Shown in pieces: positions 1 through 64,000 of a DNA stretch of 64,000 bases. Source of the DNA: Leidyana gryllorum EB-2025a (taxonomy: Eukaryota; Protista; Apicomplexa); contig JBLWGC010000173.1 in assembly GCA_048772705.1 (NCBI GenBank), forward strand, positions 124,001-188,000, in the 5' to 3' direction. Below the pieces are notes generated by a model. That model made no database searches. It saw nothing but the letters and a program-made list of their open reading frames with translations, and had not been told where the DNA came from. Positions within the stretch are counted from its first letter, which is position 1; the number at the start of each line of letters is the position of its first letter. A program made the position numbers and the translations under genes.

Positions 1-338
1 TGAAGCCATTTCTTCTCAATCACGTAGGCGCCGACTTGTTGAGCCCATTCTTTGGGCGCCCCGCCATGAATGTGCTCGTTTCGCACAAACAAATATACAA
101 ACCAGTCGCTCTCTAGATCCAACTGGGAAACTTCTGGCGATTCTCTCGCTAACGTGGCCCTTTCCTTCCGACAACTCAGGTCAAAACCGAGGAAAAAGCC
201 ACCAATGTCTTCCGTGTTAGTCGCCTCAACTGTGCAGGTCAAACTGTGGTCACGTGTTGCCGCTACATCAGCTACACGTGCTGGGTGCCCCATCACCACG
301 TGTAAGGTACTAGCTATGTAAGTCCCGATTTCTTCCAT
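1..338 (-). CDS. Hypothetical protein, 5' part (runs off the window edge)
   Basis: ATG at 338 opens a stop-free frame to the window start (MEEIGTYIASTLHVVMGHP...). No recognisable motif. Confidence 0.35.
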   Translation of the reverse strand, partial: MEEIGTYIASTLHVVMGHPARVADVAATRDHSLTCTVEATNTEDIGGFFLGFDLSCRKERATLARESPEVSQLDLESDWFVYLFVRNEHIHGGAPKEWAQQVGAYVIEKKWL

Positions 339-429
339 CGTACGTAGAAAGCTTCTCTTCTCGGCACAACTCGGGATCGTCGGCAACACGCCCATCCAGC
401 CTTGTTTTTTTCAGATCGCCAAATGCAAA

Positions 430-1804
430 TCAATGCCGAACACTCAACATCGCAGTTGTAATGAATGCTTCCAAATGGCACAGGTCTTTCACTCCTCCAA
501 CACTCCGCGAAATCACCCACGACTACCAATCGGGTTGTACCGCACACAACACACACGTGAAGTCACTTACGTAATGCGCAGCTGCCTTGGCCACCAACCC
601 CCGATGTCGGTCACTGGAACAACGCTGGAGCAACAGCGTCACCATGTACTGCTCACACAATTCAAACCACCCCGTGTGACGACCATTTCATCCTACTCAC
701 CTCGAGAATAGTCTGCGCATCAACGCACGACACCATGACCTGTCCAAGCAGCTCTCTGATTTCAAGCGTTCTGAAACGAGGAAACAGCCGTTACACCCGA
801 ATCACCTTGAACCTTCTCCCCCCAACACCGCTTCCCGTCACTCACGCGTTTGCAGCATTTGCAATGTTGACATTGATCACTTTGTCGGTGCAATCGCTCA
901 CGTGCTGCTTCCAGATAGGCTGTATCGAAGAAACGGGAGGTCGGGAGCCTTTCTTGTTGTAAGCCATTTGACACAGAACCAAAGCAGCTCTCAGGTTACA
1001 CCTTGATGTTTGGACGATGTTTCTCAACAAGTCCCCATCAATCGAGTAGTGCTCCTTCTGGCACACATCCAAAACCACTTTCTGGACCTCAGCGGGTGAG
1101 GGAGCCGGTACCCGAATGCAGTAACAACGACTCTTCAAAGGAGCGATTATCTAGAAACGCAGCTGTGGACGGGCAGGCACGCTTCTTACACACTCACTCC
1201 TGATAGTCGTTCACAGAGCATCACGATACGTGTATTAGCAGTAAACTTCTCCAGAGTTCGGCGCAAACTCGCTTGAGCGGCCATAGTGAGGAGATGTGCT
1301 TCATGAATGACAAATACTACGCGACGACAATAAGAATGATCACAGCACCCTCGAAACTCACCCCTGTACCGCGGCGTTTCTTTCATTTGATGCTGAAACA
1401 AACAAGCAGATGGCTGCGCAGATATCTGCTTGATGACCAGCTGGATCGCCTGTTTGTCCCGTAATCCCAAGTCGCTAGCAAAGACTGTACAAGACCCATT
1501 TCACAGCTTCCCATTAGACCCTCAAGCTCTCACGGTCAGTGTGATATTGCGAGGATCGGATATTGAAAGCCGTTGATGAGTTTTCAAACTCGATCTCATC
1601 AGCTCGCGTCTTCTCCACAGAGTCCCCGAATAAACCTTTTAAGAGACATTTGATACGAGTCTCTTTCCCGGCTCCACTCGGACCATAAAGGATGAGATGG
1701 GGGATGTCCTGCTGTTTGACAAAACGTTGGAGGGTTGCAGTGATGTCAGGATGATAGGACAATTCGTCAAGCGTCTTTGGCTGATAGGAATCCAACCACA
1801 ACAT
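430..1804 (-). CDS. RFC3: Replication factor C small subunit (human RFC3 / yeast Rfc5 type), multi-exon
   Basis: N-terminus MLWLDSYQPKTLDEL, HLILYGPSGAGKET (degenerate Walker A), IHEAHLLTMAAQASLRRTLEKF, SRC motif, CNLRAAL, and C-terminal CHLEAFI with TGA at 430-432. Exons are separated by short GT-AG introns. Confidence 0.92.
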
Positions 1805-1879
1805 TTGAGATGGAGTCGTTCAATGTAAGAAAAAGGGAGCTCATAATGGAAAGTTTTGAGCAACAAGATGACACAGCCC

Positions 1880-3059
1880 CTAAGCAGATTGACCATCCTC
1901 TTGAGGAGCCTGTTTTTCACTGGTGCCTTCTGATTCCTCGCGCTTCTGGGAAGGTGAAGCCTCCTCAGTCGGTGACCCAGTCTCATCTCGGGCATCGAGG
2001 GCCTCCTGCCGTCTCCGGTCGGCTTCGGCTTCAGCAGCAGCGGCCTCGTCAGCCAATTGTTGTTCCCAATACTCTTCATCCTCAGCGTAGTCGTTCTCAT
2101 CAATAGCTTGGGCATCGTCGACGAACAGACTCGGGTTGAAGGCGAACAGATCACGTCCAGACATACCGGCCCCTTTCTGTCCCTTGCCCTCAGCAGCTTT
2201 CCGTTTGGCTTCCTCTGCCTGTTCCTTAGCTTCTTGCGTCTTCCGAAGCTTCCATGCAGTAAAGGTTTCCAGAGTGACCGGAGTCCCTCCAGCGGGCAAA
2301 GCGGCTCTTTCACGCTCAATAACCTCCTCGATTGGCTCCTCATCATCGTCGTTCTCTTCAACTTTCTCCTTCTTCTTGAGTACGTAGCCAGGAGGAAGAC
2401 AGTGCTTGTACTGACAAGCATCCCCGTTCGGGCACACCCAAAACCAGCCGTAAAGCCGTTTTTCCAGTGCATCCAGGAAGTATTTACAAACAATATCTGT
2501 TGTCGCCTTGTGCGCGCCATGTTTCGTCTTGACCACCAACTCCAGTTTGGCCTGACAAAGTGTTAGTAGTGACCGACACACGGGGTTATTGGCCACCTTA
2601 CCTGATCCCAATCGTCAATGGTCTCTTCATTGCTCTTCTTCTGCTGATCACGCTGGTCGGTGTAAAGGTCAATGGCCTGCTCCTCTCTGATTGACCGGGG
2701 GTCAGTCTTCTTGGCATTAGGGTCAACGTTAAGCTTTTTGATGTTCTCTGTGCCTTTGAATAAGCTAGCCAACAGGGCCTGTTGCTTGAGCGCGGCCTTC
2801 TTGGCTTCCTTCTGAGCATGTTGATCCGCCGCAATTTCTTCCTGAGATTTCATACGGCCCCCAGTGGCCTGCTGTTGAACGCTCCGGATATATCTGAGTA
2901 GGAGAAATTGACTCGGAGGGTCAACTTTTCTAGGACTTACTTCTGAACTGCCTTCGATTTGTTCTTATTCTTCAAGCCAAAGGTCTTGTCCTCAACGACT
3001 TTCTGCTTTGCCTTCTCGGCAGCCTTCTGTTGGCCCTTGTCGACCTTCTTCGGGGGCAT
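1880..3059 (-). CDS. ZC3H15: CCCH zinc-finger protein ZC3H15/Tma46/DFRP1, multi-exon
   Basis: MPPKK...KVVEDKTFGLKNKNKSKAVQK N-terminus, IDLYTDQRD, CKYFLDALEKRLYGWFWVCPNGDACQYKHCLPPGYVLK, TPVTLETFTAWK, GMSGRDLFAFNP. Confidence 0.93.
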
Positions 3060-3280
3060 TGTGACTACGCACTCCCTTCCCCTGGGTATTCAAATGGGAG
3101 CAGAATTTTTTTTTGAGATAGTGATGATAAGTGATGGATGGATATTGGTATTGATTGCCCAGACGTTTAGGCAACGATCAGTCAGACAGACAGAAGAAGA
3201 AGTTTGAGTTCAACCAGCAGGAGAAGTATTGATTGGTACGCGCGGGGCCTCCCTCACGTCGCAGCACCCACAATCCACTG

Positions 3281-4104
3281 TCACCGTTCATACAGTTTCT
3301 TCTGTTCCTTTTTCTCCTTCTTAGTCTTCTTCTGCTTCACCTTAGTACCACCAACACCAGTCTCTCCCTCCGCACTCTCCTCGCCGGCTGGCTTCTTGGC
3401 ACCATCTTGTCGACGTCTTTGACCAGCAGCTGCTGCTACACGCGCCCGCAGCTGAGCTTTGGCCTTCTCTCGGTCGGCGTTCGCAGCCTGCTCATCGACA
3501 ACTTCTTCTTCAGCAGACTCCTTATTGGCTTCCGCCGGGGCACCACCCACTGCGACCGTGTTGTAGCGTTGACACTATTGTGTTGGACTCACTCTTTAAT
3601 TCCTTGAACAGCGCATCGATATTCTCGCTGTCTTTTGGCCCTTTGCCACCACCGCCTCCCTTGCCCTTTTTACCCGGCTTCGTGGCTTTTTTCGCTGCAA
3701 CACAAGTAGTAGACAACACTCAGACCATTAGTCAGCTTACGTGGAGGGGGGAGATCCAGGTTGAAGGGGTCAGGCTGGTTGGTTTCGTCCTCTTCATCCG
3801 AAGAGGCGCTCTCCTTATGGTCCTTCTCTTTGGCAGAAGTACTGTTGGCCGCAACCTCATGATCGTCATCGTCGTCCTCATCATCGTCATCATCCATATC
3901 CGCCCAGTTCATAGTAGCCATCTTTTGGCTCTGAGCGCGCATTTTCTCCCTGTGCCGCTGCGACCGCTCCTGCTCCTTAGCTGCACGTTCGGCCTCTAAG
4001 TCCTTCTGCTTCTGCAGCTCCTCCTCTTCGCCCAGGATGGCAAAGGTGTTGAGTTTCGTGGACGTACCCGCCCGGCGCCCCTCATTGGTGATTCTTGATC
4101 GCAT
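3281..4104 (-). CDS. Hypothetical highly charged low-complexity protein, multi-exon
   Basis: Consecutive same-strand ORFs (3670-4143, 3522-3719, 3281-3550) with Lys/Glu/Asp-rich content (NTFAIL, MNWADMDDDDDED, IDALFKEL), linked by GT-AG introns. Confidence 0.6.
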
Positions 4105-4114
4105 CCTTGAGTGA

Positions 4115-5754
<1,640 letters not shown>

Positions 5755-6303
5755 ATTTGGAAACCAGTCTCGATTGTTGTGAAAGAGCTCTTTTGAGAAT
5801 AGCCAGCGAGCGAGTGAGCGAGCGAGCGCGAAGAGTCACCAATTCGATTGCAAACCCGGGGCTGTAGAAGAAGACGAGCCCACGGATTTGGTCAATTCAA
5901 ATACGTCAATGCTGAAATACTGGACGCATTATGGCAGAGTGTCCCCCATCCCTTCAAATGCGGGTGGGGTGGTAAATCGGGGTCTCATTCGTGGACCCGA
6001 TGGATGCACCTGTCCAGCATTGCCGTGCATCGAGCAGAATTGTACGTACAAGCGGAGAGTGCGTAGAGAACGTCGGCGATCTAGGATTGCCAGCGCTGCT
6101 AGAGGTTTGCCCCTAACAGAACCCCTTCTACTACCCCCAGCATCTCCACACACAGCCCCGCATTGGCTTGCTTGCATTTTCACTCCTCCCAAAGATACAC
6201 CTCGCACATCCGAGAACCCAAGTCCCGTAACGAGTCCGTCTGGTCGCGCATCTGCTAGCTTCAGCATACGTGTAAGATTTTTCAGGCTTGACCAAAAACG
6301 CCA

Positions 6304-7757
6304 ATGTCCTTCCGTCAGGGCACCGCTAAATCCCTCTCTTCAACCCCAGTCGCCGAAGCTCACGAGTCTTTAGAGCTTGGCGATGCCGCACCCGCTGTGG
6401 AACACCAAAATGGAGGCGCCAAGGTCAGCATATGGCAAGGTATACTATTTCTAGTGGCGGGTACTGCACAATTGTTCTACTGGAATGCACTATTAAATAT
6501 GATTGGCGATATCAACGATGAGTTCTACAAAGATAACTCCAATCTTTCTGATACACTCACCGCCGTCTACAACACATTCAACTTGCTGACTGCCATCCTC
6601 ATCACCTGGCGCGGTTCTCTTAATATTCCTCTCAACATAGGAGCAGGCTGTGCCCTCGCTCTTTCCCACATTATCACAGGTGTCTGCGTACAATCGATAA
6701 AGGTATGTTTCAAAAATTCCCTGAAGATCTAACGTGATCGATCATCAACACTTTCTCCCGATCTACAACACTTTCTCCCAACACTTTGGAATGTTTGAAA
6801 TGTGTGTCTGGAATGTGTGTCTCCTTTGTGCAGGGTGTTGGAAGCGTGGTCGTCCTCCATATACTGTGCGCCGTCGCCGGAGGTGCCGGCGGTTTATTCC
6901 AAGCATGTCACTACGCACTTGCTGGATCTATGCCGAAGCCAATGTCCGGCTGGGTGTCGGTGGGGAATGGTATATCAGGATTACTGACCTTCGGACTGTG
7001 GATGCTTTTCTCTGAGGCTGCACTGAAGGGAAGGATACTGGCGTGTCTATGGTGGACCATGGGTATTGGTGCTGCACTGTTGATTTTCAGCAACTACTGT
7101 ATGTGGCGGCTAGCTCAACGGCCTGAAGTGGCGGCCAATATGGACAACACGCGTCAGAGGATTGCGATGCTCAAGAATGATCCATCAACACCCTCGTACT
7201 GGGCAGTGTTCAAAATGACCGCCCCGATGACGATGAGTATCTTCTTTGTCTTCTTCATAACTCTATTCGTAAGCAATGCCCGTTGACTTGCTGATCGGAC
7301 GGTGATGTTTGATTTGCAGTTGTATCCTAACATCGGTCCGTTCCGCTGGAACTACGATGGCAATACGGAAGCCAACGTGTTGATGGGTATGTATCAAGTT
7401 GGCGACTTTGTTGGAAGATCTTTATCACTGTTGGCGGGTTGGATGCCCTGGTTGATTCTGAGCCCCAAGATTCTGTACTCCTCAGTAATTGGACGTCTCG
7501 TATTTTTGCTGCTCTTCGTCCTCATGTGGAAGCAGCCCGACGTGTCAATCTGGGCTAGTTATGGGTGGCAGATCTTTATGATGCTCTGCTTGTCCATCAC
7601 CAATGGATGGTTCGGTACTTGCGGAATGATTCATGGGCCTGGACGCGTTCCCAACGAAGAGCACCGAGCGCGTGGCGCCGCTATCTGTCTTGTCGGACTA
7701 CTGGCTGGTATTGTCGCTGGTTTGTGGTGCGCCAAGCTGGCAACATTGGGCGGTTAA
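6304..7757 (+). CDS. Equilibrative nucleoside transporter (ENT/SLC29 family), multi-exon
   Basis: Many hydrophobic segments. Motifs: LFYWNALL, SVGNGISG, FFITLFLYPNI (across an intron), YQVGDFVGRS, LSITNGWFGT, terminal GLLAGIVAG. Introns at about 6703-6833 and 7269-7319. Confidence 0.88.
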
Positions 7758-7911
7758 ACGGCGGCGCCCTCGCAGCCAAATACTCTCCGTTAAACGCTCC
7801 CGACTCTCTCTCCACTTTTTCCTCTCGCGAGAAGACCTTTTTCTTTTGGGCACGGAATTCGCTCCTGTGCCGGCCTCCTCCACTGACTATTATTAATACG
7901 ATGGAAGCTGT

Positions 7912-9673
7912 CTAATTTGCTCGCGTTGCTCTCTGTGCTGATTGATGATTTGCCGACAGGATCGAATGAGTGGGTGAGTGAGTCATTGATTTATCATTCA
8001 TCCACTCATCTGTTGTCGTCTTGGCTACGATTGATTCACTTATTATCACAACTATTACCCCGTCGAACGGTTCCCTTCCTCCTGCAACAATCCGAGACAT
8101 AGCACATCTCGATCCTGCACCCGTCGCGCTGTAACCAGATCCCGAATCAATTGATTCCTGATTTGAATGAAAGACAGATAAATCTTCGGTGGTGCCTAAC
8201 ACCACCCATCGGTGCATACCTGGCCGTGTTCTGTGCAATAAACTCGTTCAGTATGGTAGCATTGCGGAACGCAACGAACAGAGCAGTGAACGGAGCTGTT
8301 TGCATGTTGGTTGCAGGCACCCGCTCCACTCCCGGTGTCCGATGGTCATTGCCAGTGTCACCGGTAACTCCAATCGGCAACAGACTGCTCAGAGCCCCAT
8401 AGAGAGACACAAAAGCGCTCACAAACCGTCCTGTGTGCCTGTCCCAGAATAATCAGCAGTAATAAGTCGAGTCGAGTGCAGTCGCCTGTAGACACTTACA
8501 GAAAGGCCACTGCGGCATTGTTGAGTAGACTCAGCTCCACCAATCTGACATCCGTCGGTCCATCGGCGAAAGCCGTAGCTGCGCTCTGGAAGGCTTGAGC
8601 CGCATCACTCCCTTCCACGGCTTGGGTCATGAAGGCTCTGTAGTCACATACACAGCGAGCAGCGTCACATATAATATGTCTCAGCGGCGCCTCACCGTCC
8701 AATTTGACCAATCACGGGGCTCGACTGGCTCAACCGATGAAGGATTTGTACACCTTCTTCGTGTCGTCCAACCTGCGCACACAGAGATGAAGCGCGCGGT
8801 GGGCATGTTGAACTGTAAACGTACTCTGATAGCCGTTTTTACTCTCAGCAGCTCCACAGCAGGAGTGTGTGGGGCAGACTCTAGGAGCAGGCGAGCCGAG
8901 TCCGCCTGTTGATCAGCAAGTAGAACTTCAACAGCTCTGATAGTACACGACTCAGACATCAGAGCGGCGTTGTTCCAGCCCACCGCTATGGGCGGGTTGT
9001 TGAACCGAACTGCCGGAGTTGACTGAACGACATCCAGATAAGATTTCAATAGCTGCAATCGTTCCACCGCTTGGCTATAATTGCGAGCGGATATGGAGAT
9101 TTCGATAAGCAGAGTGGCTGCGAGCGCGAAGATTGGGAAAGGCACCGCATGTAGAGGATGCTGTGGAGATGGTGTGAAGCACTGGAGGGCTTCCCAACTG
9201 GGCTCGACTGACACAAGTGCGCTGCAGCGGGGAGCCGCGAGGGAAACCGACATTGAGGATTCAGTGACCACCTGATGCCCTTACGAACTCATTTGACGCC
9301 ATATGTCATCTGTACCGGTCCACTTGAGGGCATTGAGGGCATGGTTGACCTCATTCTCTGCATTTGGCTGCATCTGGTGGGAGACTGTGATGGTACTGGT
9401 GGCAGAGAGAGTGGTGCTTACTCCCCATTTGAATGAGATGAAAGCTTTACATAAGAGCAGAAAGGCCGAAGGTGGGGACTGCACCTCTACGGTGGTATTG
9501 GCAACCTGATCATGGTGGCAGTAGGTGAAGGAGAGAGAGCTGTTTTGGTCACCTTCCAAGCTGGGCCCCATATGGCCTGGAGAAGTTGGAAAGCTCGACC
9601 ATATTCGCTGTTGCGTAGCGAGGCAAAGAAGAGAGGCCAAGTCATTTAGGCGAACGACGACGATGCTTTTCAC
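7912..9673 (-). CDS. Hypothetical helical-repeat (TPR-like) protein, multi-exon; weak resemblance to CNOT10
   Basis: Chain of minus-strand ORFs (9281-9673, 8681-9271, 8496-8711, 8147-8422) with amphipathic helical content (LLIEISISARNYSQAVERL, LLNNAAVAFL). Boundaries are uncertain. Confidence 0.4.
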
Positions 9674-10001
9674 TAATGGCTCGATCTGCGAGCAGGTGGG
9701 TTTTGTTGTGCATAAAATGGCACGTCAATATACACCTCCAAACGTGTGAGAAAATTAGAGAAAAAGGGAGAAGTCTAATATTGCCCTCCGACTCTGACGC
9801 GAGAGACGTATGAAAAGAGGTATCTTCTCGTAAAGGCCGCGCCTCGCTTTCTCAGATATCAAGATGAGAGTCTCTCCCCAACAATATCAACAGGGGCACT
9901 TGGAACTCACATGGGTAGGGCTTCATCAAAGATCTCCTCTTTACGTTGAGATGTCGAGCGATTCGTCCAAACTCCACCGATGAGAGAGGTGCTTCAGCGG
10001 G

Positions 10002-10079
10002 GAGTGAGTGAGAGTGAAAGTGAAAGTGTGAATGAGAGTGAAAGTGTGAATGATAGTGAAAGTGTGAATGAGAGTGAAA
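10002..10079. repeat. Tandem minisatellite, about 18-bp unit GAGAGTGAAAGTGTGAAT, about 4 copies
   Basis: Read directly: ...gagagtgaaagtgaaagtgtgaat gagagtgaaagtgtgaat gatagtgaaagtgtgaat gagagtgaaa... Confidence 0.9.
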
Positions 10080-10200
10080 TTTAGTGAAGAAGAAGCGAAA
10101 GAAGCTGAGAGTGATATCCAATTCAAAAGTTACAAGTCTTGATTCATATTCGATTAAACCGAGGTGTTGGCCGATTCTTCGTTCGCAGTTCGGGCTGTAT

Positions 10201-11235
10201 TTATCGCAGGCAGAAACCTTCACCGAAAGGGTCTCTCGGGTCCAGAACAAAAGTGCTGAAGGCAGTTATGTAAGCGTGCCCAGCAACATAGGGAATTACA
10301 CCGGCAAAAGTGGCCGTTTCACCCTTGATTTCCGTTTCGCGCAACACTCGCGCTCTGAATTTCGCCCCCACAATCGATTCATAGACAAAGTCTTCGTTCA
10401 GGCCCAATTCACCCTTGGCATACATCAGAGCTACCTTTGCGGAAGTTCCGGTGCCACAAGGCGATCGGTCCACTTGTCCGTCACCGAAAACCACCACATT
10501 ACGGGCATTAGCAGTCGTGGTACGAGTACTGTAGAATTCAACAAGATCAACTTTGTTAATATGCGCCCGCGTGGGATGTTGCACGGGAATGTTTTCGTTC
10601 ACATAGTCTCGGATAAGCAGACCCACCCGAGAGAACTCCGAAGCGTTCTCGGGCTCGATCTTCATATCGAGATCATAATTGTTGTCCACGTTAACGATCA
10701 CAAAGAAGGATCCACCAAACGAGATATCGAATTTCACGTGACCGACACCCGGAAGATTTTCGATCTCAATGTTCGATTGGTAAACAAAGGAGGGAACGTT
10801 CTGGAAGCCAACTTCGCCAACATCATTATGCTCCCCACTAACAGCCGCGTGTACCTCCACAAATCCGGCAGGCGTGTCCAATCGTACTATAGTTTCCGGC
10901 TGCTTTACTTCGACCATCCCTGTGCTCACAGCAGCAGTCACAGCTGCGATAGTATTGTGTCCACACATGTTCAGGTATCCACCAGCGTCCATAAAGACAA
11001 TGCCAAAGTCACTATCTTTGTTCACAGGCGGGGTAAGATACGCGCCGAACATGTCGTTATGCCCACGAGGCTCGAGCATTAGCATTTTACGTAATCCATC
11101 ATGCTTCGTCTTCATATACGATCTCTTCTCTGCCATATCATCACCAGGGAAATTCAACAGTCCTCCGGTCACAATACGAGCAGGTTCACCAGCGCAGTGA
11201 GCGTCAATAACACTTAGAGAACGGACGTACTTCAT
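10201..11235 (-). CDS. PRAC: Proline racemase (PrdF/TcPRAC type), single exon
   Basis: IDAHCAGEPARIV, MLEPRGHNDMFGA, GIVFMDAGGYLNMCGHNTIA (first catalytic Cys), FDISFGGSFF, NVVVFGDGQVDRSPCGTGTSA (second catalytic Cys), ESIVG, C-terminal DPRDPFGEGF. ATG at 11235. Confidence 0.95.
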   Translation of the reverse strand: MKYVRSLSVIDAHCAGEPARIVTGGLLNFPGDDMAEKRSYMKTKHDGLRKMLMLEPRGHNDMFGAYLTPPVNKDSDFGIVFMDAGGYLNMCGHNTIAAVTAAVSTGMVEVKQPETIVRLDTPAGFVEVHAAVSGEHNDVGEVGFQNVPSFVYQSNIEIENLPGVGHVKFDISFGGSFFVIVNVDNNYDLDMKIEPENASEFSRVGLLIRDYVNENIPVQHPTRAHINKVDLVEFYSTRTTTANARNVVVFGDGQVDRSPCGTGTSAKVALMYAKGELGLNEDFVYESIVGAKFRARVLRETEIKGETATFAGVIPYVAGHAYITAFSTFVLDPRDPFGEGFCLR

Positions 11236-11442
11236 TGTTTTACAGGAAAAAGACTGACCCGACAAGAGAGCTGTCGTTCAAGTCTCCAAGACTGATTGTG
11301 CAGAATTGATTTAGATAGATAGCTCTTACACTCAATTGGAGACGCACTCGAACAGTCCCAAACCGATACCCATATCCAGAACTCGGTGCTGCGCGTGTTG
11401 GTGCACCCCCTCCACACAGCCAAATTAAGGCTTTTTGGTACC

Positions 11443-14400
11443 ATGGAGGACGAGTTGGGGCCATGGCGCCCACGCCTGGAGAAGTACCGTGACCAATTGG
11501 ACCAGATAGACTTCACTGAAGTCGCAGCTCAAGTCGGCGTCAAAGTCAGCCAAGAATGGCAAATGAAGTCGTTCACATCCATATTGTCTACACTTCAATC
11601 CGGTAAGCACGACACCACACACGTGTGAGCCTGCTAATCCGCGCGTCTGATGAACGCTCGTTAACCTGCCTACACCTTCGTTTATCTAACAAGGGACCCC
11701 CCACACCATGACGACCCTGCCAGTGTCTTATTCATCGCTTTGTCCTGCAGAGGAGGAAAAGGCCAGCCCGCTCGTGGCCGCTGAGCTTCCTGTCGAGAAA
11801 GTGTTCGCTGACCACGACGAGATTCCACCACCTCCGGAAGGCCCTCTGGACCCTGTTGCGTTGGAAAAGGCAGCCACATATCTCAGAGGTACTGGAGTTC
11901 AGCTGGGGGAGGCTTTGACGGGTATTCGTTCTGGGGATGGTCTATTGCTCACGGCTGCTGATCCGGCCGTGGCCTTTGCGCCTGTAGGTTTGTGTCATCC
12001 GCACCTTCCACCCGACACAACGACGGCAGAACCGGAAGCTCTGCGACCCGAATACTTAGCAGTGCTCCGTTCAGCCGCCCGTGATTTACGGGAGCCTCCG
12101 GCCTCACTGGTACGAGGCATCACCTTTGACCCTACCGGACCGGCGTGGCGGAACGGGCGGCGCAGCTTCTTCTGTGCAGACCTAACTCTGTTCACATTGG
12201 CTGAGACGCACACACGTGCCGCAGCTGATAGTGTGTGGTGGTCAATGACCCCCCTCCACACACTCAGTGCCCAAATATATACTCCCCAAGAAAACAAAGC
12301 CGACTCCACCATGCATGCACCAATGAAAGGTCCCCTAGAGCGCCTTCTTGCTGCTGCAAGACGACCACGGTTAGAATCACGTCCCTACGCGCACGCCGTA
12401 GTCTTCGCCGACCTACCTGATGTTCTTCTCACATCGGCTGGTCTCTCACGAGTAGGCCGGCCGCGAACTTTGTTGCGTCTGCGCAGCCTGCGCTATCGCG
12501 ATGGGGACCTGGAGTTGAGTCTCAAAAAGGGTCGCTTCCTCTCGAACTCTGACACCTTCACACCTCCGGTCCAAGCGGAACCTTCCTTCCCCTGGCTGCT
12601 GCAACCCCAAGAACGTTCACAGATGCAACTCTTCACGGATTTACTGGTTGCGGACGAGGAGGACGCCGGGTTGCTCAACGGACCCCCCACCAAGCTACAA
12701 CGCCTGGATAATGAATCCTCACGCCGTCCCAGAGCTTCTCGGAGACGAGCCGATAAACCCATTGAAAAGCCTCCAGACCCTCCGGCAACAGACTCCAGGG
12801 CTCGTTCCGGAGCCAAAAGACCATCACGACGACGAAGACCCTCCAATGGGTCTAATCCGAGCACGACACCGTGTGTACGGGATGAGAGAGAGTTTCCTCT
12901 CAACCCCGTATGGGACGCAATACATTCCTGTTGGATTGTCGGTTGGGTTGTGAATGACCAACTCCACCACAAACACTTCTTCTGTGAGGTAAGCATACGA
13001 TCAGCTGCTCAGTGCGCACGACCCGACCTGGATGCCGACATGCAACCAACATCTTGTTCCGCCATCAAACGCGCACACGACACCACTCACTAGTACACCA
13101 TCAACGCATATGCAACCATCGAGCCCTCAGTAGGGTCCATCAGAGTCGTTGACAGTGTGTAATAGGTGGGTTACGGGTTTGGCGGCCAGGCGAAGCAGAG
13201 TTGACGGTGACGACAGGTTTGGGGGCGGTGTGTGTCCAACTACTAGGCATCATGTAACTAATGTTGGTTTGCAGAGTACCGATACCACTGATCAAAGTCG
13301 GAAGAAGGCAGAGGCAGATTTGTTCTGCAGGGTGATGGAAGCCGCTGCTAGTCAATATCGGCGAATGACCGCCCGAGCATACGTACGACAAGTTGAAGGG
13401 CGGCCCACACCGTCGTCACCAACGTACACTCAAGCAACGGCTCCACAACCCTCACCGGCTTCAGTGGCCACGCGAGCGTCTACCACACATGAAGAAGAAT
13501 TATTAGTACCTCCAGTGTCCAGTCACTTGGATCCCGAGCTGGTGAAGGCTCTCGAAGATACCTTGGGAGCTTCACAGACCAGCGGTCCAGTTTTGGCCAA
13601 CGCTTCTGGGAGAGCGGGCAGCAGCAGCACCAAGGATGGTACGCTGGCTGCTGCTGCTGCCACGAAGACGTTCCGTTGTTGCACCTTCCCTACCCTGATG
13701 GAAGCAGTGCAGTACGTTGATGATTTGGAGAAATTGGAGTTGTTGTTGACTGGGCAACGCACCGTATGGCAACATTTCATTGGTTTTGACCTGTCCGCAG
13801 GGCAAGAATTGCCTTTGTTCGCTCAGAAGCCATGGGACCAACGAGTGGCAACCCGATCTGAAGCCTTGACGGAAGGACGGCGGGACGCCAAGGCTTTCAA
13901 CTACGCCGAAAGGGTTGGATTGGTTGCCGAACTCTGTGAGCTGCTTGTCTCCCCCGTTCCACCCCCGGACAAGGACCGGCTGCTCACTACAGTCAGTGCC
14001 GAGAGTCCAGAGGTCTTCGTGAGTCCATCGGCCGATCGGGGCGGGAGCAGCCGGGGAGCTGGCAGCACTACAGCAGCAACCACATCTGGACCGACTGCAC
14101 CGAAGAATGGGAGCGGAAATAAAAGCGGCGGAGGCGGAGGAGGGAACAGTCGGAAACGAAGAGCGCCTGCACCTCCGGCGAAAGATAGTGTGGCTGCAGC
14201 GGCGTTGAAACGGCAAACGGACGCTGCCAATACACCGACAGGGACATCGAATAGTCAACAGATCATACAGAATGTGCTGTCGAATGCGGCTGCCAATGCA
14301 GCCCCTCCGAGTCATCACTCTCCGTTGGATCGTCCACGAGTAGCAGCATTCGCGAGGGCAGCAGAAGGAGCAACAAGAGCCCGCAGACAAAGGCCAGCTG

Positions 14401-14960
14401 TCTTTTCACCTGTATGATGATGTAAATAGTCTTTTGCCCAGGAAATATCTACGGGCAGCCCCGGATCCCGTTGGTTGGTTGGCTCAATGATGGCGGAGCC
14501 GGTGGCGACGACCAGTGAGAACGACCTTTCTGCCCTCTGGGAGTTTCACCAACAACGGAATGATATCATTAATCTACTACTACGTACCTACCCACATGAG
14601 CCCACTGACTCTGATTCGACCGATCCTCCCAGATACGTGGTTCCAGCAAAGGTCCGTTAGCGGGCAGTGACCCTTCCTTGGCGGTTGTGTGACTCACTGT
14701 CTGTCTGTATTTAGGCTTTCTGGGAAACCACCACGCGGATTGTGACTGAACTGGGCTCTACAATCCCGCCGTCTCTAGTGAAGGTGGGCTTTTGGTTGGA
14801 ACCGGGGACGACGAGGGTGTAGGTGGCCAATGAACACTTGTGTACTGTGGGGAACACTCCTTCGATTGACGTTTATGGTTTGTGTCAATCAATACAAGGG
14901 ATCCTGGATAAGCTGGTGGAAGTCCGGCTTCCTTCGCTCAAAGTGAAATCAAGGTATTGA
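11443..14960 (+). CDS. Probable ApiAP2-family DNA-binding protein, multi-exon
   Basis: Splicing intron 12989-13274 gives NPVWDAIHSCWIVGWVVNDQLHHKHFFCE|STDTTDQSRKKAEADLFCRVM, an AP2-like three-strand-plus-helix pattern. Flanks are low-complexity with basic NLS-like tracts (KRPSRRRR, SRKRR). The 3' end is inferred from splice sites. Confidence 0.55.
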
Positions 14961-15086
14961 CCCCCTATCAACAGATTGTCGTTATATTGGTTAAAATAAA
15001 TCTTGGCAGCCCGAAAGTTGACAAGAGGACTCGTGTAAAGTCCGCCCACTCACTGCCATATAAGAGGAGTGAGTCGCTGTTTAGCG

Positions 15087-16543
15087 ATGCTCTGTCATCC
15101 CCCCACCCCACGTGTACGAAGGCATCCGGCTCGGCCACCAATGCTTCTGCCTGATGCAGCTGCCCCGCAATTGTCAGCTGAATATGACCCAACCACTAAA
15201 GTGGCGATGACATTGTTGGATCGAACGATGCAGGTCAGTGCGCGATCGGCGGGCAGGTTTTGGCACCTTCATCGCAGCTGAGGCGTAATTTGGTCAAACG
15301 TGAAGCCTTCGACGCCCTGCGAGCCTACATGTGGTGGGGCCGGGATGTCGAATGGGAGGAAGAGCTCAGAAATCGCCAGAGCGATTGGCTGGAGAAGGCC
15401 AAAGCAAGAGTGAGCCGTTCTCGATCGTACAAGAGCGAAGACTATTGTGACGGTTGATCTTTTCTGTTTCATAGGAGGCGACCCTGGTATACGAATTGGC
15501 ACAGCAGGAAGTGGAGTTAAATGCGGCACGGGACGCTATATCTCATTTAGTCTCCAAAGGAGAAGCAGAGGGGCCCCCATTAACGCCGCGGATAGTCGAA
15601 ACCTCCCAACAAATGTCTCTTCCTTTCTCCAATTGGAAAGCTTTACAGAACGTGAGAGAAGACATTCAATCAAGACGGACTTCTCTAATGTGTGTATATG
15701 TGTGCCTTGCAGAGCCGGGAGGATAATAAGAGTCGCCAATGTATTGTGCGTGCTTGTCAGCAGGCTATGGCCTTGCAGCGATTGGCGATGATTGTCGAGT
15801 TCTATGGGTGGAAACCGAAGAGTCGGCAACTGGCGCGCCGTGGTTTGCATCAGTGGATGAGAAATGTGCAGTCGCCGTCCACGGGCACCACTCAGACGAC
15901 AAAGACGGTGGTGAAAGACCCGCAAACAATATCAATGCAACATGCAGCGATCAGAATGCTGGGACGCGTGGTTCGAAGACTTGAGGTCGACACCATGGCC
16001 ACTGGTTTTGCAGCCATTGCTTCTGCTCAGAAATTAAGCGCCCGCCGACGTCGACAATCGCGGCCCGAGCGAATATCAGTCTGCAGCCGAGTCACAGATT
16101 CCGTCCCGTTGAAGCGTATTCTACACGTGGATGATCCCCGTTCCACCACAGCAAGACCCATGACCCCTCCAATGCTGGCCACCAGCCGAATATATCGGCG
16201 AGCGCCAGATCACCCTGCCGTCGCTCGGTCATTGTCCCCTCCAATACATGTGACAATGCCTGAAGCGCCGTTCCGACTCTCATCAGATGGTAGACGATAT
16301 GACCCAATGTGGTCGGCTCGTCAGACTCCTTGGGGAAATAGTGCGGGCGCCATACCGGTCCACTTGCGGACTGGCACGCCCCCAGCACCATTGACTACGC
16401 GTCGAGTTATTTTGCCAGCTCAACAGTTCCTACCCCCTCTACGAATGCCAGCAGTAACGTTACCCCCCACTACATGGCGCTGGCCAACGTCTGCTCGTGA
16501 AAGTTCGCCTCCACCCAAGTTGCTCGAACGTCGTAGACTTTAA
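15087..16543 (+). CDS. Hypothetical protein, multi-exon, Pro/Arg-rich C-terminus
   Basis: Linked plus-strand ORFs 15069-15281, 15260-15457, 15496-15726 and 15692-16543, with GT-AG junctions. Confidence 0.55.
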
Positions 16544-16728
16544 CTCTATCTGTTTTTGGCCCGAAATCGACCGAATTGTCCTGCTGCGAATCTTCAGTCG
16601 TGCCTGCCGCTATCGCCATTGAAGTGTGTTAGCGCAGCTCGCCGGCACGCTGAGGTGCTAACTAACGTTGATAAGCTCTCTTGGGGGCCTGGCTAACTAG
16701 GGAGGGGCAATTACAACCTTCTCTATCA

Positions 16729-17406
16729 TCACCGCCCTTGGTTCGCCTTGGCCAGTCGCATGAATTCCACGAAGCACATTCGGTCCTCTTGTGTCTCCAG
16801 ACAAATGGGTATACAGGTGTTGCTCACCAGTTGGAGCGCCACGCACCTGATGGGCGGTCGTTTTGAGTCACAGCTTGAACACATCAACTCACTTGACATC
16901 ATCAACAATATTGGCGCGAGTTCCAACTCGACCCAACTCCTTACGCCCATGTATCACCGTTACCAATTCGTCCAGTGCGATTCGCCGAATGTGTGTCTGA
17001 GTCACCACACGAGTCAAGTGGCCGTTCAAGTGTGTTTCTTACATGGGAATTGAGCTCGCACGTCATTTGCAGCGTCTGGTCACCAGCTAACCATTTCAGC
17101 TTGCATGGTATTCTTTTTCCGTCCTGAGCAGATGTGTGTCCACACGGTCACCTGACAAGTCCACCTACCGCTAGTACCACAATCATGTCGATAGACTTCT
17201 CCAGCTTCTCACGGAACGGTCCAATGTCCGGCCGCTGGGCCACACTCTGACCGCAAAGGCCGATAGAGGGCACGTAGTATTGGGTGTAAGCTTACCGCTG
17301 GCTCGCTGGGTGAAGGCGCCTGGGCTGGTGAATCATCTGCTCTCTGAACTGTTTCCTTCGTTTCATTGGCGGGTTTGACAGAGCAGCAGGAGATCGTGGT
17401 TCCCAT
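16729..17406 (-). CDS. ISP: IMC sub-compartment protein (ISP family, PH-like fold), multi-exon
   Basis: MGTTISCC N-terminus (myristoylation Gly2 plus palmitoylation CC). Spliced core IVVLA|DGKRIPCKL...IRRIALDELVTVIHGRKELGRVGTRANIVDD...CVALQLVSNTCIPICLETQEDRMCFVEFM matches the apicomplexan ISP1/2 pattern. Confidence 0.85.
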
Positions 17407-17451
17407 CTTGACCTCGTTTGTTTTTTTCCTTGACAACCTTGAGGTGCTTAC

Positions 17452-20319
17452 ATGTACTCACTCTTGCTGTCATATGTATTCTGTGCTGGTGGCAGAGGCG
17501 TTGCAGCCGCAAGAACACAGGCTCACCTTCCTCTGGCACATGGCCTGCCTGTAGCGCCCAATTCTCCACAGAGCGCTGTCTTCAAAGGGGATGCGCCGGT
17601 GGTGTATGCCTTCCCTGTTGACCTGGGGGGCTCACGTCAGGAAGTGATTTCTGCGGCTACCCATCACTCTAACGCCTACCCTCAGCCCTTCCGGGAGTGG
17701 GATGTGAATCACATCCAGGGGCCCAGTGTTTTGGACTGTCCAGACGGCTTCGTCCTCACCTCGGACAACACTTGTGTGTTCGTGGAGTTCCGTAAACCCG
17801 AGGAAAGCTGTCCGTATGGCAGTTTCCGTGAGAAGGGCGGCACTGCCTGCGTTCAAGTCGATTCTGTACCGCCAGACCGCACCTGTCCAGCTGGCTTTGA
17901 GTACTTTATGCGTGGTTGCATCCGTCGTACCCAGATCCCCCCCATGTTGACCTGTCCAACAGGCTATCAGCAGCTGGATAATATGTGTTACAGCGTCTCT
18001 ACAGTCCCTCCACATCGTCGCTGCCCCGGTACCTCCTTATTGGTAGAAGATGGAGGCCAGATTCCGGTATGCCGAAAAGAAATCTTGGCTCCGGTATCCT
18101 ATCGCTGCCCCGAACAATTCATGATCGAAACGAACCCATTGACAGCAACTTCCACGAGTTATGTAACCCATCTGGATGCCACGACGCTTGCCGACGGCAG
18201 ACCAAAATGCGTCGCCGAGGCCGAAGTGGAACTACAACATGTCTGTGCTACTGGATTCAATCTCATGTCGGCGGAAGACTATGTGGGGGTCCCAGACTCT
18301 GATGCTCTGCAGTTGAGTCGCCTGGGAACCCGAGGGCTCTTCTGTGCCAAAGCAGCCGAGTATGAGGGTGTCTTGACTTGCCCCCCCGGCCACGAACTCG
18401 TATGGACAGCTACTGACGAGCTGGCAGCCGCCACAGATCCCTACCGAGGAGCCCGGTGCCGACCCACGCTGGCATTCCGAACTATGAAATTGCCGCCTCT
18501 TCGACTGGAGACAGCCCCATCAAATCGCATCAGTGAAGCCACTGCAAATGAGCTTCGGGTACTCAAAGATGGTGGAGTGTGGACGGTTTTCAGTGAAGGC
18601 GAGCCAACTGGTCGTGCCCGGGTGAACGACACGCCAGTCGCCGTGCCGCTAACTCTCTCTGTATCGACCCCGAGCCTCCGTTCCGCTCGCTCTCATGACA
18701 CAGCCACTGTTCGACGAACTTCGGTCCCACAAAGAATCCTCTCTGCCCGTAAACTGGAGGATGGATTCGCCCCCTCCATCAACTTTGCTCGACCCAGTTG
18801 CCGGATCGCTGACGTTCAAACTCTCACATGGAAAGAGGTACCGCTCTTCCCATCGCCTTACGCTCCGCCATCGCCATTCGCGGACTCTCCATTCAACAAC
18901 GTCATGTCGGAGCTCCAGAAAGCTACAGATCAATTCGTTATCAGCATTCAAGGTCCAAAGCAGTATCGACCGGTGTGCCGCGAAGTCCAAGACATGATGC
19001 CGGACTATGTCTGTCCTGTGGGTTCCGTTTTCAGCTGTGAACCAGGCGCTGCTGAACTTGTTGTTGAGAACGCTGAAGCCAGCCAAGAGGAGGATGCACC
19101 GGAGGAGGACGGCTCAGCTCCGTCGGTGGATGAAAACACTAAGGAGGCCGGGGATCAGGACGACGAGGCGGATGAAGACGAGATCGAGGTGAAGGTCAAA
19201 GTCAAGACATCTGCACCCAGCAAGAAGAAATCGTCGAGTTCGTCTCGTGCACCCAAGAGGGCTTTGAGTCGGGCGTCTAAGATGGCCAGTAAGGGCCATA
19301 TTGTTCAGACTCCGGCCTCGCCGCCCGTTGCCATCCCGGTGGCCCCACAGCAGCCACCTCAAGCCTTCTTCCCGGCACCTGCCTCACCCTTCGGAGATAT
19401 GCGCACTCTCACACCTTCGCTGGGATCTGCCGACATTAAAGCTTGCTTTGAAAAGCCTGACTACCATCCCACTTGCTCCCGCTCCAAACGTATCGTCGAA
19501 GCAGAGGCTTACTGTGACAGTCCTGACCAACAACTTGCTGTACACTTAGTGGAACAAGGTGACTCAGTGACCAAAGTTGCTGCTTGCAAGCAAGTGGTTG
19601 ATGAGGAACCATACCTCGAATGTCCCTTCGGAGTGGGCAATGTTGCTGACCACAATGGGCGATGTGACGTCCTGCTAGCAGCCCCCCTATCGGCGGTCTG
19701 TCCCGAGGGATATACAAAGGGAAGTCACGAGAAGTCGGCCGTGTCATCTTTACTGGGGGACCCAAAGAAACTATTCAGCAAGAAGAGTCCCTTCCCAGGA
19801 ATGCCTGAAGTCGATACCGGCGGCATCTGTGAGCTCATCGAGTATGCCGACTATCAGATCACTTGCCCGCATGGATATCGTCGTGAGAGGGCCAAGAACA
19901 CAGCGATGGCTTGCGTAGCTGAAAAGCTGCTTCCACCCAGCATTCTGTGCCCGCCGGTAAGATGTCGCTGCTGCAAACGTGTGTGCTAAATGGATTGCGC
20001 TTCGTAGGGATATATGCCGGTAGACGGCTTGGGTCCGGATGAAATGCGACTGGACAACCAGAAGGCCTGTATGAAACAGGTGGTGGTCGCCCCAACTGTG
20101 ATATCCTTCCCAGATGAAAGGGCACCACCCAGCAACGCCGTTACAGGAGGAGGGTCTGCCACGGCCTGCGTGTTGACGAAGGATAAGCGTCTGAGTTGTG
20201 GCGTGGAGCGCAAGTATCATGGAATGATTGACTACGACAAGCAGCGGGCTTTCGGTGACTCCTTCAAAGCCAAGATGGACAAGAAGACCCGCCAGCATAC
20301 GGACAAGCACAGTAATTAA
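17452..20319 (+). CDS. Secreted cysteine-repeat oocyst wall protein-like (COWP/OWP family)
   Basis: Hydrophobic N-terminus and more than a dozen CPxG(F/Y)-type Cys repeats (CPDGFV, CPYGSF, CPAGFE, CPTGYQ, CPPGHE, CPEGYT, CPHGYR). Intron at about 19957-20008. Confidence 0.8.
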
Positions 20320-20485
20320 TGATTGTTCCTACTAGCTAGTTAGAAAGAACTTGTACCCATCGTTCCCAAATCAAGAACCACATTGTTTTTTGATTAATCA
20401 GAAAAGAGTATCAATCACGAAATCTCTTTGGTACGAACAGCAAAGGACGTCAGTAGCAATAATTATTTAATACTCGCAGATCACA

Positions 20486-22225
20486 ATGGATCCCAGCCAA
20501 ATTCTGTGCGACTATTGTGATGCCCTGCGCGAGCGGCGTGAGACTCCTATGACCCGCTGTGCGCATTTATCTGTCACCTCCACCACCTCTGGAGCTCCAT
20601 CTGTCACGGGATGGGATATACAGCCTGCTAGCGGACACGAGCTGAGAGACTTCTTGCGGGCCTCCCGCCCCCTACATAAATCTCGCACTGAGACTCAACT
20701 GCAATTCGAATCTCTGCCAGAGGAGTACGGAGATGACGCAAACTTGGATTACGTTGCGGAAGACGAACTTGGGGAGGACGAGGAGTACGATTATCAGCTG
20801 GAGGAGCGGGAGCTCGATGCGCATGATTTTGGTGAAGAGGCTCCTGAGTGGGAAGGTGCTGATAACGATGCTGAGGAGGACGAGGGAGAGGAGGACGAGG
20901 AGCACATCTCTGAAGCCTCCACTTCATTTCCTTCGGAGGAAGAACCCCGACATCAGGACATCCCGGGTACAGGTATTTTGACAGACGGAGCTTTGGACGC
21001 AGAGTACGACTACGAGCGTGTCGACTCTTACGTTCAGCTGATGAAAGAGGTCAGAGACCGAAGAGTGTCCACGTCCTCCGATCATACTGAGGAGAAGAAG
21101 CCCCAGTTAGCACGTCAGCCAGTACAGCACTCTCGATCGATTTGGGGTTGCTCGAGCTGCTTGGATGAGACTTGTGCTGAGATTCGGCTCGATACAGAGG
21201 GAGGGGATATGACAATCCGTCGTAGCAATGCCCTCGATCAGAGACGTTTGGCGGCTCTGATGCGAGAAGTAGAAGCCGAGGAGGGTATCAATCTGGCCAC
21301 CATGAATGACATTCGTCGCAGCAATGCTCTTGACCAAGGGGGTATCAACGCATTGTTGCAGGACGGGGCTGAAAGGGAATCAAGTATCACCTACGAAGCG
21401 GCTGCACCTGTGACCCGCAGCAATGCTCGCACTCAACGAGAGATTGTTTCTCTTTTGGACACCATTGGACCCGAGGGAGCTCGTCCAGTCCGTCCAGTCC
21501 ATCGTAGCAACGCTATTCAACAGAGGGAGATTGTTTCATTGCTCGAGGAATCTAGCACGGCTCATGCGAGCACAAAAGCAGTGGACTCGCGTGAAGCAGG
21601 AGACGACGACGCAACTCACGTCGATGCTGCCGAAAGCGCAACATACCGAATCTTAGTGAACGACAGAGACCAGGGATTCGGCTCAGTTCCCATGAACAGA
21701 CGACCGTACCGTAGCAACGCACTGACACAGCAGCAGATTGCCACCATTTTGGGCGAAATGAACGAAAGTCCGAACATGGGACGTCTGGACCGCAGCAATG
21801 CGTTGACGCAGGACGAAATCGCAGCAATTTTAGGGAGAATGGGGAACAATGAGGCGTACAGTCGCTCTCGTGATGTCGAGAAGAGGTCGGGTCGACTGCA
21901 GGTCGGGACAGTTCCGGAACGCAGGGCAGAATATCCGTCAACAAGGGATGTCTTCGGTGGGAACAGAGATGAAGAAGATGCTCTTCGTCGTTGGGAGGCC
22001 GTGGAAGCAATTGATTTGTTGGCCTCGAACCACAGCACTGACGATCAATGTGCTCTCACGGAAGTCGGAGATATGCAACAAGCCGACCAAAATCCGTACC
22101 CCTTGTACCGACAAAATGCAATGAAAGAGTCGGAACTGGAGGAGTTCGTTCGTGAATGGAGCCGAGTGGACGAGTCTAAGCCTCATATCCATTATCACAA
22201 GATCACCTCGAAATATGTCGCATAG
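20486..22225 (+). CDS. Hypothetical acidic intronless protein (579 aa) with 7 RxNA repeats
   Basis: Long ATG-initiated ORF with a very acidic N-terminal half. Carries repeated (R/H/D/Y)RSNA(L/I/R)xQxxI and LYRQNAM motifs. Confidence 0.8.
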   Translation: MDPSQILCDYCDALRERRETPMTRCAHLSVTSTTSGAPSVTGWDIQPASGHELRDFLRASRPLHKSRTETQLQFESLPEEYGDDANLDYVAEDELGEDEEYDYQLEERELDAHDFGEEAPEWEGADNDAEEDEGEEDEEHISEASTSFPSEEEPRHQDIPGTGILTDGALDAEYDYERVDSYVQLMKEVRDRRVSTSSDHTEEKKPQLARQPVQHSRSIWGCSSCLDETCAEIRLDTEGGDMTIRRSNALDQRRLAALMREVEAEEGINLATMNDIRRSNALDQGGINALLQDGAERESSITYEAAAPVTRSNARTQREIVSLLDTIGPEGARPVRPVHRSNAIQQREIVSLLEESSTAHASTKAVDSREAGDDDATHVDAAESATYRILVNDRDQGFGSVPMNRRPYRSNALTQQQIATILGEMNESPNMGRLDRSNALTQDEIAAILGRMGNNEAYSRSRDVEKRSGRLQVGTVPERRAEYPSTRDVFGGNRDEEDALRRWEAVEAIDLLASNHSTDDQCALTEVGDMQQADQNPYPLYRQNAMKESELEEFVREWSRVDESKPHIHYHKITSKYVA

Positions 22226-22450
22226 GATTTAGTGACAGCGAGTAGAATGGAAGGCGCACACGTGTGTGCGCTTATTTATAGACTATAACGTATGCTTGCC
22301 TTCGAGAACATATGATATAAACATCCTAGAATCGTGTAATATGATTATCGCGAGCTGAATCTGCCCACATTGGGCTTGAGACTTCAGATCGATTCTGCAG
22401 ATGAGTGATCGCTTGGCAATTGCTGATGAAGAAGTAGCAACAAAAATATT

Positions 22451-23194
22451 ATGCCCGCTTCCGACCAAGTATTCACTTCGAGCTCTCACATGACCATCAG
22501 ACGAATCAACCCGGAGCATGAGGTCATCTACATGACAGACGACTGGGAAAGATGGGGCAAAAGAGTTTCTCTCAGCGGCGACCTTGAGGAGCTGGAGAAG
22601 GAGTTTGCAGCAACCCCAAGCCGTGTATCGTCTTCGAAGCCAGCAGACGTGGTTCCCCAGAAACGCGTTGAAGCCGCTAGCAGTTTCTCGTGGGTACGGG
22701 AATGTCTCAGTTGTCTCGAGGACCCGGTTTTGGAGTTAAATATGGAACCAGTTGTTGAAAATATCGAAATAGAAGAGGAAGTCAATGGGGGTCACAGAAC
22801 CTCTATGGTTTCCGAGACTGTCGATAATCGTCACGAGTGGGAGGATGTCAGCGCTCTCGATACATCTTTGAGCAGGGACGAAAGTCATGAAGATGCTCAC
22901 GGGGAGGCCACGACAGCAGCAACGATGGAGACGGATGTATTCGGTCACCGGACGCCATCATTCGGGTGGACCTCTGATGAAAGACAATATGAACCCTATA
23001 CTTTGTACAGACAGAACGCAATGCGCGAAGACGAAATCGAGGAGTGGCTCGGAACGCAAGGAGAATTGATCGACTCGGACGCCGAAGTCGACTTTGTGGC
23101 TAGTGATAGAATCATCGCAGATGCGGAAGGCGTGTTCTACTCGCGCAATCGGTACCGCCACTGTGGGCTATGGGCCCGCGAAGATGTGGAGTGA
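22451..23194 (+). CDS. Hypothetical acidic protein (247 aa), apparent paralogue of the upstream gene
   Basis: Shares W..CxSCL(D/E), DVFG and PY(P/T)LYRQNAM(K/R)ExE(L/I)EE motifs with 20486-22225. Confidence 0.7.
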   Translation: MPASDQVFTSSSHMTIRRINPEHEVIYMTDDWERWGKRVSLSGDLEELEKEFAATPSRVSSSKPADVVPQKRVEAASSFSWVRECLSCLEDPVLELNMEPVVENIEIEEEVNGGHRTSMVSETVDNRHEWEDVSALDTSLSRDESHEDAHGEATTAATMETDVFGHRTPSFGWTSDERQYEPYTLYRQNAMREDEIEEWLGTQGELIDSDAEVDFVASDRIIADAEGVFYSRNRYRHCGLWAREDVE

Positions 23195-23385
23195 CCGAAG
23201 GTTGTCACTCCCGGGCAGGTCTGCCCGCCATAGATAGCTCAGTAGCCTTCAGTTCTATTTGTTTGTGATACATTGGTCAACCAACTTCATTCAATGCATC
23301 TTGAGTATCACTACAGTCAGAAGAACGTCCAATCGTCACGTATGGTGCCGTAGAACTCTACCCAGGCTATACTCGCAGTACTCAG

Positions 23386-24015
23386 ATGGTCAAAGTAGCA
23401 AAAAATTCAATGGGGTCCCTCCACGCGTATTCTCAAATCGGAGATGATATTCGAGAATTCGTGAGAGATGCGGACTCCACGTGGCCGCTTCCCTGTCCTC
23501 ACATAGCTGTTCCCGATCCGGTGACTCGAGCGGTGTACCACTATGGACGACGGACGCCGATCTTCACTGATGTAGAGGCTCTCACCTCAGACACGCCTTT
23601 GCACCCGAGCAACAGACCATCTCAGGATTTCTCAGTCGTGGACCTGCGAGCATTGTCCAGTGGACGCGGATCTGAGCGGCGGCACACCCACAAGGCGGTC
23701 TTAACAACACAGGGACGTCATGAATCGGCACTATCAAAGAGACAGAATGACCGACCTTATCTCCCGTTAACCAAGCAGACTTTGAAAGCAGTACAACAGC
23801 TCGCGGAAACCAACTCCGTTGTGGGGCCTAATGGATCAGAGCTGTGCACACATCACGCAGGCTGTCGGTGTCCACCGCCATCGTCGATAAACCACAAGAA
23901 GCCCGCAGCTGACACAGCGGAGTCCGTTCGGAAGATCATCACATCACTGCCCAGCCCGAGACGGCGGATAGCAAGTCACGGCCATATTCATACAATTCGT
24001 GTCAGACATTTTTAA
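23386..24015 (+). CDS. Hypothetical protein (209 aa)
   Basis: ATG-initiated 630-bp ORF with no recognisable domain. Confidence 0.5.
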   Translation: MVKVAKNSMGSLHAYSQIGDDIREFVRDADSTWPLPCPHIAVPDPVTRAVYHYGRRTPIFTDVEALTSDTPLHPSNRPSQDFSVVDLRALSSGRGSERRHTHKAVLTTQGRHESALSKRQNDRPYLPLTKQTLKAVQQLAETNSVVGPNGSELCTHHAGCRCPPPSSINHKKPAADTAESVRKIITSLPSPRRRIASHGHIHTIRVRHF

Positions 24016-24361
24016 GACCGATTATATACCCAGTTATTACTCTGTATGTCTCAATAACGTTAACCAATAGTAAACGATCCCCTGTATACAAGTCGTGGAC
24101 AATAAGTTGACAATGTAACGTTGCTCGCCGCCAGTGGGTGGTCAGTAAATGGGAGCGGAGAAAGCAAACACGGATTGTGACATATCACACTGCTGCGAGT
24201 GAGGGGGCACTCCTCGAGACGCTGAAATCTTTCGATATATACGACTTCTGTCTGATGGGGCCGGCCTCCTCGTGTCGAGTCGGTGCGGATCAATCCCCCC
24301 CCCGGGTCAGATAAGCTATGGCTTATCTATGTCGAGTGAGTTTACACGCTGTTGTGAATGA

Positions 24362-24858
24362 TCAATCGAGCTCGAGTTGTCGCGAACGACGTTTCACTCC
24401 GTGGCTTTCATCGTCAGACGACTCCTCGTCTTCGGATGCGAAGACGCAATGGAACTTTGGGTTCGCCTTGACGGTCTCCAGTTCTGCTTTATCCGCGGCT
24501 CTCTTTGCCTTTTCTTCCTCTCGCAATCTTTCGCGAGTGAGACGCTTCTCCCGTTTCTCCTTCTCTTTGGGATCGACTTTGGGCAAACGGACAAACTTTC
24601 CGTCCACCAGTCGTGAGTCGATCATGTTGAATTTGAATTCGTCTGGATTGGCATCTCGAGCCTTTTCATTGAGAATACCTATCGATAAACGTCGATTAGA
24701 AGAGGTATTGGTCAGTGTTGCTTACGAAAAAGTCGATCTTTCTCGTGCTGCTGCTCTATGCGAGCCTTGAAGTCTCCCTTCCTCTCAACCGCCTTTCCAT
24801 AGGGAGAGGTACGTTCGAGATGTACTCGGCGCGCAACCACGTGCTTGAGAGATGACAT
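24362..24858 (-). CDS. UTP11: U3 snoRNP-associated protein Utp11
   Basis: MSSLKHVVARRVHLER, ERKGDFKAR, and after a short intron LNEKARDANPDEFKFNMIDSR (the NPDEFxFxM signature). Confidence 0.88.
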
Positions 24859-24882
24859 TTTATATTTTTTTTTCCAATTCGA

Positions 24883-25414
24883 ATGGGGAGGAAAGCTGAA
24901 GACCGCGCTGAGATTCGTCAGGTATGGCGAGAGCACCGTGACAATTTGGATGCTCGTGCACGCATTTATACCTATTACTTCTCTCCTGCTGGCCATCGTG
25001 CCGAAGGCAATTATAAAGGATGGCATACTCGGTATGTAGTCGATTATATAAAGTCGTCCACTTCATCGTTTCCCATTTCGCAGTCAAGTGGACCTCTTCC
25101 CACCAACGGGTCCAGGATTCACCACAATGGAAAGCGCTGGCTTCATGGTCCTACCCCGCTATGAGTGGTTCTGCTGGGATTACTGGAAATTGCGTTGGGA
25201 GGGACTGATCAAACTCTTAGAGGAAGACGCCAAGTGCCCAGGACGCTTCCAAGCTCGTCTCGAGCTGGCATACGAAAGATTCAGAGGCCGAGCTATTAGT
25301 AGAAACAAGTATCAGCTAAATTTGGCTGAGGAGATCTTAGGCAAAAAGTACCACGTCCACCATGATACGGGCGACTACCTTAGGAAGAAGTTTGGAGCTC
25401 GCTCAGGTTTCTAG
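24883..25414 (+). CDS. Hypothetical small basic/aromatic protein (about 160 aa), 2 exons
   Basis: ATG at 24883. Intron at about 25032-25083 (gtatgt...tcgcag) joins ...GWHTR to QVDLFPPTGPG...WFCWDYWKLRWEG...; stop at 25414. Confidence 0.6.
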
Positions 25415-25431
25415 TCCGTCTTTTTGTTATC

Positions 25432-25983
25432 ATGTTGCGACAACTTACCTGCCGTACTCCGGTCACCCGGTGGCCCGTACTTCCTTGTATAACCGCTAAA
25501 CGTGCATTAACCAGCAACGCATTTAGCCGCAAATACACCCCTGAACATGAATGGGTTGACATCTCCAATCAAAACAGGTCACGTGCCCGCATTGGTCTGA
25601 CCCAGTTTGCCTCAGAAGCACTGGGCGAGATCGTCTTTGCCGAAGCGAAACCGGTGCGGACAAAGTTCAAGCAAGGAGATCCCCTGGTCACCTTGGAGAG
25701 TGTCAAGACCGTTGCAGAAGTCAGAGCACCCTGTAAGCAAACCGTGTCTCTTCAAACACACACATGTGTGCTGGCTTTTGTGACTGCAGTTGATGGAGTG
25801 ATCGCTGGCGTGAATGAACCACTAATCGAAGACCCCTCCGTACTCTCAGCTGAGGTGGCCGACAGACCAGACTCCTTCTTTGTGGACCTCGTGTCCGCTG
25901 CTGGTCCCATCAAGACCGACTCTCTTTTGGACCAATCCCAATATCAAAGTTTAGTAGTAGCCACAGCGGAATCTCACCACTAA
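25432..25983 (+). CDS. GCSH: Glycine cleavage system H protein (lipoyl carrier), with mitochondrial-type presequence
   Basis: Arg-rich leader, KYTPEHEWV, IGLTQFASEALGEIVF, lipoyl-Lys motif LESVKTVAEV, VNEPL. In-frame intron at about 25733-25789. Confidence 0.9.
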   Translation: MLRQLTCRTPVTRWPVLPCITAKRALTSNAFSRKYTPEHEWVDISNQNRSRARIGLTQFASEALGEIVFAEAKPVRTKFKQGDPLVTLESVKTVAEVRAPCKQTVSLQTHTCVLAFVTAVDGVIAGVNEPLIEDPSVLSAEVADRPDSFFVDLVSAAGPIKTDSLLDQSQYQSLVVATAESHH

Positions 25984-25987
25984 AACC

Positions 25988-28783
25988 ATGCAGAATGAGT
26001 GGGCACCCGACCCTCCCGCAGCCGCAGGGGCACCGCAGTCTCAAGAGGTCTTATTCTATCAGAACCTGTTCAGGTAAATGCAGCAACCTTGGCCTGTGTC
26101 TCCCAGCTGGCCCTCAGTCTGGTCGCTCAGAATGGTATAGCGCCTGCGGATGCGGCCGGAGAGCTTTTCCGTAAATCTGGACTCGCTGAGCCCGTCCTAC
26201 ATGCTGTGAGTTACTCGCTAACTTCTGAAGGAGGAAGATGTGTGCAACACTATGTTGTTTCAGATCTGGGGCTTGTCTGATGCTACGACTGCCGGGTATT
26301 TGGACTTTGATGCCTTCTGTACGGCGTGCCGATTGATTGCTCACGCCCAGAATGGCATGCTACCGAGCCACGAAGCCGTCATGCAAGGTGGGAAGTGCCA
26401 GCCCCTGAGATTCCGTGTACGCTTCTTACCCACAGAACCGCCGAGCTTGCCGTTCCTGGATTTGTCGGCGGCTGAGCAAACAAATAGTACGGGACGCACT
26501 AATGAGTATATGGAGGGGCCTCCGGTTGCCCCTTTACCCATGCCGGTAGAACAATACATGGACAGCCCGCCCGCGTCCGCCTCCAATGCCGAGGTCCAGA
26601 GATGGTTTGTGGATTTGGACACTGATCAGGATGGTTTCCTGACGGGAGATGAGGTTCGAATGTTCTATCGAGATTCAGGCTTGAGCGATGAGATGCTGTT
26701 CGAGATCTGGAACTCTGCAGATCAAGACATGGACGGACTACTGAACTTCCAAGAGTTCGCGGTCTTCTGCGACTTGGTCAACAGTCGACTACAGGGGCCC
26801 AGTCCTGATGGAGGCTTCGGTACAGGAGCTTTCGCCGATCTCTCCATCGGCGCTCAGCCGCATGGCTTTGGAACAGTTGAGGGAGGGTTCGATCAGTCCT
26901 TCACAACTGGTGTAAACAACAACGATGCCTCAGGAGTCCCTGGCTTCTCTCAATCAATGCCGAATGCACAACAATATACAAATCCTTCGGAAGGCGCGAC
27001 TGCCGATCCGTGGGGAGGATTCGGAGATGAAAGCAATACGTCCAAAGCGGAAGACGCAGCGGGAGGGGAGGGTGCTTTTGACCTCCAGCCTGCGAATTCC
27101 AAGAGTACCGGCTCCAAGAAGCGGAAGAAGAAGTCCAAAAATAGCGCTGGAGGCGGTCTGACAGACGCGTCAGAGACTGAACGAGCCGATTCACCAGACG
27201 AAAAGAAGAAGACTGACAAAGTCACTTTCTTCGATGATGTGTCCGTCGGAGATCTTCTCGCGGCTCCCTTTGGCGACTCGTAAGTTCATCACTCGCCAAT
27301 ATGCTGTATGAGTGATTCTCTTCCTTCGCTGTATTCGTTACGGAACGATGGAAACACAACGTCCCGGCGTGGGGGTTTGTGTGTGCTGTGTGGTGTGTAG
27401 GAGACGGAGACATGGTGGAGCTGATTGTTCTGGGTGCAAGTTTATATCCTCGATCTTCAGGAAGGAGGTTGAGCGCAAGGGGAGGGGACTCGAGGCCTCG
27501 GAAGTACCGGAAGACGTGTACAAGTCAAACCGATTAGCTGAAGATGTGACTAATGCCAAACTTTCAGCTTCCAGGGCCGGACTTGCCGAGGACGAGGATT
27601 TATTAACTCGTATTAGAAAGAAGCTTCAATTGTCGGTCGATATAGATTACGAGGACGTTCGGTAAGCGTGGATTACTGGAAGCAATGACCGCGCTCGGTG
27701 CTGCAGAGGCTTACTGTTGCATATAGAGAAAATACGAAAGGAAAAGGGGCGCGAAGAGAAGGATTTGAAAGAAGTCTTAGAACGTAAGGAGAAGTTCCAG
27801 AAGGAGATTGAAGAGCTGAGATTTGAGCTTGAGATCTTGAAAGAAGAGCGACGCCACCTGGATCAGACACGCGTTTGTGCTCGGAAAGATTGCGACGCTA
27901 TGGCTGAGTTAGTATCATTCTATCAACGAGAGATTGAAGATATGAGGAAGGACATCCAGGCATTGGAAGAGCACAGCGAGGTAAGTGCTATGCGAAGCTG
28001 TGAGCATTCATCCTTCTTGTCCGACATGATGGGCAGTGGCTTAAATCGGCTCTGTTGTCGACTCGTCAGCAGACTGAGGCTATGCAAGTGGCCCGGCGGG
28101 CGGCTTTGGAGCAGAGTCAAGAAGAGGAAAAGCGATTAGCTGATCTCGAGACCCAAATCACTGAGTTGCGAGTATTGGCGGAGCGGACACGCCGCGAGCT
28201 TGAGAGCAAGCGGTCGGAGCGTTTGATTTTGGAGCAGCACTTCACTGATGCTGATCAGGACCGGTATTTGATGGTGTCGGGATTGGAGCAGCAGAGAGCG
28301 AAACTCGAGAGGTTACGAGCTGAGCGTCTGAGTCGACTGGAGGAGAAACAGAGACTGAGCGAGAGTAACGCCACTTTGGAGCGGTGGCCGCCACAGCACC
28401 ATGTTAACCCGCAAATGAGTCTCCAGCAGCCGAGAGTATACAGAGTGAGTTGTTTAGTCCACCACGGCTTATATAGAGCAATGTATAATATTCATCATCA
28501 TCATCATCAGGACAAGAAAGGTGTACCTAATTCAGCGTCAACGATGTATGGAGTGACGCGGGAGGTGGCCGATGGGGGTGTTGCTGGCCCTCGATCGACT
28601 GGTTTGGAGATTGCTGGCAGCAGAGGGCAGTGGGAAACGTTCAGCACTGACAAATCTCGACGTGGAGGTGCAGCAGCAGCAGCGGGCGATGAGAGCAAAG
28701 GCAGTCGACTTATTTCGGGTGGCGACAAAAGCTCAGTGGCAGGGATGTGGGGACACTCTAGCTCGGGGGGGGATGGTCGCTGA
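25988..28783 (+). CDS. EPS15: Eps15-like EH-domain protein with coiled coil, multi-exon
   Basis: EH1: ELFRKSGLAEPVLHA|IWGLSDATTAGYLDFDAFCTACRLIAHAQNG. EH2: FVDLDTDQDGFLTGDEVRMFYRDSGLSDEMLFEIWNSADQDMDGLLNFQEF. Long coiled coil downstream. Confidence 0.8.
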
Positions 28784-30011
28784 GCAGCTCATCTATAGCT
28801 CGATTGAGGTTGCCGTCGTGCCTAGCGAGCGCGCGCTCACAGGCTGCAGAATCGTCGAAACCCATGGAGCGCAGTGCCTCCATCTGATTACGGAATCGTT
28901 CTGCAAGTCAGTGAATGTTACGAGTGTTGAATAAGGGCAAACTCACCCGCTGGAGGGATAGCTGCCGGTGCAGTCTGTCCGGTCAGACCCATCAGAGGGG
29001 GCCAGAAGGTGCTGGGCGGGACTGATGGGGCAGTGGCTGCTGCGGCTGCGAACGGCGGCAAGTCCGGCCCTGCGGCACCTGAGAAGCCACCCATCATGGT
29101 GGAGCCGAACAAGTTTATGGGTCGCAGGAATGCTTGAGCTTCGGCCTCCTCAGCGGGCGTGGGGCCGGCACCCCCTTGTTGCTCCCCAGGCCATGCCTGT
29201 GGGAACGGTTCGTCGGGTGACTGATTGAGATCGTAATTTGTAGCTTCGCCGCCACCGCCCCGGCGAGGCTGGTCAGCCTCCATGGCAGACGAGACAGTTT
29301 CCCAAACAGGTTCCTGAACTTCAGTATAAACCTGACGCAAAGCGTCGAAGCCCTGGAACAGATTTAGTATTAGTGTGAAACAGCAGCGCTCACCCCAGGC
29401 ACAGCGTCGATGTTGCTGAGTGCTCTGTCTGACGTTCTCATCATCTCCCGCATCATAGCGGGGCTTCGCATTGCCGTGAAGGCGTCTTGCAGAGTCTGAA
29501 GGAGGCAAAGAGTTTCAGATTGGCGGTGTGTGGGTACCTGGGGATCGTTGAGGATGGCGTTGATTTCGGGGCTGCGCTGTCGCAGAGCCCGAATAGTGGG
29601 ATTGGCATCCATTATCATCATCAGCAAGTCCGGATTTCGAACAACAGAGTCCATCAGAGGAGATGACATCATTTCATCTGCCAAACTTGCGGACGATTGT
29701 CCTAATGCTCGTGGATCCGCGGCACCAAGTTGACTCGGCGACGAGCCTGAATGTGTTGGAGACGAGGCGATCGAGTAGAATACTGTATCCCCGTTCTTCA
29801 CATCGTAGGTGTTGAGACGCTGTGTCGGCTGCAAAACGCGTCCACGATGTACATAACGAATGGAAGCTCCTCCGAGTTCCCCGCTTCCTATGAGTTGCAG
29901 GCCCAATTCTGACACCAGACTGTCCGAGTCGAGTGTTACAGAGGTCCGGGCTCCATCTGGTACTCTCTGAAGCCAAACCACAAAGGGTGCCCCTGGGTCA
30001 CCGTTTTCCAT
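28758..30011 (-). CDS. DSK2: Ubiquilin/Dsk2 (UBL-STI1-UBA), multi-exon
   Basis: UBL (IRYVHRGRVLQPTQRLNTYDVKNGDTV), STI1 (NPDLLMMIMDANP...MMREMMRTSDRALSNIDAVPG|GFDALRQVY), UBA (RFRNQMEALRSMGFDDSAACERALARHDGNLNRAIDELL). Stop TAG at 28758-28760. Confidence 0.9.
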
Positions 30012-30024
30012 TCCCCTTTTTGTG

Positions 30025-31862
30025 ATGTCAGACTTAACATTAACCCATCGTGGTATTCGCCAGGCCCGCAAACGCCCCCCCCCACCACCATCTCCCACCG
30101 CTGATAGGATTTTCCTCCCCAGACAGAAGATCTGTAATGTTATCGAGTTCGGAACCTTCGATTCGAAACCACAACCTAAGCAAATCTCTATCGAATACGC
30201 CTATGAGTCATGGATTGACTCTTTGTGCAAAGCCCGAACCGACTCTAAGCTCAAAGTAGCTGCATTTGCTCCCGAACATGTCCTGGCGGGTGAGTGAGTC
30301 ATGACTAACTTGAGTGACTGTGTGATGTTGAGAGAAACACCGTGCGGCTGTCGTCACACCGGATATCTTTTCCCGGTGGACAGTGTCGAACATGTGGTAA
30401 AACCCCGTTGAGATGCTAACGGTGCTTCGTGTGCGTCCAAACGTGTGTCTCGTCATGTCATTGCAGTTTGTCCTGAGATTCGGTCTCTCTGGCGCAGTTA
30501 TCGGCTGTCGGCGCGCCCCCTCTTGATTCGCACCATACTTCCGACATTGCAGCAGTGGGTCCTGATGGCGAGTTGTTGGGTGCTGAATACTTCAAAGGTC
30601 CCCGCGGTTACGGGTTTTCTCGTTAGCAGGTGTTGCTTCTCAGCTTGGGCCAGGTATGCTAATGAATGTTGCGAACGAGCCGTGTTTGTCTGTGCTGCCG
30701 TTGACTGCGCTCTCTTTGGCGGGCTGTCGCAACGTGGGTGGACCTCCCGTCACGCGCCTTCTGGAGCGAGTACCCCGCTTGAGGCGGATCAACCTGTCTG
30801 GATGCCCGAGTTCCCTTACCTCCACTGTTCAACGTCAACTGGCCCAGTTCCTACAATCTGGTCAGCTGCAAGCTCTAGCGTTCCAGGGCAGTCCCGTCAT
30901 CGCAGAAGGGGATGAGGCTCGCCCTTTGATCGATCTGTCCTGCCCAGGGTCGAACCTCTCCCGCCTCGAGATCCTAGAAGTTCGGCGAGCGCGTCTGAGG
31001 CTGAAAGCTAACACCCCGTTGTTCCCGCTAAGTCTGGTGAGCCAGTCGAGTTTGCGGGATGTTACAGATGCGAGCATGTAGAAGCGCCTCTGTCTCCGAG
31101 AAGTGGACTTGGAGATTCTTATTGAGCCAGCGGAGCTGTATAGATTTCCACATTTGAAGGTCGTCACCCTCGAGAGTGAGAATATGTCAATCGCTGTCTG
31201 TCACCGACACGTTGTAGACGTGACCTTGGATCCTACGGCTCTGCAGCGCTTCATTAAGTGTTGTTCCAACCTGGAGTCCTTCACGCTCGCAAATATGACT
31301 TCTCTGAATCAGGAGAATTGGGATTCGCAGGCCGGAGAGCTCTTTTGGTTGGGGCTCTTTCCTCAACAAGCCACACCCACACAGACTCCACCAGATATAG
31401 ATGATGATATGACCGAACAGCCGGTCGACCCTCCTATACTGCCACTGACGTTGAGACGCCTCAAAGTGTATAAAGACCCCGGGTAAGTTGGATCAGAGAG
31501 GGCGTTGCACTGACTCATCGTCCTGAAGATTCACACCATTGGTGGCGGTATTCTTGGTGATCATGTACTCTGGCTTGCGAAATCTGACATTGAGACACTG
31601 CGACGCCCTGGATGGAGATGTTGTTAGTCATCTGGCCGGGATGCCGGTTCCCCAGGAATACGTGGCTGCCCCCAGACAGCTCTCGATAGTCATTGAAGGT
31701 CCCACATCGGTTCTACCACTGGAGTTTCGGTTGGCACTACAAGAAATGGGTCTGCGCGGTATCAGCATTGTCGCCAAAAGTGCACCGGCAAGTAGCAACG
31801 CCAAACACAACGGTCACTCGAGACTAATCCCACCAATCCGTCATCCGGTGTTCTCACTGTAG
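30025..31862 (+). CDS. Leucine-rich-repeat (F-box/AMN1-like LRR) protein, multi-exon
   Basis: LTALSLAGC, LRRINLSGC, LEILEV, LESFTLANM, LRRLKV and LRNLTLRHC repeats across exons. The start codon is tentative. Confidence 0.6.
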
Positions 31863-33213
31863 TGGAGTTTGGACCCGAGCTGCAATCTCAGATATGGTCG
31901 ATTCAATCATCCGAGCGGCGGTTTCCAGTTCCGCCTCAGTGATAACCAGAGGAGGAGTGAGGCGCACTGTGTGCTCATGCGTTGGCTTGACGAGCAACCC
32001 TTTCCCTTTAAGTGCGACGCAAAGATCCCAGGCGTTGACGCCAGTTGCAGTTTGATCGATTTCCATCGCCATCATCAGACCCTTACCCCGAACCGCCCGC
32101 ACCACTTGGGGATACTTAGTGCGGATCTTCTGCAAGTCCGACAAAAACTTTGACCCCACCTTGGCGGCATTCTCAACCATCTTCTCACTGATCAAAGCGT
32201 CCAATGCGGCCATTAAGACGGCACACGCCAGGGGATTGCCGCCGAACGTACTACCATGTTGTCCCGGCTTGATGCATAGCATGATGTCATCATCGGCCAG
32301 TACTGCAGAAATGGGTAGCACCCCACCTGACAGTGCCTTCCCCATCAAAACAATCTCGGGACGGACATTGTCATGGTGGCAGGCCAACAAACGGCCAGTT
32401 CGGCCAAGACCGGATTGTATCTCATCGCACATGAGCAAGCAATTATTCTTTAAACACAACTTGTGGGCTGCTTCCAAATATCCATTGTCCGGGATGATGA
32501 CTCCAGCTTCACCCTGAATGCAGTTGTTGCAATGTTACAGCACATTCGGCATGGCGCACACATGTGTGCGCGAACAGAAAGATGGCACAATGTGTCCGCT
32601 GCCTTACCTGAATAGGCTCAACCAGAAACGCTGCGACTCTGTCCCGGTACTCCTCTAATATAGTCTTGAGCGCCGAAATGTCATTAAATGGTACGTTAAT
32701 GAAACCGGGGGCACGCGGGCCGAAGCCCCCGTAGCTATCCGGATCCGTAGAAAAGGATATAACAGTTGAAGTACGGCCGTGGAAATTGTCTCTGGCCGTG
32801 ATGATCAAGGCCTGATCTGTGGGCACCCCTTTTTTGTCGTACGCCCATCTTCTCGCAAGTTTGATCCCACTTTCCACGGCTTCAGCTCCCGAGTTCATCA
32901 ACAAGGCTTTCTGATATCCAAAAGTGTCGCATAAGAGTTTCTCGGCGGGTCCGAGGCGATCATTGTAGAAAGCACGTGAAGTAAGGGTTACAAGCTGAGC
33001 TTGTTCTACGAGCGCGTTGATGATCTTTGGGTGTCGGTGGCCCTGATTGACTGCCGAGTAAGCTGCGAGGAAGTCCATATATTGGCGACCTTCCACATCA
33101 TAAACATAGATCCCTTCGGCACGTCCAATGACCACCGGAAGGGGATGGTAGTTATGAGCGCCATATTGACTTTCAAGAGCGATTAAATCTTGTGCAGACA
33201 TGTGTTCTCTCAT
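31854..33213 (-). CDS. OAT: Ornithine aminotransferase (class III PLP enzyme)
   Basis: YGAHNYHPLPVV, YSAVNQGHRHP, LTSRAFYND, MNSGAEAVE, NFHGRT, EPIQ|GEAG (intron 32514-32607), DEIQSGLGRTG, GKALSGG (PLP Lys), PGQHGSTFGGNPL. Confidence 0.96.
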
Positions 33214-33241
33214 ATTATTTTTGCGAGAGGAAAAAGAGGAC

Positions 33242-35308
33242 CTAATCTGTGTGAGTCAGCCCGTACGATTCTGGGGGCTCTTCGAATGTGTTCCAGCACG
33301 CTTTCCTTATCTGTGTGGTGTTGTGGCTACACACATTTTTCCAACCCTCCATTTTGTAATTGGGCCATCCAGGATACAGATGTACCATCCAATCGCCGGG
33401 AGCCCAAGCGAGGTCCGGTCTGTGTCTGGAGGATAGCAGAGGCTCCCGCAGGACGCCTGCAGTGAGACGTTGGGGCAGGATGCCTATGTCCAGACCACCT
33501 GTGTTCGATCCCAACTCGTATGTGACTAGAGGTTGATACTTTTCGAGATGTCGCATAGCTTCTTTCTTCTTCTTGAGTGGCTCTTGGATATCTTCCACTT
33601 TCATTCCGAATTCACGCTCGAGAACGAAGGTGAAGACGCCTTGATCTGTGTCCCAGTACTTCATCACACTCTCCTCTGCGAGTTTTCGGTCGCGGACGAA
33701 CATGGTGATGGTGTCGACGAACACCAGCATCGGCAAAATGGACTCTGATCTACGCCAGTAAATGAAACCGGTGTTAATCGGCAGCTTCACATCAATACTG
33801 TCGACAGGGTGGTCCTTAAAAGCAACAAAGTCGCAGCCCACGAGCAGCAAAGAGTCTTCGATGCTGAACCTCTCCATCGCGGGCGGCGACTTGTGTTTCT
33901 TCAGTGGTTTCTTTGAGACCCCAATAGTGGTCAGTGGGGCTGCAGCCGGTGGGGGAGCGTCCTCTGCAGCCGGGACATCTGCATTAACGTCACTCTTTGG
34001 TCCTGACCCGGCCTCCACGATGGGGTCTCCCGCTGGCTCCTGTCGGTCTTCGTCTTCCAGGACTGGAGGTGACTTGGCGTCACTTTCGGAGGGCGACTTC
34101 ACCAACACCGGTGGCTGGTTGGGGGGTGGATTAGGTGCCTCGGCCTGCGTGTCTCCCATCAATGCACGATGATCGGGGATGTAGAACAGCTCGTCGAGGG
34201 CACCGGCGGCCTCAGCTTGAGATGCAAAGTCCCCACCGGCCTGGTTGGCGCTGGGGGCGTCTGGGTCACTATCACGAGTGAGTTTCTCCAGATCGGGTGT
34301 GTGGGGGAATGTGGCGAGAATGCGTTTGAGCCATTCGTCCAGAGAAAAGTCGGGCTTTGTCACCAGGATGTCTTCATCCAAATACAATATGTGTCTCGTT
34401 TCGGGTGGTGCTTCTTTCCACAGTTTGAGCAAAGCTATAAATTTGAAGAAGTATGGATCAATCGGCGAGGCGCAACCTGTGTTGCCTTTGGGTAAATGAG
34501 GCTGAAGAATGCTCCCTTTCGCCTTGGGGACAACGTCCCAAATCTCGGCCGCATACTGCGTCAAATTAGCGGGGTATAAATCCAGGCGACGCTCGTCTTC
34601 ATGGTGTTCGAGGTACTTTGTCTTGCATCGCATATGCCAGTAGCAGTAGCCATGCGTCATCGCAAAGACTTTCCGGTTGAATATTCCACGAGGCATCGGC
34701 GTCGGGTCATCCCGATGCCAATCTCGGTTCCCAGCGGTTACGAGGATAGTTGTACAGTTCACATATAACGGGTCTTCATCGGTCGGAGGCAAAGGAGGAG
34801 CCTCCTCGTCCGGATGTTTGTAGTAGGCTGGCAAGTTGTAGTACGGCGTCTCCACCAAGAGCGACTCTTCACCATCAGATCCTGGTGGAGGATGGATCGC
34901 AGGATGATTCTTGTAGACACCGTCTGCTAGCGTGACACTGTCTTCCGAAGAAGGACTGTGGACCCATCGGAACTCAAAGTCATCTAAACGGATATTCAAT
35001 GACTCCTTCAGCAAAAGCTCCACTTTTCTCCATATGTCAACCACTGCCATCCCTTCCACCTCAGCACGTAATCGAACAGCATCAGGACGGCCATCATCCA
35101 ATAAAGGATAACTATGGAATATACTTGTTGGATCTGCACGCAACACTCGCTCCTCCGATGTCGATGACGAGTGGTATACACATATTGAATAGATACTCAA
35201 GTTTAAGAGGCCCAAAAGGAGCACACCGATCACCCATCTACGACGGCAGTGACTCCTCACAAAATACACCAAATCAAGAAAGCCTAGCCCCCGTCGCCTA
35301 AGCTCCAT
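33242..35308 (-). CDS. Type II membrane glycosyltransferase, GT34 (Mnn10/Gma12)-like, single exon
   Basis: N-terminal signal-anchor (WVIGVLLLGLLNLSIYSICVY), NRKVFAMTHGY, FFKFIAL, ILYLDEDIL (DxD), INTGFIYWR, DQGVF, WAPGDWMVHLYPG. Confidence 0.75.
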   Translation of the reverse strand: MELRRRGLGFLDLVYFVRSHCRRRWVIGVLLLGLLNLSIYSICVYHSSSTSEERVLRADPTSIFHSYPLLDDGRPDAVRLRAEVEGMAVVDIWRKVELLLKESLNIRLDDFEFRWVHSPSSEDSVTLADGVYKNHPAIHPPPGSDGEESLLVETPYYNLPAYYKHPDEEAPPLPPTDEDPLYVNCTTILVTAGNRDWHRDDPTPMPRGIFNRKVFAMTHGYCYWHMRCKTKYLEHHEDERRLDLYPANLTQYAAEIWDVVPKAKGSILQPHLPKGNTGCASPIDPYFFKFIALLKLWKEAPPETRHILYLDEDILVTKPDFSLDEWLKRILATFPHTPDLEKLTRDSDPDAPSANQAGGDFASQAEAAGALDELFYIPDHRALMGDTQAEAPNPPPNQPPVLVKSPSESDAKSPPVLEDEDRQEPAGDPIVEAGSGPKSDVNADVPAAEDAPPPAAAPLTTIGVSKKPLKKHKSPPAMERFSIEDSLLLVGCDFVAFKDHPVDSIDVKLPINTGFIYWRRSESILPMLVFVDTITMFVRDRKLAEESVMKYWDTDQGVFTFVLEREFGMKVEDIQEPLKKKKEAMRHLEKYQPLVTYELGSNTGGLDIGILPQRLTAGVLREPLLSSRHRPDLAWAPGDWMVHLYPGWPNYKMEGWKNVCSHNTTQIRKACWNTFEEPPESYGLTHTD

Positions 35309-35362
35309 CGCAGGTCCACCACCAATGTCCAAAAGACTTTCGTTTCCGCCAAAATCCTATTT

Positions 35363-36283
35363 CTAGGGCCATGCATCAAATTCGCAATCATCCTCTTCAT
35401 CTGAGTCGCACGTAGCTTGAACATGCTCCGGAGGCAACTCAGGAATCAGCTCCTCGTCTTTCTTGCTGTCCCATTGCTTCGCAAAGTAAACCCATATAGT
35501 CTTTAGATCCGCACGTCCCGCACCCCTCGAAAGATCGGGCATCTTCACTTCGCGAGCCTCGGGGAATCTTTCATAAGCCCATAGCTTGTTATCCGTAATG
35601 TTCCACGCAACAAACGCGAATGAGAAACGATCAGCTGCGGCAACAAATGTGAAGAAGATTCAAAAGTCAAATAGCGGGCAGCACACAGCCACCAACGCCG
35701 TATCATTCATCCTGCCAGAGGAGGAACACTCACGATATGTGCATGTTGCAATGTCGATAACTTCGGTCTGCCACAAATCCTCCACGCCATTCTCATGCGG
35801 ATCGTATATCATTGTTTCAAAAGACCGATCCAAATAGAAGCTCAGTAGTGTCCGCGGGTCTTTGTGCGGCCCGATTTGCTCGAGAACATCTGACTCTAGC
35901 GAGTCGCCGGACGAGTCGGATTCTTCAGATTCATCACTGGATGAGTAGCTGTCATCATCCGATCCATCACGTGAGCCAGCTGGAGTTTTCCGTCGTTTAG
36001 AAGCCCTTTTCTTATCGACTAAAGCCGAGAACTCTTTGAAGGAGTCTTGGACACCCTTCTGAAACCTGCAGAGCCGGTCATTTCTCTTTGTGGGGGACGA
36101 TTCCACACACGTGTGTGCAGCGTGAGAACACGACGAGCGCACTCACTTTCTCCAGAAATCTCTTGTGGTTAAGTCCAGTAAGCCCAGCTCGGTGATGGAG
36201 CCGATGACAAACAACTTCACATCGCGACCCTTGGGGGGTTTGAACACAATGTCAAACCTCAGCTTGGTGTTGCCCGTCGCCAT
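35363..36283 (-). CDS. CBM20 (starch-binding)-like domain protein, 3 exons
   Basis: LRFDIVF...LFVIGSITELG, later LWQTEVIDI, FSFAFVAW, WAYERFPEAREV and YFAKQWD. This is a CBM20-like pattern interrupted by an acidic/Ser insert. Confidence 0.55.
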
Positions 36284-36328
36284 GTGCAGGGAGCGGGTGC
36301 GAATATCAAAAAGTACAAAGTTGCCTGT

Positions 36329-39300
36329 CTAAAGCCTCCCCCTTCGTTTCAATCGATGTAGAAGTTTATGGGGAATCTCAACCGCAGGTGCCCATGGAGC
36401 TTCGCTACATCGATAGAAGACTATATATGGTGTTTCTTCAGGTCGCTCTGGATGCTTCGACCTTTCGGCAACAACCTCATGGGGTTGACCTGCGACCTTG
36501 ATTCTGGTGACGTGTGAGTCATTGACCATGTAGGTGTGCCTATTGGGGACCTCCAAATCTGGAGGAATGTCTGTTGCGCCTGATTCCACAGCTTGCTGAA
36601 GCCAGTCGCATGGCAGGCAAGGCTCGGCCATAGCTCCGACCAGATAGTAATGACCCGAATTCGCGGTGGCTCCCTACGAAGGTGATGAGATGAGTAGGTG
36701 TTTTATCAAACCCAGTAGGAAGTGGATGGGGCATTAGGAGTGTGTCTACATTGCAAGACCATCAATGCTTACCGTATGCATGATAGCTGCGTATAGCTCG
36801 TAATGGAACTTTCCCAGATGTATGTGTGGGTTCAGATAGACAGTGTCCCGCAATTTATCTTTCTCTCTGCGTTCGGCATTCCATCCAAACCGGTTGAGGG
36901 TGATCATGAGATGTCGAGGGGCGGATTGCACACTGAACCACTTGATGGCCTTTCGTCTCTTCTTGCACTTATCACACATATAGGCGTTGGATCCCTCGAG
37001 AGTCTCTTTGGCGAAGAGTCTCTCAATCAGCATTTCGATTGAGACTCCTGCGAGACTTGACATCTGTTTGCGTCAGAAAAGACTCACTTTGTCCATTGAG
37101 ATCTGGTCCAAGAAACATGGAGAGATCCTGGATCACTTCATCCCTCTCCGACTTGTAGCCACAAACAGTGCATTGCACATGATTGATGGCCACACCGGCG
37201 AACACTGACCGCACAAGTTTCTGTTGTTGGCCTCCAAGTGCCGCGAAGAGCCACCTCCCAAACTCGCTCGAGTCGTGCTGCACTCCCCGCGGGAACTGAC
37301 GTTGGATAGTTTTCACAAAGTCGTCAGGTTCAATAGCCGATCTGAGAAGGGTAAGTTGCGTCAGTCAATGCCATTCAAAGTGTGTCTCACTCCCGAGTAG
37401 TCAACATCTCTGCGAACAGTAGTTGCAGCTCTTCCAATACCGTCTGGCTGGTATCCGCTGTAAATATACCGTTGTGAAGACCACCGCGAGATAGTTACAA
37501 TGCGTCTCACCATCGTCTTCGTTCAGTGTGAATCGGAATAAATTCGTCACAAACGGTTGTGTGTGGAATAGGGCTTGCAGAAACGAGTTCGCATAACAAG
37601 CTGTGGGAAGTAAATGTCTCGGAGACGAAACATCACTACACCTCACTGTTCCCAAGATTCCGTAGTCCCGGAGCTCTGCGTCGTCGACTGACAGCTTTCC
37701 GAGACTTTTGCGCCATTTCAGGCGGCCAGGGTAGATCTGCCAATGGCATTGTTGGAGACAGCCCAGCCCAATCTCTCACCTTCATAGACCAGAGGAGTCC
37801 GCTTCGTCGTCCCTTGTGGCGGTATCTGCGTCAAATCCTCCACAGTCGTGTCGACTTGAGAAGGGTCCCATTGCAGCAGCTGCTGCTGTTGGTAACTCGC
37901 ATCCCATCCCCAAGGAATCATCGTTTGGATATTATTATTATCTGTGGTCACAGTCCCACTTGGAATATGGCTCCTCATAGACGCGGCAGTGCCGTAAGCC
38001 CCCGCGCTCGAGGAATAGGGTAACATGGAGTGAGGCCCGTATGAAGGACCCATTTCATTGTACGGAATCATTTGTGTTCCTCCGTTTGGAACCGCCCAAC
38101 CCGCAGCTTGTTGTCCACGGGACACTCGCGGCCGCAGCCACCTTCTCATAGTCATCTGTGTGTGCTCGTCCAGTTCGTGCATGACAGCCATAGGTGGGGC
38201 GGGTGGAAAAGCTCCAACAATAGGCGTCGACATTGGAGGAGCTGCTGCCGCCAATGTCATGCTGCTGTCGACTGGAGGATGGTACACGGGATCTGGAGGC
38301 ACTGCTGCATTAGAATTTGGCCGACCATTATGACTCTTGCGTCCTCGAGCAGACTCTTCTGTCAGTTTGCTTTGATACTTGGACGACTCAGCTGTGGGAA
38401 AAGGGCGTTCCGAAGGCGACGCCCAACTCAGATCGGGACTCATCCAACTGTCAACAGTTGGTTTTGCGTCTCCAGACACGCCCATAATAGGGACACTGCC
38501 CACTCCTTGCGGCAACTGGCTGAGCACCAGATCAATCAGCAGCGGATTCTGTTGTTCCTGCAGAACCATAGCGGATGTCTGACGCTCAGCGACAGAGCCC
38601 TCCCCAGACGTGCTCAGCCCGTCCGGACCGTTCGTAATCAGCTTGTCCACTTCAGCCATCACTTGCTCAGCAAAGTTCACCAGAGACTGTCTGACGGTGG
38701 CAGTGGTACGAGCGATGTCCAAAAATCGCTTCAGGGCGGGAACAATGCTGCTGATGAAGCGCGGGACATCAGGGTCAATTGCCACTGTGGAAACGCACGC
38801 GCGCGCGCTGTATTTTAGAAGGTAATTCCGTTCGAATCCCACCTGGATAAGGACCATCTCGAATCAGATACATCAGCAAATGCAGCGCGTCCTCAACATT
38901 GGTTGGCGTCGCCGCCTTTGCCGTCACCATTCTCATGGCCGTCTCCAGAAAGCCCAGAACGGTACCGTCAGTGCCAGACCGATCGAGAGTCTTTAGTCGA
39001 ACTATCTGAAAGTGCAAGCGGGATCCATCAGCAATCTTTGGAATGAATAGCTCCTCACCCGTAGCATTGCAGCCATAAAGTCGTATAGTGGTACGCGACG
39101 GGGACCCCCGGAATCCTCAGAGTCTGTGAAAGACACACGGGTTTATGGCTCCACTTTCACACAGTGTGCATTACCCATCAAACACTGTGCTCGGGGTGTC
39201 GGACCCCAAGCGAATACTGTCAGAGTCATCCACAGACGCATGAGCTGTGATGGGGTGAGTCCAGCATCCACGTGGGCCTCCCAGATGGCAAGATAGTGAG

Positions 39301-41311
39301 CCGGATCGCTCACAACCCCGAGAACAAGCTCAAAGTCTCGACTTAATTCCTCCTGAGGTCCACTCAGCAGTAGACACTGCCACCACCAACTCATCCAATA
39401 TAACGACCGCGAAATACTGAGGCCAGACTTTAGTCTGTCGATGACGGGTGTGTGTGTGTGTGTGTCAAGTTGTCAGATCACTCGTTGTTATACCTGACTA
39501 TGGGAGCTTCGGTGACCAGCTGTTTGAGGAGTAAAAGCAGAGAAGCTTTGTTGTCGAGTGAGTCATCCGTGAGGGCCATCCACCGGAGACACAGATCCAA
39601 TATGTCATGTTTGGTGTCCACCCATCTGTGGAGATTTTTGGAATCTCAGCAGATCACCTTACGTCCGATTCGTGGGAGGGATCTCCGTGCGACGTGAGGC
39701 CGTAACTGGACGGGAAGATGGATACTTAGCCCAGAGGTCGATGACCAGATCTCTTATTGGACATCGAGTCAAAGTTGTAACGTCCTTTTCTCCAGAAGCC
39801 AAAGTCAAGAGCCCCACAGTGTCGGCCGCACAACTCTCATTGGTCCATCTGCGGTGGAAGTGGAGTGTTGCGCCGCGGTGGTGTCTCACTGTTCCTTGAG
39901 TCCTATCATTTGGGAGAAGAAGTCGGCGGCGAGGGTGTGGCGTCCCAAGTCGGTGGGGGGGCGACCTCCTGTTGCCCCGAACAGTTGGGCGTGTCGCGTA
40001 GGCTGAATGACGTCTATGACTCCGGTGGCGTTGCAAAGCAGACAGTGACGCAGAGCAAAGAAGCAGTGCTCATCCAACTGGGACGTTTTGAAGTGCCTTT
40101 GGGAGGAATACTTAGAGAAAGTTGACATATGAGCTCACCGACCCCAGAAAGTCGAGTATCTCCGAGACATATTGCGGGATGAGATCCTGACTCCCGAGAA
40201 CCAGAACTTCTCGTATTCTGACATTCTTCTCTTCACCAGAAATCTTTAGGGAATGGAGGACTGCTTGCAGAGGGGACGGTCCCCGGGCGTTGCTGAGATT
40301 CTCTGGTGATGGGGGTCTGAGCACTTCCGCTGCCTCTTTTGGCCGTTCCCGTTCGCTCTCTGCTGCGCCGACTTTGCCATCCACAATGTCGACCCGCACT
40401 GCGAGGGCCTCAACATCGGACTTGCGCTTCCTATCAGCTTTGGTGGACTTGCTGTCCGCGCTCACTGGGCGCGGAATGTCTGTGGGACCTTCCGATTCAC
40501 GGCGCCGTGTGGCTCGGGTGATCTCTCCCGGTGCCGACGGAAAGATGGAAGCCAGCGATGTGGGGGCGTCCATCCCTTCCGGGCGGGAAGACGACGCCGT
40601 TCCTTTGTACGTTACGAAACGAGAGTCAGACAGAGACAACACCTGTGGCTGGGACGTGCAGGACGGTGGCTCCAGGTCACTCGGAGGAGACGGGGGAGCC
40701 ACATCGGCGGGATCGGTGGGAAGTGGTATGTCGGTCAGGTTCAAGGGCGGGGGTGGGATCCGGTCGGGGACTTTCAGAGCGGACCCAAAGGAAGGCCGCG
40801 GGTGATCATCGGCTGGTGTCACTTTGGCCAGCTTGGACGGAGGAGACGGGGGTTTGAAGGTCGTCTTTCGGCGTCGACGGGGCAGTTTGCTCGGAGGGGT
40901 GTCGGGGGCATCCAGGAGCGTTAAACCTTCGGTAGTAGGTGGAGACTGGGTGGCTGATTTGTGACGGCCAGAATCTGAAGGGTTGTCCCTCGAGACTCCT
41001 GCAGCCGGGGGGCTCTCAGCGGACGGCTGCGTGGTGGTGGGAGAACGCCTTAACGGAGAAGATATTGGAAGCTATCGAGCGCTGCAACTCACTACTCACT
41101 CCGACGACTCGTGCTTGGTGAAGGGGCGGTTGGCCGGGCTGCTGTTGTTACCGTTGTTGCTGTCGACAGTACCGGATTGGTGCTGTTGTTGGGAGGGTGT
41201 CGTCAACACCGCGATGCTAGTGTGTGACCCGCTTCGTTGTAGTGGTACATCGTCCGGGAAAGGAAGGTCACTGGCGGATATGGCCTGTGTGCTCGAGGCC
41301 CGCCCTCTCAT
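36329..41311 (-). CDS. Ubiquitin-specific protease (C19, USP35/38-like), multi-exon
   Basis: Cys box GLRNLGN|xCYANSFLQALF, QHDSSEF, CTVC...LEGSNAYMCDKC, APRHLMITLNRF, His box YELYAAIMHT|GATANSGHYY, VNDSHV. Long N-terminal helical and disordered region; the start is tentative. Confidence 0.88.
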
Positions 41312-41412
41312 TGGACCCGCGATCTAGAGTACTTACATACAGTGTGTGCAGGGGTGACAGTAATTATCATCAAATTTTCTAAACCCTCCTCGGAGATCCA
41401 CTACCAACGAGA

Positions 41413-42274
41413 ATGTCCTGCTGTGGAGGCTCAAAGAGTAAAACCGACAAATGGTCTACGTTCCCAGACGCGGCATACAATGGCAATGTTGAGAAGATGA
41501 AAGAATTGCTCAAGAAAGAGGGAGGCTCCAACCCAAAACAGTATGTCGACAAGAAAGATGACCAGGTATACACATAACCAATTCCTTTAACCGGCCGGGG
41601 CCAGCGCGTGTGTGGATGTGTGTGTACCTCGCTCATCTCTGCCTCTCGTAGGGATACACGGCGTTGCACCGAGCTTCCCAGAAGGGTCAGTGCGAGGCCA
41701 TCCGCTTCCTGATCGACAACAAGGCCGATACTGCCGCTGCAACAGCTGTAAGTGACCAGTGGTCTGTTCTCCCAGGTCAACACGCTCGCTCCTTGTCAGA
41801 ATGGGGAGTCCGCCCTCCACATTGCTTGCTTCCACCGAAAGAAAGACGCCGTTGCCGAACTACTGAAGACCGATGCTAAGAAGCATATCGACAGCACTGA
41901 TTCCAAGGTAAGACTTTGCACTGTCCACCGTGCTGCTACAAACCGCTCTTAGCATGGTATGACTCCGCTGCATATTGCTGTCTACCGCGGGGCCGAGGAA
42001 ATCGCTCATTTACTGATTCAAAATGGAGCTAACCCACATGTTGAAGATAAAGTAAGTCTGCTGCCTGAGTTTGTGGCTGACGTGGTATTTGCGATGGATG
42101 ACTCGCTCCGTGTGTCCTTGGCTATCTATCTGTTCATTCTGCATTGCGCTGCAGCAAGGTCAGACTGCCATGAAGTTGGCCGAGTTCTGGAGGGATCAAG
42201 AGGCTGCGGGGATGTCGTCACCTCAAGCTCATCATCGACAGACCTATGAGGTGATGATGAAGGCAAGCAATTAG
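41413..42274 (+). CDS. Small ankyrin-repeat protein with N-terminal Cys-Cys, 5 exons
   Basis: MSCCGG..., GYTALHRASQKG, GESALHIACFH, GMTPLHIAVYRG, GQTAMKLA. Confidence 0.88.
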
Positions 42275-42419
42275 GAAGATATCGACAAAAGATGCACACA
42301 CAGCTCCTTTTTGAGCAATTTCTCGAACCATTTGTCGCCCCGAGCGCGCGCGGACTCCATTGAGTGTATTCGAGCGCTAGACACAAAGGCACACCAGAAA
42401 GTCAAAGGCGCTCACGATC

Positions 42420-42438
42420 TGTGTGTGTGTGTGTGTGT
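42420..42438. repeat. (TG)n microsatellite
   Basis: Read directly. A similar (GT)9 tract lies at 39448-39465 in a USP intron. Confidence 0.9.
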
Positions 42439-42574
42439 CTGTGTCTCGGTTCGGTGGGCAAGGGTCTGGGTGGCCGGCGCTCTTTCTCGATCTGTTCTCA
42501 TCTGCTCTTGTTGTCTGGAACTTTAGCTCGGGTTATACATTGACAGGCGTATGGGGGTACCATGATTGAAAAAA

Positions 42575-45500
42575 ATGAGGTCTGCGCCATTGCAGGAGAG
42601 GCAAGGGGGTGTGCCTGGGTCGTTTGCTGCTGGAGAATGGCCCTTTGATGGGAGGTCGAAAGGAGTATTACATTGGATCGCGAGGAAATTAGTTTTGAGT
42701 GGACGTACGGAGCGGGCGGTGAGGTTTGCATTCCCATTACCGTTGGCACTATGGATTACGTACAGAAATCCGCTCAATCTACGTCTTAATTATCTAACAG
42801 CGGTGCTGTACACGATATTTGCTGCATTATTTCCCCCGTCGCCATCTGGCGCCAATCTGGTTATATTCCTGGGTGTTTTAGGGGCTGTGATTGGTGTGGT
42901 TATCTCGACTGCATTTCTCGCGATACCATTGGTATCCAAGCTCTCGGTGAACGAAAGCGATGCTGTCATAGTATCCCTTTTTGGTGTTATTGCTCTCGGG
43001 AGCAGCGTCCTCCGTCTCGACGCATTGGGACCTTTGATGACAATCCCCTTATTTGCTGTGTTGTATAGCACTGTGCAAATAACGACTCAAGTGTACGTCA
43101 GTGCACGTGACGGTGTGGATCTCACCTTCCCTCGCACGACTTTAGGGTTGGTGGCGGGCAACTTGTCAGCAATATCTGACTTTTTGCGTTCGAAGGGACT
43201 CTTGTTCCTGGCCTACCTGTTAGACCGCTTCTTCGCCCACATCACGAACGAGTTGAGTCCATGTCACCTATTGCAGTATCCCGATATTATCCACCAAGGC
43301 GAGTGCGTCTGGAAAATACCCGAAAGCATTGAGCTCGAGAATGAGAATCTCCGCTTCCTCGCCAACGTTCCCGTTCTCATCTCCGCGCACCCAGATACGG
43401 GCCTCAACCTACACGTGCAGCCCGAAGGCTGGTTCCTGTCCTTCTTGTGGCTCGCTCGGGCGGAATATGGCATTATCTATGGCGGTGTGGTGCACAGTTT
43501 CCTCGCTATCGCTCTCTACGTCCTCTCGATCCATCTTCCGCCTCCCCGTTTCATGCGATCCGTCCTGCGAAACGGGATACAATTGTGTGTGGGAACATTG
43601 CGAAGATGGAACATCGTAATGGCTCAGGGGATGGGACTCGTCCAGCCGCGCCACGTCGTGGCCCTCGGTCAAACAGTTCCCGACAACCTCCCTCCCGCGG
43701 GCAGTGTGATGCTGTCCTTTCGGGATGACAAACACTGCCGTAAACGATCCTGCCGGAAAATTGATCCCCCTGGAATGCTATCGGCTGATGTCCCCATCTC
43801 TCGCCTCGTGGGCAAAACTACCGCGCTCAAAGGCCCAATGTTACTGAGCTTATTGGAACATCTCCTATACTCCCCGTTGGGGGTCAACACTTTCCCGCAA
43901 ACCAGCCAACTGCTCTCCGCCATTGCGCGTGCAGCAACGCAGGCCAGCGCCTTGGAGCGTATGCTGCTTCTCGATGGACGCAAGGCCGCTTGGTCCCAAA
44001 TGTCTCGGAGATCGGAGAAGGAGTCTATCCTCCCCGTCAAGTGGGCTATTCGTGACCACAGTGTTCGTGTTTGGCTCAGTGAAGTCGTTCTGGACTGTCT
44101 GCGACTTCAATCCGAAATACAATCTGTTTTGAGCATCAAACCCGGTATCAACAAAGATCCCGGCCAACTGGAGCTCATCAAACGGGTTCTGTTCAAACTC
44201 GATTGGGAAGTGTGGAATATGGAACACAGACAGCAACAATTCGCCGCAATCCGTAGCCGAGAAGTTTATGTGTGGGTCACTGATGGTATCGGATCCCGAC
44301 ACTCCTATCTCGACACAACTGACGAGGAAGAAGTCGCTGCCGCAGAACGAAATGTCAGTCAGGCTCAAGCCATACTCAATCAGTTTGCTGTAAACTTTAT
44401 CGAGCAGCCCCTAATTCTGGCCACCCTAACCCAAAATTGGGCCCATCGACAAGTTCAGCGGTCTTTCCGATCTTTCGCGGTGTCTCTGGCCGGCTTCTTC
44501 ACACCCATCGGCCTCCTCCTCGCCCACTTCGTGCGTCAATGGATACGTGGAATCTCCTGCTTCCTCTTCCACTGGTGCTGCGGCTTTCTCCACCAAGAAG
44601 AACCCATACCATCTCTGCTGGACTCGGGCGCCTTTACGCCTCGGTGGCAGCAAAGCATCATCTCTCCCACTCCGACAACAGCGCCCACCTCGCGCATCAT
44701 GACAGAACCCACCACCTCCGAAGGAGAAACTCTGCGCGAGACCACTTGGCTGCGCAGATTGCTCGACCCTGTCATCGCTACTCCTTACGATTATCCCGCA
44801 TACGTTCTAGACAATGAGGCATTCAGGATGGGGGCACCGCCAGAGGTCAGAGAGTGCTTTGGATTGCGCACACCACGAATTTGGATCTGCCTCCGATTCG
44901 CCATTGGTGTTACGGGCTGCTTTGCGCTCACCATCTATTGCAGCGCTTGGAGTGATCGATTATTCCTTGTCGACGCCCGTCCGGTTCCGGAGGTGCTTCA
45001 AACCCTCGCGTCCTATGGTGCCGTATTAGACTTGGATTTCTATCGCAAAACACAAGTGGCGGCTTGGACATTCCTAGGCTTCATGACCACATTCTTGATG
45101 ACGTGGCAGGCAACCCTCAAGAGGGCAATCCTCAGAATTATTGGTGTTTGCGCAGGATGCTTCTTTGGATGGATGTGTATCCATCTCTGGCCCAGTCTCG
45201 ACGACCTCCCCGCACACATCACGTGGATCACCATAAGCACTTTAATTGTAGTATGGATTTCAAGCAACCCCGATAACATCATGACGTACCACCCAAGCTG
45301 GGGGTACGCTGCACAAGTTTTCACCTATCAACAAGTTATCATCGTGTGCTCTGCGTCTCTCGAACGCAACGAACCGGATGAGCTGGTCGTACAACGGCTT
45401 GTGGGACAAGCCGTGGGAGTTTCACTGGCCGTACTCGTCAGTTTGATCATCGTACCTACCGATGTCCACCGCACTTACCGAATGTATCTTGGAGCCATCA

Positions 45501-47314
45501 TGGGGAGCCTCGCTGCCACTATAGAGCCCTTGGCGGAGATCGCATTACCCGGAGCCATGCAGGATTGCGATCCTGATAAATTGGACAGGGTGGACGCGAT
45601 GATTGAAGCTTGGATCCATCGGTTTAAGGTTGCGGCGGATCAGCTAGACGCCCACATTGGGGCGCTCGGGACCTTCAAGACTGACAATGCTATTCTCGAA
45701 GAGTTACCGCGTTTGCGAACCAGTCGAGCACTACTTCTACTGCAGGATAGTGTGGTGAAGCTCCAAATTGCCCGACAGGAGTGCTTAGATAACCTCGTGT
45801 GTTTGCACACAAACGCGGAACATGTGGACGCAGTTCGGAGGATGGAGACTACCTGCGCCATCACGGAGGCCACAAATCTATCCATCTTTAGCGATGTTGA
45901 CTCGACGGTACTTCACCCAGTCACACCGGCGACGGTGAACACCACCCCTTCTCATGGACAAGCTCGTCCCTCCTTGTCAAGTGACACTGGGGGACGATCC
46001 CGGCTGGGATCCTTCGAGCTCGAGTCTCCCTTGACGGCCAAAGCCCCTGGTCAAACACATCCGGTGAACAGATTGGCATCAACTTTATCCCCCTCTGGAT
46101 TCAAAAGCTCAACCCAGCGCCCTGGCCCGTGGACGCGGTTGGAGAGTGACGAAGATTTGTATGCTCGCCATCGCGGCGACCTCATTGTCGTATTGTCTCC
46201 CACCCATCAAACCCCAGACCGGTTTGGTACCCCAAGTCAGAGGCTACGGAATTTCGTGACGCACGGCTCTCCGTCCCCTGGTGGGGCAAGAGTTCGCCGA
46301 CCACCAACGACAGAATTGAGTTCTGACGTCAGTCCAGAACCCCGAGTGTATCCCACTACTCCATTTGCTCACCCGTCTTCCATGCTGAAGATGCGGAAAG
46401 ACCTGAAGTCCGGGTCGTCAAACAAAGACGTGCGACAAATCGGCGAGTCTGGCCGAAATACTGTGAAACCTCAAGGTCGCACCAAACTGAGTGTGCCCAT
46501 CAGCCACATCACCCCCAAAGAAGGAAGGGCGTGGGATCAATGCGGGTCAAAGCCGGAACTTCGACAAAGTCGCTTTGAGGACGAAGAACTCGACGAGGAT
46601 TGTTTGCCATCTCCCCATCGAAAACCCAAGTTTTGGCCGAGACGGCCTCACAAAGTCACAAGAGTTGAAGGGCTCTTCCTCGAAACTGAAGATCTGGAAG
46701 AAAGTGTGCGAGCGACCACACGCTTCTCTGTGCCCTCGCAACGATCCGAAAGAAGTGTTGCAGTAGCAGATCCATTGACCCGTTTGGACAATGAGACCCG
46801 AATGTGGGTTCTGAACGCTCCTTCGGAAGACATCAAGGCGATACAATCAGTAATAGAGTGTCTCAATACAATATATAGAATCATGCAATCCACTCTCAAA
46901 TTCTCCAAACGAAGACGGTGGTGGAGTCAACACAATGACACTGATCGTCGCCGCCCACTCAGCAGTACACAGTTCAAGTTTGTCATCTTTGATCAACTCG
47001 ACTTTTGCGACCTGCGAGTACAGAAGTTGAACGCCAAAGGGGCCACGCTATCGGCCATCCTGGATAGTCGACAGAGCGGATGGGAGGGTGGAGAAGTGAA
47101 GAGGAAAGCAGTCAGTTTCTTTGGACTGGATGCTTTGGATAATCGAGTCATTGAGGCACTTCGTTATGACGACTCGACTTGGCCTGTGGTCCTGTGTCTG
47201 AGAAGATATCTGTGCTTTTATCAGTTCCTCCTGATAGAAATCCAGGAGTTACGGAAGATGGCTTCTCTGATTCACGCGGAAGCCTACCCCCATCACTCGC
47301 TCCCGCCGGATTGA
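42575..47314 (+). CDS. Large multi-pass membrane protein, FUSC/ArAE (aromatic acid exporter / ALMT-like) superfamily, single exon
   Basis: Two hydrophobic bundles. The second has a FUSC_2-type pattern: CLRFAIGV, WQATLKRAILRIIGVCAGCFFGW, GYAAQVF, VVQRLVGQAVGVSLAVLVSLIIVP. ATG at 42575. Confidence 0.72.
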   Translation: MRSAPLQERQGGVPGSFAAGEWPFDGRSKGVLHWIARKLVLSGRTERAVRFAFPLPLALWITYRNPLNLRLNYLTAVLYTIFAALFPPSPSGANLVIFLGVLGAVIGVVISTAFLAIPLVSKLSVNESDAVIVSLFGVIALGSSVLRLDALGPLMTIPLFAVLYSTVQITTQVYVSARDGVDLTFPRTTLGLVAGNLSAISDFLRSKGLLFLAYLLDRFFAHITNELSPCHLLQYPDIIHQGECVWKIPESIELENENLRFLANVPVLISAHPDTGLNLHVQPEGWFLSFLWLARAEYGIIYGGVVHSFLAIALYVLSIHLPPPRFMRSVLRNGIQLCVGTLRRWNIVMAQGMGLVQPRHVVALGQTVPDNLPPAGSVMLSFRDDKHCRKRSCRKIDPPGMLSADVPISRLVGKTTALKGPMLLSLLEHLLYSPLGVNTFPQTSQLLSAIARAATQASALERMLLLDGRKAAWSQMSRRSEKESILPVKWAIRDHSVRVWLSEVVLDCLRLQSEIQSVLSIKPGINKDPGQLELIKRVLFKLDWEVWNMEHRQQQFAAIRSREVYVWVTDGIGSRHSYLDTTDEEEVAAAERNVSQAQAILNQFAVNFIEQPLILATLTQNWAHRQVQRSFRSFAVSLAGFFTPIGLLLAHFVRQWIRGISCFLFHWCCGFLHQEEPIPSLLDSGAFTPRWQQSIISPTPTTAPTSRIMTEPTTSEGETLRETTWLRRLLDPVIATPYDYPAYVLDNEAFRMGAPPEVRECFGLRTPRIWICLRFAIGVTGCFALTIYCSAWSDRLFLVDARPVPEVLQTLASYGAVLDLDFYRKTQVAAWTFLGFMTTFLMTWQATLKRAILRIIGVCAGCFFGWMCIHLWPSLDDLPAHITWITISTLIVVWISSNPDNIMTYHPSWGYAAQVFTYQQVIIVCSASLERNEPDELVVQRLVGQAVGVSLAVLVSLIIVPTDVHRTYRMYLGAIMGSLAATIEPLAEIALPGAMQDCDPDKLDRVDAMIEAWIHRFKVAADQLDAHIGALGTFKTDNAILEELPRLRTSRALLLLQDSVVKLQIARQECLDNLVCLHTNAEHVDAVRRMETTCAITEATNLSIFSDVDSTVLHPVTPATVNTTPSHGQARPSLSSDTGGRSRLGSFELESPLTAKAPGQTHPVNRLASTLSPSGFKSSTQRPGPWTRLESDEDLYARHRGDLIVVLSPTHQTPDRFGTPSQRLRNFVTHGSPSPGGARVRRPPTTELSSDVSPEPRVYPTTPFAHPSSMLKMRKDLKSGSSNKDVRQIGESGRNTVKPQGRTKLSVPISHITPKEGRAWDQCGSKPELRQSRFEDEELDEDCLPSPHRKPKFWPRRPHKVTRVEGLFLETEDLEESVRATTRFSVPSQRSERSVAVADPLTRLDNETRMWVLNAPSEDIKAIQSVIECLNTIYRIMQSTLKFSKRRRWWSQHNDTDRRRPLSSTQFKFVIFDQLDFCDLRVQKLNAKGATLSAILDSRQSGWEGGEVKRKAVSFFGLDALDNRVIEALRYDDSTWPVVLCLRRYLCFYQFLLIEIQELRKMASLIHAEAYPHHSLPPD

Positions 47315-47511
47315 CGTATTGAAGCCTTTGTTCTGTACATGTCCCACTGTCTTTGTGTCTCTCTCATTTACACATGATCTCCATGGTCTCGTGGGGTTAT
47401 AATCTGTCCGTTGGCCCAATCCGTCTAACATTCCTTTCATGCCTCCTTCCCCTTCCGTCAATTGCGATTGTGGTTTTGTGCCGAGCCAATCGATCGTGCT
47501 CCGCTATAACA

Positions 47512-50500
47512 TCACCGCAATAGAGGTACCCATCCCAATGGTGTCTTCAACTTGAAGGTGGTCATAGACCAGCACTCCTGGAATAGTTGATTCAGTCGGG
47601 TTCTCGACAGTGTCAGAGGCTTCCCTCGCTGCAAGTACCGATCTTCCTCTCCGAATTCGTCCCGGTAGACGGATCCCCATGCTGTGATCTCGGCCACTGA
47701 GGGTCTGATAACTACCAGCCATATCACTGTGGAGAAGGGATGCAAGAAAACTCCTATTCGAGCGGTGCAAGCTGCCGCATGTCGCGCCAATGGGTGACTT
47801 AGGTGTTCCGTTCGACTGCAAAGAAGCACCACACACATTATGAATAAGACGCTGCCCGTCCTGGCTTGGCTCACCTGGGTCGTCGCTCATGGATTGTACA
47901 GCACACGTCGGCACAAAGGTGTGCACCGCAATGTAAACAAATGTAAAGATTTGCCCTGGGTTTATGCAAAACAGCAGCACCTCGGCTCTCAAAGGGTAAC
48001 ATGCGTCCTTTGTCGATGCCGTGCAACATTGATTGCTTTAGCAGTCTGCGAAAATGGTCAAATGATCTGTCACTGGCTGATTGACTGACTCACGTTTTCT
48101 GAAGTGACATGTGGAAGAGGAGGTCATATTTGAGCGGGAGGCTGATAAAGTATGGTAGATGAAGCCGAACGTTCACTTCGAACTGTAGTGGACTGTCCTT
48201 ATCTGTTGATCGGACGTTCAAGGGGGCAGCAAACACGCGCTGGGCTCTGCTCTGAACGGACTGGCCTGTTGTTGAAGCCGGGAAGATGCTCTGGAAGTGT
48301 GCTTTGTTTGTGACCGCGTCAGTGGGAATGACCAGAGGATTTGTGTACCACCACAGGAACTCCTCTAGAAGAGGGTCGGTGGAAGCATCCTGCAACGTTT
48401 TCAAAAGAGAATTGGCATTCGAACAGTTGCGCTCCAAATCATAGGCCACATCTTCAGCACTTTGGTTCATTATCGTTAAACTCGTCTGCAGTTTGGAGCC
48501 CGAGTTCTTCAACAGCGTCCCATCATCACGAATGGGCTGAATTCGTCGTGTCGGGATCCGATGTAACCAGCTCTGTTGGAACATCTCCCGTGCCTGTATT
48601 AGGATATTGTGTCCAGCCTGGATGTTGGAGACGGAGGTTCTCTCGCCGCTCGGACAGAAGAGGACACTCAAGGGCTCTAACGGTGATCCTCGCAATAACA
48701 GTGTGAAGACTCTCTGTAAGGCTCTTCCGGTCAATGCCTTATTCGGGCCTGGATGATCTTCAGTGATACTTTTGAGCACAGCCACCGTCTCCTCGTCATC
48801 GTCGAAGAGACCCAACGTCTTTAATGTGTTGCCGTCCTCCTCATCGCTTTTGACGTCTTCATTCGCCACCACACACAGCTGTCGGAGTAAACGCACAAAC
48901 CGCAGAAAGGGGAGGCATCCGAACATTCCAACTTGAGTGATCTGATCAATCTCAAATGGCACCTCGACTCCATCACTGTCAACTTCACGACTCTCGCTTC
49001 CCATCTCTGGTGGAGAGACACCCTCAGCCCCGATCCGTGGGAGCGGGTCTAACTTGACGGGTTGCAGCAGCGTTTGGATATAAAGACTGCGCCGCCGCTT
49101 TCTCTTCGAGCCGAGCTTCGCGCACATATCTGTCTCGTGCTGTTCACCCAGAAACTTCGCGTATCTCCGCAGTACGTCGTCCGGAACCTGAGCAAAGGAA
49201 CCTCTAACTTCGTTCGCGTGCTTCGCATTCAAACCGCCGCCCGGGACACAATCGACGGACGGCCGGTGACGTTCAGTCATGGGGACATGGAGTCCTGGCG
49301 CCGAAGGTTGCACTTCCCGCTCGGCTCCAAGAGTGTGACGTACTCGCTCGATCAGAGCCCTCACATTGTACAATACAACCCGTAGGTCCCCAACGCGCCG
49401 CACTTCTGCCTCTCCTCCTTGACGATTCGGGGGGTTTATGAACGCCATGGGACCCTCGCCACCCCGCGGAGGGTGACCGGCGGTATCGGTCGGTCGCGAT
49501 CTCTCGTGACCCCTTTCATGGGATTGGGGGTGTTCCAGAGCTTCAATACTTTCAGTAAAGTTGCTGCCCAGATTTGGGGCGATCTCTGATGGAGGCGCAG
49601 ATATGCCATTGTCTGAACCTCTGCCGGGGGTCGGACGGTTCAGTGGTCTCAAACGGGCGAACTTAAACTCCCACATATCCGGCAGAGACTCTGCAGAACC
49701 CGCGAGTCCGGGCGAGCTCGCAAGTTCAGCCTCCCCTCTGCTCATAACCTCTCCCTCTCCCGCTCCAGAACGCTCATATCCAATAGTCTCCTGAGACTTG
49801 GAGCCGGAAGTCGCCCAGGCGGCCGCCTCATCGTCGTCAGCGCCAGGTGGGTCTGATAACTTCGGCGGATAGTCATAGAGCGAGCTGCGTCTCCTTTGGC
49901 GGTCGTGGATGGCCATGCAGCTCCTCTCAGCTTTGAAACGCTTTCGCCGTTTGAGCCAATCGTTCGCGCCCTTGAGATCTCGGCTCGCGGCCAGCTGCAT
50001 GTAATCGACAGAATCTTCCCAAAGTCTCTTTCGATTCCGTGGCGGGCCCCAGAGATCAATTGATTGGTGTGTGCTGTCAAACTCCTCATCACCGCACACG
50101 TCTACCGCACAATGCGATTTGTGACCTAAGAGCGGTGTCAAAGCTCTCCACGTGCCGCTCGAGTACGCTCTGTTGATCCCTCCGAAGGGTTCCCTAACCA
50201 TCGGAGTGTCTGTGTGGTCCCAGCACTGTCTGGAAACGTCGATGGCCATTTGAGTCAGTGGGTGGGTACTCTTGGTGCATCCTTGTTGGGGTATATAATT
50301 AGCAATGGCATCAGCGAATTCTAACAGGAAGAAATAGAGGACGGTGTCCCACAGACTCTTATTGCTTTGGGTCTGCTCGTCCGTGGCCCATAGAGTGAAC
50401 ATGCGAGTCAGCCACAGCCATCGAGTGCGGGTTGTATTGAATGACTTGACCATAGCATAATTGACCTCGTCATAGTCGGCTGGTAATCCGTCCACCTTTC

Positions 50501-53500
50501 TTTCTCCATCCTTCGAGCTTTCATTGGTTATACTGTCATAGCCCGGACTATAACAACTTCGTCCATATATAATACAAGAATAGCAATCTGGGTCGAAGAT
50601 CAAACAGAAATCAGCTCGTATTCACAACTCACTGTAACGGTAAATGTCGAAACCAGTTAATTGGGCTTTATCACTAATCGATCCAAGTGATTCACACGCG
50701 CCCATCAAACGAGTGTGTGTGCGCAAGAAACTGCGTCGACAATGCCTGTCAGCCACTCGAACCTTCTTTAATTTGTCTGCGGCTTCGAGGAACATCCGGA
50801 AGAACCGCTGTGTACAGAGAAAGGGGATTGATGACACAGAGTGCGCATATGAGCCCACCTTGCACATTTCAACTTCAAGTTCCGACATTTCGGCTCTGCA
50901 TTGTTTTCTCATTGTAGTCTCCGCCAGCTCAATCACATTGGATAAACAATCAGACAGAGTGGCGAGAGGGTGTGTCTGGAGTACGTGGAAGCTGTCCGGC
51001 ATGGCAGACTGGCTGACCGCCTCGACAGGCGCTTGGAAACAGGCTTGTGTCGGGATTGTGGGGGCAATCAATGAGCTGCGTGTAGGGAGAATGGAGAAGT
51101 GGAGAGGGTTTTGAACTCACTAATGGGCTGATATGATACAACTGAGCTGCGACATGTCACTCCATTCTGGACCGAATACCAGTTCGGGAGTCTTTTGTAG
51201 TGCCAACGCGTTGCAAAGCAACAATCGAGCCAGTGTGTGTCGGAATGTGATACTCTCGAAGAGAGGGGGCAACACGATGGTGCTGTGCAATTCATCGAAG
51301 GTCCAACGGAGCTTCTCCAGTGCTTCGGCGAAGGGCCTCTTGGAGACGTCACACGCCGTTTCTGTTGGGACCACAGCCCAAGAGGGACCGTTGTCGCGTT
51401 CAGAATGTTTGAACCGTACTCCCTGCTTGAAGTCCATCAGTAAACAATTGAACCGCCGCGAGCAATAGGGGCACGTGGGCTCCTTTATGCGCGTTTTGGC
51501 AAACTGCGGATCGAATCGATGTTCATCTATCCTTTCCCTGAATTTGTCCAGAGTCAGATCGAAAGCGTCAGCAGGCGCTCCCTTGCGGAGATCGAAGAAG
51601 TCCTGTTCTTCAGACGATGGAACCGAATCACTGCCGGTGCCTTCTGCCATTTCCTCATAGCTATTGAGTGCGTGATGAATCTCCAGATCTCCTGGATGTG
51701 GCACAATGGAAGGTTGTCTCAGGCCCTGGACTTCGTAGGGAGACGGCAACATTTCATAAGCGTTGTCGTCAAACTCATTGATAGCATCAGGATCTCTCCT
51801 CAGATCAGAGTCGGGGGAGACCAAATCATTCCCCAACATCTCGTCTAAGGGATCTCCCTCTGTCTCGATACCACCTGCCTCCTCTTCCGCCTGTGCCAAC
51901 AGGTCCGCCATGGCGGTATTCAAACTCAGGTGACGCTGATCCCGGCTCCCTTTGCGGTGTTTGCGGTAACAACTGCGATGCATACTGCAGAGGAAGGAGC
52001 AGAATAGTGAGATCGGCCGCTGCATTGACCACTTACTGATGTCCGCAACTCCACCACACCAAAGCCGTGGCCTGGTTGCTGGGGGAGCTGTCCAATTGTG
52101 GGATACAATCGTTGATCCAAGAGGGCTCATTGGGGTTTATGGACGTCCGGAAGTTGGAAGCCGCGTGGGCCAAATCCAAAATGCCATTGTCGACATCCAC
52201 CACCGTTCGCACTATCTGTTGAATTGCATCTCGAATCTCTTCCGTTGGTGGCTGCGGTAACTTTCGCAGATCACGAAGCAGTATGGACAATGCAAATGCC
52301 CGATTCAGTCGATTCATAGGCGAAGATCCGTGAAGATTGGAGAACTGATCGATTAATCTCGCTATGGAGACAAAGGACAAATTGTTGATCTCACCTGATA
52401 TCGAGCCAACATCCCGATGGGATCGTCCTTGGTGCAATGGTTACTCATACACATCACACAGACTTCTTTGCCAATCGGCTCGGTCTCTTCGGCATCTCCG
52501 GTGGTTTCTTCCTGCATTGTTTCCTCGCGAGGAGAGTTGAGGCCGTTTTCTGGGGCTCCATCGACCTCGTTGGCCGGCGTGGCTTTGGAAGTGGCGTTTT
52601 GGCCGCCCTGGACTGGAACGGAGAGGTCTTCGTCCAGATCATCTGACAGATCATCAAAGTCGAATTGCGCCTGAAGGGCTTTGATCTCATCCATAGCCGC
52701 CAGTTGATGGGCCTTTATGACCTCATTGCGCTGCTCCAACTCTGCTGCGCGTCGCTCCTTCATCGCTTCGCGCTCCTGAATGTCTCTTTCTTTTTGGCAT
52801 CGGGCGTGATCGAGCACCAGCTGTATCCATTTGGCCCCCGCAACAAAGTTGTCACTATAATGGCCTTCCAGACACCACGATAGAATGTCCAGAATGGAAG
52901 CGGAGCACTCAGCGTCAGTCCAGCGAAGCACAAAGTGCCGATTCAGGAGATCGTCGAAGCCGAGATGCTCACCAAAACCTTCCAGCATTGTAGTCACATC
53001 CGGAACACTCAACTTGCTGGTGAAATCGACCACACTCTCCGGTGTGTCGGCGGTTTCTCTGCCATCTTCCGTCCGGTTCTCCTCAACTGTGCGTCTTTGG
53101 TTATCCATCCACTGCTCATATTGACGTTCCACAGCGAGCAGTTTGCTCAAATACTGGAATACAATGGCTATGAGGCGCTGATACACCTCGAACTTTGGTG
53201 GCGCTTCCTCTGCAGCGGCCTTTCCGCCTTGACCGAATCGCGCACACAGAATTGTCTGGAGGGTGGTGGCACCGAAACCACATTCTAAGGTGCGGAACAA
53301 TGCCACAATACCCACAGCGCGATAGACAGGAGCTCGAGCGTTATGGAAGTAGGCCTCGGCTCGTTTGTCGATCATTCCCTTCTCTGTCTCATTCAAGAAG
53401 GTATGCATATGCATAGGTGGCCACTGACAGGCTGCCAGCCACCATCTGGACATATTCTCCTCGTCGATCTCCAGAAATCTGCTGAATCCTTCTTCGACCA

Positions 53501-55429
53501 CTTCGTAGTCTTCCATTCCCCAATAGGGATAGAACGGGTCATAGCGCAGCCACCCTTCTTTCTGCACCTTCTCCAAGTTGAGTGTCTCTGTACCCAATCC
53601 TTGGCCACTGCCTGGGTCTCCTGGAGTGGTGACACTGTGAGGCTGCTGCTGATGAGACTGATTGGACGCCCCCCCGTGGGTGAGCGGATGCTGTTGGGCA
53701 GCTGCAGCTGCCAAAGTTCCTCCGCTACCGGACATCAGCTGCTCAAAGTTGCCTGTGGGAGTGGTTTGTTGACTCGGTCCCGGAACCTGTTCGGAGGCTT
53801 CCCGAGCTCCCCAGAGAGAGAGAATGTGGAGTGCCAATGCTTTGCCACGAACTGTGCTACAAACTTCGAGGACCTCAGAAACAGGGGGCATCTGATTGCG
53901 GGCGACTCCCCGCAACAGGAAGCGATGGAGTAAGAGTTGCTCGAGATTGAAGCGTTGGATGTTTGCTGTCCCGTCATCGCGTGCGAGAGTGGTGGAAGCG
54001 AATATGCCGGAACCGCTGATGCCCAGCAGCCATCCCAGAGTGAAGAGAAGGGAGAAGAGAGTCATATCTCTATTGGTCTCTTTGACCTCTGCTGTGTCCG
54101 AGAAGACAATTTGGAGAGTGTTTCCCAATTCGAATCGACGACAAAGTGTGATGACGAGGGCTGTTATGCAGACGCGAGTGTCGAGTGTCTGAGGGGAACT
54201 GTTAGCGATCATCAAGTCTATCTCGCTCAGTTTCGAGACCTGACGCTTCCAAAACTTGTGACTATCCTCCACTTCATCACAGATGGCTTGCATATCCCGT
54301 GATCTGGCGCTCGCGTCCGACTGCCACCACAAACTGAGTTCAGAGGCTCCCCAGAGAGCCAATGTGAGGGCATTCAAATCTGCTTCGTAGAAATAGGGAG
54401 CCCAGTGATGGCGGAGATAAAGTGCGGCTTCGTGTGCCGGGGCGTTGCCATTTCGAGCCCAAAGATGGACAGTGGATACGTGGTGACTGAAAGCGATAGC
54501 TCGCATCTGGTGCTCAAAGAAGGCCAAGAATTTGTTGAGTGAGAATGAAGAATGGCCATAATCTGTCACTAGTCCGTAAAGAGGCTCTCTGATCAGCTTG
54601 CCTAAACGTGTGGTCTGGGTTATCATGGAGAACAGGAATCGATTCAACGGGAGGTGTAATGTGACCTCGAGCTTCGAGATAGGTCCCACTGGCTCCTGAC
54701 TCTTGAATCCGATCGCACGCGTTAGATCCACATCAGCTTCGACTACAGAGGATATCCCATACTCTCGTCGTATCGTTTCGTTCAACCACTTCCCCAACAC
54801 TGTGCCAGAGGCTCGTATCATTAGAGAACTTTTGGGCAAACATAATTCTTGGTTGGCTCGAATGAATCCAAAGAGAACTTCCAAGGCGTTCATGTACTCA
54901 ATGATAAGTAGGAAAGAATTCTGCCATTGAGTGACATCTTCGTACGGCACATGCGCATCCACCAGCCGGGTGTAATGCGTACACCCCTGACATAGCTTCA
55001 GTATCGGCAGAACACCTTCGCATAAGAAGTCCTTTTCCAAAATCTCATCTCTCTGGAACACACGTGTCAGAATACACTGTGCATCCAGCAGAGCCGTCTT
55101 GAGATCTCCAATCGTGTGAAGCATTTTCTTTTTATTGAAGTTGGGAGGCATCAGTCGGACCCTCTGGGGCCGACTGTTCCGCACCACACATCTCTCGAGT
55201 AATTGGGATTGGGTCTGCATAATGGTCCGAATCAATTCTCGACGGGCAAATAGATCCACCAGTACTCCGGGAATACTGTAGATTTGGACAGATATCCGGT
55301 CCAATGATGGATCGTTGACCAGTATTAGACTGCAGAAGGGCGGCATATTATTTCAGCCAACAACATGGGTCAACACAAACACACACGGAGACGGAGACGC
55401 CAGCAACCGAGACGGAGACGGAGACACCA

Positions 55430-55489
<60 letters not shown>

Positions 55490-57590
55490 CGAGTATTTTG
55501 ATAGCAACAGACACTTACTGGGTATAATGGTGAATGAATTCCCTTGCGAATCGCAGTTTGAATCGGCGGTCGAACAAGAGTTCCAAAATGAAGTTGGTTG
55601 CGACCGCATGGGGAGCAGGGGTTGAAATCTGGTCGCGCGAAATAAGTAAGCGTGGATCTCGGGAAGACTCCAAGCGAGGCAGAACGTATAGCATAAGGCG
55701 GGTCATTGACGGCTGCCCGGGGTTTGAATTTTGTCGAGCGCCACGGCCTCGCAATAGGTCGAATACGCCGCCCATAGAGCGGCGGAAGGAGGAGGACTGT
55801 CTGCCGAGTGCAGGTGCCGGTTCACCAAATTCAATCTCCGTGTCGACGAAGGGAGGTTCCAGTGAGAGGCCTCCAACATCTGTGAAGCCAGTGAAGCCTG
55901 GGATGACGTCGTCGATCTGGATATCGGTCCCCCGACTCTTAACGGCTCCCCGTTTTTCAATCAGCGCTGTGACATCCGAGCCCGCAAGGTCGACAAACGA
56001 GGTCAGTTTATCGAACAAACAGAGCCAGGCAGCTGAAGAATCATCGACCGCTTCAGTAGCGTAGACCAAAAGTCGTCGCACGGCTTGGTGGCTACAGGCC
56101 CAGTCATTGAGTGTGTTTCCAATGCCCGCAATAGCAGCTCGTAATTTGACACGGGCGTCCACGTTGCCACGGTAGTGTTCATCTCGACAGGGAAGCACAG
56201 AGTTGACTTGTAATGAAATGAATCTTCTGAGAAGAATGGTAAGTATCAGGGTGAGTCGGCACTTGACATCGGGATCCAGGATATCCGACGGGTCATAGTC
56301 ATCCAGCGCACGAGTTAGCTCATCGGGAAAGTCTGTTTTGGGGTTCCTTTCCCGAATGTGAGACGTCAGCCAATCGAAGAAATCTCGATATTGTTTCAAG
56401 TGACGCAAAAACTTGATGTGATTATCTCCGTCAGGTCGGTCTGCTTCACCGTCGGCTTCGAAGGCTGTGGTCAACTTGTCAATTTCGACAAACGCCTGAG
56501 CGAGCACGTGCGCGGGAGGATGTTCAGGACAAAATCCTGTCTCCTGCCAAGCTGATCCGTCTCCGCAGTCGCAACATCCGCCCAATTCGGAACGATAAAT
56601 AGCGTAGTCGTGGCCTCGGTGATCTGAGGTGTTGAAACATCGTGCACACATACACGACGAGTTGCTCAGAGCACAGGTGTGGCATCGATACGCTACGTGC
56701 TCCCCTTCCCAATAGCTGGCACACCTCGAAGCTCTCAAAGGAAGCTTTGTGAGGGCCTTTGGCAGATCCGTTATGGGAGCTTTGTGGGTCTCGAATCGGG
56801 TACCAGCGAGATAATTTGAAGGAGGGACATTGGAGCTGTTTGTTGTTGCGTTGGTCTTCGTCATCCCGGTCGGCGGCGTCTCTAATGCCGGGTGTGCAAC
56901 GTGGTGTAATCTGTACACTGCGAAAGCTGACAGTATCCGCGAGGTATTCAGATCGCCTAATATGAAGAAGAAGATATCCACCAACTGAAGGAATCGAGCT
57001 AGTGAGCGCGTTCTGTCGCTGGAAGAAGGCGATAGGGCCGCTGTACGGAAGATTCCGTGCAGATGGGCAGCGAATCGGGTAAGGAGAGATGGGTGAAGCC
57101 GTAGAGCGGGAAAAGAATGTAGTGTTGAGGGCGTGTTTGCCAGGCGAAACAAGTCAGGAGAAGTGTCGCCCAGTGGAGAGTTGAATGACGCAGCTGCAAA
57201 TACGTCAGTACTGCCGAGCGGCTCGAAAGCCACGGGGTCAGCGTGTTGCTTGGGAAGGGATACGAACGAGAAAAGACGATCAGTCGACGACGAATGACCC
57301 GTCGCAGGGTTGGGCAGGGACGATCTCTCCAATAATGCAGCACATAAAGCCCAATCAGACTCCTCCAGGTCGGTCGCCCGACCCGCAGGATAAGGCCCGA
57401 GTGGGAAACTAGACGACTCCGGTCGCATAGTGGAACATGTGACTATAACAAACACTGCGCACACCACCGACGTGCCAAGCAAATGAAGCCATCCGTAACA
57501 TTGCCTTTGAGAACTACGTACAGATGTTACAACGTAGTTGCCGCTCCAAACCAAAGTCACAAGATGCAAGCCAGTATCAAATGCGGTCAT
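47512..57590 (-). CDS. UBR-box N-recognin E3 ubiquitin ligase (UBR1/PRT6-like), multi-exon
   Basis: UBR box CASYWEGEHVAYRCHTCALSNSSCMCARCF...HRGHDY...GGCCDCGD..AW...GFCPEH. Split RING CVMC...SCGH|HMHRSC...CPYCSRRFNCLL. C-terminal GSVYRDEFGEEDRYLQRGKPLTLS. The start could instead be MRPESS at about 57429. Confidence 0.92.
55431..55488. repeat. (CA)29 microsatellite in a UBR intron
   Basis: Read directly; it lies between the exon ending at about 55515 and the acceptor at about 55331 on the minus strand. Confidence 0.95.
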
Positions 57591-58619
57591 CTTGCGCGTG
57601 GAACAGCCATTAATCTACAAAGACAACCACCGCCTAATAGCGCTCAAAGTTTGAGAAATTCATGACGCGCTCTTTCAACCAGTATTTTCGTTCGACGTCA
57701 TTCCTGGCAGCCTAATATGGCTGCCTAAACATTACTGCCAGTTGCGGCCCACACACGCATTCCGGAGACACTCAGACTTCTGAGAACAAACGCGCGCGCA
57801 CACACTCACACACACACTTGGAGACACATGTTGCACACTTTCTTTGTGTGGTTGGCACTGTGTGTGTGCATTACTTATAGCCTTGTCAATGCGAACGCTT
57901 CTGGGTCGGAGTAGAGTCAACGGGTGCGCTGGGGGCTTCCACTGACCATGAGAGTTACGGTTTGTGGTTTGACTGACGGATCAGTCAGGTCACTATCGTG
58001 GCTCCCTTGGGAGGTCACGATAAGCTTCTAAACCCAGCTCGTGCACTTGCGGGAATCATTTCAGGTACTGGTTTGTGTTGACGCGTACAGGTGAAAGGTG
58101 GACGAGAGAATAGTCTTGTTGTTCGAAGACGGCGTCATTCGGCTCATGACACGCATTTCCTGCCCTGTTGCTACTGCTTCGTCCCCCTTGGCGATCGCGA
58201 TCTTGTTTCGTCCAGATCAACGGAGGATGAGTATGGAGGGGTGGGGGAAGGTCTGTGGGAGTAGAGGGGTGTTGGGTGGAGGAGTATAGAGTAGGGAAGA
58301 GGCGCTCTCTCGCTCTTTCGATACACGAGGACAAGGCAGCGTGCCTTAAGAATACCTGATAGATAGGGAAAGAAACGTTGGCTGTCTTTTGCACTCGTTG
58401 TTTCAAGAGGAGAGAGCCGTATGAAATATGTCGCCACGCGACTTGAAGGCCGGTACGAATGAATATTAGCTGAGAGATACATATAGAAAGGTCGGTCGCT
58501 GTTGTAGTGGTAGGAGTAGTAGTGGTGCTTGGGTGGTTGTCCGAAGGTGTTGAGTGTCAAGCGACGCAAATTGTGACGCATCGGGCGATTCCGTCCGTCT
58601 GATCAGATTTGAGTCCGCA

Positions 58620-61600
58620 TCATAGTTGAGATGTACTGCGGATCCGCAGCAGGTTACGTAGTTTGTCCCTCTTGCGGGCAGCCGCCTTGTCAACAGTGGA
58701 CGCCTTGGTGTCATCACTCAGTTCAGCGGATGTCGAAGCGGACTCCATAAGGAGACCCGACTGCGTTGCGCGCTTCCAGAGTTCTGGTTGTTGGAAATCA
58801 GACGAACACAGGGAATTCAGAAGGGTATTGGGTGCATCATCAGTGCCCATATCCACTCCTCCAGGTGGGAAGCCGATCTCAGTCTCCTTGATGCATCTAT
58901 CATCCCCCCAGACTGGACTCCGCTGTGCCGCAATGGCCCGTCGACTCAACCGCTTGCTCTCGCTCATGGTACACACACTCAGGACATGTCTCTACAGGGG
59001 TGCACTCTCAAATGCTCGGGCAGCCAATTTTTGCACACACACCAAAAAGGTTGGAGCAGCTGTCTCACAGAATCTCTTCTCGGCTCGCCAGAGCGCTCCG
59101 ATAGACCAGCGGAATGTAACGTTCTACTAACACATACCCCTTCAACAAAATCGATTCCTCACCTTTTGCTCTCAACAGCCGCCGTGTATCGGCTTCCAAC
59201 ACAATGAACGGTATCAATCGCTCCAACTCGTTCTGCATATCCAAGATCCTCTGTGCTTTCGTCAAACTGTTGGTCCGTGTGATAGCAAAACTCGACATCG
59301 ATGCCACCGAAGCACTCTTTCCCAGTCGAGCTTGGGAAGCCATCGCCTTCTCCGACAACGCCGTCGCAATAGTCTCCTCATCAAACAACCGCCTCACATA
59401 CTCTCGTACCTTTAACTGCATGTCTATCCGATCAAAAATCAACTCGCGCTCCCGATCGCGCCAAACGTCCAGTCTGCAGCAAAGCCAGCGTTATGACACA
59501 CACGGAGACGGAGACACAGAATAACACACACACACACACACGGAGACGGAGACGCACACCGTGGGGTGTGTCGCGATGGCGCGCACACCGTGGCCGGCCG
59601 ACAAGCATAAGTCCTTTCATCTTTGTGAATTATGGTGACTTACTCTGCAATTATCACACGGTAAAGGCACCGTATATGGCGGCACAAGGGAAGTATCTTG
59701 CCCTGGAGTCTCAAGAATTCTGTGACATGGAACGACTGAGCATTCAGCAATCATCATTATTGATAGACGTACGATAGGTGAGAGGAGGTAAAGCGGTCCA
59801 CGCGATCAGCATACAGATCGCTAAGCCCCAGAGACCTGTAAATCGGCCATCGCCACCGCGTCCTTTTGTTGCGAGAATGAAGGTCCATCCCAGCAAGCCG
59901 CACAGCACCATACAAATGGGCATCAATATAATGGTCCAGATAATCTTGTAACTCGCCACGACATCGAGGCCTGAGATCTTCACTGTGCTTTTGGCGGTGG
60001 CTGCCTGCCGGTGGCGCTCAGACATGTAGTTCATCAATAACTTGAAAGGTCCCCAGATGATCATGGGAGGGCAGGTGACTATCAAAATACAGAGCAATAG
60101 TACCACCTTTTCGAGCATCGACACAAAAGCCCGCTCTGCGGTCTGCTTGAGTTGCCACACCTCTCCATCGGGAATGCCATTGGCTTCCAATTGACTGTCT
60201 GCAGAATTGAGGGAGGGGCATTGCAACGTCCGATGGCGCCCGCCGGTCAGCACTCACTGTACCCCAGGATATCCTCCTTTAGTTTCTGAGACGAGGGGTC
60301 CTCACTGAATGTGTTAAGAATTTGATTGAACCTGCGATCGGCAATCAAATGCGCTCTTTCGGGCTGCGCTCACAATTGATACAGTTGATAGCTTCGTTCG
60401 GAGGACATATTCATCCGCTCTGGGGGATAGAGACTGGCACAGAGTTCAACGACTTTGATGGTCTCAAAGTCTGGAGCTGTTATGACACAGTCCGTCAGAG
60501 CGTCTTTGACATTCTTCATCAGTAGATCAACTGCCTCTCTTCGCTGATTGTTGGCATACATTTCGACCTGAGAGCCGAGTGTTTTCCGCCGCCCCCAACC
60601 AAAATCAGTAGTCGCTTACCAAATCTTGAGGTACGGGTAACGGTTGGCCGATTTCCAGGACAGCGCGAGACCCAAATTTGTGGCGAGCGTAATAGTGCAG
60701 CCCGAATGGGACAATGAGGACATCCTCAACTCCCATGACGGCAGTGTTTAACGCCATTATAGCTACTCCCGGCTTCAGCGGCAAAAGCCCTGGACGATCG
60801 TGCGACCCGCCCTGGAAGTGGAATGAGAGCGATAACGATCGCCAGCGGGGACGCAGCGGTGGCCTCTCCCCCTTTCTGGTTTTACCTCTGGGAAGATACA
60901 AATAGAGTGACCTTCATAGAGAGCAGTTGAGACAGTCTCGTATATGTCTCCCTGATCCACCTTTGGAAGGACGGTGAAACCCCAGCGTCCTTTGGCCTCG
61001 ATGGGAGGTGAAATGGTGCCACCTTGGGCGGTGAGCTCATTCTTGACCGTTCTCTGAGGAGTCTCAGGTGTAGTGTCAGTGCTCAAAGTCCGTACGGCCG
61101 TATTGGCAGGAACAGATCGAAAGATGGGCTCCTCGACCACCAAATGGTTGTTGTCTATTATCTCCAACACAGTGACAGCTTTGGGGAACTCCTTTATCTG
61201 CAGCTCGACAGAGGGCCGGCCTCGTTTCGGCCGAGACGTTTTGCGGCTCACCTTTATGCGGTCGCCAACTTTACAGTCAATTGGGAAGCGAGTCTGGGCG
61301 TCACCTATGATCACCGAGAACTCCTCCGCATTACGTCGGCCCAGAGGGTCGGCCCGGCTGACACTGGCACGGCGTTTCAGAAAGGCGCTGTTTGGCTGCC
61401 ACTTCGAATACGCGACCACGTCAACGATTCTCCCGAGACCCGGATACTGCATGTCCTGCGGCCGACTCACCGCGATGGCACCGTTCATTCGCGCCAGCGT
61501 GCCGACCACTCTCAAACTCATCGACTATTAACATCGATATCGGGCACTGTGGTTACGCGAATGGGATACTTACAACACTCGCAATTAGGAAGCGAATGGA

Positions 61601-61932
61601 CCGTGGTATGAGGGCCATGACAATCTATAACAAGTGTCTCTCGCCGCCGCACCACACTTACGGTGGCATCTACGAACTGGTTTCGGTGATTCCCAACCAG
61701 AATGACCTGAGAACGGGAGTGAGATTGCCGTCGGAGACCAGACAGTTTATGGCTTACGGGTCCATGGACCGGAAGCCGTTCTAGTCCGAGCACAGTCACT
61801 TCCTTGAAGAAGGAGTGCACAATTCCTCTGTGTGACAATCATACGCGTTTCCACACACAAGTCGCGCCCTCACTTTGCAATCCACCGTGTAAGCCACATG
61901 GTCACCGCCCTCAAATTTCCATATCCAGACAT
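58620..61932 (-). CDS. Glycerol-3-phosphate/DHAP acyltransferase (Gpt2/Sct1-type), multi-exon
   Basis: VILVGNHRNQFVDA (motif I, HxxxxD), ICIFPE|GGSHDRPGLLPLKPGVA (motif III), IVPFGLHY..HKFGSRAVLEIG, TAPDF, STVKISGLDVVASYK, followed by TM helices. Confidence 0.9.
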
Positions 61933-61996
61933 TCTGCACCTTTTCCCAGCAAACACCCCAGAGGAGGAGAAGAGGTGTCTGTCTACCCTGCCCAGT

Positions 61997-62392
61997 ATGT
62001 ATCTGCTGAACCTCCTTCTATTACCCCTATTGTACGTGCTGGCTGATAGCACTGAACGAGAACCACCGTACCGAGTCAACCCACTGCAGCATTTTCTAGC
62101 CCGAGACCGGAACCTCGCTCCTGCTTCATCAAGTCGGAACGATTTTGACCCTTTCCAGCCGCCAGAGCTCGAAGGCGCGAGACAGAAATTGACCAGCGGC
62201 TCAGACTCCGATGAGGAGGGCCCAGACTTTTGGGACGTAGTCGCCTGGTTAGGAACGCAGTTAGGCAAGGCCATTAGAGTGTTGTTCAACGGCCTCTGCC
62301 GACTCGCCAAAGCCGTCTATGTGGGCGTCGTCTACGGCTGGCACGAAGCGGGAGACTCCGCTGCAGAAGCCGCCAAGACACTCCGCCTCTGA
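61997..62392 (+). CDS. Small hypothetical protein with signal peptide and C-terminal amphipathic helix
   Basis: MYLLNLLLLPLLYVLA leader; FWDVVAWLGTQLGKAIRVLFNGLCRLAKAVYVGVVYGW. Confidence 0.55.
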   Translation: MYLLNLLLLPLLYVLADSTEREPPYRVNPLQHFLARDRNLAPASSSRNDFDPFQPPELEGARQKLTSGSDSDEEGPDFWDVVAWLGTQLGKAIRVLFNGLCRLAKAVYVGVVYGWHEAGDSAAEAAKTLRL

Positions 62393-62505
62393 TGAGCTTT
62401 GTTCATGCATATGACAAAGAGGTGCAGCAGGTCCCACCACGACCGCCAACCGAATCGCACACCCAAAAAGCCACCGTTCAATCGATAATTGCAAACAAGA
62501 GATCT

Positions 62506-64000
62506 TCACAGAATGTGCTTCTTCTCCATGTCCTTCATCCGCTTGAAGAGGCAGAACCCAATCCCCAGGAACTGACCATAGTAGATAATCGATATCACAC
62601 CATCGGCTTTAAAAACGAAAACACTCACCAGTGCGCCCAATGCAAGCATTAGATGAAGAGCCCGTCTTTCGGACTGCAGAACGCTGGAGTGTAACTCGGC
62701 AGCACTCTGCTTTAATTCTTCGACATTATGATCGGCCAACTTGCCGTGTCTGCCATAGCACACACGTGTGTGTCATTCTGTGGAGACACTCGAGACTTAC
62801 AATTCTTCCAGTTTGTCAGAGTTGTCTTTGCTAGACTTGAAGACAAGACTCTGGATTTGGTCGAGCGCCTCTCGTAGTCTTTCTTCGTTAGCTCCACGTG
62901 TCAAATAAGTGTGCAACACGTCCAGCCGATCAGTCAAGACTCTGTTGTGCTGTTGCAAGCGACTGATCTCTGCCAACAAGTGATCTTGTCGGGGAATCAT
63001 ATGCTTCAACATGGCCTCGGAGAGAATGCGAATCTGAGTGTTCGGCTCAAGAGTGTCGTCATACACGATGTGCTCCAAAATTGACTGCGCAGGATTGAAA
63101 GTGGCAGCTTTCTGCAATTTGGCCGGGTGTCATCTTTAGGGTCTTTTCGCTTGTTTGGCTTACCCAATACAGATCCTCGCTAGTGACTTCAAAACGGTTC
63201 ACCAATATGCGATCACCGTAGTTGGTGCCACTTTGAATCTGAGTACACACGAATTTCGAGTGATGAGTGCGGGGAGTGAGGTTGCTCACCGAAGTTTCTC
63301 CCTTGGCGATGCGGGTGTTGGATGCTGTGATACCCAGGAATGCAGGTTGCGGCAGAGTGCGGTTTTCGTCGAGTTTGATCTGAAAATATTCGGTGTACAG
63401 CCAGTCAGCCAGTGACGTTCCTGGATGCTTACGTGGTAGGCAAGTCGCCACTCCTTGTCAGCTGGGGATTTAACGGATGCCTTGACGAATTCCGGAGTAA
63501 CTACAATATGAACTTGCATGGCTCCACGACCATTCCGGTAATTATAATAGATTCCATCAGAGGAAGGGACCTCCTTCGTAATGTCAAGAGAGCGTGTTCC
63601 GTTGTTAACGGCGGCGGAAATACTGGGCCGCACGTTGTTTGCGCGGTCGTTGGTGGAGAAGAACATGCCTAAGCCGGTATACCACGGCTTGTAATTGAAT
63701 AAGTTCCAGACGTCACCATGGGGGGGACGAAGGAACACACCGTAGTCTCGTTCGTCGACGAGCCATAGGGCGAAGCCATCACTGGTTCGGGCCTCAGGCG
63801 GTCCACGCACGTCAATGTCCATGTCAATTTCAAAAGTATCGCTGTGAATGGGAAGGTGATGCCACGCGGAGCCCTGATGCCCTGTCTGCTCGTCAATCAA
63901 AAGGAGTCCAGCGGGGGTGAACTGCGAACTACCTCCCAAGACCCAGTTGGAGAGGTGCGCATCTGCACACAAGGCCGTGCGTGACCACCTATGTTGCGAG
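62506..64000 (-). CDS. ERGIC-53/VIP36-like L-type lectin (5' end outside the window), multi-exon
   Basis: NWVLGGS, QGSAW...FEIDMDIDV...DGFALW, GLGMFF, AFLGITAS, coiled-coil stalk, C-terminal TM and KKHIL tail. Confidence 0.85.

What the first reader, a model, noticed from the sequence alone, without database searches (positions are those of the whole stretch)
10201..11235. Intronless bacterial-type proline racemase in an apicomplexan genome (candidate horizontal gene transfer, possible D-proline metabolism)
Seen in sequence: a complete 344-aa single-exon ORF with both catalytic cysteines (YLNMCGH, DRSPCGTGT) and Phe in DMFG and NVVVFG. It is flanked by intron-containing eukaryotic genes and has no signal peptide. 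Established: the Cys/Cys pair plus these aromatic residues distinguishes true proline racemases (Clostridium PrdF, Trypanosoma cruzi PRAC) from hydroxyproline 2-epimerases and from the Cys/Thr trans-3-hydroxyproline dehydratases usual in animals and fungi. Proline racemase is not a standard part of Plasmodium or Toxoplasma metabolism as far as I know. Inference: the gene was acquired from gut Firmicutes-like bacteria, independently of trypanosomes, and lets the parasite make or use D-proline. Possible roles are scavenging bacterial D-Pro, a Stickland-like redox sink, or protecting wall proteins from proteases.
Basis: partly seen in the sequence, partly recalled or inferred. Interest (0 to 1): 0.85.

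Follow-up and report, generated by a model that had tools for sequence, protein, structure and literature searches.

The report
Captured bacterial proline racemase in gregarine
A gregarine-like gut parasite (a relative of the malaria parasite) carries an intact, conserved copy of the bacterial enzyme that converts L-proline to D-proline, taken from the same group of gut bacteria that gave trypanosomes their proline racemase, but without the bacterial partner enzymes that consume D-proline.

Summary
Window 10201-11235 (minus strand) is an uninterrupted 344-aa PF05544 gene. It has both catalytic cysteines (Cys91, Cys260) and every published proline-racemase discriminator I could check.

It is a real part of a eukaryotic chromosome:
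- Its ATG lies 207 bp head-to-head from a gene with a conserved GTAAG..CAG intron.
- An independent assembly of a second species (L001) has the same gene pair: racemase 72% identical, neighbour 82%.
- A glutathione-reductase exon 5 kb away matches gregarine transcriptomes best.

In a mixture-model ML tree the gene sits (100/100) inside the Bacilli-type branch of Bacillota PrdF. That branch also holds the Trypanosoma racemases. The closest bacterial copies are the last gene of complete D-proline reductase operons.

Not settled or not supported:
- Independence from trypanosomes is undecided by AU tests (p 0.56 and 0.55). One indel favours independence.
- The genome shows no PrdA/PrdB, D-amino-acid oxidase, OCD or proline dehydrogenase, so a Stickland-like sink is unsupported.
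- It does have ornithine aminotransferase (in this window) and four P5C-reductase hits.

Verdict: a domesticated orphan PrdF-type proline racemase, a new member of a known kind. I found no report in the searchable literature. The scan holds no earlier finding of this gene on other DNA.

The parts
10201..11235 (-). Single-exon proline racemase gene (344 aa plus stop), PrdF/TcPRAC type
   Evidence: only PF05544 copy in the assembly
10963..10965 (-). Codon of catalytic Cys91 in the NMCGH motif (TcPRAC Cys130 equivalent)
   Evidence: criterion from PMC1964878
10456..10458 (-). Codon of catalytic Cys260 in DRSPCGTGTSAKVA (the MIII motif; TcPRAC Cys300 equivalent)
   Evidence: criterion
11047..11049 (-). 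Codon of Phe63, specificity residue R1 (TcPRAC Phe102); Ser or Val in hydroxyproline epimerases
10543..10545 (-). Codon of Leu231, specificity residue R2 (TcPRAC Cys270; Leu in other racemases, His in hydroxyproline epimerases)
10486..10488 (-). Codon of Phe250 (TcPRAC Phe290 equivalent)
11236..11442 (.). 207-bp head-to-head intergenic region shared with the upstream neighbour; partly conserved in the sister species
11443..11602 (+). Exon 1 of the divergently oriented eukaryotic neighbour gene
   Evidence: Conserved in L001; ends at a GTAAG donor
11603..11750 (+). 148-nt phase-1 intron (GTAAG...CAG) of the neighbour gene, also present in L001
   Evidence: protein conservation with L001 starts exactly at the acceptor
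11751..13093 (+). Exon 2 of the neighbour gene, 82% identical to the gene next to the racemase in L001 (conserved synteny)
   Evidence: no Pfam domain found
10007..10079 (.). 18-bp minisatellite (4.1 copies) about 120 bp 3' of the stop codon
4481..5425 (+). Internal exon of a glutathione-reductase-like gene, used as taxonomic anchor for the contig
   Evidence: best named hits: Gregarina sp. and Protomagalhaensia sp. transcriptomes, 51-54%
31854..33213 (-). Two-exon ornithine aminotransferase, the only Aminotran_3 gene in the assembly; context for a supply of P5C and L-proline

Best explanation
The gene encodes a PLP-independent, two-cysteine proline racemase of the PrdF/TcPRAC type. It interconverts L- and D-proline: Cys91 and Cys260 act as the acid/base pair on the alpha-carbon, in a hydrophobic pocket formed by Phe63, Leu231 and Phe250. 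A gregarine-lineage ancestor captured it from a Bacillota bacterium, where it was the last gene (prdF) of the D-proline reductase operon. Only the racemase was kept. It has been fixed in the chromosome since before two sampled species split, and it is under purifying selection. In this species it has no targeting sequence, so it is most likely cytosolic (inferred). The assembly shows no detectable D-proline-consuming enzyme and no proline dehydrogenase, but it has ornithine aminotransferase and four P5C-reductase hits. The most likely physiological direction is therefore L-proline (made from ornithine or taken from the host) to free D-proline as an end product, as is proposed for Trypanosoma. 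This last step is inference only.
For: Identity. All Goytia-2007 discriminators are of the racemase type. The NCBIfam proline-racemase score (439 bits) lies between the experimentally validated TcPRAC (448) and TvPRAC (414). Integration: eukaryotic flanks with introns; conserved gene pair in an independent assembly of another species; GC3 of 0.50 within the range of neighbouring genes and codon-usage correlation within the host range. Selection: pN 0.18 against saturated pS 0.76, with both cysteines and the specificity residues retained in both species. Origin: the 26-row clade of Bacilli-type PrdF, Trypanosoma and this gene has 100/100 support. Apart from the sister species, the top 120 hits among 5.8 billion proteins reach at most 58% identity, and every one that carries a name is Bacillota. 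The nearest bacterial copies sit in prdC-A-B-D-E-F operons. Orphan status: no PF09338, PF07355, PF02423 or PF01619 match in the assembly, and the DAO hit is a FAD_binding_2 protein. L-proline supply: OAT and P5CR hits at four places.
Against: No enzyme assay exists. GC3 of the closest bacterial genes (0.35-0.47) is not far from the host's, so composition alone is weak evidence. The absence of partner enzymes rests on six-frame searches of a 237-contig assembly, and the controls for the PrdA/PrdB families had no positive genome. The direction of flux and the fate of D-proline are pure inference. Both gregarine copies carry His-Cys in place of the conserved His-Thr in the N-terminal HTxGE motif, with unknown effect.
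Confidence: 0.8

Rival explanations
1. Shared origin with the Trypanosoma racemases: one bacterial transfer followed by eukaryote-to-eukaryote transfer, for example in a shared insect gut.
For: A quick LG+G4 tree joined the gregarine pair to T. vivax PRAC (SH-aLRT 88). Holding the gregarine pair and four Trypanosoma sequences together gives a likelihood 1.39 units higher than the free tree, p-AU 0.559. Both belong to the same Bacilli-type clade (PMC4417235).
Against: Both are long branches (stems 0.71 and 0.54), which invites long-branch attraction. Under the mixture model they are not sisters. An incompatible tree that separates them is equally likely (p 0.551). Each is more similar to bacteria than to the other: 52-58% against 48%. 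Trypanosoma shares the 2-aa insertion of the Bacilli type, while the gregarine genes have the clostridial-type length there; no shared exclusive indel was seen.
Confidence: 0.2
2. The physiological role is the reverse direction: salvage of D-proline released by gut bacteria into L-proline for protein synthesis.
For: The enzyme is freely reversible. The parasite lives among Bacillota whose prd operons make D-proline. T. cruzi takes up D-proline (PMC12153322).
Against: The genome appears able to make L-proline itself (OAT and P5CR hits). In prd-operon bacteria the reductase consumes D-proline, so free D-proline is unlikely to be a rich resource (inference).
Confidence: 0.2
3. It is a hydroxyproline 2-epimerase, a bifunctional enzyme, or acts on another cyclic imino acid.
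For: The family contains such enzymes, including bifunctional archaeal ones (PMC4364671, title and abstract). The His-Cys change in the HTxGE motif is unusual. The NCBIfam score is below the equivalog cut-off.
Against: R1 is Phe, R2 is Leu, and the HyPRE xLA block is absent. The 4-Hyp epimerase models score far lower (311 against 439 bits). Validated TcPRAC and TvPRAC are also below that cut-off. The gene is bracketed in the tree by validated racemases.
Confidence: 0.07
4. Bacterial contamination or a chimeric contig.
For: Intronless gene whose best named hits are all bacterial.
Against: 207 bp from an intron-bearing eukaryotic gene. The same gene pair in the same orientation occurs in an independently assembled contig of another species. 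Only 52-58% identical to any bacterium. Eukaryotic genes lie on both sides within a contig of at least 188 kb.
Confidence: 0.01
5. Vertical inheritance of an ancient alveolate gene.
For: A dinoflagellate (Effrenium voratum) has a PF05544 protein.
Against: That protein is only 38% identical, has Ser instead of the first Cys and lacks the R1 Phe, so it belongs to another subfamily. The gene is nested in Bacillota with 100/100 support. Gregarine transcriptomes are in the protein database yet gave no hit among the top 120.
Confidence: 0.02

Closest known systems
Trypanosoma proline racemases (TcPRACA/B, TvPRAC; PDB 1w61)
   Same: Eukaryotic parasite genes captured from Bacilli-type Bacillota prdF, in the same 100/100 clade. 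Same Cys/Cys pair, MCGH and MIII motifs, R1 Phe and Phe290. Orphan racemase without a D-proline reductase. Similar NCBIfam scores (439 against 448 and 414).
   Different: About 48-50% identity. This gene lacks the Bacilli/Trypanosoma 2-aa insertion and the Trypanosoma C-terminal loop insertions, and has its own 3-aa and 4-aa insertions. The host is an apicomplexan. No secreted isoform is evident in this species. Mitogenic and virulence roles are unknown and not implied.
Bacterial PrdF of the D-proline reductase (Stickland) operon: Bacilli type (Listeria ilorinensis, Vagococcus, Enterococcus, Gemella) and clostridial type (Acetoanaerobium sticklandii AsProR, PDB 7pb3)
   Same: 52-58% identity over the full length, the same active-site residues, about the same length, and no targeting sequence.
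   Different: In bacteria it is co-transcribed with prdC, prdA, prdB, prdD and prdE and the selenocysteine machinery. Here it is a solitary gene with a eukaryotic bidirectional promoter region, and none of those partners is in the genome.
4-hydroxyproline 2-epimerase (PaHyPRE, Brucella PrpA)
   Same: Same fold and the same Cys/Cys two-base mechanism.
   Different: HyPRE has Ser or Val at R1, His at R2 and an xLA block after MIII. This protein has Phe, Leu and LMY.
trans-3-hydroxy-L-proline dehydratase (human L3HYPDH and bacterial homologues)
   Same: PF05544 fold; this is the usual eukaryotic (animal and fungal) member of the family.
   Different: The dehydratases replace the second Cys by Thr. 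This protein keeps Cys260.
Candida parapsilosis proline-racemase-family gene acquired by HGT (PMC2459174)
   Same: An interdomain transfer of a PF05544 gene into a eukaryote.
   Different: Different recipient. Its donor clade was not compared here.

Membership tests
Proline racemase, PrdF/TcPRAC type (EC 5.1.1.4) | Full-length PF05544 domain | tested here: met
   379.7 bits, residues 9-341 on profile positions 1-324 of 325
Proline racemase, PrdF/TcPRAC type (EC 5.1.1.4) | Two catalytic cysteines in the MCGH and DRSPCGxGxxAxxA (MIII) motifs | tested here: met
   Cys91 in NMCGH and Cys260 in DRSPCGTGTSAKVA; criterion from PMC1964878
Proline racemase, PrdF/TcPRAC type (EC 5.1.1.4) | R1 aromatic Phe (TcPRAC Phe102) and Phe290 | tested here: met
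   Phe63 (DMFG) and Phe250 (VVVFG)
Proline racemase, PrdF/TcPRAC type (EC 5.1.1.4) | R2 is Cys or Leu, not His (TcPRAC position 270) | tested here: met
   Leu231 in KVDLVEF, aligned to TcPRAC VDCVEI
Proline racemase, PrdF/TcPRAC type (EC 5.1.1.4) | R3: no HyPRE-type xLA block after MIII | tested here: met
   LMY follows MIII here (TLY in TcPRAC; TLH or ALH in other PrdF). The paper's figure was not available, so the register is taken from its text.
Proline racemase, PrdF/TcPRAC type (EC 5.1.1.4) | Phylogenetic placement among validated racemases | tested here: met
   Inside the 100/100 clade that holds TcPRAC and TvPRAC, next to clostridial PrdF
Proline racemase, PrdF/TcPRAC type (EC 5.1.1.4) | NCBIfam equivalog cut-off for PRK13969 (556 bits). 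This is an annotation threshold, not a biochemical criterion. | tested here: not met
   439 bits. Control: validated TcPRAC scores 448 and TvPRAC 414; operon-encoded Bacilli-type PrdF score 542 and 521, all below the cut-off; only clostridial PrdF passes (631). The threshold therefore does not discriminate function in this clade.
Proline racemase, PrdF/TcPRAC type (EC 5.1.1.4) | Racemisation of L/D-proline, inhibited by pyrrole-2-carboxylate | not testable with these tools
   Needs recombinant enzyme
4-hydroxyproline 2-epimerase | Ser or Val at R1, His at R2, xLA block | tested here: not met
   Phe63, Leu231 and LMY; 4-Hyp epimerase models score 311 bits or less, below their cut-offs
trans-3-hydroxy-L-proline dehydratase | Second catalytic residue is Thr (Cys/Thr pair) | tested here: not met
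   Cys260 is retained; 340 bits against a 540 cut-off
Stickland D-proline reductase system (prd operon) | PrdA (PF09338) and PrdB (PF07355) in the same genome | tested here: not met
   No match in G000. The same families are readily detected in the bacterial loci L020, L021 and L022. Caveat: the assembly is fragmented.
Horizontally transferred gene fixed in a eukaryote | Physical linkage to eukaryotic genes, confirmed independently | tested here: met
   Conserved head-to-head pair with an intron-bearing gene in a second species' contig. Read-level confirmation was not possible.

The most novel reading that the evidence does not exclude
Two unrelated parasite lineages, trypanosomes and gregarines, hold the same Bacilli-type prdF. 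Either the gene passed between the two eukaryotes after a single bacterial transfer (for example in a shared invertebrate gut), or making free D-proline is a convergent parasite strategy: ornithine to P5C to L-proline to D-proline as a non-metabolisable, excreted end product or host- or microbiota-directed molecule. In the sister species the enzyme may even be secreted, since it has a signal-peptide-like N-terminus.
Probability: 0.2. Interest if true: 0.75.

Novelty: new member of a known kind. Interest (0 to 1): 0.55.

Why it matters
PrdF-type proline racemases in eukaryotes were known essentially from Trypanosoma, where the enzyme is a studied drug target and immune modulator. Even there the role of D-proline is still called poorly understood (PMC12153322). 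A second, unrelated parasite lineage has kept the same bacterial gene under purifying selection, again stripped of the reductase that gives it meaning in bacteria. This is a natural replicate. It suggests free D-proline (or L/D equilibration) has a selective value of its own for gut-dwelling parasites, and it offers a simpler system for asking what that value is. It also adds a dated, synteny-backed case to the list of bacterial metabolic genes captured by gregarines.

Tried and rejected
- LG+C20 tree of 99 rows: it did not finish in two calls. I replaced it with LG+G4 on 99 rows and the mixture model on 45 rows.
- Lineage-specific DNA pattern for HCAGEPARIVTGG in metagenome and genome collections: no hit.
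- The search for related loci: in metagenomes it found only bacterial relatives at 58% or less, several from Ga0131853 contigs, one of which is the contig of a Turicibacter MAG. It found no further gregarine-type copy.
- D-amino-acid oxidase: the best DAO hit is a FAD_binding_2 flavoprotein and the others match only the dinucleotide-binding motif.
- Compositional amelioration as an argument: rejected as weak, because the donors' GC3 (0.35-0.47) is close to the host's 0.50.
- Nei-Gojobori dS for the racemase pair is saturated, so only pN/pS of 0.24 as an upper bound is reported.
- A signal-peptide exon upstream in this species: not found. The 207-bp spacer holds only a 13-codon ORF closed by a stop before any donor site (read).
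- Literature searches for proline racemase with gregarine, Gregarina or Apicomplexa: nothing relevant.
- Spliced models: the neighbour gene's two exons were joined only inside a script, to check the reading frame.

Full report
**Observation**

The minus strand of window 10201-11235 holds an uninterrupted ORF of 344 codons from its ATG. The ORF stays open 10 codons further upstream to a TTG at 11265. The ATG has an A-rich context, AAAACAATGA.

- The protein matches Pfam Pro_racemase over its whole length (E 1.4e-113).
- Its best NCBIfam model is proline racemase: 439 bits, against 340 for trans-3-hydroxyproline dehydratase and 311 for 4-hydroxyproline epimerase.
- It aligns end to end with the solved racemases of Acetoanaerobium sticklandii (7pb3, 354 bits) and Trypanosoma cruzi (1w61, 340 bits).
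- It is the only PF05544 gene in the 15.5-Mb, 237-contig assembly.

**Is it a proline racemase rather than an epimerase or dehydratase?**

Goytia et al. 2007 (PMC1964878) define the discriminators:
- the Cys/Cys pair in the MCGH and MIII motifs;
- R1 = Phe102 (Ser or Val in hydroxyproline epimerases);
- R2 = Cys or Leu at position 270 (His in epimerases);
- an xLA block after MIII in epimerases (R3);
- Phe290.

Using the TcPRAC alignment, this protein has Phe63, Leu231, LMY and Phe250. All are of the racemase type. The Cys/Thr pair of the dehydratases is excluded because Cys260 is kept.

The protein is below NCBIfam's 556-bit equivalog cut-off. So are the experimentally validated TcPRAC (448 bits) and TvPRAC (414), and the operon-encoded Bacilli-type PrdF (542 and 521). 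Only clostridial PrdF passes, at 631. That threshold is therefore not informative here.

**Is it really in a eukaryotic chromosome?**

- *Upstream.* 207 bp away and divergently oriented lies a gene with exon 1 at 11443-11602. A 148-nt GTAAG...CAG phase-1 intron follows at 11603-11750. The second exon keeps the reading frame.
- *Downstream.* There are nucleoside-transporter exons at 6786-7757 and an internal exon of a glutathione-reductase-like gene at 4481-5425.
- *Taxonomy.* That exon's best named hits are gregarine single-cell transcriptomes (Gregarina sp., Protomagalhaensia sp., 51-54%). Nephromyces follows. The window also holds a UBR-box protein.
- *Independent assembly.* The best database hit of the racemase is P0001, 72% identical, on a 3.1-kb contig assembled independently from run ERR10900105. 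That contig carries the same neighbour gene (82% identical) in the same head-to-head orientation. It also has the same small first exon and intron.

This conserved gene pair rules out contamination or a chimeric join. It places the integration before the split of the two species. Between them the neighbour gene has a dS of about 0.8-1.0.

GC3 (0.50) and codon usage fall within the range of neighbouring genes. The donors' GC3 (0.35-0.47) is too close for this to weigh much.

**Selection**

Between the two species pN is 0.18 and pS is 0.76, which is saturated. The uncorrected ratio of 0.24 is therefore an upper bound. Both catalytic cysteines and all specificity residues are kept in both copies. 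The gene is maintained by purifying selection.

**Origin**

Among 5.8 billion proteins, every hit after P0001 is 52-58% identical. Every one that carries a name is Bacillota: Listeria ilorinensis, Neobacillus, Vagococcus, Enterococcus, Melissococcus, Gemella, and clostridia such as Romboutsia and Tepidibacter.

The trees gave the following:
- A 99-row LG+G4 tree put the gene with the Bacilli-type sequences. One unnamed representative was its sister. That representative turned out to be the Trypanosoma vivax racemase.
- I then fetched T. cruzi, T. grayi and T. conorhini sequences. I built a 45-row tree under LG+C20+F+G4 with bootstraps.
- A clade of Bacilli-type PrdF, the four Trypanosoma sequences and the two gregarine sequences has 100/100 support. 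It is nested among clostridial PrdF.
- Inside that clade the gregarine pair is unplaced (UFBoot 24-25).
- AU tests reject neither a gregarine+Trypanosoma clade (p 0.559) nor an incompatible tree (p 0.551). That second tree groups all Trypanosoma and Bacilli-type rows to the exclusion of the gregarine pair.

The alignment adds one rare change. Bacilli-type and Trypanosoma proteins share a 1-2-residue insertion (…EGAT… / …AKAT…). The gregarine proteins lack it and have the clostridial-type xP--xT there. I saw no indel shared only by the two eukaryotic groups. Each eukaryotic group is also more similar to bacteria than to the other.

I read this as two captures from the same bacterial neighbourhood (about 0.75-0.8). 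A shared origin is not excluded (about 0.2). Caballero et al. 2015 (PMC4417235) had traced the Trypanosoma gene to this same Gemella/Enterococcus/Melissococcus group.

Vertical descent is not supported. The one named alveolate homologue that surfaced, from the dinoflagellate Effrenium voratum, is 38% identical. It has Ser in place of the first Cys and lacks the R1 Phe.

**What the donor gene did, and what is left here**

In the three closest bacterial loci examined, the racemase is the last gene of a complete prdC-prdA-prdB-prdD-prdE-prdF operon. These loci are Listeria ilorinensis (56%), an uncultured Vagococcus cluster (58%) and a Turicibacter MAG (51%). In the Listeria and Vagococcus loci the operon is followed by selenocysteine-insertion genes.

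The gregarine assembly has no match to:
- the PrdA or PrdB families;
- ornithine cyclodeaminase/mu-crystallin;
- proline dehydrogenase;
- a true D-amino-acid oxidase; the best DAO hit is a FAD_binding_2 flavoprotein.

It does have one ornithine aminotransferase. This is a two-exon gene that happens to lie in this window at 31854-33213. It also has P5C-reductase hits at four places, two of them in tandem.

The gene is thus an orphan racemase, as in Trypanosoma. A Stickland-like sink is not supported. L-proline can plausibly be made from ornithine, and nothing detectable consumes D-proline. I therefore favour production of free D-proline as an end product. Salvage of bacterial D-proline is the main functional rival. 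Both are inference. Even for T. cruzi the role of D-proline is described as poorly understood (PMC12153322).

**Mechanism: what is shown and what is inferred**

- *Shown:* fold family, the catalytic pair and the pocket residues.
- *Inferred from TcPRAC and PrdF:* two-base deprotonation and reprotonation of the alpha-carbon, without a cofactor.
- *Inferred from the lack of any N-terminal extension:* cytosolic location.
- *Not known:* flux direction, fate of D-proline, and expression stage.

**Novelty**

Full-text searches found no paper that ties proline racemase to gregarines or Apicomplexa. A survey of HGT of D-amino-acid enzymes in eukaryotes lists only Trypanosoma and Candida for this family, plus a putative hydroxyproline racemase in a fungus (PMC5169069). 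The window's protein is not in the 5.8-billion-protein collection. This is a new member of a known kind: HGT-derived PrdF-type racemases in parasitic protists.

**Limits**

- The distribution in other gregarines is unknown. Gregarine transcriptomes are in the protein database, but an orthologue scoring under about 385 bits would not have been listed.
- Absence calls rest on a fragmented assembly.
- The species behind the window and behind ERR10900105 were not identified.
Exons were searched one by one, and the only join was a frame check inside a script.

Noticed in passing
L001:1940-2005 (N-terminus of P0001): The sister species' racemase ORF starts 17 codons earlier, with MKFGAIIVLWSGVCLAF. 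This is strongly hydrophobic (Kyte-Doolittle up to 2.4) and looks like a signal peptide. A second Met sits at the position of the bacterial start. The window species has no such extension. This recalls the secreted and cytosolic TcPRAC isoforms, but it may be a spurious ORF extension.
   Followed up: partly
window 11194-11196 (Cys14): Both gregarine racemases have His-Cys where every bacterial and trypanosome sequence aligned has His-Thr, in the N-terminal HTxGE motif. The effect is unknown.
   Followed up: no
window 31854-33213 (-): A two-exon ornithine aminotransferase, the only class-III aminotransferase hit in the assembly, lies 21 kb from the racemase (TIGR01885 halves 293 + 270 bits).
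   Followed up: partly
G000 C42:61610-63156, C213:65461-65724, C102:37006-37275: P5C-reductase dimerisation-domain hits at four places in a 15.5-Mb genome, two in tandem with identical scores, while proline dehydrogenase is not found. Proline may be a metabolic end product here.
   Followed up: partly
window 11236-11442 and L001:1726-1939: The short head-to-head spacer holds a block conserved between the two species, around window 11360-11385 on the minus strand (ATGGGT.T..GT.TGGGACTG). It may be a shared promoter element or a tiny upstream ORF.
   Followed up: no
protein P0364: An NCBI protein annotated as belonging to the fly Condylostylus longicornis is among the best matches (53%) to this gregarine-like glutathione reductase, alongside gregarine transcriptomes. 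This may be gregarine DNA in the fly assembly.
   Followed up: no
window 10007-10079: An 18-bp minisatellite (4.1 copies, 90% matches) lies about 120 bp downstream of the racemase stop codon, probably in the 3' UTR.
   Followed up: yes
L021 and L022 (Listeria ilorinensis; uncultured Vagococcus): In these Bacilli the prd operon is directly followed by a TauE-family gene and the selD, selB and selA selenocysteine genes, as one block. In the Turicibacter locus L020 a TauE-family gene also follows prdF.
   Followed up: no
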